NCBI GenBank assembly: GCA_964057225.1
Contig: OZ059895.1
Span: 6,324,001 to 6,388,000 of the forward strand
Length of the DNA: 64,000 nucleotides
Reading direction: 5' to 3'
Source: Auanema rhodensis
Taxonomy: Eukaryota; Animalia; Nematoda
Shown: piece after piece, positions 1 through 64,000 of the stretch
Layout: every line of letters begins with the position of its first letter
Position numbering within the stretch: position 1 is the first letter of the stretch
Position numbers and translations under genes: made by a program
Notes under the pieces: generated by a model
Told to the model about the DNA's origin: nothing
Database searches by the model: none
Seen by the model: only the letters and a program-made list of their open reading frames with translations

Positions 1-1931
1 ATTCAAACAGATTTGTTGAAAAAAGAAACATACGGGTCCAACAATGCTTTCGATTTGCTTGATAACTTTATGTTTCAAGTTGATATCTTCGAAAACTGCT
101 TCAATAACAAGATCGGAATTCTTAATAGCATTGTAATCAGTTGCAGCAGTCATGTTGGAAATAATGCGTTCCTTTTCAAGCTTATTAATCTTCTTTTTCT
201 TCTGTTGAGTGTTCAATTGAGTGATTATTTGGTTTTGGCCACGCTCCAAACCCTGAAGCATTATAACTTAAATAATTAATCGAGAACTTGGTAAATTACA
301 GATTCGTTCATATCGATCATGACGGCTTTTACTCCCTTGTCAATAGTGACATTAACAATACCGGCACCCATCAAACCTGCTCCAATTACGGCAACCTCGC
401 TAAAAAAAAATTGTTATACTTAGGAGAAGAAAAACATACTTGACAGGGATTCCTTCTCCGTATTTGCTTTTCTTAGCTTCAGTGGATCCATTGAATAATC
501 CGATCAGAGCAGCAGATTGGTAACTTTGAGTAAGCTCTCCAAAAGCCTGTAACCAAAACTTTACAAAACAAGCATTAATCACGACATTACCTTAGCTTCA
601 TGAGCATATCCGGCTTCACCTCCCTTGATAACTCCAGTGCGAATAACATCAAGAATCTTTAGAGGAGCAGGGTAGTTACCAGCAGTCATTTTCACGATCT
701 GAAGAAGATATTTTTCCATTATTTGAAATGAATAAAACCTTTTCTCTGGCCATCTTCAAAACCACATTGTCCAAAACTAAAGAAGATTTTATAATCTGAA
801 AGTACAAATTTACTTTTCCACAAAGAAATTACTCATATACCGATTGGGTGAGATTATAAATCTTCCCCTTATCGCGGTTGATCTTTAGAGAACCCTCAGA
901 TAATTGACGAGCAGTTTTGATAGCTACTTCTTCCAAATATCTAAATGTCTAGTTGACAACATAATTTTTCAAATTGAAAAACCTGTGAGTATTCTTTACA
1001 CCAGGTTCAACACCATCTCCAAGAGGTTGGATGACCTGATCCACTAAGCCAATCTTCTTAGCCTTGTCAGCCTTAACACGCTTTCCGGTAAGAATCATAT
1101 CAAGGGCGTTTTGGAGAGACACAAGTTTAGGCAAGCGTTGGGTTCCACCTGCACCAGGAAGAAGACCAAGCATGACCTGAAAAGAATTCGATTAATTTCA
1201 TCTAAAGATTCAAGCTCTCACCTCTGGTAGAGCCAACTGTGTCTTCTTGTCGTTAACAGCAATTCTATAGTGGCAAGCAAGAGCCAACTCAAGACCTCCA
1301 CCCATACAACTACCCATGATAGCGGCAACAATTGGCTTAGTAGATTTTTCAAGCTTGAAGAACTGCTCCTGGCCACCCCTCAAACAATTTTATATAGAAA
1401 TACGTGTTCCAGTTTAAAATACTTTGCAATAGCTTCACCATCGGCAGCGGTCTTAGCATTCTTTAACATGTTGATATCGGCACCAGCAACGAAACTATTG
1501 GGTTTTCCAGACATGAGTACGATTGACTTAACTGAATCATCCTTTTGAGCCTAAACAAAAAAGTAGTTAAGCATTGGAAAATTTACTAACCGATTCCATG
1601 GCACTCTTGATATCATTGCTAACAGCCTCATTCAAGGTGTTCTCCTTCATATTTGGAGCATCGATCTTGATGATAGCAACATCTCCATTTCTTTCAACTC
1701 TGACTGTTCCTTAAGGTTATATCATTTTGAGGAAAAGAATCTCATAACGAACCTTGATTCACCGTCTGGGTGGTGCTGAGTAAACGAGCAGAGGGAGCTA
1801 AAAATGTTGAGATATTTAGAAATAATAATAAAGATATTATAATGGAAATTAGAATTAGTTATATTCTTCGAAGATTTTAAACTTTAAAACATACCAAAGA
1901 GCTTCTTTCCATATGCCAATCGAGACAGCAT
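1..1931 (-). CDS. HADHA: Mitochondrial trifunctional enzyme alpha subunit (enoyl-CoA hydratase/3-hydroxyacyl-CoA dehydrogenase), multi-exon, 3' end runs off the window
   Basis: Spliced translation begins [12 protein letters not shown] and includes [59 protein letters not shown] and [20 protein letters not shown] acceptor lies just upstream of the ATG at 1931. Equivalent to C. elegans ech-1.2-type genes. Confidence 0.96.
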
Positions 1932-2622
1932 GATGGAAATCTGTCTGAAATGATATAAATAAAGAAATAAACTGGGTTACAAGAATATAATCAAAAATAT
2001 GAATAGCGATTATGCACATTGGATAGTGCAAATGTAAGGTTAATATAGTTTTTAAAAAAGAAACAGACGACTACACTAAATTAACCCGCCATAGAATTCT
2101 AACAGCCCCTCCCCTTCAAGCAGATAGTCCATAGTTCAAAGTACGTAAAGTAGCGTCGGGGTATCAGAGAAGGAACAATGCCCGGTCCGATGTCCATCCT
2201 GTTTTTTGTGATAATAAATTGAGAATTGACGCAAAACAATAGAAGTGGACAGCATTCCTACTTAAAAGACCCCAATTATGTTTTTTAAAATCAACAACGC
2301 AACCGTGCACAACCGTTCTGAGGGTAAAAATGAAAAAATAGGTAGATAAAAGATGTGACGGTTACGAAACCAAACCAAAAAAACAAAAATACTATAAATT
2401 TCACTTTCATTGTTCAAAAAAACTTAAATAGACAACGGATTGAGCCCAAAAATGAGAAAGCAGAAATCTGAGAGATTTTCCACAAACGCACAAATAGATA
2501 AGAATAATTTGACACGAATAAAATGAAACCGATAAGAACAAAGTATATAGAATATCACAAGCTTCTTGCATAGTTGCTTCGATCATTGTAACATCGGCAC
2601 GATGTTGAGAAAGTTATCCGGT

Positions 2623-3261
2623 TTATGAAGAACTGACCAATGTGTAGATGAGGCTGCAAAGCAAAACGCTCAAAAAATACAAAATGATGTTAACTTACGC
2701 ATAGAGATAGTAGAAGAAAGAAATGAGATAGAAGGCCAACTTAGCCCAACTAGCACGAAGTGCAGCGCTAAGTTCATTGCGGTTCAAAATGGTGGTTGGA
2801 TCATAAATTCCTGGACCTGTCATAACTGGTCTACGAGAATAACTAAAAATTCAATTATCATGTTTGTTCCAAATGAAAAAACATACGCAAGAACATGATA
2901 TATAACTAAAGGTAAATTCATCAATGTAGCAACGATTTGTGTTGAAAAAACGAACATAATTACCATGAAAACATGGATGGCGTACTCGGGGATGATAAGC
3001 TAAATATTTCATATCGTAAATAGATACTAAAATAAAATAAAATTACTTGATTTAAATTCCGACATTGTTCAATCGGATTCTTATAGTCGGTTTTAAGCTC
3101 GTCAATGCAGATCACCTAAATGTTAACACATGGAAAGTTGTAGACCAATAAGAAAAATGGAAGTAGGATTCCACACTCACGGTGTAGATGGCAAAGAAAA
3201 TGCAGAAAGCTACTCCGATTAATGCCAAGAGATAGGCAGCTGCAGCAAAAGTAAAAGCCAT
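2623..3261 (-). CDS. cni-1: Cornichon family ER cargo receptor, 5 exons
   Basis: MAFTFAAAAYLLAL...DELKTDYKNPIEQCRNLNQLIIPEY...GIYDPTTILNR...KLAFYLISFFYYLY...SS*. GT-AG introns; TTTTCAG acceptor ~20 nt before the ATG. Confidence 0.95.
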
Positions 3262-4034
3262 ACCTGAGCTTGATTGCACTGAAAACGAACGTATTTTGTT
3301 TAAAAAGAACTTTTTTAATCGGGCCCATAACTCTCATTAATAGCATGACATGCAAAATACAAAACAGACAAATGAACCGTATTGGAGTTGTAAATACGAA
3401 CCCGCGCTGGCATTTTTTACTAAATTTGGCATCATCATACGCATGTTGACTTTATTTCTTCACGGTAGAGCACAGAAAACTCGCGTCGGTGAGCTATTGT
3501 TGTTAAGCCATCAGCTCTGCCTCATGAACTGAGACTCGAGACTAATATCGATCAGAGCTCTCTCTCGAAGTAGCGGCCGGTGGCAAACGACCAAGAGGCA
3601 TAAATGCCAGAACAGGCAAAGTTTAGCTCCCAAGACAAAAAGTAAGAAAGCATATTGGGGTATTTAACAGAAATGCGATAGTTGATCGCGAATAATGATA
3701 GAGAAAGTGGAAACACAGTTTGTTTCGCACAACTAAGCGAAATAAAACAGGAAGGAATAGAATTGGAGAAGAAAAAGATAAAAGCAAACGATAGTGACGT
3801 TTCGTCTCCGCGAATGGAGTAGAAAATAAACAATTATCAGAAGAAAAAAAATATTATGACTCCTTAGGATAACATAAAGTATATAACACACAGTCAATTT
3901 AAATACAACAAACAATTAACATATTAATCAATTTGCAATGTTAAAGATATATGGTTTCTTGAAGAAAAAACACAATCAGATCAAACTTAATAATGGATGA
4001 GTGCACGAGAAATATAAATATATATATGGATATA

Positions 4035-7000
4035 TTATTGTTGAACTCCTGCTTCCTCTATTAAATGTCCTGCATCTATAGAATCTTGCATTGATACAAC
4101 ACCTTGAATTTCAATTTCTTCCTGTAATGTGGTTTTGCTCATTTATACGATTTATTGAATATACCTCTCTTTTGCTAGAAGGTAAAAGCGCTCTAGATTT
4201 GTAATCTTGGGAGAAAACGGGATCCATGTTCTCACCAAGCAACTCGGAAACCTGAAAAAAAACTAAAAATATCGATGATATAAGTCATATTACCTCGTCA
4301 TAAGTCAAGTCATGTACCACCCCATTATCATCCAGCCCCGCAATAAGCAGAGGGTGATACGTATCCTGCTGAAAAAAAATCAAAATATTGTAATTGAAAA
4401 TGAAAAGCCACTAACATTATCTCGCAATGCCATTATTTTCTCTCTCTCCGTGTTAGACATAGCCAATGGCATATATATGAAACGCTTCCAGATTCCCAAA
4501 CCAGGAATGTACCTATAACACAAATGCAATGTAAGACAGAAACAATAATAATTTGAATACCTAAGCGAATTTTTATGGAAATGAGCTGTACATAAGTAAT
4601 GCCTACCACGAACCATTAGTCGATTTTGTAAACGGTCACGGTACTTAAAATAACGGAAACTTCCATTTTCATTTGCTTAAAACTTACGAAATGATCTCGA
4701 CAAATAGAATCAATCCAACATTTTCGTTTCTCAAAAGGCTCAGACGGAAAAGGAACCATATTAGCTCCAACATCCCGATGGTTACATTGGACACATTGAA
4801 CTTCGATTTGAGAAACCAGTCTTCTTTCAGCAATCACACTGTACGGATCCTAAGAAAGCTGATAAATACAATCAAATGAAATTTATTATTACCACTGCAG
4901 GTAAATGAGCTTTGCAAATTTTGCAAGGATGCATAGCTAATTGCTCGACACCTTTCTTCATCATCTGAAAGAAATATGATTGAATGAGAAAACAAACGAC
5001 ATTCAAACAGGTTTATCTCCGGATAACAGCTCTACTAAAAGTATTCTTTCTGCTTGTGTAGATGGTGGCCTAATTTCAACAAGGGAATCACTTGGTCCCC
5101 ACATATCACACAGAGGGCATTTAATTAAACCATGAGGTCCTCTGGGTGTGATATCATACTCGGACAAACCCTGAAGAATAGCCGACATAATTTTAAAAAA
5201 ACATGTTAACTTACTAAAGGTAAGGGTATAGACGCTTCATTGAATTCTACACAATCCTCTTTTTCCACAAAGGAATCTTGACAGAAATGATAAACACAAA
5301 GACGATATCTGGTTGATTTTGGTCGAGTTAATCTATCTTTGATCCATTTCCACCTTCTTTCCACTAACCGATTTATAGGAGGTCCACTCACAATATTGTG
5401 AAGCCAAAGCCTACTGCAACAAGATTATAATGATTTTGTTACATAAAACAAAAGATATATACCGTGTTAGTCGTTCGTTAGGAAAAGGCAGCAAGAGATT
5501 AGGATCTTTGAGATCTTCATCACACAAAACGCAATATGTTTTTAACCATTCATCCACTTTTTGATGTAATTGCTGAAGCAGGCAAGATATACTATTGAAA
5601 TAAAGAGAATGCAAAACTCACTCTATATGCCAAATGAGATTCACATATATTTATTGGGCAAAAATGGTAAGTTCCATTATTAATGAAATCATTTCTTCTT
5701 TTTAGCCATAAGACTCGCATAGATTCTTCAAAATCTCTGGGCCAATTCATAATTTCAAGCCATTTTTCATGTTTCACACTGGATAAAAAATTAGCTTACT
5801 CAAATCATAATTCAAACATACTCATCAAACGGCCACGTTCGAGGTTTATGTTCATCCATACTTTTCTGAGAAGATATAATTCGACTGCAAACTTGGCAAA
5901 ACCGAGCAGAGTTCATTTGTTCTCCGCTTAACTGTTCCAACTAAAACTCATTAATACCACTAATTATAGTGTAATATATATACCCGCTTAACAGCATCTA
6001 ATTCTTCGTCACTATCATCGGAACATTCTATGTTACCGTATATATCACTATTAGGTATATCGTTATCTTCGCTGAAATTATAATGTTATCAAATATAGAA
6101 AACAAGAATCATTACGCAAAGCCAAGTTCATCTTCTTGAGGATTAATGCTTTGAAGATGACGAGTATTATCAATAAATAATTGAGAAGTTGAAGGCCCTA
6201 CAAATGCAAACATAAAACAGATAAATTGTATTTTACACTACCTTCTAGTTCTCCTACTATTTGTTCATCTTCATATTGAATATTGGTATCATAACTATAT
6301 TCCGGACGATCATACATATACATTCGTCTACTATACGATCTACGCATTTTATCTGAGAGATACCTATATTGTAAACCATCAACACGATTCTAAATTAAAA
6401 TATAAATGAATGCCATAAATTTTAAAAACCTTTCCAAAACCATCTCTCCTGAGCAGCATTAACTCTTCTCGGCGGGCGCCTGGATCGATGTTTCTTGAAA
6501 GAATAGTATCCCCATGGTTAATCATATAGATTCGATTAGCTTGTTTATCTTCCTCACAAAGCTTGAACATTGAAAATAACAACACATATTCAAGAGAACA
6601 CTAACTGTTGGATCTGGAACAGCATCTTTTCTTAGTCTCCATTCTCCAAATTGGTTTATATCAAAATCATTATCACTAAAATGCCAATCACATAGAAATT
6701 TGGATGCTCCATTTTTTAATTTTTCTTGAAGCAATCTGAATTTAAATCATAAAATTGAATTATACATGGTAAATTGCTTACTCTCGTATAGCAGAATCAC
6801 CTTCCCCACAAATGGCGTTTACCCATTTATATCTAAAATGAAGTAATAATAATTATTCGATTTTTTAAACACTAACCTCCTACTTCTCGTTCTAGTGAAA
6901 GGAACCATGCACCTAAGGAAATTTTTTGCTTGACAATATACACACTTTAACTCAAGTGAATCAAAATCAAACATTTCATCGTCTTGAATAGAGTAACTCT

Positions 7001-7886
7001 GTAAAAATTGTTTAAATGTACTAATGATACTTGAAAACAAAAAACCTCTGGTTCTTGACGCATATCAATTGGCAAAAGTTGCCGGTTTTTTAAATTATGT
7101 GATCCTACTGGAAAGTGAATAGGACAAGCCTCTCCACAATGAGTAGCATCCGAAAAAGCTTCTCGTACCCATAGTTCTGCTGATCGTTCAGCATCCAAAT
7201 TAAACCTGAGAATCCATACTCGTCGTAACTCAAAAGACAAACTAATTTAAATAACAAAATTATAAAATACTCTGTGTTCACTTGGCAAACTTCTTAACTT
7301 TCCAAAAACCTTTTTTCGGCAAATTTGACAATACTTAGAACCATCATTTCGTTTACAATAATCTTGATTTTTGTAACGATCATAATGCCTTAATCAAGAA
7401 AGATTTAAAGATCATTATGCTTATTATTACCGTAAAGGAGCCCCACCGCTACCACCATTGTCTTTTCGTTTTGAACCTTTTTCTTTCCTATAATTCATTT
7501 AAGTTTTATATACATGGAACAAAATAGTAACCTTGGTAACATATCCATAGAATCATTGTTACTCATACCCTGAGCACTTGATTCTTCAACAAGCTGCAAA
7601 TATTCAAAAAGCAAATATTTAACAATTAATTTTGAATTACCTCAACATCCAATTCATTTTCAAGCATGCATTCTATTTTCTGCTCAGGTTGAAACAAGTT
7701 TTGATGGCTATAAATAAAAAAATAATTTTTTTTTGTTTATTTTTAACAATTCAACCTAGGGCCTTCAACATTCTGATATGGTTGGTCATCTAAAGCTTCT
7801 CTCTTTACAACAGGTTCTTCATCATCTATCAGTTCAGAAGTTTCTTGTGAAATACTGGCACGTCCCCGACGACGCGTAGGTGCCAT
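4035..7886 (-). CDS. him-17: Multi-THAP-domain chromatin protein, HIM-17-like
   Basis: Repeated C-x2-C...P...W...C-x2-HF modules (CQIC..LP..W..CPIHF; CVYC..PF..W..CDWHF; CESHL; CVLC..FP..W..CVYHF; CVQC..FP..W..CTAHF). It is adjacent to cni-1, as C. elegans him-17 is (recalled). Exon boundaries are approximate. Confidence 0.75.
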
Positions 7887-7889
7887 TTG

Positions 7890-8360
7890 GCCCAAAACTA
7901 AAACAAAACTATAAAAATGTATATTTGAGCTTGAAACTTATTATGCACCTGATTTGTTTCTTTCATTTTTTATACTATGTCTCAAGAGAGACAAGAGCTA
8001 TTATATATAATAAAGGAGAATTCAAACTTACCCTTTAAAAATTAAAGGACGACGGAAAGAAACCTTTAAACAAACGAGTTGCTCTATACGCACGTTGGTT
8101 GTAAACACAGTGCTGTTCAAAGTGTACATCGTTGGAAGTAATTTTCAAACTTCAAAATTTCAAAATTTCAAAATTTCAAAATATGAATAAAGTAAGTTAC
8201 GGTAATTTTTAAAAAAATTTAATTACCCGGGATTATTGATTTTTATCATATCCCTTGATGAACAAAATATTTCCAAATGAATTTTTGAGGTGCTAAGTCG
8301 ATATTTTTTCTATTTATTTCAGGTGATTAACCATAAAATCCTACTCCAAAACTCAAAAAA
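7890..8360. promoter_or_regulatory. Divergent (bidirectional) promoter region between him-17-like and ALC1 ATPase genes
   Basis: Head-to-head ATGs at 7886(-) and 8361(+); TTATTTCAG acceptor at ~8314-8322; short TTCAAAAT tandem at ~8144-8182. Confidence 0.6.
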
Positions 8361-10886
8361 ATGGTTTTACAAAAGAAATATAACCTTCATCCACTGGAAA
8401 ATGAATATAAAAAGAGAGGTATGCATAATGACTAAGGTTCAAAGTATATTATAAATACTTCTAAGGTATCACCTTGAGAGATTATCAAAAAGAGGGTGTT
8501 AAGAAAATGCTTGGATGGGTTGAAAATGGACACGGTGGAATTAATGCTGATGAAATGGGTCTGGGAAAAACATGCCAGGTTCATTAATCAACTCATTTTC
8601 ATTATGTAATAGTTTCATTCGGGTTTTAGACAGTGGTTACTCTAACAACACTATTTGCTCGTGGTGAAGGACCTTTCTGCGTACTTGCACCGCCTACTGT
8701 ATTGAGCCATTGGGTTAAAGAGATAGAATTGTACGAGTGGGAAATTACTAAACACAAACAATTTGTATTTCAGTTTTTCATGTGGAGTTCTTAATCCTAT
8801 ACAATTGCACACTAGACGTGACGAGTTTAGAGAGCAGCTCTCCAACTTACCTAAGATTACAAAGAATACGGTTGTCGTAGGGCCTTCGGCTGTAAGCAAA
8901 AAAAGAAGTTTTTTTTTTGTAAAAAAGTTTCTTAAGGTTAAAAAATTAATGGGACCACGTCACAAAGATATGCCTGTACAAATTCTTCGACAGTATTTTA
9001 AAGTTGAGATCCCTATCATAGTAGTGGACGAAGCACATTGCATCAAATCTTTCAGCTCAACATTCCGGGAGACACTTTATGTTGGTTCATAATTTCTCTG
9101 AATATATACACAAGTGATTTAGAAATATCCTGGTACATTTATTCTGTTAACAGGAACTCCTATCCAAAACTTTATATCTGAAACATTTTCCCTTTTACAG
9201 TTTGTAGATGTAAGTATGCTAATTGTTTCGCATGATTAGTGTAATTTTAGAAGAGAAAGTTCGATTCAATGAAAATAGATGATTTTGTTGAAGCGTACAG
9301 TTCTAAGGAAGGCTTAGCTAAACTGAAAAAGTTGCTTTCGAATTATATGTTCAGAAGATTGAAAGAAACAGTGTGTAGTCTTCCTGAAAGTTCAGAAGTC
9401 AGTTCAAAACATATTTCTAGTTGTCTAACTGATCTAGTTAGGTTATAATTTATCATGGATTCGCTGAAGTGCAGAAGAAATTATATGTAGAATTTATGAC
9501 AGGGGTATCAACTTGTGTGAAAATCAGTAATCCGTTTATGCAAATTAGGAAGATGGTATCTCATCCTTATATGTTTCGAGGTTTGCCAAAAAATGATAAT
9601 AATAAGAATTTATTAGCTTTGTAGGTGTTGAACCTGAGCCTTTTGTCGAAGGTGAACATTTAGTGACATCTTGTGGTAAACTGTCGGTGAGACTTAATAA
9701 TTTGTGTCCAGTCTAACTGGTTATTTTAAGTTATTGAGTGATCTCTGTTATTATCTTAAACCTCGCGGTCATAAGGTTTTAATTTTTTGTGCATTTCTTA
9801 ATGTATTAGATATTATCGAGGACTTTATGGCTCTGAGAGGTGAGTAAACTTCTTTATCCGTATCACACTTTAAATTGTTTTTAATTACAGGGTACTCTTG
9901 TATGAGATTGGATGGCAGCTGTCCATTAGAGAAGAGAAGTGAAATTATTGATAAATATCGTAATATTTTCGTTTTTGTTTCTCTATTTTTGTTATTTATA
10001 GAGAAAGGTGATACTTTCGCTCTGGTAATGACTACCGAAACAGGAGGTTTTGGAATCACTCTCACCGCTGCGGATACCGTAATCTTCTATGATACTCATT
10101 TCAATCCTCATGTAGATATCCAAGCCAAGGCTCGTACTCATAGAATAGGACAAAATAAGTAAGCATACTTACTACTTATTTGTTGATATTAAAATTTTAT
10201 AGAATTGTACGAGTTATTCGATTACTAGGATCCGGAACAGCTGAGGAGTACTTTTACAGCATTGCTCACTCTAAGATAGGACTTCACGAAGGATTAACCG
10301 GAGAGAATAGTTTGATGTTCAATTTTTTTTGTAGATATTTTTTATATTTAAGTTGAAGCCGACTGCGGATTTGACTGCAAGGCAGTTGACAGTTTCTGTA
10401 ATGATATGGTCCTCAGCGGCAACGTTTTAAATACGAGTGTTAAAAAAATGGTTTGATGCGTACAACTTCTGTCATTGTTTACCATTATGCATATTTTTTA
10501 TAGACTGAAGAGGAGCTTGATAAAATTCTTGGGGCTTCAGATGAAAATGGATGGCTACCTTATGTACATGATACTGTAAGATTCGTTAAACTTGATATAC
10601 TTATATTAAAGTTTTAGAAATATAAAGCTCAGCTTGAAAACCATATTAAGAATCAGTTTACCGATTATTATGTATATCAAGTAATTTGTAATTTTCTTTT
10701 CTTTTTCAATGTTCTGCTGCTCAGGGAACTTACTATCGTAAAATGCGTGAAGAAGGTTTGAAGGAAAAAGAAAAGAAGGAATGGACTCGAAATGCCCGCT
10801 GCAGAGAACGTGATCCTGAAGCATGTTTAAGTGAAAATTTCCTGGCTGATCTCGCTTTAAAACGAAGTGAAGGTTTTACTGACTAA
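8361..10886 (+). CDS. CHD1L: Snf2-family ATPase of the ALC1/CHD1L subfamily (ATPase half only, ends in the linker)
   Basis: GGINADEMGLGKTCQ, VVDEAH, LLTGTPIQN, the ALC1-typical [48 protein letters not shown].HRIGQ and LDKILG. The last exon 10725-10886 ends in TAA; AATAAA at 10996. Confidence 0.88.
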
Positions 10887-11129
10887 AAAAAGAATTACCT
10901 ACTAACTACCTGTACTATTACTACTTATTAACAACAAAAACTGAAGCTTTTTTGTATTGCAATGCATGTTTAACTCTTTGAAGTGCTTTTTTTTGAATAA
11001 ATTGCTCGAAATTTTAATTTTTTTAAATTTTTACATATAGACATGTTTTATTATTCATACTTTTAATGATATGAGTATGTAGTTATTATTATTTTTGAAG
11101 TATTTCAAGATTTCAATTTTTAAAGTATA

Positions 11130-12628
11130 ATGATGGAAGAAAGTGAACAGGTTTTTAATTCTGGTTGATATTGTTATTTACTCCTCATATCTAGAATTTC
11201 GTGTTGAAACATGTAGAAGGGGATATTCTCAATCCTACTCGCAGTGCTGAAGTTATTAACATCCTATTGCACTGTGTAGACGACAGTGGTTTGTGTCTCT
11301 ACAGTGTAAAAAAAATGATTTTTTTTTAAACTAGGTGTCTATGGTTCTGGTGGATTGTTTGATTTGATGAAAAGAAAATATCCGTCTATTCTCGATGCAT
11401 ATGAGAATATTCCGGATTTAAGCAAAGGACAAGCTCATATTGTCATCAATGATGTTTTGAACGGAACTGGCAGTGTTGTCATTTTTTTGATAGCTCAAGA
11501 TCAAAATGATAGAAGTCTGTGAGAGTCTGAGTTCAAAGAAATTGCGTTTTCAGGCCATATAGAACAAGATGTTTTTGAATCTTCAATGAAGAATGCTTCT
11601 GAGTTGGTTAAAACGTTTCCTAATGCATCTGTTAATCTGCCAAAAATTGGTTATGGGACTGATTTGAATTGGAATACAGTATAGTAGTTCATTGATTGCA
11701 TATATCCACAGATTCACTTAAGGTTGAACAAATGATTGAGAGATATTTCTTGAGATACCGAATCTCTTGCACTGTTTTTCATTATAAACGACCTGCAAGG
11801 CCAACAACTACTGCTCGGCGTCCAGCTCTTCGCTTAGTTGATGGTAATGGAGATAGAGATCGTTCAGAATCGCCTTTACCAGGTAGATTATTGACTATAT
11901 GTACTGCTTACATAAAATTACAGCTAAACGAGCTCGGAAACCAATTGTTGATTTGACAAGGTTAGATAACGACGACCGAAGTTCTTCATCATCTTCAAGT
12001 GCTGAGAGTAGTGAAGGTGAATACGAACCAAGTGATATTGAAGGTTAGTTATAACTAATTGGAGCATTTATAACTGGCAGTTTAGATAAACAAGATCCGT
12101 CTAGCTCTGATTCAAGTTTGGAATCAGACGACGAGGAGGAAGAAATAGAAACCGAAGATGATGTAGAGAGTGAAGATGAATACGTGGATGATAGATACAA
12201 GAAACCACCGTCGAGAAAACCTTTTCCTATACCTGAAGTGAAACCAAAATCTGAGGATTCTTTCAACGGAGCAGTTGTTTCACTTTTCGACGTGCCCGAA
12301 GATCTACTTAACGAATATATGTATATACTGTTTTATGTTCTTTATCATTATTTCTTATTTTAGGTCGTTTATCCAACAACAAGGTGGAGAAGTTGTAACC
12401 AATGAAGATGATTTGAAAAAAGCTACAGTGTCTGTTGTTTATAATCTTGAATTATTGCAAAACGCGGAAAAATTAGATGAATTCAGGTAGAATCAAAGAT
12501 ATTTCTAAATCATTAAAATCACTTTTAGACTAAAATTTGATAATGATTGCTTACAAGTTACATCCAATTATCTTGACGATCTGATTGCTGATGTTTCTGA
12601 TGTTAATATCCATTCTTACGTGCTTTGA
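11130..12628 (+). CDS. ALC1-type macrodomain + acidic linker + C-terminal BRCT-like domain protein
   Basis: ATG ATG GAA at 11130 after a TTTTTAAAG acceptor. LKHVEGDILNP..LLHCVDDSGVYGSGGLF..FLIAQ..VNLPKIG..NW..E..I.RY matches the ALC1 macrodomain. A D/E/S-rich tract follows, then FNGAVVSL..FIQQQGGEVV..KATVSV (BRCT-like); TGA at 12626. Confidence 0.85.
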
Positions 12629-12725
12629 AATAAAAAAAAACTATTTATTATGGAGTATTATCACCAGGCATTTCAAAAATTGAGTGAACATACATCAAGA
12701 GATCTCTATACAAAGCTGTATCATA

Positions 12726-13200
12726 TTATTTTATGTTTTCTTTTATATTTTTCTGTTTTTTTCGCCGTGTGGCTGACTTTAACTTCTTTTTATTCTGTCG
12801 AGGCTTCAAACCCGTAGCGCAGCTTTTTTTATTACTTATACTAGATCCCAACAGTTTTCGTAACCTATTAGCTGCAGCAGCCTCATCTTTTGGATCCAAT
12901 ACGATAAAACTAAAATTTTACATGTTGTCAACTGTTGTCTTTCGTACGGCTTACCCTTCTTTTCGGTACAACTCAGCACTATCCACAGCTTTTCTGGCTT
13001 TTGTAAATGTTATTTTTTCTTTTAGTAGTCGGTGGGTAGTGCTGGTGAGAGCTTTGTCTACGTCTGCTTTCTTTTCTACAAAAGAAAAAAAAGAAAAATG
13101 ATAAAGGTGCGATATGGAGAAGAAACATACTTCCACTAGCACCGGCCTTCAAAAGATCATCTAATTTAGTTGTTTGTTTCTTCTTCGTTCGTGAAAACAT
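12726..13200 (-). CDS. Small lysine-rich protein, possibly AROS/RPS19BP1-like
   Basis: Three exons with GT-AG introns give MFSRTKKKQ...KARKAVDSAELYRKEGFIVLDP...KENIK*. The family assignment is weak. Confidence 0.7.
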
Positions 13201-13385
13201 TATGAATACTGAATCTGACTATATATAAAACATAATTACTAAAAATGCAGGTATTTATATAGATTCAACTATTCAAACTGTAACAAGTCATCGATAATGA
13301 AAATGAGAAGTTTTTATAAAACCAAAAGATGATATATTTGCAACATGCTAGTTGTGGAATAGCTTTAATAATTTACTACCAGTCT

Positions 13386-14447
13386 TTATTTTACTGAGAC
13401 TGGGTGTTTTATGAAGTTGTACAGGCTTCGGGGCTTTCGCGCGAAGCTGACTTGAACGACTAGATGAACGAAGAGAAAAACCACTAGATTTTCCTGAATA
13501 TGAACAAAAGAAATTAAATCATAATAGAAAAAACATACGAGGCGAAACAATTTCAGAATCAGATGAACAAAGACGAGGAGATGGACTTCTTGTACCGTTT
13601 ACAATACTCTTTAATACAAAAAACGTAAAAGAAAACAAAGAATCGTTTACCTTAAACGACGAATGTAGTAATTGTGAAAGCGGCCGACTATCTCCTGTAG
13701 CAGCAAATTCAGAAAACTGAGCCTTATATTTAGCGGCTACAGACTCTCCCTCTAACTCGGGTACTTGTCTAAAAATGAAAATTTTTAAAAATAAGAGGAA
13801 TGGCCAATGGTACGAACAAGTGGTAAATAGTAGCTCATATGTACTTATATAAACTGCTTTACTTTCAACAATTGAAAGAAGAAGAATATATTTATATAAA
13901 TAATAAATTAAGACCACACCTATAACGCTCGAGATCATTCTTGTTGCCCAACAGGATCGTTCGATGTTCGCGAGCACACAAGACGTGCTCATGTTTGCTG
14001 ATCCTATCCAGTACATTCTCTGCATATCTGAAACCAAATACAGCGTATTGAACAAGGTGTCTATTGCTCACTGTAAGCTGAGCTGACTAGTGACATCGTA
14101 AACTACAATAAAAATATCAGCCCAAGCCATCCAACGCATTTCATCTCTATTCACATCATCAACTGTATCCATCACCCAAACCATAAGTGACTGCCCATCA
14201 ACTGTATCTTGACGGCAATACGTATCTTCTAAAAGGTTAAAATTTCTGATTATTCCAAAAAGAGCGAATCAAACCTAAAAGCGAATCATATTCGCCAATA
14301 AACCGTTTAGTTATATACTTTACTGCAATTGCTGTAATAATCGATATGCGCGACTGGAAATTATTTGAAAAGCTTACCTGACTTGCCCGATCCTGACATA
14401 CCCACGAGAGCTACATGCAATTCCCTGAGTGGAACGGACGGACGCAT
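13386..14447 (-). CDS. Ras-like small GTPase, RERG/RASL11/RASL12 type
   Basis: GMSGSGKS (G1), VKYITKRFIGEYD (G2, RERG-type), MDT, LGNKND (G4); no CAAX box; TTTTTTCAG acceptor 2 nt before the ATG. The C-terminal frame is uncertain. Confidence 0.88.
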
Positions 14448-14584
14448 TTCTGAAAAAAACATTTATTCCTATTTATCGAAACACAAATCGGTGATCGTTT
14501 GAATATGAAAGCAGGTTAAATTTGACAAGTCGAGGTCAAATATGCATATTACTGGTTTAGATAATTTGAAATAAAAACCTCAGG

Positions 14585-16831
14585 CTAGAATTGCGATGAA
14601 GAATTTTCTGACGATTCGGGATCTGTACTTTTAGGAGAGCTATCAGTACTTTGTGACCCGTCACCACAAATATCCGGAAAAGCAGGTAGGTAAACGATAG
14701 CGGCCGGATTTTGCCGCTGTCGCTCGATCGCGATGCACAACGGGTCAGTTGGATGGAAGAGCATCGTCACCTGACGGTTATTGGACTCTGGTAACCCGCT
14801 CAATGGGAGTCGTAAGAAAACCATGTTAGTCCTTCTAGAAGATATTCTGAAAACACATAAATAAGAAAAATTAAAGCTGAATACTAAAAAAACTACCGGA
14901 TTTCTTTATTTTCATGATAATCGGCTTGCATTTTTCCAGAAAGCATTTTTATTTGACAACGATCATCGATTTGGAACAGCTTGGGGTCAAGATAAGGCGA
15001 TTGTAAACTGACTTTGCTAGCCTAGAATTAGAAAAAAACACATATAAAAAACTTAGATAGTGTAATTACATGTAATGAGGGCAAGGGTAATTGATTTAAT
15101 ATTCTCCTCCTAGAATCGGATTGACTTCTTACAACTGAGAAAAAGGACAAAAATTAGTTTCGGTGATAGAAAAGATATAAAACCTCGCTTTCGATAGCGA
15201 TAAATGCTCTGAAAAGCAATTCGACGAAATTGTTCAGCACCAGGCCAACAAGTGTCACTCATAGGAAAAGCCATTCGTTCCGGCGAATCCTCATAGAAAT
15301 TTAAAAATTTACTATCAAACTATAATAGTAAATGTCAAAATAAAAAAAATCAACGAGAACTAACATCTTCAAAAACTTCTAAAACATCAGCACTCCTCCA
15401 ATCCATTACAACATAAAAACATGGAAGAATGTTGGGATCTCTAACACCATCATTGTTACTAGTAATAATATGAACTGCAAAAAATATAAACGTTTTAAAA
15501 ATTTTAGAACGGATACTCACAAGGTAGCATGCGAATCAGTAAGAAAAAATCATCAAACAAGCCAACTCTATCTATTCGTAAATTAGATCTGTAGTTAGCC
15601 CCGCGTAAGAATTCGGGAATCCGACCCTGCTTTTTGGCCCGTTCAAATAGAAAAGTGTTAATTCTTTGTTTCAAACCGGACATTATTTCTGTACGTAGAT
15701 AGGAGTCATGTAAATCACCGCTGAATGATAAAAAAGTTACATCTTTGGGCAGTGTTAAACACTTACTATAAATACATAGAATCATCATCATGAATTGTAT
15801 AACCTAAAACCCGTAGAGGTACAAGTTTACCCGTGTCCGATTCCACTTGGACAATATGAATAATTTGTTGATGATGGGAACTAATCATTAGATATCTTCC
15901 ACACAAATTTACACCGTGCGTTAAACTAACACGATCAGCTAATGATCGATATGTTCCACATATTTTGCCAGTCTATAAATTTACCATATATAGAGTTTCT
16001 GAAGGTTTCAGCAGAAACTGCTAACCTCCACGTTGACTGACACAAATGTATAGTCTTCTAAAGACATTGATGCTAGAGGTAAACTTTCCGTATGAGAATA
16101 AATACGATCAAGGTTATAAGATGTCTCTGGACCCTAAAACGAAAAATGAACAATAACAGTTAAAAGAAGAAAAGATGAAAACCGTACTCTTAAAGAAGTT
16201 ATAGCAACAACAACGAAAAATTTACTATCACAAGTGAAATACAACCCTTCTTGCTTGATTTGTCCGTCAAATGGCATGGCGGCTTCTCCCACCGGATCAA
16301 ACACTCTCTTGAAATTACTTTGTTAACAACTAATCTCATAAGGCATTTCATATTGTTTTTAAAGAAAATTATTAATGAAACACGACATTGTAAAAACATA
16401 TCTAAATCAATTTCTTACCATGAGAAAATCTTCTGGAAGAGCATCAATAGCTCTTTCAACTCCTAAGTATTTTTGAACTTTGACGATTCTTAAAGCACCA
16501 TTACAAGATATCATATATTTACCATCCGGTGTCCATCCCATAAGACAATCTCGACTGTTAGGTTCGAACCCAACCTAGATTAAAATTGGAGATGCTAGCA
16601 TGGCAGGACTAAGACACAAACCGGAAAATTTCTATCAAGTCGTATTGTGGAATAGAAGTCAAAATCCCCTGTATAATTTCTATTGCCTCGTAGTGCTCGA
16701 CCTCGTTCACGCTCTTGGAGCATTACATAAGGATTACATGACGGTATTCGTCGTCGCCTGCACCACTCTTGGTCAAATTGTGTTTCCGACAGATACATTG
16801 GAGCTGCACGAGAACTTGAAGGCACATTCAT
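14585..16831 (-). CDS. DET1: DET1 (de-etiolated 1) homolog, CRL4-associated protein
   Basis: RRRIPSCNPYVMLQERERG, WTPDGKY, LYFTCDSKFFVV, SLEDYTF, GLKQRINTFLF, QSPYLD and VTMLFHPTDPLCIAIER match the order and character of DET1 motifs (RRIQNQN, FSPDGRY, LEDYSL, LKHRLL, SPYLD, FHPFEP). Confidence 0.85.
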
Positions 16832-17009
16832 TCCTACTATAGAATTAGAAACAATGGTAGAAGTTCATAACTATTTTTTCCGAGTATACTCAGAAAAATA
16901 AAATATTTTCAGAGGGATATCCCTATAACTTTCAGTCACGCAGACCTAGCTAAACACTATACTTCAATACATTCTACATTACAGAAGAGTTATCTATCAG
17001 AACAAAAAT

Positions 17010-17459
17010 CTAATTAATGCGATTCCATTGGAAATAGTCTGGTTTGTACTGGCCAGGCGCGGGATGATCAGAAAGATAAGCTGAGTCGAGTTTTCCCTCC
17101 ATGTACAGCTTCCTTCTTTGAGCACCAATGGCTTCAGCACGCTGAAATATCATGGTTTGTGATGCCGAAGGTATAAAGACGTACCTTCTTCTGCTTATCT
17201 CCAGTTAAACATTCTTGGAAATCTCTATGTTCCAAGTCGCAATATTTGCGCCCCAACTTAGCCCCATATGCTTCCATACAGCGATAGAACTGTGATTCGA
17301 AGAAACCACATACTCTTCCTAAAGTACATGACTCAAATATAAACTGTTTGACTATGAACCTTGTTGAGAAAGGGGAAGTGAGAAAGTATCCGAAATTGGA
17401 GCTTTCACAATTGGGGTAAGGGTTGAGAAATTCTCAGGAACCCTGTTTCCTGTGGCCAT
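17010..17459 (-). CDS. nduf-5: Complex I subunit NDUFS5
   Basis: Twin-cysteine pattern RVCGFFESQFYRCMEAYG...YCDLEHRDFQECL, 3 exons; adjacent to mek-2. Confidence 0.92.
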
Positions 17460-18460
17460 CCCTAAAATGTTATAACAAATTAATATTACTTAATCAAATA
17501 TTTTTTGATCGCATATATAAAACAAATTAAACACAAAATTCGATAACCATCACTCAAACTTCCCCTTTCTTAAAACAACAATGCAATTTAAAAAGCAAGA
17601 GTAATTAATAAAGTTGGTGATTTATGGCCAACAAACTTCAAAGAATATTAAATTTAAGCGAAACTACAAAATTGTTCTCCCGTCTACCCAAGTACATCCA
17701 ATTAGAGTTCGCACATCTCTCTCTCTTCCTCTTTTACGCGGGTGGTCCCCAAAATCGATTTTAACTCACAAGTCTCCCTAAATATCAGTTCACGTTATAC
17801 AAGAAATATGGATGTTATATATGACGTAGTAGAGAGTAAGTTAATATTTTCAATATTTAAAAATATCCTAATTGAGGCATTCACATCTTCATCCCAGTGG
17901 TTGCAATAGTCTTCATCTGTGTCGTATTATATATCAACAGCAGAAAAGAAATTGAAGAAACAACGGTAGAATCAATATTATGTCAAGGTAATCAATCCAA
18001 TAATTATAAAATAAAAAGTATTTTTAGGGTTTTTACCCTTAAACTTAAAACAAACAAAAAAATATTTAAACAGTAGCATACTATACTCTTTCAGAAAACA
18101 TTGCAACATCAAAAACAAAGGAAGATAAGAAGAGTGAATAATTGCAATTTACAAGAAAAGCTATGCAATATGCAAAGAAGCGAGGACTAGCCAACATGAT
18201 ATTCTTTCTAAAAACAAAAAAATCCGTTCTTACAGATCTGTGAATATTGTCTTTTATAAATAGGTATCAGCATAAATTATATTTCATGAAACATGAAGAA
18301 AAAAGAAATAAATATAGCTCGTGGAAGATGGGGTGTTTTTTCCGAGCTGTGAAGTTATGTTACAGGGTATATTAACAGTAGATATATAGAAACAGATGTA
18401 TCAGATATGAACATTTGTTATAAAGTTCAATCAAATAGGAGTTATTACCTTGCACTAGGC

Positions 18461-19997
<1,537 letters not shown>

Positions 19998-22900
19998 CTT
20001 AAATGGCAGTAGATATAGAAAATACTTTTAAAATTTAAATATTCTTAAGCAAATCACGAAGCAATCACCGTTTATTACAGACTAATCTTATTTATTGCCA
20101 AACGAAAAACGCAAAGAGTGCAGTACGGATTGTAAACAGAATACAACACTAGGAGCTCTCTTCTAAAGTTATTATTTATAAAATTAAAGATTCAATGCTA
20201 TTTTCTGTTCAAATATTATATAACCTGAACTCAAGAAAATACTAATGATAACAAAAAATTTGAATTTTGTTAACTATTGAAGTTAACGATACTAAGAGTA
20301 GTAACACAAATCTGTTCAATTTTCTCTAATATTAATGAAATACTGTTTCAAAAAATAACTACTTAAATAAAAAAAAGTATCATGAATTATTATTTGAAAT
20401 TAATAGAATGGTTCGATACTAATGAAGTTAAGTGGGTTAGGAATAATTTTTAATTTTCCCAAACTTCATTACAACTCATTTATAATACTCCATAATTATT
20501 GTGATATAAAATGGAGAGAAGAGGTTGTTTTTCTCGAACTTTAACTCATGGAGAATACTTGTTCAGAAATCTGAATGTTGGGAGGAAACGGTAACATATG
20601 GAAGTGAGAACGGAGAACCAGAAATGTAATGTTCTTTTAATTCTGAGTTTGATAAATATGTTATTATTCATAGGTACAAAAACACCAAAATTATTTTGTG
20701 GAAGTATAAAAAATGATAAGATATTTTTCTCTGAATAAACAATATGGGTTTTCTTTTCATGAAAATTTTAGAATACAAGAAAAGAAAAATGACATTTCAA
20801 GATTTATGCTATTCTGTTAACGTTAACCTTAAACAAATTTCATAGACTTATCATTATCATATCAATATTTTATACATATTATAAATCTCTTTTAATAAAT
20901 CTCATCCATAACTTCATTTAAATGTGATTATTTTGAAATTATAATTATAGAAACATCATCAAATATTTTAATCTTTATATCATTGTACTCATAAAAGGGA
21001 AATTGAATTATAAAAAAAGAGAAATCAACTGGGGCGTGAATAGATAGATACCAATCAACGGAACAGCGAAAGAACTTTGTTTGAGCCTTGATTCAATTTT
21101 CGATTTCTCGAGTTTACCCTTAAGTTACAGGTAAAAATTCTCTAAGGGTTTTCAGCTGTTTTTTCATGCATTTTAAATCATTTTTATTAAAATAGATTAA
21201 AGCTATCAATCATGATTTTTATAGAAAATATGATGCGATTTTAAATTGAAAACTATGAGATGTCGACACTTTCATTTCTCGATTTAAAAAACTAAGAGCT
21301 TTCGTACAGCTAGAGAATAATCAGTCAGAAAACTGGATATGATTCTAGTGTTCATGATATGCAGCTACACGAGAAATAGCCAATTTTTTCGATCCAACCT
21401 CGCTTTCCAAAAATGATTAATTAAAAATTAGAATCATATGTCGTTCGCTTATTGTTCTTCACTAATGTTAGCACGCTATTATTTCATCAGTTTCAAAATC
21501 ATTGAGATAGACAACAAACAGATTATCAAGATTTTTTGAATCAAGTGTCTATTGACCCTTTCTATCATATTGTTTCATGTATCAGCTGTACATATGGACT
21601 ATGATGAAGACATACGAACAAAAATCCAAAATCAAGATTTAATATTTTAAAAACTACATACATCACTGTATGTGATATAACTTGATATCATCTATCTCTG
21701 TACGTATATGTATGTGACGTTTTAGCTTATACAAATAAGCCAAAAAAAAACTTGACATATACATATATGCAGCAAGTTTCTAAAAGAAAGTGAAACACCT
21801 CATTTTCCTTTTCAATTCTTTCGTTAAGTTATAATTTTTTAAACTCTCTTGTAATTTCTTTGAAAAATCTGAAACTAAGCTTTTGAAAACTCATTAGAAT
21901 ATGTGTTAAGCTGTATTGTCTCTAGACGAGCTTGGTTTTTGATCAATTGATCTTAAGAACACTAAGATCAAGTTGACTGATTAAGCATATTTCAAATTGA
22001 AACATTATATATTCAATATTAAATAAAAATTAATATATACTTCAACAATGAATATTCCCTCTATCTGCAGGATAATTTATAAAATATTTGAAATGCATTG
22101 CTATTTGATGCAACACTTGCTCAATCAACGAATTGTATAAGTTAGCAAATCACTATAAATAAGTTTATATTAATTCTGCAAATATAAACTGTCATATGAG
22201 AAAACCTCATTCTCTCAACAATATTAAAAACATTCTCAATTGAACATAGATTATTCGTTTTTTAAAGGAATTATCGGATAGCTTTGTTCCCAGAAATATG
22301 TTTAGCTATAAGACCTACAGTCGGATTGTTGCATGTCTAGCCATCCGCCCGACTAGGTGTCCGTATTACAGGCAAAAGCCGTATGAACAAGATCTTTGCT
22401 CTTCTATCTTAGACTGTGATGATTAAATGGATAGGTGTCCTTCGCTTTTTCCTAGCTTACACAGTGAAGTGCAGGTTTGTGGGTGTTATAGGTTTTAAGG
22501 CTTAGAAAGCCTTCAGAAGAGAGTGGTCGTTAGAACAAGATCAAATTACGTGATCTGATTGGGCGGACTGATCAGATATGTTCGTAACCAAGCCAACCTT
22601 TCAGATCAAGTAGACTACCTATCCAGATGCTTTCATGTCCTGTTATGCCATCCGATATCATCATGAGAAATATAAATCCGAATTATGAGATATTGCCTTC
22701 GGAAGCAAAAAAAAACTTGGAAAGAAATAAGAAGATGAAAGAAAAATAAACCACAGAACATTTTCTTTTGAACCATAAATTTTATATTTCCGGAAAGAAT
22801 TTGCAAGGTGGTTTCCAAAGATTATCGTTAAATATAATGGTTGACCGTCTTTTAATAATCTTATAAGAGATTTAAAAATTGAAATGTTGGATTTAGAAAA

Positions 22901-23366
22901 AATTAACAATGACTGCTCATTTTTTTAAAGGAAAAGCATGATAATAGGGAAGTGTAAATGTTGCTTGACCCCAAAATCACATAGTTCTTTTAAAGACGAA
23001 AGAAAACTTTTTCTAGTATTTCGAAAATCATATTTCTGTATATACACGACCTGATCTGTATCCATTAGCCAAAACCCAAAATGCTTATAGGAAAAAGATG
23101 ATACGACGGAAATCTTAGAAATTAGATCCGAACCATGTCCTGTCCAAGACGTTACCTGAGATGGGCGGTGATTGTCAAAATTGTCTGTCAAATCCAAAAC
23201 CTGAAACCAGCTTCTTTTATCTGTATATAAGCTGAGTTCATCAAACTTCAATCCGCATGGAGATCTTCAATTAATATACAGAAATGTATCTTTAATTTCA
23301 GTTTCTGTCTATAACTTTTTCTTGTGTCTATTCTAAAACTATACTTCTCAATTGAGCAATTTAGAA

Positions 23367-24250
23367 ATGAGTCGGCTACTTTGCAACGTAGCAGTTTTCA
23401 TGCTTCTTATTGTTGTCCTTGAGGCTTGCCACAGCCACGTTATCGTTGGACGTAGTAAGAAACTTGTAAAATGCAAGAGCAAGAAGAGAGAAGGTGTGTA
23501 ATTGGCTCCAACTGAATATATTTCAAATTCAAATAGAAAATTCAAATTCAAGTATTTATATTTATCATTTTTAGGTAAAATGTGTTATTACTATGCTAAA
23601 GGAGAATACTCTCATAACCACGAGCACACTCATGGATCTCACGGTTCTCACGAACACGGTCATCCCCACGGATCTTCTGATTCTTCGGATAAAGTCAGCA
23701 CTGAAGAAGACATCTCTTTAGAATGTGGATCAAAGGGTTGTTCTTCTGGGTCTACTGAGACTAGCGTCGAAATTATCGTGGATGAGGAAGGATACGTCTA
23801 CTGCGAAGAAGAAGAGGAGATCATTGAGGATATCATTGGTACTATATATTTCACTCGTATTTTACCTAAGAGCTTGGTTTTAGGAACCTGCTCTACTGGA
23901 TGCGGAGCTTATGAACTTCAAGTCGGACTTTGCCCCGTTGGAGCCAAATGCTCTGATGGTGGAAAGGCTGCCTATGACGTTGTCACCGATGATTCTGATG
24001 GATGCATGTCTTTAGCTTGCCAAGATTCTTCCTATAGTGTAAGCATTACTTATTAATAATTTTAATAATCTTACTGAAGAACAACTTAACAAAACACATT
24101 TTTCAGCTTGGAGTACTTGGAGTTAACGGCGAGCTTTCTCTTGATGCTGAAACTCTCACTTGCCACAAAGAGAAGTGGTACAAGCGTATTGACGATAAGA
24201 CCGCTCTCCAATTCGGAAAGAAGATTACTGTTGTTTGTTACAAGCTCTAA
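23367..24250 (+). CDS. Secreted protein with His-rich tract, acidic tract and Cys-rich (C6-like) domain
   Basis: Signal peptide MSRLLCNVAVFMLLIVVLEA, then HSHNHEHTHGSHGSHEHGHPHG, EEEEE and six or more Cys, ending ITVVCYKL*; 4 exons. Confidence 0.8.
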
Positions 24251-26988
24251 GCTTTAGAATATGCTTTTTTACGCGGGCCTTGGTCTCACTACCGAATTTC
24301 GCCTTTTTGTTTGTACATATTGAGAAAATCATTCAACAAATGAACTAAATTATTCCTTAGATCCTCAAATATCTTAAACTTAGATATTCAAATAAATTTT
24401 TCATATATATGAGTGTTTTAAAATATTATATATAGCAGAATTAAAAAATATGGATCAAAATAGTTCTAGCAAAAGGGAAAAAACTTCGTCAAAATGTCTA
24501 GACAACAATGAAAAACGAGTCACCAGTATTTTGTAAAAAATACAAATTTAATTATTTTGAAATACTGAATGATTTACAATGTATAAATTTAGATTTTCAT
24601 GATTACGCAGTAGTTGTGAGACAAATGCGTCAACAGAAAACTTTAAACATTGTAAATACATTTTACACAGCAATTTCCATTGATCATTTCATTATAAAGG
24701 TTAGCAGAAAACATTGTTAGTTAAGATAGTTTGAAAAAATTCAATTTGGTATCGATATTAATTCGAATTTATTGAAGACTAATTTATTCCTCTCTAATTC
24801 GGCCTTATTCTGCTCTTTAATTCCAGAAGCAACCGCTCTTACGCAAAAAAAAAAGAAAATGAGGGTTGCGTTAGTGAAAGAGAATGTTCCAGGACAACTC
24901 AACGAAAACAAAATTCAAATATATTGTACAATAGAAGATGGTGTGGAAAATGATAAAGTTTACATTATGATTCATCACTTCCAACAAAGAAAAAATAATC
25001 TCAAAATAGTTCATAGGAGGATAGTTGAGAAGGACATACATAAATATATGATCATACTGTAGATAATGTTATCTATCATACGTCTATCCTTAAAATTTGA
25101 AAGTGTCAAGTATTGTATTATAATTTTTTCGTTTCTTTTTTTCCAATTAATCATTTGAAGAATAAACCCATTTTCATAACCCATTTTTGATCAATTTTAA
25201 AGCACTACAGTTTAAAATTTGAATAATTGCGCTCCATTGCTAAATGCGCTCCATCTGGCGCGATGAACTCTGGGTAGGCTGTTCTAGGCGGTAGCAAGGG
25301 ACGCAGAACGATTGCTCTGATCGATGACTACTCTCTGTATCTCTTATTCTCTTCCTTTTTTCTCATTTTCTCTCTTTTTCCTCCCTCTCCATACATCGTA
25401 TCAAGTCTCTTTTTTTCTTTCCTAGTTCTCTTCTTCTTTTAAGAAGTTACTGCTGTCTATATATGTGAATGTATGTATGTCTACTCGGGTGCTGTCATCG
25501 ATATGCTTTATGCTTCAACTTTTTGCCGGCTGCTGTGGCCAGTATTCGTCGTCCCTCCTTTGTCCTTGTAAATTATGACTTAAATTGACATCAAAATGTC
25601 TATTTCACCAACCCCCCCTGGAAAGCTGCTACAATCGACGAAGGACCGGTCTCTTCGTTGATATGTACCAGTTGTGCGTTTGATTGAAGCATACAGTTAT
25701 CCTGTCGTAAGATTGATGTTTGGGTGCTCACTAAATGATATTATTTGAGTGTCAAATGATGAGTCGTTGAATTTCTGCTCTTATCACATTTTTCTACTAT
25801 TGCTTTACCTTTCTTTTAAATTTTTTATCTATTTTTGGTATTCTTTAACGTTTTTAAGTGACCCATTGTATTCATTATTTTTGAAATGAAAACAAAAATG
25901 TGAATAAATGATGAAAAATTCTTTACCTTCTTCCAAAATAGTATTGTGCTCGAGTTCCCTCTGCGCAAACCATATTCGCATCTCCGTTCTTTTCTTTCCT
26001 GTTCGCTTCGTAATGTTCACTAGAGGTTATGTGGATGAAAGAACATAGAAAAAGTCAAACCACAACCTGTATTTGTAGTTTTTAAGAGGAACACTTAGAT
26101 GAATATGCTCGCCTTCCGATCTTATCTCGTTTAATCGGTAATGGATTATCTTGCTCCTTTCTTTATATTTAAAATGCTTTTTTATATATTCTCAGTTTTT
26201 AAATATATTTATACATTAAAAAACATTTGCAAATGATGATGAAGTTTTAGGATTAATAATATAATTAACAATCATAATATTTATAAGGTATTTCTGTATG
26301 TCTCCAAGCAAACACTATCATGTTTCCAAACAAGTAATGTATATAAACTGCATTTCTGATCAATTATATAACCAAATTTGATCCTTTGCATTCAATGTGT
26401 TCATTCATTTGTCAGAAAGTTATACAAAAATGCCAATCTCCTATAACTAATGACGTGTAAACTAGAGGCTGTTGATGTGCACCTTTTTAGCTTATTGTAT
26501 ATTAGTTTATTTGCTCTCAATCTTCTTTGATCATCTGTCACCATATGGTCATCATCATCGCCAATCTTCACATAGGTGAAATTATTGATTTGGAGGCAAA
26601 GCATGTGTGTGCTCTTCTAAAAACACTTGGCTTTCAGTTTACATCATGAAGTCAGGTGATTATCACTTAAGCTATTACTTGGTTCACTTCTTTTTTTTTT
26701 GGTGTCCAATATATTTTATCACACATTCTTACACATTCCAATCTATTTAGTATTGATTTGCGCTTGGTCAGACTTGTTTCGTAAGACACGAATGAGACCC
26801 CATCCCTTACATATACACTCATAGACTACAAAGGTTTAGGTTCTTCGTTCATTTCGTGTATTTCTTCATTATATATATCACATCTTGAAGTTCATATGAA
26901 TCAATGTCTTATTTTTTATTATAATCTGAGAAACCTATTTTCTCTAATTTATTATGTGTTTTTTTTTAATTTATTCATCAATTTTCAG

Positions 26989-28090
26989 ATGGCCCGCCGT
27001 CCTTATGATCTTCTCTTTAAACTTCTTTTAATTGGAGACTCAGGAGTAGGAAAGACATGCATATTGTACAGATTTAGTGATGATGCATTCAATACAACAT
27101 TTATCTCCACAATTGGTTTGCGAATACATAATTTTCTAAACATATTATTTTGTTTTTAGGTATCGACTTCAAAATTAAAACGATCGAATTGCGGGGGAAA
27201 AAGATTAAGCTCCAGATTTGGTTAGATTTTCTTTTGTTTTTTATTGAATAGATCTATTTTTGGTTGATTTTCTTATTAACCTCTTTGTGTGTTGTTTGTC
27301 CAGCATTGCACCACAATTTAGGAACAAATATGAAAATGCTTCGGAAAAACTAGAAAACCATATTGAAATAATTTGTGTTTTCCTGGTCCAAATCCAAAAA
27401 ATCTTAGTCATGTTACTCTGTCATATATAATTCTTTTCAGGGATACTGCTGGACAAGAAAGGTTCCACACTATCACTACTTCCTATTATAGAGGAGCAAT
27501 GGGTATCATGCTTGTGTATGACATAACCAATGCTAAAAGTTTCGACAATATCGCAAAGTGGTTGAGAAATATCGATGAAGTAAGTTGCTGTTTATGGAAG
27601 ACTGAATTCTCACATTTTATACTTTTGCTTTTTACTATAATATTTATTTGTTTTAGCATGCCTCAGAAGATGTAGTTAAAATGTTACTTGGGAATAAGTG
27701 TGACATGACTGAAAGACGTGTTGTTACCAAAGAACGAGGAGAGAAAATTGCTGAAGATCATAATATTAGGTATATTATCTATTGAATTGTCAAAGTACTT
27801 ATATGTAACTTTTAAGGTTTTTGGAAACATCCGCTAAGGCTAATATTCATGTAGATACAGCATTCTATGAATTAGCTGAGGCTATTCTAGATAAGGTTTG
27901 TTTAAAGTTTAATTTTCATTCTAAAAAATATTTTTATATGTTTCTTAATTCAGTTAGTATTGAAACAAGTGTCTTGTTTTCAACGTTATATCAAGAGTTT
28001 TACTTTCAGACACCTAATCAGTCTGATGAGCCACGTGTTACTGTGAATCCCATGGACTCTGGAAGATCGTCTAGTGGTGGATGCTGTTAA
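26989..28090 (+). CDS. rab-10: Rab10 GTPase
   Basis: [49 protein letters not shown]-terminal GGCC; TTTTCAG immediately before the ATG. Confidence 0.97.
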
Positions 28091-30353
28091 ATTCGAGCCT
28101 TTTTATGCTGTTATTCGTTCCGGGTCTTCCCTTGTGAAACGTAGACGAGGAAATGAAGCCACTTTACTTTGTAGTCGATCAATGTTTCAATTGCTAATAT
28201 CTGTGCATATCTTCATACATTTAGCTTCGTTTTCGAAATTTGGTCTTGATTAACTGTACCGGCTTTCTCTCCTCGGCTTGTTAGGTCATTTCATCATCGT
28301 TCTAATTGTTTCTTGCCTAGCTTCTCTATTCTCCTGTTCATTTAGCTGCTGGCAAGTTCATCTCAATATCCCCTAGATAATATCTTGATAACTGTAACAC
28401 GAGTGAACAAAAATAATATATTCCATGTAAATTAGGTGACTTTTGACGCAATTGTTCATCACAGTTTCATCTCAGAGGTTGTGCAGCTTTTTTCTTTTAT
28501 TCTTTCATTCTGCTCTTGTTGTATTCCACTACAGTCATTTAAAACCATTCTATGCTCCATGCTTGTTCTCATACAAACTTCTTCTGGCTACATGCTTTGC
28601 AGGATTTCACTGGATACATTAGGCGTATTTGACCTAAACTTCTATTCCTTCGTTATTCGCTTACCTTATTGGGGTTTACACTTACTAGTTATTTAAAGCA
28701 AAGATGTCTTGCAGAATCTTTTTGAGGTTAAATGAAACCATTAGACATAAATTTCATCTTTATTAATACTTTTGCTCTGTCCAGTTCGTGTTTACCATTA
28801 TTGTTTAATGCTACTAGTCTTCTTTTCCCAAAAGAGTTGATAATTGTTTCACTCGCAACCTACGCTGAGCTATTGGGCCGAAGTTCTACTAATAATTTCA
28901 TTTATTAAAAACATCATGTTAGAATTCATCCCTGATTCTCATAATCTGCTTAAATAATTTTAAGCGCTAATTGTTTTCCGTTTTTTAATGTAAAGGTTTA
29001 TTTTTGCTTCTTCTTTGAGTTTCTGTTTTTTTTATTTAATATTAACACAAATTATTCAACTAATATTAGAGTAAGGACTATAACTTATAGTTACAGAAGT
29101 AGATAATAATAATTTGATTTCTGTAAAGAAAACCGCTTATGAATGAATATGCCTGCCAATTCCGCCAAGTAAGTGGTCAGATGGATTAGATAATAGTTGG
29201 TTCGTACAGATGCGTGGTTATTAGAAAAGGCTATGTTGGATCGGATAACCTGTTTCATTGAAATATTTTGAGTCATAGTTTTCTCAACACTTCAACATAA
29301 GGCATAATCATCATCCTCAGATCTGAAACAACAATAGACGATAAAGAATTAGTAATTGCTATAACTACATACAGTATCGGAGAAAAAAGATAGTAAAGCA
29401 TTACTTCTCATCTCATTATCAGCATATCAAACTATGGATTTTCCATTACAAATGTTTGTTGATTTCAATATTCATTATAAAGTTCTTTATCATTTTTATT
29501 AATATTTAATACAAATTATCTGCTTCCAAAAAAAAGAAAAGAAGAAAAGATAATGCATGGCATTACAAAGAATATTGTAATCAACGTTCCTTCCATCAAT
29601 TAAAAAAAAAGATAATTTTTTGACTGAAACTAAAAATAGATTTGGTTTTACTATCTACAATCATACTTATACATAAGTTTTTGGGTCATTTTTAGATATC
29701 GGAGGTTCATCACACATGATTGTATGTACGTAAATTCCAGAAAGGGTTCTAGTTGTTGTTAGATTATGAGAATGTATGGGTACTTGATAAATTTTTGAAA
29801 TTTAATTTCAAATCTAACGGTCTGAACTGAATTACTGTTCCAGTCTAGTTGACCTCTGAAAATAACTATACATTCATTATATCCTTTCCACTCCATCTGT
29901 GCTTGAAAACTGCCCTCTGGAGGTCAGGACTGGTCTGTCAGGTACGACTGTCGACTGACTGCTGTAACTACCCCGGATGAATATTATTAGAAATATGAAC
30001 ATCTATGAAAAGCATTAGTGTTCTAATAGAAGTTGAATTGTTGACGTACTTCGCTCCAACCGTTATTCATCTTCCATTTTATGCCGCCAAAGCTTTAAAA
30101 TGACGGCCTTGTTAAGCTGGTAAAGCTTCTTCAGTTATTAGAATATTACCTGTCTTGCTAGTAATTTTCTAAAATTGGGCTTAATTGCCGTTCTTTTGAT
30201 CCGCTGAAGTATTTTTCTATTATCGGAAGACGTAACATTCAGAACAGCCTTTCCTCATTCATTTCTTCTTTGAAATTTATAAGATTTGGCAGTTTTCTTT
30301 CGAATGTGTCCATTATTTTTCAGTTATTTTCAGATTATATATCGATTAACTTA

Positions 30354-33300
30354 ATGTTTTTGATATTAATTAGTCTATTTCTACCGTATGTTGCACCTGA
30401 GTGTAGTTTTACATCTGAGTTTTGCCATTGGCAAGTGCAGCAGCCTTGGGCAATAGTCAGAGAAGCATTATTACCGTCACCGTTTGATTTACCACCCCAA
30501 TCTTTGAAATCAGGTTTTTTTTCTTTGAATTTAAAATTAATATAAAATAATTATAATAATATTTATTAAAAAACAAATACATTTTTAAGAACAACATTTC
30601 AATCTGTAAATAGCCTAAAAACTATTTTTCTAACGCTAATTCTTTTATTTGAATTAGTTTTTTTTTGCATCTTTCGCTTGTCTTGACAGGAACGTTTATC
30701 CTCCTTTTTCATTTTTCTTTTCTTTTTGTTTAGTTTTGGATATAAATAAAATTATTCATAAAATAGTAAAACATTTTGAAGATTGAGAGTATACAGGAAT
30801 TTCAATTATTGTTTCAATAATATTCCTTTTTTCTTTTTTTTCTTTTAATTTAAGTTTGTCTATTCAAATTCAAATGAATAAATGATTGAATCAGCATACT
30901 CTTGCCAATTTCATATACATTTTTGAAATTGCCTGCAGACCAAAATTCTCCTTGGCGTTTCCAATATTTATCGAATGAATTCTGAAACATAAAAATTATT
31001 CCAAAAAGAAATATTAATTTACCGTCTTTTCATTTGTCAATTTATCTACTCCAATTGAATGTATCATTGCATGTGCTCTAGCTTCAGCTTCCATGTTAGT
31101 AACAGTTCTGTGTAGCACAATGATAATAATCTCGTCACTGCTTCCCATATAAAGCAAAGTTGACAATTTTCTCTTTCAAATATAAATAATAAAATTATAA
31201 TTTACTAGAATATTGATTACCATTAGATCAGTTTTACCCTTTTCCGGAAGTATAGTTCCACTCGTCCATAAACGTGCATCAAGAACATTGTCCTTATTGA
31301 AATTTAAATTATTTTCCAAAAGATTACGAACAGTTGTCTAAAAGATTTTTAATTTTTTATATAAATTAAGTTAATTATACTTGAGGACCGTGTCCAACAT
31401 AGAATATAGAATTCACATAATCTTGATAACCGTATGGTTTACTGAGTCCTCTAGTAGGTAAATCACTCAATATGAATACAGCTGAGTTATCATACAGAAT
31501 TTCTGTTTTTCCTTTTATTCCTCTCTAAATTATTTCTTTTTAAACTTTATTTTTTATTTTAAAAAGAAATATACCATTACTACATTTTGGCCTTGTCTTG
31601 CACATGTATAAAAGAAAATCTTAGTAGCTTCAACAGGATCTACTCCAAAATCTTTAGAAATCTATATATATCTTTATAAATAAAAAATATTATTATAAGA
31701 AAGAATTTACTTGAGCACTAAGCCTAAGTCCCTTAGATAAACTATTTCGTTGGTCTTCTTCCCACGACTTATTCTTGGCCATCTGTAACAATAAACTCAA
31801 CTGTTATCTTATCATATACATTTGACTTTAAATATTCTTAGAATAATCAACTTTTTATCAATAAAATTAAAATTAATCAAGGTATTAAAAAGAATCAAAT
31901 AAACATTAAATTAAAAAATATTTAATTAAAACATTAATGTAATGTTCGTTTAAGTTTTTTCGAATATTATTTTAATCAATAATTACGAAATATTGTATTT
32001 TTTAATATTTTAATTTTGAATCAAATAATTCAAAAACTTCAACTTGAAATTAGAATAATTATTAATAAATGAGCATCTAATGAGGATTATTGATGAAAAG
32101 ACAAAAAAAAATAGTTAAAAACGTTTTTTTAATCTAATACATGTTCTTCACTTGTAACAATCATCATAAATGTATTTTCTTTAATGTTTTTATACAAAAA
32201 AAATTCACAAAAACATTAAAATTATAATGATTTGATATAATAGAAAAGAACAAATTTAATATAAAATTTATAAATCAAAAGTTTTATTTTGATTAGAATG
32301 TGAATAATGTTTTGTTAATTGAATAATGCTATTAAATCTAAAATATTTAAAAAATATTGATAAGATAAAGAGAAAAGATTACATATAGTTATATGTTAAC
32401 CAAGTTCTCTTCATAGATACTTGATAGAGAATTCAAATATGGATACTACCTGACGTCTGGTCAGACTAAGCTCCACAAGAACATTTACTGTTCATCGAGA
32501 TGCATACTGAATCTTAGCCAACGTACAACAATGACTCATTTGCGATGAAAGTGTAACACAATTTGGGGACTAAGAACATGCTCATTGATTAGAAAAGTAA
32601 TGATCTTAAACTGGATCAACAGCTTTCTTCTGGAGCATAGTCTGAATGTGTTAAACAGACGTCAATTAGTATCCATATCTGAATTCTATTAAACATCTAT
32701 GAAGAGAGCTTGGTCAACAGGCAACCATAGCTTGCGTGATTAGAAGCCAAGATAAAAAATTTAATGAATCATATCATAGAAATAAGATAAAAATCTCAAA
32801 AAAAATTTTATTGCTAGGAAGTTTAGTAAGAAAGTTTTGAACAGACACTGTATATATGAAACTAGAGACATATACTAAAATAAGAGAAGAAATCTTTTAT
32901 TTTATTCAAATATTATATTTATAGATGGAGAATTTTTATTGGCTCAAGGCTATTATGGTGTTAATAGCACTGGAACAGCTGTTAGTCCGTTGCTTGAAGG
33001 ATTCAAGGGTGGACGTTTATTATCATTCAGTTACACCAAAATAGGTGGATCAGCAGTTTTACAGGTAATATGTGACAAGTTTAATTTAAAATAAATATAA
33101 AAAGTAAAAGTCAATGTGGCTTGTGAAACTTCTATTTCATTCAATAATATTCTGATGGTTTGTATTATTTTCTTGATAAAGATGACAAAAAACTTTTTTT
33201 TATCTGAAATAGTGTGAGAGGATTGAATCATCCGATTGATTTTGAATGTTTTTTTATATAAATATATTGAATTTCAATATATACATATACATATATTCAG

Positions 33301-35397
33301 ATACAATTGAAAGAAGGTCTTAGTTATCGTACATTGGATACAATTGATATACCTTCATTACAAATATGGACAACTCGAACAACTCATGTTCCATCTACAA
33401 CACAAATTCATCAAGTATTATATATTATATATTATAATATATAATTATTAAAAATTATTTAAGATTGTATTTCGAATATCATCTGTTACGGATGGTCTTG
33501 ATACCTTTGCTATTGATAATGTTCGTTTGAGTCCTGTGCAAGGAAAGGTTATCAGCGCAGATTCGGTGTTAGATTTTATCAAAATATTTATTTTAATATT
33601 AATTTTATAAATTTCAGTTCAAATATTAATATATTAGCTGGAAATAATTTTGATGATCGTGATATCAGAAGATCACCAAGTTCAGGTTTAAGATTTTTAC
33701 TGTAGCATGAAGTTTAATCTTTTGTTTGCAGGCAACAATGCTGCAAGTATTTGTCGAGCAATTAAATGTCAATTTCAATCAAATTCATGCTTTTGGTATG
33801 ATTTTCTGGTTTAATAATCCTATTCGAAAGAATTATTTAAAGGAATTCATCTGGATTTAAAACATTAGAAGATAAAATAGTATCAGAGAATGAAGAAGGA
33901 ATTTTGAAAAGTGAACCTGTATTATTACCTATCAATGCTCATTTACAAATTAGTATATTTTCAAGGTATATCATAAATATAATATATTATAATATTATTT
34001 AAATTTAAGTGATTCTTCCTTAGTATCAATCTATCAAAAAACAGGATCAGATGAAGTTTTACTTTGGTCTCAAGGTGGCGTACCGTTACCTGGCTGGAAC
34101 AGTTTTAGAATTCCCATCAAGTTTGTACAAAGTTTTAATTTTAAAACTTTGTTTCATATTAGATATGTTGCATTACCATCATCATTTGTTATCCGATCAT
34201 CATCAACTTCTGGAAACTTCTTGGCTATTTCTCAAACAAATCTTGTTGATGAGAAAGGTCGTGATCTTGCTTGTGGTAATTGACTTTAATCATCTTATCT
34301 CTCATGAATTTAACTTTAGGACTAAACACACCTGTTATCAAGCCTCATCATGATGATACTGTTCGTTTAACTGCTTTACAACAGATTAATGATAATATTC
34401 CAATGGTTGGTTATACAAACTATGAATTTATCTTCTTATCTTCTATTTTCAGAATCCTAATGTTGCATCGATCCCGTTTCCTCCTCCTCATGTCTTTGGA
34501 ACATCACGTCCTGTGACAATACCTGCTGTTCAATTCCCTCCACTGCTGAGCACAACAACTGCTCCTAATCCTATTCCTATTCTACGATTTGGAGATGTTT
34601 CACGTTCAAACTTTGCTGCTATGCCCATATCACCAGCTACGGTACAACATTAATTCTTGAATTCAGTTCCTATCTGTGATTTAGGTTAGCTCTTCATCTC
34701 ATGATTCAATAGGATTTCATAGTCCAGTTATAAGAGCTGCTTCTATATCTCAAACAGAAAAAATACAAAACTTCCAACCTGTAACAGATCAACCACTGGT
34801 AGCTCAAACAAGTAGCTCATTGAACCATTTGCTGTCAGCTGCTTTTGGTCGTCAAGTAAGCGCAGATGAAGTTACAAAATTAAAACAATTAGCTAAGGTT
34901 TCATTTTTGTTTCTTTTTATATTTCAATTGAACTTATTTTTTAGAATTTTGGAATTCATGATTTATCTTCTCCTCGCTTAAGCGCCTTGCTGTCTGCTGG
35001 TAAGAAGTTACAAGGACTTCCAGGATTCTTTCCATCCGGTCCTGTTTCAACATCAGCTATTTCTAGCAAAGATGGAGCAATTTCGCCAATAAATAAAGAA
35101 TTACAGGTATTGTAGTCTTGTTCATTGAAATAGAAAAAGTAAATTTATTCAGAATTTAATCAATTCTGTTCCAAAGGAACAACTTTCATTATTATCTCAC
35201 TTACCACCTAGTATTAATGAAGCTATTGCTTCACGAATTAATAAAATACTTCAGTAAGTTCAATTGAAAATATTTTTTTTAAAATTTCAATTATTTCTAG
35301 AAATCCGTCAAAAAGCGAATCTCGACACTTTGCGAGAAATGTTGATTATGCTCTTCAAAGAGCTTTTAATGATTATGTAGCAAATTCAAGACCATAA
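30354..35397 (+). CDS. Secreted MAM-domain protein with Pro/Ser/Thr-rich C-terminal half
   Basis: Signal peptide, then CSFTSEFCHW..., SPLL, FAIDNVRLSP, a second CQFQSNSCFW repeat, and GWNSFRIP. The first intron (~30514-32923) is 2.4 kb. Confidence 0.78.
30850..31782 (-). CDS. Nested stand-alone LEM-3/ANKLE1-type GIY-YIG domain protein, apparently catalytically degenerate
   Basis: Six exons, all phase-0 GT-AG introns, intact ORF: VFILSDLPTRGL...YVNSIFYVGHG...EAEARAHAMIHSIGVDKLTNEK...EIGKSMLIQSF*. It lies inside intron 1 of the MAM gene, antisense. Confidence 0.8.
32383..32730. mobile_element. MITE-like element with long imperfect terminal inverted repeats
   Basis: Left arm GTTAACCAAGTTCTCTTCATAGAT..GAATTCAAATATGGATACTA..GACGTCTG..TCAGACTAAGCTCCA is the near reverse complement of right arm TGGAGCATAGTCTGA..CAGACGTC..TAGTATCCATATCTGAATTC..ATCTATGAAGAGAGCTTGGTCAAC; no ORF. 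Confidence 0.75.
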
Positions 35398-35686
35398 TAT
35401 AACTTTCCTAAATGTAATTTTTGAATTTCAAAACTAAGCAAATCCAATTTAATATTTTATTTCCTAATATTCACTTAAGGAAAATTGTCTTTCAATCATT
35501 ATCAAATCAGTCAATTTCTTGTAGTTGATCTCTCTTTTCAATTTTTAGGAATAAATTTTTATATTGAATATAAAAAATATTTTCCAAATTGTACATTTTA
35601 TTTTTATATCTTCAATAAAACTTTTTTTATTATTTATTATCAATGGCTTTTACAACATGACACAGCTCTAAAACATTGTTACCGTG

Positions 35687-35758
35687 TCCTCGGTAGTATA
35701 GTGGTGAGTATCCGCGTCTGTCACATGCGAGACCCGGGTTCAATTCCCGGCCGGGGAG
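35687..35758 (+). tRNA. tRNA-Asp(GTC)
   Basis: TCCTCGGTAGTATAGTGGTGAGTATCCGCGTCTGTCACATGCGAGACCCGGGTTCAATTCCCGGCCGGGGAG: 72 nt, A and B boxes, GTC anticodon, followed by a T-run terminator. Confidence 0.97.
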
Positions 35759-35852
35759 AAATTTTTGTGCTTTTTGTGAATTTTATTTATTAAATATTAT
35801 ACCAAGAAAGAAGTATAATACCAATTACCCAATGGGTTATTTTTTTCTTACC

Positions 35853-36115
35853 AAACTCCTGGCTTGATTCGAAATGTTTCTCGGAATAGGGGTTTTTTCT
35901 CTTCGGCTCTCTAGCTCTTCGGTTTTCTGGCTCCTCGGTCTTCTGGCTTCTTAGTCTTCGGGCTCCTCAGTCGTCTGCCTCCCCGGTCCAGTAGCTCCTC
36001 GGTCTTCTGGCTCCCCGGCCCAGTGAGGTCCTGTGGGGTTCTCGGTCCGTGTCACCTCAGTCCTGGTCCTGTGGCTCCTTGGTCCTCGTCGAATAGCTCC
36101 TCTGTTTGTGGTGGG
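35853..36115. repeat. Degenerate GC-rich minisatellite, ~16-nt unit (GGCTCCTCGGTCTTCT)
   Basis: Many imperfect copies, e.g. ggctcctcggtcttct, ggcttcttagtcttcg, agctcctcggtcttct, ggctccccggcccagt. Confidence 0.75.
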
Positions 36116-38344
36116 CTCTTTAACTTTTGTCTTTCTTTATGATCTGTTTATAACAACCTATGGGATTCGATTTTGAACTGGTTGAGTTCCGCCATCTTAT
36201 CCTTTCGGCTATTAAGCACATTCACATATATATGATTGGTAATTATATGATAAAATAAAAAGTGTAGATAGCATATAAACCATGGTGGGTTATGTTTAAG
36301 GCGTAATAACCCGTTGATATGATGATATTTTCAAATTTTATAAGTTTTTCTGATTCTATATGATAAGATTTCATATATTTAAGTTCCTCAGTACTTAAAT
36401 TTTTATTGTTAATTAAACTTTTTAATAAAATAATACCAGAAACCAATAGTCTTTGAAGGCCCACTCCACTGATGCGGTACCAGGATTTCAATTTGACACT
36501 TGAACTCTACTCTAACCGATTAGCAGCATTTCACGTGTACTCTATACGAGTAAATTTGTCATTTTTCTAACATAAATGAACGGTTGCGGTTGCTTTTCTT
36601 CAATTTCAATAACATTTTTCATAGTTTTGTCTGTTAAACAAGTGTTTTTAAGCTCAGACCACATCGTGGGAGTCCAGTCATCGGATTCTCCAGCTCTCCT
36701 TTTTGGGGTCCTGATTGATTTCGTGTTCTTACACAGAGGTTACAGGTACGCCTTGGCTTTGGATGGCTTCATGTAGGCTGGACCAGAGTCTACATATACA
36801 ACTTTTATTTTTTTTGGGCTTCAGGAGCAGAAACACCTCTTTCAAAATTAGAAAAAATTACGTGGCACATATAAAAGTAGGCTTAAAAGTTTTTCAAAAA
36901 GTTTTTTCGGGGGTAATAAATTAATACTAAAAACTTTTTTTTCTTTTATTATGTTTAAATATATTCTAATTTTATAATTAATTTAAAACATTTAAAAATA
37001 TTCGTTAGATTAACATATTTTTTTCAAATTTTTATTATCAGCCACGTAATTATTGACACATCTTATTTTTGTTAAAGATCTATTGCACAACACCCAGTTC
37101 ATGTACGGTGAAATGAATAGTGTGCACCCTGTTTGCCATGTCATATTTGGTTTAAACCCAGTACTCAAAGGTATGTAGGGGATTTCAAACATGTAAATGT
37201 TTAAAATAAACTAAATATTTGGAATGTTCGGTTGGGGTTATCCAACTGGACGAAATTGATTAAGACAAGATGTTGTTTGAGTTATAACTTTCAAAATCAT
37301 TTTAACTATTAATGCTTTTCTTCTGTACTCTCTGTTTTAACAATTAATTTCAATTCAAAAACAAGAAAAAAGAATAATTTTTATTTATAAAACCACGATA
37401 TAAAACTCTTTGATATCTTAATACTGGCGACTTTTTCGAAATCTCCAAGGAGTAGGAAGACGCCGGTAATTTGGGATTACTTTCAGGGACTATAGCATTT
37501 GTTGTTCTCAAGTTGTCCATAAATGGAAAAAAAACAGAAACAAACAAACAAAGAAAATATGAAATATCGATTTTTTGGGGAGGGGTGATTCGAGAGGAAA
37601 TAGTTTCGAAGACCTAGTAATAACCATTTTGGTTGAGCAGTTAGAAACAATTATCCTAATAATAATAATAAAAATAAAAAAATTATACAAAGTAGCGGAG
37701 AAGAAGAATAGTATAATCAAAAAAAATATAATATAATATCCGTATACCAGAGGAACAGTTCAATAGCAAAGAAGCATAATGTTCAATTTTTGCCTTAAGC
37801 GGTTGAGGGAGTGAAGGGAGAGAGAGAGAGAGAGAAGCAGAGAATAGAATGAGGAAGCGAAATCTTTTGTTTTTTCAAATTAAAAACAAATATGATTGTT
37901 AATAGAGCAATCCACAACCTAATCAGAGTGTCTAAAGTCATTGAAGATAACTACTTTCCTGTAAAATGAAGAAAATATAATGAATAAGAGATATTCTTAT
38001 TTGAAATAAGAATAAAACTCATCAAATTAGACTTCATTATAGAAAATGGAATAAAGAAATGAATGCGCAGACTACTAATATATAATTAATTTGAAATTGT
38101 TGTTGAGTTTATATATATATATATAGTCGATATAAACAAAAAAATTAATTGTTTTCTACTGGATTAAATTAGTAACGAAAATTCAAAATTATATTTACAA
38201 TGTGTAAAAGTTCGGATGTAGTAGTAATCGTCCAATAAACCCGTATCTGGAAGAAGCGCCAAATGGATTTTGAGAGAACACGTTACGGAAAAAACTAACA
38301 ACAATTTTTGTTAAGTAAGAGAAATATTTAACGAGGCACTGGGT

Positions 38345-38347
<3 letters not shown>

Positions 38348-38406
<59 letters not shown>
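38348..38406. repeat. (GA)n microsatellite
   Basis: Perfect GA run. Confidence 0.95.
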
Positions 38407-38411
<5 letters not shown>

Positions 38412-39256
38412 GGGGAAAAGAGAAGGAGGGAGAGATTGACGGGGGTGGGGGGGGGCAGTTGTGAGTGCATCTAGGGGAGATAGATGAGGTTAGAAAATTA
38501 CTTACATAACTATTTATGTTATGTATATAAGACTAGTCTGAATGACAGATTAAGGGCTACTTTCTGCAAATATTGAGGTTTTTAGAAGAGTAGGAATGAA
38601 AGATTATCCCATAAGATGACGAATAGTAACAGCATAATCTAATTTATATATCATAATAAATATTCATAAGTACGGGGACCTGAGACGAATAACTTGACGG
38701 AAAACATAAGAAGAAAGGATGATCGTTGATAGCCAGAAAAGTTTTCCAAAAAAACAATTCGTAGGCTACCAACGGTGCCCAAGGACCATTTCAAAACTTA
38801 AAAAAATCCAGAGACATGTGAGACTATTAAGAGAATTAACAGGAAAAGAATAAGTTCTTGATGGTAGTTGGTGTTATCCATTGATTTAGACATCATCTGA
38901 TGATTGCTCTTGCTTTTATGAATAAAGAATGAACAGTTCATCCTAGTACGGTCAATTAGTGAGAGAGAGAGAGAAGAGGTGGAGGGACGGTGGTGTATGG
39001 GAACAGAGAAAAAGTATGAGGGTGAGATGACAAGATGAAACAAGAGAATGTCGAGCACGAACACAAAAAATAAAACAAAAGAATCTAGCTTATGTTATAA
39101 TCAGCAGCACACGAGATATCAGACACGGGAAGAAAAAGACCGGTTGGTAGACCCAAAGATACGATAGTTGAGGCAGACAAAAAGAGAAAAGGAGAGTGAG
39201 AAATTGGCAGAAAGAGGGGAAGTAAAGAGAGATAGTGTTGATGAAGGAGAAGGGAT

Positions 39257-39259
<3 letters not shown>

Positions 39260-39300
<41 letters not shown>
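39260..39300. repeat. (GA)n microsatellite
   Basis: GA run with one interruption, in the gcy-28 3' UTR region. Confidence 0.9.
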
Positions 39301-39303
<3 letters not shown>

Positions 39304-39374
39304 GACAACAAGGTCTGAAAAAAAGAAAAGTATGGAAATTGGTGCAACAACATAGGCCCGTAAATGAATAAGAT

Positions 39375-42300
39375 CTAATCTCGGAACTCTGCACCAAAAT
39401 CCGGAATCTCAATGTCGCGATAGCCTTTGAGCCAATAGGTAGTCATTTTTCCTTTGCCTTTCATTTCTACATCTCCTCGTAAATCTAAGCGGAAACCTGG
39501 ATCACGAGTAAGTATATCATATGTATATGTGGATACATGAATTCGTAAAGCTGAAACGAAAGAAAATAATATGAGTAAGATATTCAAAACTAACGTAATC
39601 CATTGCTTTCCATACGACTAGATGTATTAACAGTATCTCCAAATAGACAGTAACGAGGCATTTTAGATCCAACAACTCCAGCGACAACAGAACCTTTAAT
39701 GAATATTATGATAACTAGAATAAACTATGAAGTTAGTACCTGAATGCATTCCGATACGAAGCTTCAATTGATCCTGAGGTCGATGACGAATGATGAAGTT
39801 CTTAACTTTATGTAATAAGGCTAAACTCATTTGAGCAATTTGTGAAGCATGATCTTCACGACGTTCTGGTAAACCAGAGACAACCATGTATGCATCGCCT
39901 AAACAGCATTATAAGTATATTAAAATAATTATATTTATAAAAGTATTATTGAAATAAACTCAAAACTTACCGATTGTTTCAACTTTGTATACTTTGAAGT
40001 TATCAACTACGCCATCAAATGCCAAATACAGGTCGTTCAGTAAAGTAACAACCTGTAGCGGCGTTGATTGGGAAGACAACGCGGTGAATCCAACAATATC
40101 AGAAAAGTAAATCGTGACTTGATCGTATGATTCAGCTTGAACAGCTCTACCAGCAATCAGCTGAAATGGAATCATTCAGATATGGCTTAAATGGTTACAA
40201 GTATGTACCTGATCTGCAACACTAGGTGGCAATAGCTGATGAAGCAAATCTTCGACTTTTTTCTTTTCAGCCAAATATTCTTGTGTTCGCTCTTCCACAA
40301 GACCCTCGAGATTGTTCGCATATTGTTCCATACGTTTGAGCAAGTTATCGACAAGATTAGCTGTTTCATTATCACGATTGAGACCTCTGACAACTTTACG
40401 GATAAACGACATTTCAGGTCGTTCATGAGGATCTTCAGCCCAACAGATATTCATTAAATCTATTAATGTTTGTGACTGAAAATATATTTTATAAATATTT
40501 AAAAGAAAAACCGTTGTTCATACCTTAAGCTCTTTTCCTTTAACGTCCTCATCTTCCTCTGGTGTTTCAGGTGTGTATGGACGGAATGATTCTTCATCAG
40601 AGTTTACCGGTTTCTTCACAAGTGTCACAATATCTGATAAAAGTAAATAATTAATTTTCATTATTGATTAAATTATTTTCAAATAAATTTAAAAGTCGAT
40701 CGATTGCACATTTGGATTTAATTTGAAATCAAAAGAATTTCCTCATTTTAAGTTTCAATTTATTTCATATTCTATTATGGAAAATAAAGAAATTATTACC
40801 TTTAGGTGTTAATTTATCATTCTGACTCCAGAAGACACCTCTTCGCCACAGCATTTCATGTAAAATAATAGCGAAAGAGTAAACATCTCCCTTTTGAGTA
40901 CCCATTGGAGGTGGTAAACTGTCACGTAACAATTCTGGTGATGTCCATAACATTCCTAAAAATTAAATTTTATATTAATTTAATAAAATAAAAAGAATTA
41001 CTTTTAAAATAAGCATGATCACCAAGATCTTCAATTGTTGGTTCCAGTTCTAATGAATGTAAGTTATGTAAACCAAAATCTGTCACCTATAGTATTCAAT
41101 TATATAAATTTTCATTTTTAATCTTTAGTTTACCTTAAGAACGAATCGACTATCAACAACACAATTGGAAGATTTTAAGCGACCGTGTGAACGAATTTCG
41201 CTATTGTGCAAGAAATACATACCCTATAGATTATACATAAAAACTTAAAACTTAGTAGATGTTCAATCACAAACCTTAACAAGATCGTGCAATAGAGAAT
41301 ATCTCATCATTTGATCTAATTCAATCTTATCATTCTCCAAAATATCTTCTAATGATCCTTTCGGACAGTATTCCGTAACAATACAATAATGAGGCGAGTC
41401 CAAACAGGCTCCCGTAAACCTGTTGAATGATAACTTTGAATCAGAGAGTATAATCAAGTTGCTTACCTAGTGATATGGTCATGTTGCAAGTCTTTCATCT
41501 TCTTCAGCTCCATCAATTGTGCTCGACTGAGATCAAGTTTTGGATATTTCTTCTGATCAACATTGAGCTTCTTGATAGCAACCATTGTGCCTTTGTATAC
41601 AGCTGTCTTTGTGTAAATTTGGCCGTTATTTTGGGCAATAGTTTCAGCTGATCCACCACTCTGAATCAAAAACATATTTGTTCATCTATCTAGCTGTATT
41701 GGGAGAACTCATGATCTCAACCATTACAATACTTACCCGGAGTGACATGGCCCCAAACGATGGTTTTCTATTTTTCAATGAAATGCTCTTCTTAGCCGCT
41801 AAATCATTGTCCTCTTCTTGGCTAATCTTCTTTCGATGTTCAGAAAGAGCAGTTGGAGAACTGATCCGTCGATTACCTTCACCAACTGACGGTAACCGGA
41901 AGTGAACTTCATTATTCAGAGGAGCACATTCACCGTCCTGAAGTAAAATGACGATCAGTATTGCATTGATGAAGAGAATTGCAAAAGTATTTTCCGGAAT
42001 TCTATCAAACTTTTGCTGACCTCAACTTCACGAAGAGTATCGACGTGATTCGAGCTGATGCCTCCATTCTTATCGCTATTAGGCGAGCTCTTCTTCCGAG
42101 TGAAAATGCTCAATTTACGATCAATCATAGCAGAGATTTTCCTGGTAGCTCCAGAGCTTGATGACCGCTGAAAAGGACAGAAAGCCATGAATGGTATCAA
42201 TCCTATAGAAAAGCTAGCAACACAATAGTTGCAAGCAGGTGAATCTTAGTAGTCTGCCTTGGCGTGAATCGTTTTTAAACTATTTCAAACTGAATGATCT

Positions 42301-45300
42301 CAAAATCGGAACAAAAATTGAAACAAGAAATCGACTACAAAATCAGAAATGTTGCATATCATAAAGCTAAGCTACCAAAAATTGGTTAAATCAGCGAAAG
42401 TTATACAGACAGGCCATGTGGGTATGGACAATACCAAATGAAATGCACCAATGAAAAAAACAATTTTGTTTCAAAGCTTTGTGACATCGAAGATGACGAG
42501 AAGATTAAATCTTTCATCTACTATCTATGGGAAAACGTGGAAATCGTTGTAGTAGCAGTAGTAGTAGTAGTTGAAGTTGTTGCTTACAATGCAGAAAGGA
42601 GAATAGAAACTTGAACGAGAGGATAGATAAACAGAAAAATCAAATTGAAGGTAAATGTATGAAGCTTGAGAACATTCCTGATGGCTTATGCCTATCTATG
42701 CAAGCTATGTTTGTAATGTCCTAATCGTAATAGAAGACAAGAAGAATGAAAAGTGACTAAACATCAACTAAATCTTTCGTGAAGAAGTTCTTTAAAACAA
42801 AAAGCAAAAGAAGACGATGAAAGATGCAAATCAACAGTTAACTCTATGGAATATTCTTCAATTATTCTTACCAATATTTCATAATTCCAATAGCATATAG
42901 AACATTGCGATAGAAATTCAAACTTTTGATAGAAGTAGATGTAGTAGAAGCATTAGAAGTACATATGAATTCACAATATTTACAGATACACACACACACA
43001 CACACACTGACTATATTTCTAGAAGAATCATACACGAATCGGATGTATAAGCAGCATCGGAGAAGCTTTTGATTAGTGGAGATGGTGACCTTGTGAGTGA
43101 ACGAAATCAGTATGCTTACGACTATAAGCATGTTCAGAAGGAAAGCTGCGGAGGAGAAAATATTGAAAATAAAAAAAGGAAAGAAAGAATAGAAACCGAA
43201 GAAACACGCGATACAGTGAGCTTGCAGCTTTAACTATTACTAGTGGATGGAATCGTGAAAATGCTCAGAGTTAAGATCATGGTAACTAGCATGACTCCTT
43301 GATTTTATGTTAAAACGTTAGGTGCAAAAATAAGAAAAAAAGCATATTTTTCTGGCAGAAAAGCACAAGACGCAGCGGAAAAACATACCAAACGTAATCG
43401 CATCGGTCCCACGATATCGTCCTCATACTGAAAATGGTAAGAAGCCGTAATAATAGTTAGAATGATGATAAATGCGAAAAAGGTGATTAGGAAATGGATG
43501 AGTGCTAGAGCATTGTATTAAGAATTTGTTAAGTAAAAGATGATTGAAAAGAATATAATGGAATTGGGTCAAACTAAGTAGCTATGCAGTTGAAACTTAT
43601 ATGAAAATGAAAGTTAGAACATAGCCTCAGGGCTATTTTAAAACTTTTTCTTTCTAAAGGTTTCGAAGCAGATTGGGGACGCTATTGATAGAAATCCGTT
43701 CCAGGTAAATAATGTTCTTTATACATCATGGAGAGGTTGGCACGGCACATGGGGCTAGCACTAAGGGGAGCAGATTGCAGCAGCTATGAGGGAGTTAGCA
43801 AAAATTGGCGGTTTAAGTTCAAACTAAGCATAACTATCTAGATTCTAACACAGAAGAAATAACCAAATTTCAAATTCAAAGAAGCATATAAGCGTAAGTT
43901 TGGCAAATAAGTACACTATAAACTACATGCACTCTCATACAGTCAGAGTACTCTGAACAACTTCTACAAAGGCTCAAATTTCTAGACAATCAGCATTTCA
44001 TAAGAGAAACGACTAAGAATTTCAAAATATTTGATCAAGAAAAAGATTAATGAAGAAATAGCAGTATAATGAGCTGTAATTCATAAGTGCTACTGAAAGT
44101 TTCATCGACAGCATTTTAGAATTGATGGCAAAAGAATGAAAAGATTTTCAATTGAGAGTTCATAAAGTGAGATAGAGAGAAAGAGAGAAAGAAAGAAAGA
44201 GAGAGACTCATGCCTATTGACCTTCTGACTAGCAAAGTTCCGATGACGAACCTTGTCCGAGTTAGCACTCGAGCGTGAATTCGAACGGAGAAGCGCCTCC
44301 GATTCCGGATAGTTTCCGTCGTTCCGTTTGGATTTCTTCGATCGTCGTTTTTCTTTCTGAAACACAAGGCAGCACCATGGATGGAAGAAAAAAGATTTGA
44401 TTTGAATACAAACAGGTATATAGGTGGTAGGTAGAGGGAAAATATGAAAACATTGTGAGAAATGAACTATTTGAGAAAAGATATGTGCACATGAGTAGTT
44501 GTTTTTTCTTTTATTCCTTTTAATATAATTATAAAAATTAAAAAAAAATATAATTAGAAAAGGAATAAATGAAAAGAAAACTACAAAGAAACATGATATA
44601 TGTATATATTTCTAAAAATTTGTATAGAATATACTAATAAACTAGTATTTTATCACAAAATTTAAGAAATAATAAAAATAATTCTTATAAAATGTGATAA
44701 AAAATAAAAATTTAAATGAAAATTTTGTGTTAAAAAGGAAGAAAGGTGGAAAAAAAAGTAAATACACGCATATGCACACATATACATTCACACAAGGTTT
44801 TAACTACTTTGTTAAAATGAAATTAATACTTTCTATCTATCAAACAAACAAAAAAACAAAAGAAAAAAGAAAAGTGAAGTAAAATATTTGAATTAATTTA
44901 ACATACATACACACGCGCATACATAGAAAAAGTTTAAAAAAATAACAGAAAAAACGAGTAAATAGTGTGAAAATGAAAGATTTAAAAGGAAAATCTAGGT
45001 TAGTTCTTGATTAATTAACAAAAAAAGAAAGAATGGTTAGCAAAATGTGGTGCGTGAAGTGAAGAAAAACTATGCGAATTAGTACTAATGTGTGTAAAAA
45101 GCTTTTTGAAAACATAAAACTATGTGTTTAATGCTAATTATATGATATGTTTAATAGAAAATAAAAATAAATTATTTAGAAAATAAAATAACTAAAAAGG
45201 ATTATAATCAAAATTAAATTGGACCATATGTTTAATAAAAAAAAAAGATATGAACTTACCTTTTGCTGATCTTCGCCATCCAGCTCTTCCCAACGAATTT

Positions 45301-47653
45301 TCCATGACATAGCAGCTAGTTCTTGCTCGAGCTTGTAACGTCTACAAGTATAAGAAGTAAGTATTTTTATTGAAAAAAGAGAATAAATATTTCAAAAATA
45401 CCTCCAAAAAACAAAGAAGAATATTAATAGCAATAGAATAATACCAGCAGCAGCTGCTAAGAGATAATAATGAAGTGGATAGCCCTGTAAATTATGATAA
45501 ATGAATGATCATGATGTGTAATCATCGGTAATATTGTTTCAAAAAAGTTTCTAAAGCTCATACCTTGGGACATTTGCTATTATCATAGCCGCAGATAGGT
45601 GAATCCCGAGGAGGATTATTACCAATCCAGTGAAAATCTGTTACCAGCTCTAATACATTTTTAGCTCCAGAATAATATGCTACTTCCTATAATATAATGA
45701 AAATTAACTTTTAAGTTACAAAATTTCTTAAAATAGCATATAAATCATGAAACTTACAACAAATCTACCCTGATTTGAATCCAAGTCGAGCAGTGAATAG
45801 TCTGAATATCGATCGCCGTTGGAATCAATCGATACATTACCCGTGATACCTGGAAAAATAATTATGGAAATTTAATATTAAATTAAATAATTTTATAATT
45901 TATATAATAAAGAACATACCGACGAATGTTCTGCCCCACATTTTGCTGGTTATATTATGACCATTCCTAGGATCCATTCCAGCAGCTATTGTCTCATTTA
46001 AAGCTATAGCATATAGAAGAACGGCATCATAGAAGGCACTTATAAAATTGTTCATCTGTAAATTCAATTATTCTTTTATTTTATTTTTTTTTAAATTAAA
46101 ATTTAAAAAAATTAATTTTCACTTACCTCATACTCTTTGCCTGTTTTTCGTGAATAATTATATTTGCTCTCAGCTCGCTCTTTGACTCGTGTTTCGAAAT
46201 TTTTATATTCGTCTAGATCACTTCTGAAATAATTATAAAGGTCAATAATATTTTCTTAAATATTTGAATATTAATATTGTTTTAGATGAATTTTCCCTCA
46301 ATTCTTTGCCAAATAAGTAAGTCATCAAAGCTGCTATAACAACTACTTGTTCTATTAATTTTCGAAAATATTTGATTAACTTTATGAGGGGAAAACCCTT
46401 TTTCTTGTCTCTCTCTCTCTTTTACCACTGGAGTGCAATAAGCTAAATGCATCATTCTCTTTCCGTTCCCTTCGTCAACTATTTTATGATTTTTCAAGAA
46501 CAATAAAATGCTACCTTCTTAATGAAATGGTCTTTAACGCTTTATAGGCTTCCTTGGCTTTTTCATTCTCTTCGGAATTTGTCTCATTCGTTCGAGTCCA
46601 TGGCTTTTCAGCGTGTGATCTGCAACAAAAATATTAAAGATTTTCAAATGATGAGAGATTGAAGCAAGAGATAGAGACGGGGAGAAGCCTGAGGCGAAGA
46701 GAGGACAAGATTTTCAAAGAGAAAGAAGTATGTGAGTACGAGGGTAAATTAAGACCAAGAAGAAGATTCCCTCGGAAATCCTTAATCATTTATGAGAATT
46801 TTCTATTTGTGCTCATGAGATTAAGCTGACTCAGACTAAAGTAGTTTAAAATATTTAGTTCTCGTCTTTTCTATTCTATAAATAGAATACATTTACCATC
46901 TGCTGTTTAAATCCGTCAGGTCAATGCGTCAAACATTGCTATCTAAACGCTTTTTTTCTGTTCAAATTGAAGAACAAATTAGTTTTTCATAAGCTCACAA
47001 TGATTTACAAGCTTCGGATTACAACTATGATAATAAGGTTTTTAAAGAAATGCTCATGCTCTTCACATACACTATTTCAAATCTTTTCTTCACAATTGAT
47101 TCTGCTCATCATCCAATTATTCCCATGATACAAAGAAAAGCAGAGAAAAAGAATGAAAATCTTCATGAAAACAGAATCTTGTCAATTGCAAATCTTGCAG
47201 ATATCCATATAAGAAATTCTATTTTCCTATGTCTTAGTAACAAAGTGTTCGATGAGCTGAACAATTCGCATGGTTTCGTTATTTCATTTGAACCATAGAA
47301 GTACGAACTCAAAAAATTCAAAAAACTTCTTTTCGTTGGGCAATTGGAAACAGAATACACTAGGGGGATGAAAGGAAAATGATTTATGACATAGAAACTG
47401 AGTGATTTATATTCTCGACCAAACATCTTTTCTATATCAGTACATTTCCAAATTACAGAATATATTTGACTAAAATTATTTTTTTTTCTGTTTTCCTTTT
47501 TTCCACTTCAAATACTTATCATGTAATGTAAAATCCCTTGAAATTTGAATAAACAAGTGTGTCAAATACTATGAAAAGTGGAGAAGCCAGTATGAAATGG
47601 AAGAATGTCAGAGTGGTCATCCCAGCTTAGAAGAGGAGCGTCAACGTTTACAC

Positions 47654-47700
<47 letters not shown>

Positions 47701-49059
47701 TATCTCTTTTTATCTTATGTGTATATAAAGACTTTGTCGTCCCTTTTTAACATCTATAAAGCTTGATCTCATCTGATCTATCTCATCATTTTCAAAAGAT
47801 TATTCACAGACGTCACCCTTTCCCGCAATTTTTGTTGAACAATTTTTAGGATTGAGATTGTTGAGTATAATAATGATTATGATGAATGAAAATTCTATTC
47901 TCACCTTCAGAATATAAATATGTATACATGCATTATGAAAAAGGATCAAATAAATTGGAAACGCTATACTCTATTTCAGCTATTTACATATTATACAACA
48001 TGTATGATGATAGCCTCTTGAATATTATTTGCTTCAAATTTAGAAATTGGAAATAAAAAAGAAAAGAGTTATATCAGACAGATTAAGAAAATACGTTTCA
48101 CACCTGTAATTCAAAAGAAAATGAAAAACTATTTGACATACCCGGTAGAGACATCGATATTGATGAAGACGTAGTCGCCAGAAGTAGCCATGCCAAGCTC
48201 GTGAGCTGCCAGCATGATCTCTCGAACAGTATCCGGTGAAGCACATAATATGATCACTGAAAATATAAATAATGAGTATATGGAATAACATGAAATATGT
48301 TGTTTTTCCTTATTTTATCCTAATCATTATAAGAATTTGTTTATATATTAAGATAAAGTTCATTTGCTTTATGATGTCAATGAAGCTATTTTCATTTTCC
48401 ATGTTGTATGAATAGATTTGTTTAAAAGAAGAAATACCCTATGTATTAGTTGCTTCAACTAAACTCAAGCTATTTAAGGATGAAGTAGTCAGATAGACAT
48501 GAGCATATTTCGTTTTTAAAGTAGCCGACAGATTATTATCAAGGGAATAAGAGGTTATATAGAGAAAGAACATCAACTAGTCAATGAATGAATACTGCAA
48601 AAGTCTTTTTTTCTTTAAGTTTTAAATTAAGATTTTACATATCATTTTCAATAATAAAATATTTATTTATATTAATTATATGTATATAGTTAATATTAAA
48701 GATTTATAATAATAAAAAACATAATTTGTCATAAGAATGTAAGAAAATTATTTTTTTTTATTTTCTATGTATTAAACTAAAAAAAAAAGAAATGAAAGAA
48801 ACAAAATAGAAAGAATATTCGAACAAAAAAATTATTTTTATTCTTTTTTTTGTTATTTTTCATATTTTCCCACAAAAATTTACGGAAAAAAGTTAATTTT
48901 TCAATTTTATTGGTTTCTTGGTCAACAATATGAAAAACATCCTGCTTATTGTCTGGCAGCTTTTTCACATCGGACAACTTGCTCATCATTTTTGCTCAAG
49001 ACGGAGATAAAGATAGATAGATAGCTGGAGATAGATAGATAGAGAGATAGAGATAGAGA

Positions 49060-49110
<51 letters not shown>

Positions 49111-51426
49111 AAAAAAGATTCATTCTTCTTTTCCTCGCCATATTTCTACTTCAAACAGTAAAGTTAAGAAAAATAAAATCAAAAACGACAAATGGTTGGA
49201 GAAACAAAAGTTATTCATGATGATCAAGAAAAAGTAAATAAAAAACAAAATTGTAAAAGAACCAATTGGATATTTCAAAGTTATTTTCTCAGAAATTATA
49301 TTCACTGGCCTTGACATCTCATTTTCTAAAGTTTTTTTGAATATTGTTTTCATTGTAGTTCTTAGAATAGTTGTTCATATATCTCTCTTGTCATCATAAT
49401 ATTTCAATTATTTCAAGTTCATGAGTCAAATATCCGATTCTTCGTTTATGCTTAGCTTGAGATTGAAAAGGATATGCTATGTTATAGATTGTTCCCTTTG
49501 TGATTCTACTCCAACATCATTTTCATTTGTTTCAACCTGAGACCTCACAAGGCATACACAGAGACAATGTAGAGAGAAAGCATGCGAGAAACTGATCATA
49601 CCCGATTGCTTTTCCAACTCTCCGTATCAGATATCATGTGCAAACGAGAATTTAGTATAATGCCAGAAGAAACACAAAAGTATACTTTCTAATACATTTA
49701 TAAATATGAAAAGTTCAACTTTTAAAGTTTCTTAAAACAACAGCATTAATTAATATATTTTAAGAAACTTTAAATATGAAATTTGTTGAATAAGTCTTTT
49801 CTTCCCAATAATATTATAAAGAAAAGAAAAGAAAGAAAGAAAGAAAGATGTAGAAGAGAATATAATTAAGTCAAATCTTTCTTCCAATCACCCCCCTCCC
49901 CTCCTTTTCCTTACTTCTCTTCTTATAGCATGCTCTTCTGTTAAAACATTTCTCAACGTTTTCACATCTTAGAACAATGCTGTAAGGTTCGTCTGATTGT
50001 GTATGACTTCGATAATAGAGCAGCATAAAGCATTTCTACAGCATTTTGTGATCTAATATCTCATTTGTCACACAGTTGTTGAACGGTACTTTAGATATAC
50101 AATGCCTCATTTGGCGACAGAAGTTCTATTGGGAAAATGCGAAATGGCAACATCTTCAAGATATATCTTCGTCTTCATCGCTGGTCCAACAAAGAATTGA
50201 CGACATCAAAGTATTACATTCATCAATGCAACCGACGTCCGAATGGCCAACTAATGAATACGGAACTGAATGAAGACATAGAAAAGAGAAAGAATCCGGA
50301 AACTTCCGCATTTCAAGCCTTTCAGCCTTGCGTCTTCGATTAAGCTGAATTTTGTGTGAAGTGAGAGCCAAATCAAGAGTCAAAAATGGGATTGTTTTCG
50401 ATTTTCGTTTTAAACAATTTCATTCAAATACACAGGATAAGGTAGGTGGGAAAATGACAACAAGAAACTTGAATCACAAATGGTTTTCGTTTGTTATAAT
50501 CGAAAACAAGCTTGAAGCTATTCAACTCTTGGACCTCTGAGCTACATCTTTCATGCTTAGATGACCCAACTGAATGAAATAGCTTCATGTAGCCGTTGGA
50601 CATTGTTACTCAAATGAAGCATCTTCATTTCCAAGTTGAAGCAAGATCGGAAACAAACAATTTCAAAGATTTCGGAGAAAAATGCTTTAATCACTTCATC
50701 TATGCTCGTTGCCTAAGGGCTTTTTTCATCAAAACTATGAAAAGGTTTAAACGAAACATAATGTAAAAGCATAGGTCAAGTTCCTCATTTAATTGGTAAA
50801 AGAAGAAAGCAGGAGAAAGGGTAGATAGAAGATGATGTTCTAACACTAAGCTAAGTGATGACTTCAATGAGTATGAATGGGAAAAGAGAATGGTATATTA
50901 GCTAAACGAATAATCAAATTGAGAGCTTAAAAGCCTTCTAAACTAGAAATTGAAATAGCTAATCATTGTCTTGAAATACATGAGACAACGAGATACAATA
51001 GCTATACTTATAGTATAAGAATCATTATATGATTCTTGAAGTTAAGATTTTCAATTGTATTCACATGAAATAAGAAATAGCAGAGCTTTGTTAGAACTAT
51101 GCTTGTCCCTTATACGCTGTGTCTCATGTCCCCGTTCGGCGTTCAAGTATGTGAAAGGATGTATGTGTATGAAACTCTTTTTTTTTAATTGTTGCCATAG
51201 AGAGTTGGATGCTGAATAACTAGAAATCACACTGAAAAGCCGTTGAACCATAAATTTCTGTATTGTTCAGTCAAGAGAGAATGAGAATTGGGGGTGCAAG
51301 GAGACATTTTCAGAATTTCCCTTTGTCCTTATATCGACATCATCGTTGTCGCCTTCCCTCTCCCGAAATGTTGAGATGATAGAAGGAAGAAAGAAAGAAA
51401 TAGAAACAAGATAGAGATATAAATAA

Positions 51427-51469
<43 letters not shown>

Positions 51470-54400
51470 AAGAGAGAGAGAATTGCTGATATTCTATTAG
51501 TAATGTTTTATGAGCAGTAGCACTAGTAGTAGCAACACGACATGTACTAATCTCATATTTTTCTTTCTTTTTCTTCTTCATAAAATACTTTCATAATATC
51601 TTAAATAGGAAATTCTAATGTTAATTCATCACGTTATAGCATCATAATTATCATTTCTAATAACACATAAACCGATAAATGATGTGCTGCTGGTTATATT
51701 ACATGCAACTTTAAAGTTTAGTTTATCGTATAAAACTTATATTTCAAATACAAGATCGAAGACATATTCGCGTTTTACTTCAAACAAATTTCATTTTTCT
51801 TTCTTTTCAAAGGATCTACTTTCTCTTCCTTCATCTCCCCTTTCATTCCCGCCCCTTTTCTTCGTAATCGTCCTTCATCTAAGGCATTCTAAGAGAATGT
51901 CGTTTCCTATTCAGGCTCATGATCAATGAGCTCTCTTAGATTACTTTAGTACCTGAACTTTCAACGATCTAAGAATAAAATTCATCTATCTCTCAATAGG
52001 TAAAACATATAAACATACACAGCACTTTCACAACAAAAGAAGAATGTTATGTGATGTGATGATGATGTGTTGATTTCTCATACATGGCACAACTATACCT
52101 TCAAGTTCAGAAATACTAATAGGGGGCAAACATATTAGTTGGAGATTCATGTTAATTAATTCAGAATCGTTTAAACTTTGCTAAGTTGTGATTGTTACAA
52201 CCCAACATCACTACTTCGCCCCTCAGTTTCAAAGAAGGTGGTCGTTGTATTAGTGTTGGCTGATGATGATGATGACGACGATCGTCGTCGTCGTCGTCTT
52301 AATACATCTCGATACCATCTCCAACCATAATTATCCATATTTTGCCTCTTTTTGCTAATAGCTTTTACTTTGAACGTAAGTATTAAGAAGTTTGAAAAAA
52401 CGAGAAAACGAGTTATTCTTCAATGAAGCAAAAGAAAAAAAGAAAAAATGGATGTCATCATCATTTGAAATGATGACGATGAGACATGGATGGATGGATA
52501 GATGGTCGTTGTTACAACTAGATGACAAAGTGTTGTGCTACCTCTTCAGTAGCGAAAGAAAGAAGAAACAGAAAGTATTCGGAAGCATGAATAGAATCAT
52601 TCAAAACACCTTCTAGAGGCCAATTGTCGTTATACTGGCAAAAAGGATTCTTTGTTGCTTTTGCAGATGATGATGATGATTATGAGGGCAGCTAGCATGA
52701 CGACAGTGAGTAGAATATTGAAGAGACAAAGGTGTTTATGATGATGGTAATGTCATCATCATTGACATCAATCTCAATACCTTTGACAGATCCATTCTCT
52801 AAGCTTTATAAAGTCAAAGAAGAGGAAAACATTAAAAAAATCATAAATAAGTTGTAAAGAATAGATGAAACAATGAAAAAGTAATAGAATGATGATGATA
52901 ATGCAAATTCATTCACATGATTGACTGACTGAAATTGAATAAACTCATATAATCTGTATTGTTCTTATATTTAATCAAAAAATTATGTTTCAAAAATTAT
53001 TAAAATAATTCAAATATGTAAAAATTAATATTTAAATTATTAAAAAAATATAAAATTATATGAAAACTTTGTTTTTCTACTCCTTATTCGTCTTTTGTTT
53101 CTGGAACATTTAAGCAGAACAAAATTTGTACAAATGATATAAAAGGAAAAAAAGACTGAGAACAAGATGCTTTAGCTCAACCTGCAGCATTATTTCTGAA
53201 AATTGCCTTTTACTTCTTCCCTTTTTCCTCATTTTCTGCTCTCAATCAGACAACAAAAGATAATTACAGGGTTATGGATGAGGTAAAGTAGCCGGGCAGT
53301 ATGCTCGTGTAATGCGAGAAAGAACAAAAAAAGATTCGTTGATGTTGGAGCAAGCAACTTGCTAGTTGGCAAGCCAACTCGAAAGGGTAATTACATGTGT
53401 GTCATGTGGCTGTGTGGCCATGTACGATATTAAAAGAACGACAACGAGGAAAAAAATTCGAATTTCCTGAATCTGAACTGATGGAAAGGTTGAGCAATAG
53501 TTGAAGCATATGTAAGGATATATTAAACTTATAAAACTTTCTAAGAAATCAGCCACAATTCGCAAGTGCAATATGGAAATTCACAAATTGGAGTATTGAG
53601 TATTCTGAGCAAAATGATTTAACGGATGTCGTCAAACGTTCGGCCAAAATATTCAAAAATGAGGAAACACAAGACAAAAGTGAAAGATTTTGTTGAGAAT
53701 AATGAAGCGTTGAAAGAAAGAGAGGAAGAAAGATGATGAAGCACACGAAAAGCAGACGAAGTTTCAAGATGTGCGTGCATCAAGCTTGAAGAAAAAAAAC
53801 AGAAAATGATGTTCAACGAAGGATATGACATGGAATTCAGTATAGTATATACTTCACATCCGTTTTTTGCCATCTATCTTGCCATTTTTAGATCTTTCTT
53901 GATCTAGCTTTTGCCTCTCTCTACATATCTCTTTACTATGCCGTTGTCCAACTAGCCACCAAACAGAAGAGGTTCAAATGAAAAACAGAAATAAAAACGG
54001 CATAGAAGATGTAACCGATTGAGCAAAAACAACAGCGAGAACAGCCGGAACACAAGGTGGAAGATGGTGAGAATAACGAAACCGACTCACAACAGCAGAG
54101 TTATGTATGCAAGTAAATCTTCAGAGAGAAAGAGTGAAAGAAACATGAGGCGAACATTCTGGGGAGAGAATGTTGAGCAGCATGGAAATGCAAATTGAGC
54201 TCTGAACGGACATTGGCAGAAGAAGATGAACAGGATAAAACCAAAACCAAACACACAGAGATGCTTAGCGGATGAAAAATAAATTTTTCTTTCTTAAAAA
54301 AAGTCAAATGTAATACGGAAGTTTGCTGTTCCAACAGTGGATTCTATAGATTTTCGACTTTTTCTTCAGTCTGCTCGGATGATTTAGATTTAGATTGATG

Positions 54401-55440
54401 AACAGAGACTTAAAACGTGGGATGTTCAGAAACACGGAAATTCACAAAGAAGTAATATAATCATTGAGCTTACAGTTCGTTAGCTGACTTGCATCCTTCA
54501 GCATTTCACGATAAGAATCGCGTGTTGACGTGAATTCTGAGAACATCTTCACATTCCATATGATATCCTTCTCCTTTTGTACCAAATTTTTGATTGTTGA
54601 CAAGGAAAAATAGCATTCACTACGCCCGACGCCACCACCATGTACTGCTTCATCGTTAAATAGAAAATAGAAGTGATGCCAGCCGAAAGTTCTCGTAATT
54701 TCGCGAACTAAATAGCCTAGCGTTCGATAACTGCCCATCATACGGGTGAGCAATGGAAAATTCTTTCGATCCCCTAACTCATCAACCAAGGCTGTTGTCG
54801 TGAAGACAGGCACGCCGCCGTACCAGAACGTTGACATCCGAGCTACAGGAGCCAGTGCATACACGTAAGCTATACCCATAACTGCATCGACAGAACGATT
54901 ACAGTAATGATCGACAACGCGTTGCGGTCCAACGGAATCGGACAGCTCCGTGTTCTCATACGTAACACGCAGAGCACCTTTAGGCAGAAGACCGTGACGT
55001 TGTGTTACATCTTCAATAGCTACATCAAATACAGGCTGACTTTTGGCTATAGTTAACAGGAATGGGTTGCGAGCCTTGGAGCCTTCATCGACAGGCAAGC
55101 CAACAACGATATCCAAAGGAAATCGAGGAGAGATGTAGTAATCAAAGGAATTAGCATCAACGAGTGGCACATACAGAAGGAGTATAAGAAATAGTGTGGG
55201 TAAGGCCAGCGTGGATGCCCTGGAAGGTGAGCGAGACCCGGCAACTGAGCTGAACCACTGAAGTATCGAAGGAGAAGCTAAGCGTCGAACGCCGTGATGA
55301 CGTCGAGAAAAGAATGCAAATGGAACTAAAAGATGAATAACGAGATATAGAAGGAATAGGAATAGTAGCAAAGATAGCAGGTGAATTAGGTGAGCCAGTG
55401 AAAAGAGGAATACAGTGAAATCGTCTAGACAATAGGTCAT
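39375..55440 (-). CDS. gcy-28: Receptor-type guanylyl cyclase (ANF-receptor ectodomain, TM, kinase-homology, cyclase), GCY-28 type
   Basis: Ectodomain exon 54474-55440, TM exon ~45402-45485, [39 protein letters not shown] insert, [76 protein letters not shown]. The start codon is uncertain. Confidence 0.93.
47657..47698. repeat. (CT)n microsatellite
   Basis: Perfect CT run in a gcy-28 intron. Confidence 0.95.
49005..49107. repeat. Compound (GATA)n/(GA)n microsatellite
   Basis: GATA units grading into a GA run. Confidence 0.9.
51427..51480. repeat. (GA)n microsatellite
   Basis: GA run in the large gcy-28 intron. Confidence 0.9.
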
Positions 55441-56292
55441 GACTTCTGAGCCATTGTCGGCCTGTTGTGGCTCCTGATGGGCCACGAAGCTCAGAGCAGC
55501 AACAGAGAGAGAGCAGTAACTGCAGCCGCAGCAGAAGCAGAGAATAGGATTTTGGGAGGCGGAGGAAAGAAGGAAAGAAGGAAAGAGAGAGATAGGGGAG
55601 GGGTAGCAAAGCGAAACGAATGCTTGGAGGAGCAAGAGGAGAAGAGTAGAAGAGTGATTACGCTAGAGTAGGAGAGAGGTAGAGAAAGAAAGAGGGAGAG
55701 AAGGCTTGCTTCAGCGGCCCTACTCGTCAACCACCAGCAGTCAGCCACGCCTCTTCGGTCTTCTCGTAGTTGTCATTCTAGTTGCCAGAGTTGTTCGTTC
55801 TTGAGCGGAAGTCACAAGTTAGTATTGTTCTCAGAGATTGATCGCTAGCATAACCCTAAATCGAAAACAGGCTGTCCAAGTAATCGGATGCAAGATTAGG
55901 TTGGAAACGATGCTAGTCGAAGTAAAGCTTAAAGTCTGAGCATGAAATATATCAAAAAAGCTCTGTTTGAAGAGGATAGATATAAACTGCTGAGAGTGAA
56001 TTTCAAATAATTGTGAGATATAGCATTAGAAATATGGATAATAACATCAAATAATAGTTCATCAGGAAAATATATGTCATTGATCAGTTAATACTCATTT
56101 CAAAAGCTGCATCGAGGGATTTAACATCTTCATCAGCTAAGATGAATATATGAAATCGATGAAGATTATGAATTTTTTTATTCAAAATGAATGTGATTGG
56201 AGGTTTTTCATATGTTTAAATCAACCAAAATCTATACACAACTGCTTGTATTGAAGAAGCTTTCGCTTTACTCAACCCTTAGCTTTAGTTGT

Positions 56293-56460
56293 CATCATCA
56301 TCATCATCATCATCATCATCACGTCGTCATCATCCTCATCATCATCATGAACACTAGCAGTAGTAATGCTAGTAACAGTAGAAAATTCAAAATGATTGAA
56401 TATATAGAATAGTCCTTACTCTACATCATCATCATCATCATCATCACCATCATCATCATC
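56293..56460. repeat. Two (CAT)n trinucleotide tracts
   Basis: CAT runs at ~56293-56347 and ~56424-56460. Confidence 0.9.
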
Positions 56461-59400
56461 CTTCATATTTTTCATTATTTTGTGTTATTTTAATTTTAAA
56501 TTTTACGAATAGTTAAGATATATTATATCAAATAACTAAATTATTTCATATAATTCAATCAATTGAGTTGTCTCTTAAGGTTTCTTCGTCTACCCCTTTA
56601 TTCATTCTTTCCTTCCTTATTTATTTGCCAATTTTCCATTTTCAGTAGAATATTTTCCAAAGTTTCAATAGGAAATTCCTTCTCAATATGTTTCAAATTT
56701 TCGAGAAGCGATTAGAAAATGCTTTAACATTGACATAATAAGTTGTAAAATGCCTTATTGAGCTTAAAGCTCATCATTAATACTGGCTATACTATACATA
56801 ATAATTATAAATATTGTAATAATCTATTTTATAAATTTCAATTACTGTAAATATTATTATTAAATGCTTTGTTATTACTAAAGCTTATAACAACAATTCA
56901 AATAATAAAAAAAGGATGAATGTTCTCATTTTTTTGGGTAAAAACTAATGAAAGAGTAAGCAATATTTACTAATTTGACCGTCAAAAAAGAGAAAAAATT
57001 ATCTGAGATGTGCTATCACAAAACAAATGTCCAGTATTTGTTCTTTTTTTTGTCACCAAAATTCAACCGAAATTTGTTTTTAATTAGAACTTTGGAAAAA
57101 AAACCGAAAAAGTTCGGCTTTTTTAGAAAAAACATAAGCAGAAGGATGAATAAATAGTTAGAGGAACATGTGAACTACCTACTGTCACTTTCAGCTTTCA
57201 GTTTCAGCTTCGTGGGTGAAAAACTGAAATTTAGGAAAAACACAAATAGTTTAGTAAGGAGTCTGAATGTTTGATTTCTGGTATATGCATGACCGGATCA
57301 TTTAACCCATAACTTGTAGTATGAGTATGGATGTCTCAAGGTTAGTGGTTTGTAAGCAATCTCTCCGGAATACGTCGTCATCTTCACATTCAAAACAACA
57401 ACTTTAGTTACATAAGATATGTATTATATATATATATTTCTCTATACGGAAAGCAAGTTGACGCCGCCTGGATAGCCTGGCAGCCATCCAAGTAGAAAAA
57501 CGGGGCACAAAGGACGAGATTATTAGATTAGCACGAGACAGAAGATGCTTCAACGAAAAGGAATAGTTAAAGTTGAAGAAGACGAAGAAGAAGAAGATGC
57601 CGAGGTTGAAACCGAAGATGAAACAGAATGATATTGAAACTAAATGAATAGGGAGAGAGATTTAGAGACAAAAGTGATGGCTACAATGGCATCAGAAACA
57701 GAAAAACGCTAAATCGTTGTCGTCAATGCAAAACGAAAGATATAACCAAGATTCCTCTAACGAAAAATTAACGAACTGATTCCAAAAAGAATTAAAGAAC
57801 TTATTGGGAAGAACTGCTGTTGAGGGGGTTTTCGAACGAGTAACTAAGCTTCTCGTCTAGCGTCATTGTTTTTCTTTGTTTTCATCTTAGTATCTACTCC
57901 ATCAGATTTTATTGCTTTTCATTTATTTTTCTCATCCATCCATCCTTTTAAGCATATCGCTAAATAAATCCTGAGAAAAACTTTGATGATGATAGAAAAG
58001 TAGAGAAGAAGAAGTAGGACAAATTCAAAATGAATGTAGTATTCACCCTCACAACTTTATATGTTTCTTCACTCCTCTCTCTCTTTCTCTCTCTTTCTTT
58101 TACTCCACGCAGTAGCACGAAGAAATTAAGCATGACAGCTAAAGATGCAGCTAAGAGTTTCCGCTCACTGCAGTAGTTCTTCCTGTCCGAATCGTTCTTT
58201 CCTTATAAGGAAAGTGAGGACAATTGAATTGTGATTCTCTCTTTCTCCAATTTGCGAGCTTGACGATATCGAAATAGAGCAAGCAGGGCACAATGAAAGG
58301 AAAAGGAACATGAGGATAAAGATAATGATGAACATTATAGACAAGATGTCTTCAATATGAAGTCATGTGCATCAACATCACTTGTTGCTCTGTTTTACCT
58401 GCTATTCGTCATTTTCTTGTTTTTCCATTAACCGTTTTGAATTTTCAATCAAAAAACATAGAATAATGACCTTTTAGCCGAGCGAAGTTCCGAAGCCATC
58501 CATTTGATGTCTTAACTCAAAGTAAGATAGGAAACTCATAAGCTGTTTTCATTTCCTTTCCAGCCTTTTTCATTTATACTTACTTTATATGAAACATCTG
58601 AATCTGATAGATAGCCAGATAAATAGATACAGACTGCTTCATAACAAATCATTTTATGACAGAAAATATAACTTTTGAATCAAATTTTTCTTTCAATCAA
58701 GTGCTCGTCTGTACACGTTGCGGACAGTGTTGATGCCACACAACTCGAGCAAGAGCATGAAAACGAGGAAGGGAATATGAATAAGGAAGAAAAGAATAAG
58801 TAAAAGAGGGTGAAAGAGGGTAGAAAAGAGAAAAGATAAATATATAAAGAGAAAGGAAGTGTAGAAGAGCAACGGAAAAAAATTGTGTTGCGACGACACA
58901 CAATAGAGCCCCCAAGAGAATAACGCAATAGTGGCAATGCCAATTCACAAGGGTAATCCATGAATCGAAATTATGTACTAGGATCGTCCTTTTTCCTTTT
59001 TTTCCTCAAGGAAACTCTTATAACTTTCTTATAGATAAATAGAAAGAGTGCAGGGAAGACAAGACCAAATTATAAGTTAAATGATTGCTTTATGAAGTGG
59101 CTTTTTCATGTGTAAGTTATACCAAAATAGGGTAAAAAGCTAGCGCAAGCAGCAAATAATCTCATGCTGCTGTTAGTAGCGTTGTGACTGCTCGTGTTTC
59201 TTCATTTATCTTCCGGAATTGAAAACAAAATTCGGAGGTCAATTGAGTTTTTCTTGGAAAGAAAAACAAGTCACTGGGTACCGATGGTTTTTGGTGGCAA
59301 AGCAAAAGCTAGCAACTTGCACGGCAGATTTCTCTACAACACGGCCGCCTTGAATATAATTCAAGATTGTGAAACAAAATAGGAAGGGACTGAAAAAGCC

Positions 59401-61181
59401 ATGTATGGTAGCTCTCTCTCTCTATCTTCCCTATTCTAGTACTGTGTTGTAGACAATTTTCAAGCAAATAGAGAAATACTCAAAACTTGGATTACACAGA
59501 AAATATAATTTTTACTTTACTCTTCGCTAATAAAATCAAAGACAAACACTTTCAAGAGTATTGCCAGAAGCTTTATATGTCAGCCTTAAAGCCGTTTAAC
59601 GTTATTCGTACTTACATCTATCGTCACAAACTTCATCATCACCTCATATAATTGCTTTAAGTCAAAGCATTTTCTTGTGACAACGTTGATCGAAAAGTCA
59701 AAGTTTTAAAAGAAAAGATGTTTTATAGAAGAAAACTAGTAGCAATGTCTTTCTCTTTTCTTTGAATAAATTCTATTTGGAGCATTACAAAGAATTTTCC
59801 ATTTTAAGGGAACATATAAGCATATACATCTTTAGCTTTTCTAACTTTTGTTGATTTGGCTTTCATTTGTCAACATTCAAGTCTATTTAATCATCCAAAT
59901 ACACACAATCTTCATATTGAAACAAATGCATTAAAGACAGAAATAGAAGAGTACAAAGCTTTATGCTTGATATTGTGAACATCCATTTGAAAGATAACTC
60001 CAAAATCGACAAAAACTCGACTGCATTTCCGGCAAAAAAAAAAAGAAAAAAATGATGAATATATCTAACATCTCAAAGTTTAATGTTAGAAAATGCTTAG
60101 CAAGATAAGGAAAAACTGTGAATGTCTAAATCTCAAAGACCACATGTTTTTGTAAAAAAATTTTGTTTTTTTCCATCCGGATCATTGAGAACAATTTTTA
60201 AAAAAAAAATTGTATTTCTCGTCATTTGATGAATATGATGAAGATAATTATATTTTACTAAGCGATGCTTGACTCCATCTTCATAAGTGAGCAAAAAAAA
60301 ATGAGAGCAGCATGTACATGCTTGAGCGTGAGCCAAGTTCAGAGAAGAGAGGGAGAGAGGGAGAGAAAGTAGTAGTAGTAGTAGAATTACAAAGAGAAAA
60401 AAGTAAATGAAAGTTATAAAGAATAATAATTATTGGCTTTTGTTATAACTATCATGAAAAATGGAAAAAAAATTATATCTATTTGTATTATATAGGCTAA
60501 TATGTGTATTATGGTAAATTAATTATTTGTTCTTTATATAATATTTTCCTTTTTTTTTCTTTAAAGAATTAATTATTATTATAATTAATTAATTTATAAT
60601 AAATTCTTATAAAATCTTTTTCTTTTTATATTATTTCCCTCTCTTCTTTTAGTACTTTCTTCATCCCTCTTATCAATACCCTACAATGAATGCCTATCAC
60701 GGATGCGAGAAAACGTCAAAAAAAACAGAACATCCCAAAGAGAGAAAGAAAGAAAGAAAGAGAGTCAGAGGTTGAAGAGAGGCAGGATACCAGAGGCTTT
60801 TGACAGCTTGTTTCTTATCAGAGTAGCTAAGGTATCTAACATGTATATACACTTACAGTTAATCTTTGCAATTTCTTTTTTTATCTCCAATATTGCCCCC
60901 CTCTTTCTTGTTCACTGTATTCGTCTTCTTCTTTTAGGATGTTTATCGTTTTCCCTATATTCTTCACTCTTTTTCTGTATCTTTTGCAAAGACCGGAAGA
61001 CAACTAGACCAAGAGATGATGCTACGAGGGAAAAGGGAAAAAGAAAACGTAAAAACGAGGTAACCAAAGAGATAGAGAGAAGAAGAAACTGTAAAATAGG
61101 TGCGAAGTTCAGAACAATACGTGTTTCAAGTTGGCTGCTAATGTTATATTGCTCAGGAATCAGTAACCATTAGAAAGAAAT

Positions 61182-61182
<1 letters not shown>

Positions 61183-61268
<86 letters not shown>
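61183..61268. repeat. (GA)n microsatellite
   Basis: Two adjacent GA runs separated by a short AT interruption. Confidence 0.95.
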
Positions 61269-61271
<3 letters not shown>

Positions 61272-63822
61272 TTCGGACATGAAGAAATTAGAAAAACACA
61301 TTTTGAAAAATCAATGAAGTTTGCAAACTTTCTTTCTCTCTCTATCTCTCTCTCTCTGTGTTTTTATGTAATCTTTGCAAAAAGACCATGAAACTTCTTT
61401 AGTGTTTATATTGGCTTTATCATAGAGGTTTTACGTTAAGGAAATTTTTTTTTCATAGTTTCTCTTTGTTGTTTGCCGTCACCAGTACATATCTGACGTA
61501 TTTAGCAATATGCTACAACGTGTATGTATTTGGAGACCCAACAATCCATTCCAATCGTACAGTATTAAGCAGCATCCAACTCAATATATTGAATTAGAAG
61601 ATAAAGTGAGAAGAAGAAACAGCAGGAACAGCAGGAACAGCAGGAGTAGCAAGAGTAGCAGCAGAAGCAGCCAGATCAGTGGCAAAAGTGATGTGAGAAG
61701 AGCAAAAAATCATTTTTTTTACAAAAAAAAAGGAACTTTCCCCTCATTCAATGCTTATCTCGTTATCAGTATTTGCTACATCTTGTCTTTTGTTTAATTC
61801 AAGTGTAATCTTCGTACAGCACAATGTGATCAGCAAACATTCTGTTTGGAATCTCTTCATTTTATCTACTATTTTCATTATAAAATCACTAAACTCAAGT
61901 AAAAAGAGTTATCTCTTCCTATCTTAAGAAATATGATATGATGGTCATGATATTATGCATGAATAAGGGTATTAAGATCTCTATCTGATTATTTGCATTT
62001 AAAAAATTAATAATAAAGAATATTATATGAAGAACATATAGTTGATAAATCAAAAACGTTATGATGATTCATCTATTGTCTCATACAATCATCTTAACAA
62101 CTATAGATTTTATAAATGTTATAACATTTTATATGACAACCTGACTATAATATGTCAAATATGTAAATAAATGGATAACCTATGCAATAAACTTTTTCGA
62201 ATTATTTATGTGAAATTTCAAGTTTTTAGATGAAAAAATAAGGTTTGTTATGCGTGATCATTACAAAGTGGTTATCGGTATAAGTATGTGTAGTTCTTCA
62301 AATTATATATTTAATCCTTAATATCTATCTTTCATTAAAATTTGTTTTCAACTCTTCTTTCATGATACTACTGGTCTATAGTTTCGGAATTAACTATCAG
62401 TTTATATAGGATGAGATCAAGTTTGACTCTTTCTCAACAACTAACCCCTAACTTCTACTCTCTTTCATCATTCTGAATTCTAAAACAGATGATAATGATA
62501 CGAGCACGTTTAATTTTTTTATAATCGTTCTACATATCGTCATTGCTAAAACACAAAAGCCTTCTCTATTCATTTCTAATGAAACTGCTTAAATTGATGT
62601 TGTAGTTTGCAGCCAAAAAAAAGGAAGAGTAGAAGAAAAAGTTTGGATATTTCTGTTCAAATGCAGCAGAATGTGTTTGTCTACATCAACAACGATAAGG
62701 TTTCCTTCCTTTTCGATACATTTGTAATTTAAATTTTTGGCTTGTTTCTGTACTTCAACCTACACCTATTCAGTAAGTACAGATATGGTTGGTTTGCAAC
62801 CTAACTGAAGGTAGTGAAGAGGAAAAGGGTGAAACGAATAAAAGCTACTTCGACTGCTTTGAAAGAAACATATAACAAACGAATAAAAAGCCATGAAATC
62901 ATACCATTTCTCATTTTCAATAAAATAATTGAAAGAAATCATCGAAGATTCTATGGAAATGTTCATACATTCGTCCCCCCTTCACCCCTTCTATGGGTTT
63001 CACTGGTTAAGACAATAGATGTAGATAAAGTTACAACGTAAAGTCATAAGCATTATATGTTTTCCACTCTCTCTCCCTACAAACTTATTGTTTAATTAAC
63101 ATATATATTACTGTAATTAGTAGAAAAACTTCAATTTAAAATTGATTAATACATGGATGGACAGGCCATTCTTTGTATATAAAAGTTGTGAAACAGATGA
63201 GCAGATGTGAAAAAAAAATTGGATCAACTAACAATGAATGAATATTGATCAGATATTGAAAATACAGAAAAACAATTGCATAATTGTGTTTCTGATAGTA
63301 GAAATTGAGCTGACCCCTTCATTACTATGAAGCTCAATGAGCAATTTTCGGAGCTTTTTTTTGCTGCTTCTTCAACCAAGAAAAACAAACTAAATTTGAA
63401 CTTGAGACTGATTTTTGACTCTTGTCTCATATACACCTCAGAAAACATAGAAATGAAAAAGAATTGCTACTCCATATTGTGGCTATTTACACTTTTAATT
63501 TTCTTAAATTAAATAGTACAATGTATTAGTTTTATGCTTCAAATAACTAATGACAATGAGAAATATGGAAAAAGAGAAAGAATATTCTAGAAAAGAAATC
63601 AATAAGAGAATAGTAACTAATTACTTTGAATTAGGGAAAAATATGTAAATTCTTTTTGTAATTTTTATAAATTTCTATGAATTCTTCAGGTTAGCAATAA
63701 CATGCACCCCTTTCGTCTATTGTCAGGCATAAATTTCTGATAAACTTTTTTACAATCTGTATATCATGATGAGAAGGAAATTAACACCAAACGACATACT
63801 GCGAGAACACAGAGGCAAAAGG

Positions 63823-63845
63823 GGAGAGAGAGAGAGAGAGAGAGA
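63823..63845. repeat. (GA)n microsatellite
   Basis: GA run. Confidence 0.9.
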
Positions 63846-64000
63846 TAATAGATTGTCTTAACTTGAACTTTATTGTCCTTTGAGCATTAACTGCAATCCC
63901 CAGAGTGGGGCCATCAGAATTATTTCATGATTCAAATTCATAATATCATGATACTAATTCGTATCTCTTTTCGATATCGTAAGTCAAACTATAGCCATAT

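Follow-up and report, generated by a model that had tools for sequence, protein, structure and literature searches.

ALC1/CHD1L, a chromatin remodeler of DNA repair, is elsewhere one protein; it is a drug target, regulated through a switch within the molecule between macrodomain and motor. Whether such a remodeler can be encoded by two genes is the question raised by a locus of the nematode Auanema rhodensis, which lies in a window of 64,000 nt (contig OZ059895.1, positions 6,324,001 to 6,388,000, forward strand; positions below are those of the window). A first-pass annotation, made from the letters alone, had described ALC1 here as split into two adjacent genes, and two same-strand open reading frames are indeed what the DNA holds, with a coding last exon in the first, a non-coding spacer, and an ATG of its own for the second. 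Probably ALC1 has here undergone a natural fission that left an operon-like pair, and our preferred reading (probability roughly 0.55) is that ALC1/CHD1L is encoded as two cistrons, a motor and a macrodomain protein, forming a two-gene SL2-type operon whose products interact in trans. A literature search returned no statement on ALC1 in nematodes.

The first of the two genes was modelled as follows.

8361-10886, + strand: Snf2 ATPase gene, 17 exons, 601 aa (hand-built model)
8361-8418, 8466-8578, 8630-8730, 8774-8891, 8937-9080, 9123-9209, 9251-9397, 9442-9580, 9625-9686, + strand: ATPase exons 1 to 9
9731-9839, 9891-9959, 10002-10158, 10203-10309, 10353-10450, 10504-10575, 10618-10680, 10725-10886, + strand: ATPase exons 10 to 17
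8321-8322, + strand: AG that ends an acceptor TTTCAG, 38 nt 5' of the start codon of the ATPase gene

Every junction of this model is GT-AG and its 601 codons run without an internal stop. In exon-level Pfam searches exon 2 matched SNF2-rel_dom (PF00176, E 9e-8) and exon 12 matched Helicase_C (PF00271, E 5e-11), and the motifs GLGKT, DEAH, TGTPIQN and HRIGQ are all present, so that the protein has the two lobes of the Snf2 family, an SNF2-related N lobe with Walker A/B and a Helicase_C lobe with motifs V-VI. The sequence LRDYQ occupies residues 23-27 of the 601, placing the start of the motor close to the N terminus, as in human ALC1/CHD1L (PDB 7EPU, 7ENN, 7OTQ), where the motor likewise starts almost at the N terminus. 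Neither protein has chromodomains or a HAND-SANT-SLIDE module; the only SLIDE domain in the nematode genome belongs to its ISWI, which is a different locus, on C7. The two motors are also nearly collinear, with an offset of +23 at motif I and +27 at motifs V-VI, the latter derived from the alignment of exon 12 to residues 415-461 of 7EPU.

Sequence similarity is less discriminating. Against solved structures, exon 12 gave a near tie, at the level of the single exon, between INO80 (52 bits), CHD1L (51.4) and ISWI (51), exon 2 scored higher with ISWI (28 bits) than with CHD1L (20.8 bits), and exons 7, 13, 15 and 17 gave no meaningful match. In a homologue search, the 89-aa read-through of exons 11-12 found three fragments from metagenomes (41-44% identity) and no nematode relative. 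Most of the nematode exons are too diverged from human ALC1/CHD1L for detection by sequence, and the ATPase exons alone do not single out CHD1L; they could also belong to another ISWI-like Snf2 protein. The AG at 8321-8322 is a candidate SL1 trans-splice site for this gene, and canonical SL1 occurs thousands of times in the genome.

The second gene was modelled in the same way.

11130-12628, + strand: macrodomain gene, 9 exons, 385 aa (hand-built, open frame)
11130-11150, 11195-11288, 11335-11514, 11554-11678, 11723-11882, 11924-12043, 12086-12320, 12364-12486, 12529-12628, + strand: macrodomain gene exons 1 to 9
11130-11150, + strand: start mini-exon MMEESEQ, with donor CAG|GTTTTT at 11151 and a 44-nt intron to 11195
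11195-11797, + strand: putative ALC1-type macrodomain, about residues 8-165, with a marginal match of exon 2 to human CHD1L
11798-12261, + strand: low-complexity middle, basic at AKRARKP, with a run of serines and a long acidic tract
12262-12625, + strand: C-terminal BRCT-like region, about 93 aa, F-x-G...26 residues...GG-x-V...T-V-x-V-V...Y-L-x-D-L-I
12629-12634, + strand: AATAAA directly 3' of the TGA stop

Among 177,635 PDB sequences, exon 2 found human CHD1L residues 717-743, where the human macrodomain begins, as its sole match (in three CHD1L sequences), at a marginal E of 0.085; the translated region keeps the Asp of a 'GD' aligned with human D723, together with a GSGGLF glycine loop. 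We therefore regard the macrodomain as putatively ALC1-type, an assignment that hangs on the marginal match of one exon. Exons 3, 4 and 5 had no meaningful match among solved structures, Pfam Macro had none at the locus, and the protein atlas gave no usable one. Exon 3 occurs once in the genome; a metagenome scan with it found nothing, and a search of protein representatives returned only six repeat proteins, which local BLAST exposed as spurious. The low-complexity middle had no database match. For the BRCT-like end, Pfam BRCT found no match on the three C-terminal exons and a genome-wide PF00533 scan did not return the locus, and a makeshift HMM built from nine BRCT exons of the same genome reached E 0.07 at FIQQQGGEV, which carries the GG-x-V motif; by eye, F and GG are as far apart as in a BRCT exon from another place in the genome. 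Taken as a pair, the two genes likely descend from ALC1. They do not form the single motor-linker-macrodomain polypeptide by which ALC1 is defined, so the pair would work like ALC1 without being canonical in architecture.

How firm, then, is the boundary between the two frames?

10725-10886, + strand: last ATPase exon, 53 codons and TAA (10884-10886), basic/acidic tail
10887-11129, + strand: non-coding spacer, 243 nt, 21% GC, stops in three frames
10996-11001, + strand: AATAAA, the lone poly(A)-signal-like hexamer between the stop and 11130
11124-11125, + strand: AG of TTTTTAAAG, a candidate acceptor for trans-splicing, 4 nt ahead of the ATG at 11130-11132

All of the landmarks on which the first-pass annotation had built its split were recovered when we re-derived them from the sequence: the TAA at 10884-10886, the AATAAA at 10996, the AG near 11125, the ATG at 11130 and a phase-0 macrodomain exon at 11195 (AG 11193-11194). 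The ATPase C terminus reads ...DYYVYQ|GTYYRK...SEGFTD before the stop. Codon-usage log-odds for the last ATPase exon were +32 bits in frame 0 and +3 and -21 in the other frames, its GC content being 0.41 as against 0.21 in the spacer. The best 53-codon window of the spacer reached only -22.7 bits; on these scores the last exon is more than a chance open reading frame. By the collinear offset (nematode residue +27) it corresponds to about human CHD1L 576-628 and would thus cover the position of the regulatory linker segment, which in human is 604-624 (PMC7116876), although at the exon level nothing among the solved structures matched it. In human, mutation of the Arg anchor in this acidic-patch-binding segment lowers remodeling about 8.7-fold (PMC7116876). 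The roughly 90 residues of human linker that lie past the regulatory segment have no counterpart in the nematode.

Stop and spacer might have been created by an assembly error, or the locus might be a recent pseudogene, and we judge either very improbable. The spacer is single copy in the 181-Mb genome and therefore reflects neither a transposon or other repeat insertion nor a second haplotig. With stops in every frame along its 243 nt, it admits no single indel that would restore a fused frame. Both frames are intact across 26 exons with catalytic motifs present, the assembly includes contigs 21-25 Mb long, and independent run contigs contain the exon fraction of the locus.

A more serious challenge to the boundary comes from splicing. 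The 24 introns of both genes are all GT-AG and each is 39-53 nt long. All GT..AG joins leaving the tail of the ATPase gene were enumerated (donors 10576-10886, with intron-internal donors left unscored). As the first-pass annotation had claimed, all GT dinucleotides of the last ATPase exon (8/8) are in phase 1. Its statement that acceptors between 10890 and 11130 run into stops held from 10890 to 11125 and failed at 11126, where the join 10656->11126 leaves an open path of 926 aa through two weak sites (donor 1.4, acceptor 2.7). From the last-exon donors, routes to 11140, 11217, 11220, 11253 or 11280 were rejected for their poor acceptors, and a route to 11335 would delete the first macrodomain exon. 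The one fused route that had been left standing, donor 10681 to acceptor 11194, is in frame: the join 10681->11195 gives 926 aa across a 514-nt intron and leaves out both the last exon of the ATPase gene and the ATG mini-exon. A second join, 10576->11195, also combines two used sites in frame (905 aa) and skips exon 16 as well. The donors score 5.4 (10681) and 6.5 (10576).

An in-frame fused isoform through 10681->11195 is thus possible on its splice sites, and the locus could be one gene with alternative processing, in which a functional fused protein of 926 aa is made by joining 10680 to 11195 and the TAA exon is an alternative terminal exon yielding a motor-only isoform. Donor and acceptor of this in-frame join are each used in the two-gene model, nematode introns of several hundred nucleotides exist, and the ATG mini-exon, at such a distance, has by our estimate an appreciable probability of roughly 0.1-0.3 of arising by chance; we consider it plausible that 11130-11150 is the true start. 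The intron required, at 514 nt, nevertheless stands apart from the 39-53 nt of all 24 local introns. Only 44 nt from donor 10681 lies the competing acceptor 10724, which with a score of 6.4 beats 11194 (3.4, the lowest of the 24 used cis acceptors, whose scores run from 3.4 to 10.5). The exon that would be skipped is fully coding and, by offset, lies where human ALC1 has its acidic-patch-binding linker segment (PMC7116876); the fused product would be left with essentially no linker.

Sequencing-run data point the same way. In four runs of one study, which are only guessed to be RNA, 0.53-0.55 of the words sampled from 8300-12700 were present. If both spliced mRNAs are present, the last ATPase exon with its 3' UTR among them, a share of 0.546 is expected; a fused transcript alone would give 0.486, and a single gene 0.33 or 0.21. 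The observed share fits two mRNAs better than a fused-only transcript, by an argument worth about 2.7 standard errors that uses one sampled word set and leans on assumed UTR ends. With these points on both sides, we hold the one-gene explanation to be unlikely, second among the rivals.

If two mRNAs are made, are they the products of an operon? Cleavage of the motor mRNA is predicted about 16-24 nt beyond the AATAAA at 10996, by a distance rule taken from PMC7668243. From there to the AG at 11125 is some 100-113 nt, both positions being read from motifs and not from RNA, which agrees with the operon-like gap of about 110 nt proposed in the first-pass annotation and falls inside the 50-200 bp (median 129) of C. 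elegans operon gaps (PMC7668243). A same-strand pair with an inferred gap in this range has the short spacing of nematode SL2 operons, and the genome holds four SL2-type leader genes with GT donor and Sm site. The pair thus resembles the operons that are resolved by SL2 in C. elegans and other nematodes, with the difference that its signals are read from the DNA. Both flanking genes lie on the minus strand, which leaves the stretch upstream of the ATPase gene as the sole ordinary promoter region. The gap holds two UAYYUU motifs, a number that does not exceed chance in AT-rich sequence (about 0.8 expected, by our estimate).

The candidate trans-splice acceptor at 11124-11125 scores 2.7, under all 24 used cis acceptors; the AGs at 11099-11100 and 11108-11109 likewise have no ATG between them and 11130. 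This weakness is one reason to consider two uncoupled genes and no operon, with the macrodomain gene driven by its own promoter in the spacer or the upstream gene, and with a constitutive motor beside an independent poly(ADP-ribose)-reading scaffold. The same explanation gains from the roughly 220 extra C-terminal residues of the macrodomain protein (acidic/serine tract and BRCT-like end), which have no counterpart in human ALC1, and from motif V of the ATPase, whose TETGG in place of the usual TRAGG suggests fast evolution. It has to contend with a distance of just 243 nt from stop to ATG, about 130 nt of which is likely 3' UTR of the upstream gene, with SL2-type leader genes and a spacing within the operon range, and with flanks that leave no other promoter region. 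We rate it as unlikely, if the foremost of the rivals.

Under the two-cistron operon that we prefer, both cistrons would most likely be transcribed from one promoter region upstream of the motor gene; the motor mRNA would end at the predicted cleavage site, some 15-25 nt past the AATAAA, and the downstream mRNA would receive its cap through trans-splicing, with SL2 the likeliest leader, at an AG just before the ATG at 11130. Cistron 1 would yield the 601-aa Snf2 motor, with the ATPase core at its start and, at its end, a short charged tail over the position of the linker segment, and cistron 2 the 385-aa protein with its ALC1-type macrodomain, acidic/serine-rich middle and BRCT-like end. If human ALC1 is a guide, the two proteins would associate non-covalently, and the macrodomain partner would be responsive to poly(ADP-ribose). 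We infer co-transcription, the poly(A) site, the trans-splice site and the interaction in trans, and, solely from the fused state in human, the fission of a fused ancestor.

That such an interaction is feasible is indicated by human ALC1 itself, in which motor and macrodomain made separately bind stably in trans and the complex is dissolved by PARylated PARP1 (PMC5745148). The engineered pair ALC1cat and ALC1macro (Lehmann et al. 2017, PMC5745148), for which R857 and R860 are the residues needed in human, resembles the nematode pair in consisting of two polypeptides; it is a laboratory construct, whereas the nematode split would be natural and its binding is putative. Unlike human ALC1/CHD1L, the nematode has motor and macrodomain in separate reading frames, kept apart by a stop codon, a poly(A) signal and a 243-nt non-coding stretch. 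PARP and PARG genes were both found in the genome. Tentatively, and with less confidence than in the two-cistron arrangement as such, we propose a natural two-component ALC1 in which the motor keeps an acidic-patch-binding tail, the macrodomain-BRCT protein acts as a poly(ADP-ribose)-controlled inhibitor or adaptor in trans, and the SL2 operon keeps the two in stoichiometric co-expression. Because poly(ADP-ribose) binding frees the macrodomain in human, damage could by analogy trigger the release of a free motor and not a tethered activation.

A natural split, if true, would mean that evolution can run the macrodomain-motor switch of ALC1 between two proteins, and it would be a clear case of gene fission kept workable through nematode operon processing. 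Since each half could be knocked out alone, it would also offer simple genetics for telling apart autoinhibition, recruitment and coupling. The BRCT-like end and acidic tail hint at scaffold roles gained by the poly(ADP-ribose) sensor. The arrangement could, moreover, inform the reading of nematode gene predictions at this locus, which may show one fused model or a split one.

The region from 8000 to 13200 was read and its exons were joined manually into two gene models, referred to here as the motor gene and the macrodomain gene, which are separated by a 243-nt spacer (10887-11129):

8361-10886, + strand: motor gene (gene 1), a Snf2 ATPase; ATG 8361 to TAA 10884-10886, 17 exons, 601 aa
11130-12628, + strand: macrodomain gene (gene 2); ATG 11130 to TGA 12626-12628, 9 exons, 385 aa

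Each of the 24 introns has GT-AG ends and a length of 39-53 nt; at five of the 24 (8361-12628) the acceptor reads AAG, not CAG or TAG. The first-pass annotation had proposed that ALC1 (CHD1L), a single polypeptide of motor, linker and macrodomain in human, is split here into two operon-spaced genes, and all of its coordinates were recovered: the TAA ending the ATPase gene, the AATAAA at 10996 (the sole such hexamer within the spacer), the AG at 11124-11125 and ATG 11130 ahead of the macrodomain gene, the donor at 11151 with the phase-0 exon at 11195, and the phase 1 position of all eight GT dinucleotides in the last ATPase exon. The interpretation placed on this observation was supported in part. 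We consider it probable that the locus yields chiefly two separate products, one from each reading frame, and give the whole reading, of separate products co-transcribed as an operon and derived from a split ALC1, a probability of roughly 0.55.

The motor carries Walker A (GLGKT), DEAH, TGTPIQN and HRIGQ motifs, with Pfam SNF2-rel_dom matched by exon 2 and Helicase_C by exon 12. The ATPase core opens the protein (LRDYQ at residues 23-27), which has neither a chromodomain nor HAND-SANT-SLIDE; the SLIDE-bearing ISWI of this genome is a different locus, on C7. Motif V (10004-10156) reads TETGG where Snf2 remodelers usually carry TRAGG, while motif VI in the same interval, QAKARTHRIGQ, retains both of its arginines though the exon has diverged. 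Among solved structures, exon 12 aligned with human CHD1L 415-461 at 51.4 bits, with INO80 and ISWI tied, and exon 2 aligned with CHD1L 45-80, yet ISWI scored higher; thus the motor alone does not fix the subfamily. When the longest stop-free stretch of the ATPase served as query in a length-filtered protein search, three metagenome fragments and no nematode relative were returned. The exon 12 alignment sets nematode residue n against approximately human n+27, and this offset, rather than an alignment, places the motor end near human 628, just past the regulatory linker segment 604-624 that contacts the nucleosome acidic patch via R611 in the human protein (PMC7116876). By the same offset, an Arg-rich stretch in the motor tail (TRNARCRER) lies near the position of that segment.

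The tie of the locus to ALC1 comes from the macrodomain gene: exon 2 matched three CHD1L sequences only, among 177,635 in the solved-structure set, at a marginal E of 0.085, and the putative match covers CHD1L 717-743 (full-length numbering), the first macrodomain strand, including an Asp aligned to human D723. The other macro exons gave no match among solved structures, and neither Pfam Macro nor the protein atlas gave one for this gene. An exhaustive representative-protein search with macro exon 3 matched repeat proteins only, which were rejected as spurious, and a metagenome scan with the same exon gave no match. Past the macrodomain, the protein continues with a basic stretch, a run of serines and a long acidic tract, followed by approximately 93 BRCT-like residues. 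Pfam BRCT did not match this C-terminal region, and nine BRCT exons of this genome, combined into an HMM, gave no better than E 0.07, though at the right motif, so that a BRCT identity, as first proposed, is unproven. The run of seven serines and the S/E/D-rich acidic clusters that follow it (11860-12260) may resemble casein-kinase-2-type phospho-acidic tracts of DNA-repair scaffolds.

A codon-usage log-odds model, trained on the remaining exons versus intron composition, scored the last ATPase exon at +32 bits when read in frame (+3 and -21 in the other two frames), matching the best 53-codon chunks of the upstream exons, and every 53-codon window of the spacer at -22.7 bits or lower; GC was 0.41 in the exon versus 0.21 in the spacer. 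Stops are present in every frame of the spacer, so a single indel could not fuse the two genes. An artefactual split is highly improbable. An 801-nt stretch spanning the spacer occurs once in the 181-Mb assembly, so the spacer is not a transposon insertion, nor is it a haplotig that was collapsed or duplicated.

We enumerated every GT..AG pairing between the ATPase tail and the macro exons that leaves the frame open; only two fused routes share sites with the two-gene model. The first, 10681 to 11195, had been named in the first-pass annotation and does exist in frame (926 aa), omitting both the final ATPase exon and the ATG mini-exon; the second, 10576 to 11195 (905 aa), omits exon 16 as well. 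Donors within the last ATPase exon pair solely with poor acceptors or with 11335, a join that would remove the first macrodomain exon, and another open path, 10656 to 11126, has donor and acceptor scores of 1.4 and 2.7. A fused isoform is nevertheless unlikely to be the main product: joining 10681 to 11195 requires a 514-nt intron where local introns are 39-53 nt, its acceptor (3.4) is the weakest among the 24 used, and a rival acceptor scoring 6.4 sits just 44 nt beyond that donor.

Of the words sampled from 8300-12700, a share of 0.53-0.55 was present in four runs of a single study, RNA by guessed label only (contigs of 18-20 million letters each). Expected shares were calculated from 31-mers wholly inside exons, with UTR ends assumed.

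Expected share of sampled words
Two separate mRNAs with UTRs: 0.546
Fused-only transcript: 0.486
Motor mRNA alone: 0.33
Macrodomain mRNA alone: 0.21
Genomic DNA: 1.0

The runs weakly suggest RNA assemblies expressing both genes, and the share leans, also weakly, towards transcripts that retain the last ATPase exon with its 3' UTR (approximately 2.7 standard errors on one set of 455 sampled words, with UTR ends assumed).

The neighbours on both sides are on the minus strand, the upstream one with its first exon near 7895, and the pair is thus a self-contained plus-strand unit. In the upstream, divergent neighbour (4600-7895), several exon-like ORFs show a spacing of Cys and His residues that recalls THAP-type zinc fingers. 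The sole ordinary promoter region of the pair is 7895-8361, ahead of the motor gene. Two uncoupled genes, the alternative to an operon, are an unlikely arrangement. With a score of 2.7, the candidate trans-splice acceptor at 11125 is weaker than all cis acceptors of the two genes. Two more upstream AGs (ends 11100 and 11109) likewise have no ATG intervening before the gene 2 start. The proposed operon-like gap of about 110 nt comes to approximately 100-113 nt up to AG 11125, assuming cleavage 16-24 nt past AATAAA; most intercistronic gaps in C. elegans fall within 50-200 bp, and their median is 129 (PMC7668243). The canonical 22-nt nematode SL1 had 3,673 genome matches within 2 mismatches, mostly in tandem 252-bp units. 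Very large SL1 leader RNA arrays, with units of 252 bp in one and 341 bp in another, occur at G000:C3:6741531-6766485, about 350-380 kb past the window end, and from C3:14134320 onward. Four SL2-type leader RNA genes were found in the genome, all with a GT donor and a Sm-site-like TTTTGG approximately 50-60 nt downstream; the leader is GGTTTTAACCCAGTATCTCAAG in three and ...GTAACTCAAG in one:

G000:C5:14598947, SL2-type leader RNA gene
C1:13966750, SL2-type leader RNA gene
C5:8569159, SL2-type leader RNA gene
C5:13487563, SL2-type leader RNA gene

Human ALC1 motor and macrodomain, made separately, bind each other stably both in vitro and in cells, and PARP activity abolishes the complex (PMC5745148); a two-protein ALC1 is therefore biochemically feasible; the genome encodes PARP (three loci) and PARG. 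In the most likely mechanism, the operon would maintain co-expression of the halves, the macrodomain protein would hold the motor inactive or guide it, poly(ADP-ribose) at damage sites would alter their contact, and the motor's own tail would provide the acidic-patch contact. Unlike in fused ALC1, release by poly(ADP-ribose) would leave the split motor untethered, unless the C-terminal part gained by the macrodomain protein offers a second contact. With human ALC1, which is fused, as the single point of comparison, we infer that the pair may have arisen by fission of a fused ancestor. In the papers searched, no description of a naturally split ALC1 was found.

Follow-up and report, generated by a model that had tools for sequence, protein, structure and literature searches.

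An ALC1-type Snf2 motor and an apparently separate macrodomain gene lacking the human autoinhibitory arginines in a nematode locus

Introduction

A locus in the genome of the nematode Auanema rhodensis raises the question of what becomes of ALC1 autoinhibition when the Snf2 motor and the macrodomain that controls it appear to be encoded apart. ALC1 is a drug target, and to our knowledge the human protein is the only one in which control by the macrodomain has been elucidated. Deletion of the human macrodomain raises ATPase activity 20- to 120-fold (Wang et al. 2021). In the 3.5 Å crystal structure, R857 and R860 of the macrodomain form bonds to E332, D377 and D381, the residues of ATPase lobe 2 that make up the H4-binding pocket and also contact the H4 tail. 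Y853 packs against F336 and V338, R398 and R402 of motif IV are held by W852 together with the P-loop, and Y874 touches S396; E337 is not among the reported contacts (Wang et al. 2021). The ATPase and macro halves of the human protein form a stable, PAR-sensitive complex in trans (Lehmann et al. 2017). The published alignment that describes these arginines as "highly conserved" covers human, chimp, mouse and cow only.

An original prediction, made from the DNA letters of this locus, held that the macrodomain has kept its PAR-binding motifs and lost the autoinhibitory basic patch, that the interface decayed after fission, and that this loss independently supports a split of the ancestral gene and predicts a de-repressed motor. 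Here we examine the gene models, the identity of the two halves and both sides of the interface, and weigh what they suggest about regulation.

Results

Gene models of the locus

We analysed a window of 64,000 nt (contig OZ059895.1), which is AT-rich eukaryotic DNA with very short GT-AG introns; all positions below refer to it. Two spliced plus-strand models were built from the raw sequence, and the genes described here are predictions from these models. The models comprise the following features:

8361-10886, + strand: gene 1, a predicted ALC1/CHD1L-type Snf2 ATPase, 17 exons, 601 aa, with a single terminal stop
8558-72, + strand: ATPase motif GLGKT, intact
9027-38, + strand: ATPase motif DEAH, intact
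9123-9209, + strand: ATPase exon (part of the motif III region), in the final spliced model
9144-70, + strand: ATPase motif LLTGTPIQN, intact
10139-53, + strand: ATPase motif HRIGQ, intact
10618-10680, + strand: ATPase exon, in the final spliced model
10887-11129, + strand: gap between the two reading frames, 243 nt
11130-12628, + strand: gene 2, macro protein, 9 exons, 385 aa, ATG at 11130
11882-11958, + strand: basic stretch after the macrodomain, PAKRARKPIVDLTRL, spliced across 11882|11924, as translated from the model
12263-12628, + strand: C-terminal region, BRCT-like by eye, FNGAVVSLF...FIQQQGGEVV...ATVSVVY...CLQVTSNYLDDLI

The introns, GT-AG in both spliced models, measure 41-53 nt in gene 1 and 39-46 nt in gene 2, such that all 24 across the two genes fall within 39-53 nt. 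The reading frame of gene 1 closes with TAA at 10884-10886; the stop of gene 2 ends at 12628 and is followed directly by AATAAA at 12629. Gene 2 opens with a 7-residue mini-exon (MMEESEQ), continues with a four-exon ALC1-type macrodomain and the basic stretch, and ends with an acidic tract, a long Ser/Asp/Glu run that brings the net charge of the tail to -32, and the BRCT-like region. For this last region, exon-level Pfam and PDB searches gave no BRCT match, and the pattern is one seen by eye only. The basic stretch is NLS-like, and its AKRARK sequence presumably resembles the basic patch of the histone H4 tail.

ALC1-type identity of the two halves

Homology searches were run exon by exon, each exon alone, against the 177,635 sequences of the PDB. 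Macro exon 1 (query 11195-11287) matched three human CHD1L sequences and nothing else, over residues 717-743, with 14 of 27 positions identical (E ~0.085). On the other side of the gap, the lobe-2 exon VEPEPFVEGEHLVTSCGKL likewise returned only the three human CHD1L sequences, at residues 331-349, with 12 of 19 positions identical. The E-values of these two CHD1L-specific matches are weak (0.08-0.4) because the queries are only 20-31 aa long. Two further ATPase exons gave broader results: residues 2-35 of the exon at 9731-9839 matched CHD1L 352-385 ungapped, among generic Snf2 matches, and the motif V-VI exon matched CHD1L at 4.7e-13 (51.4 bits), tied with INO80. Because two independent exons, one on each side of the gap, single out CHD1L, we take both halves to be ALC1-type.

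The other queries were less informative. PDB searches with macro exons 2, 3 and 4, a piece of exon 3, the linker exon and the BRCT-like exon produced chance matches only, and in Pfam no single exon, used as a query, reached any family, including the cut-off of the Macro domain (PF01661). An exhaustive protein search with macro exon 2 (59 aa) yielded six repeat proteins with no relation to the query, among them RCC1 and DUF4379, and a metagenome scan with the same exon found no relative. Close relatives are thus missing from the searched protein library, and distant ones are beyond the reach of a 59-aa query. Macro exon 2 is present in a single copy in the genome (181 Mb, 112 contigs); there is therefore no second, fused copy elsewhere in it.

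Fused or split gene structure

The ALC1 linker continues into the last ATPase exon, which stays open for 54 codons up to the TAA at 10884-6, against a stop frequency of 0.065 per codon. YVYQ|GTYY spans the junction into this exon; its human counterpart would be YLFEGKDY. About 20 aa further on, the ATPase tail reads TRNARCRER, a stretch that we looked at for the R611 arginine anchor of the regulatory linker. The GT donors inside the exon are all in phase 1, and no phase-1 acceptor enters the macro frame.

In three-frame translation, the gap at 10887-11129 carries stops in all frames, and at 243 nt it lies far outside the intron range of the locus. A scan for poly(A) signals found AATAAA at 10996-11001. 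Before gene 2 there is an in-frame TAA 9 nt upstream of the ATG at 11130, and a sequence resembling a 3' splice site, TTTTTAAAG, ends at 11125, which leaves 4 nt to that ATG. The distance from the poly(A) signal to this acceptor is about 125 nt, a spacing that is classic for SL2-type operons in C. elegans. The genome also contains arrays of SL1-like genes and SL2 RNA genes; four SL2 matches exceed the Rfam cut-off, and one of these lies in the window at 37149-37255. Taken together, the models favour a motor and a macrodomain encoded by two genes over one polypeptide, at a locus with what reads as nematode SL2-type operon spacing.

The exon models can be set against sampled 31-letter words of 8300-12700, of which a share of 0.53-0.55 was present in each of four runs of one study. 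If the contigs of these runs are spliced RNA that includes every modelled exon of the two genes, a share of 0.50-0.54 is expected; a single gene would give 0.33 or 0.21, and DNA about 1. These shares support the exon models and the expression of both genes and are equally compatible with split or fused products; it is the gene models that point to the two-gene structure.

Helix alpha-4 and the autoinhibitory arginines

The macrodomain features on which the comparison with human ALC1 depends are these:

11195-11288, + strand: macro exon 1, NFVLKHVEGDILNPTRSAEVINILLHCVDDS, corresponding to human 717-743
11335-11514, + strand: macro exon 2, containing GSGGLF at 11343-60, which corresponds to human G747-R-G-G750-L-F
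11554-11678, + strand: macro exon 3, helix alpha-3 region and second phosphate loop, ending ...ASVNLPKIGYGTDLNW-NT
11723-11746, + strand: helix alpha-4, VEQMIERY, in macro exon 4, used for the register test

The original prediction named GDILNP, GSGGLF, VEQMIERY and EPEPFV, and a motif search found all four on the plus strand, the three macrodomain motifs at 11219-11236, 11343-11360 and 11723-11746, respectively. Within the interval 11630-11790, to which the prediction was assigned, lies the helix VEQMIERY, but GDILNP, GSGGLF and EPEPFV fall outside it. That interval consists of the end of macro exon 3 (ASVNLPKIGYGTDLNWNT, to 11678), an intron and the start of exon 4 (VEQMIERYFLRYRISCTVFHY...), such that LNW and the two residues NT at 11664-78 are followed by the intron and then by VEQMIERY. 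The intron, 11679-11722, is 44 nt long and GT-AG; in the model, GT at 11679 with AG at 11721-22 is the sole junction found there that keeps the frame open. A stronger-looking acceptor at 11711 was rejected, as it leads to a stop after 7 codons.

The alignment by eye that put Q at R857 and E at R860 was checked against human residues 852-863, WYGTERLIRKHL (W-Y-G-T-E-R-L-I-R-K-H-L), which we derived from mutagenesis primers listed in Table S2 of Lehmann et al. (2017). The forward primer for R857E gives G-T-E-[857]-L-I-R-K and that for R860W gives R-L-I-[860]-K-H-L, while the reverse primer for R860W gives ..N-W-Y-G-T-E; the resulting segment agrees with the numbering of W852, Y853, R857 and R860 in Wang et al. 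(2021). When this 12-mer was slid along both spliced models, the best placement was WNTVEQMIERYF, ungapped, with a BLOSUM62 score of 23. The next-best offset scores 11 (z=5.0 over 964 offsets), and shifts of 1-4 positions in either direction all score at most 1. The register thus bears out the alignment by eye: Q, at 11729-31, occupies the position of human R857, and E, at 11738-40, that of R860. Within the helix, E856 and I859 are identical, and positions 858, 859 and 863, which are L, I and L in human, read M, I and F, so the amphipathic pattern is also kept. R stands at the position of human K861, and more arginines follow further along the helix.

Of the residues W852, Y853, R857 and R860, only W852 is kept (W at 11670-72, in macro exon 3); Y853 is replaced by N (11673-75), R857 by Q and R860 by E. 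The human Y874 position may be H here. Macro-side contacts are thus retained at one of five positions. The verified identity to human is 52% over macro exon 1 and 25% over alpha-4, and because the domain is only 25-52% identical to human in these verified stretches, one kept contact of five is within expectation and, as far as the aligned residues tell, is not statistically below background divergence. The further claim that the loss of the arginines independently supports the split does not survive this comparison. What was said of the human protein is in line with the published record: with R857Q, R857E or R860W, macrodomain and ATPase no longer co-precipitate, and ATPase and remodeling activity rise without PARP1.

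PAR-binding residues

The claim that the PAR-binding motifs are retained holds for both residues compared. D723, the D of GDILNP in the alignment of macro exon 1 to CHD1L, is kept, as is G750, with R748 replaced by S (GSGGLF here, GRGGLF in human according to the G750E primer). In human ALC1, the mutations D723A and G750E each abolish PAR binding. From the kept D723, G750 and GxGGLF loop, the macro protein is predicted still to read PAR. This reading needs a caveat, however: in human ALC1, R857 adjoins the site of PAR binding, and its change to E reduces both this binding and early recruitment, so the nematode protein may bind PAR with another affinity. Over its 165 aa the macrodomain has a net charge of -2 and is thus not basic. 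Elsewhere in the genome there are at least three PARP catalytic loci.

Partner surface on ATPase lobe 2

On the motor side, three exons of lobe 2 bear on the interface:

9625-9686, + strand: lobe-2 exon GVEPEPFVEGEHLVTSCGKLS, corresponding to human 331-349, containing EPEPFV at 9630-9647
9731-9839, + strand: lobe-2 exon with LDIIEDF (9806-26), ungapped against CHD1L 352-385
9891-9959, + strand: motif IV exon YSCMRLDGSCPLEKRSEIIDKY, to which the offset was carried on, anchored on the conserved R-x-D-G

The human numbering of lobe 2 was cross-checked with the E332A, E334A, E337A and D329A primers. In the exon at 9625-9686, E332, E334 and F336 are kept, whereas E337 is replaced by V, V338 by E, D340 by E and E344 by T; the D329 position, just before this exon, is R. 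In the next exon, with residues mapped by offset, D377 and D381 are kept, D353 is replaced by S (with a D at 354) and D384 by A. In the motif IV exon, S396 and R402 are probably kept and R398 probably replaced by P, positions assigned by offset only.

The original prediction had read EPEPFV as a decayed form of the human partner patch. The motif is there, but E337 is not a reported crystal contact, the adjacent change of V338 to E places an acid next to it, and the real contacts, E332, D377 and D381, are all kept. All three residues of the H4-binding pocket are thus present, which would be expected from the second job of this pocket, the binding of the H4 tail. In contrast, half of the peripheral acidic residues that Lehmann et al. 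mutated as an "acidic patch" are gone here. An intact dual-use pocket with a changed periphery is suggestive.

Discussion

Regulation of the motor

Our reading of this locus is as follows. An ALC1/CHD1L-type Snf2 motor is followed, 243 nt downstream on the same strand, by a separate frame opening with an ALC1-type macrodomain. This macrodomain keeps its PAR-reading residues (D723, G750 and the GxGGLF loop) and the buried W852. Its alpha-4, which in human ALC1 plugs the lobe-2 acidic pocket, is changed at each polar or aromatic contact: Y853 to N, R857 to Q, a substitution also known from cancer, and R860 to E, a charge reversal. The motor keeps what ATP hydrolysis and H4 tail binding require. 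Since alpha-4 no longer carries the residues that plug the H4 pocket in human ALC1, we lean, on balance, towards the view that the human-type clamp of macrodomain on lobe 2 does not form here; control of the motor would then lie with recruitment or with other partners instead of autoinhibition in cis. The loss of the arginines suggests that self-inhibition of the human kind no longer applies to this motor, and we infer that macro-motor binding is lost with them. A more far-reaching reading, which we offer tentatively and as something short of probable, is that of a naturally split ALC1, with PAR reader and Snf2 motor co-expressed from one SL2-type operon, the clamp dissolved and switching achieved by recruitment. 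In a bolder version, control would have moved to the AKRARK stretch, acting in trans on the acidic pocket in an ISWI AutoN-like manner.

Three other explanations have to be weighed against this one. Ordinary lineage divergence is a serious contender, though we consider it rather unlikely: the R857/R860 clamp could be a refinement of vertebrates or of a narrower group that nematode ALC1 never had, and the substitutions would therefore say nothing on split or decay. The "highly conserved" alignment indeed consists of four mammals, alpha-4 is 25% identical overall, and the one kept contact of five lies within background. Against this, both arginine changes remove charge, one of them being the de-repressing cancer allele and the other a reversal; Y853 is lost; and on the partner lobe five acidic-patch positions and R398 have changed while the dual-use pocket stayed, an asymmetry of changed periphery and kept pocket that would be expected from relaxed selection on the interface alone. 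Less plausible to us, and unlikely on the whole, is that inhibition is kept in trans by other contacts, either the clamp of W852 and the P-loop on motif IV or docking of the H4-like AKRARK stretch in the E332/D377/D381 pocket. The retention of W852, S396, R402 and the acidic pocket speaks for it, as does the stable, PAR-sensitive trans complex of the human halves, and W852C alone de-represses human ALC1 7- to 35-fold (Wang et al. 2021), which argues that the W852 clamp matters. However, motif IV carries R398 to P, the H4-like stretch could equally well be a plain nuclear localisation signal, and the lack of a tether lowers the effective concentration.

The explanation that we find most improbable is that the locus is still one gene, its stop and ATG belonging to an alternative terminal exon or arising from an assembly error, with a fused ALC1 with a short linker as the main product. 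Phase would allow it: phase 0 is shared by the acceptor at 11195 and by the donors that follow 10450, 10575 and 10680, and skipping the last ATPase exon and the mini-exon stays in frame. Yet the fusion intron would be at least 514 nt long where 24 of 24 introns are 39-53 nt, the exon to be skipped is the open frame that continues the ALC1 linker and precedes AATAAA, the mini-exon opens with an ATG that has a stop shortly before it, and the fused product would be without nearly all of the linker. The sequence observation is thus well anchored, and the functional reading built on it is a reasonable hypothesis. The proposed order of events, fission first and decay of the interface after it, is a conjecture that the sequence of this one locus does not polarise.

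If true, this locus would be a natural experiment in which the protein has been cut at the linker and exactly the residues hit in cancer have been replaced. It would ask whether the PAR recruitment and the motor inhibition exerted by the macrodomain can be separated, and it would illustrate how nematode operons can let one gene become two.

Comparison with known systems

Compared with human ALC1/CHD1L (PDB 7EPU, autoinhibited; 7ENN and 7OTQ, nucleosome), the nematode proteins share the Snf2 motor motifs, the VEPEPF segment of lobe 2, the E332/D377/D381 pocket, and D723, G750 and W852 of the macrodomain. They differ in that the human protein is fused, whereas here the motor and the macrodomain are, from the gene models, apparently separate proteins. 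In place of Y853, R857 and R860, the nematode protein has N, Q and E; D329, E337, E344, D353, D384 and R398 have changed; most of the lysine/arginine-rich linker is absent; and the macro protein has an acidic tract and a BRCT-like tail, both of which human ALC1 is without.

The arrangement on the chromosome resembles the SL2-type operons of Caenorhabditis elegans and its relatives, in which genes lie on the same strand and some 105-125 nt separate the poly(A) signal, or the cleavage site, from the 3' splice site just before the next ATG. Partners in such operons are usually unrelated genes, whereas here they would be two halves of one ancestral protein. In ISWI, AutoN, a basic mimic of the H4 tail, blocks the acidic pocket of lobe 2 by the same logic as the arginines of macro alpha-4. 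The AKRARK stretch is similarly a look-alike of the H4 patch, but may here be just a nuclear localisation signal.

Among the cancer alleles R857Q, R860W and W852C, the first is identical to the residue found here, and position 860 also loses its positive charge. Those alleles, however, are single somatic changes in a fused protein, whereas the nematode gene is a germline gene in which several interface positions differ and W852 is kept. A counterpart in architecture is the engineered split ALC1 (ALC1cat 16-612 and ALC1macro 613-879; Lehmann et al. 2017), which likewise consists of two polypeptides cut in the linker. The engineered human halves still have R857 and R860 and associate stably in trans, in a complex that lasts until the addition of PARylated PARP1, whereas in the nematode macro protein the residues whose mutation abolishes that binding are already replaced.

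Macrodomain gene and its genomic neighborhood

The macro gene, the second of the two genes into which the ALC1-type ATPase and macrodomain are modelled as split, continues beyond the macrodomain with basic and acidic segments, listed here with the neighboring features of the window.

Features in the window

6800-7900, minus strand: exons belonging to an unrelated gene that faces the ATPase gene head-to-head
11882 and 11924-11958, plus strand: basic stretch PAKRARKPIVDL, directly after the macrodomain
11960-12260, plus strand: long acidic Ser/Asp/Glu tract
35687-35758, plus strand: tRNA gene (Rfam tRNA, 55.4 bits)
37149-37255, plus strand: gene for an SL2 spliced-leader RNA (46.7 bits to Rfam RF00199, cut-off 41)

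In human ALC1, the macrodomain arginines R857 and R860 bind the same lobe-2 pocket in which the H4 tail basic patch (AKRHRKVLRD) docks, and PAKRARKPIVDL appears to resemble that patch; the stretch could equally well be a plain nuclear localisation signal. The acidic tract is rich in S-x-x-E/D sites of the casein-kinase-2 type, and in combining a PAR reader, an acidic tract and a BRCT-like end the protein may parallel repair scaffolds, of which XRCC1 and APLF are examples. PARP catalytic-domain exons occur at at least three loci of the genome (G000), at C6:15746653-15747411, C7:13066814-13067573 and C4:13762442-13762618, and a PAR-writing system is therefore present in this nematode.

All introns modelled across window 8361-12628 (+), 24 of 24, fall within 39-53 nt, a very tight distribution that aids gene modelling in this genome. 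An open frame of the minus-strand exons terminates near 7895.

Three further SL2 RNA copies, on contigs C5 and C1, all score above the window copy. More than 50 SL1-like genes, scoring 54-62 bits and thus below the Rfam cut-off of 75, form tandem arrays 0.35-0.7 Mb past the downstream end of the window (G000:C3:6741531-7099372), with members often spaced 252 or 504 nt apart.

Position of the proposed split

The human ALC1 linker carries an Arg anchor, R611, which binds the nucleosome acidic patch. The tail of the ATPase gene (window 10725-10886, +) contains TRNARCRER, a possible counterpart of this anchor. If this correspondence is true, the split would fall directly after that segment, and the nematode division would lie close to the 612/613 cut that separates the engineered human ALC1 halves.
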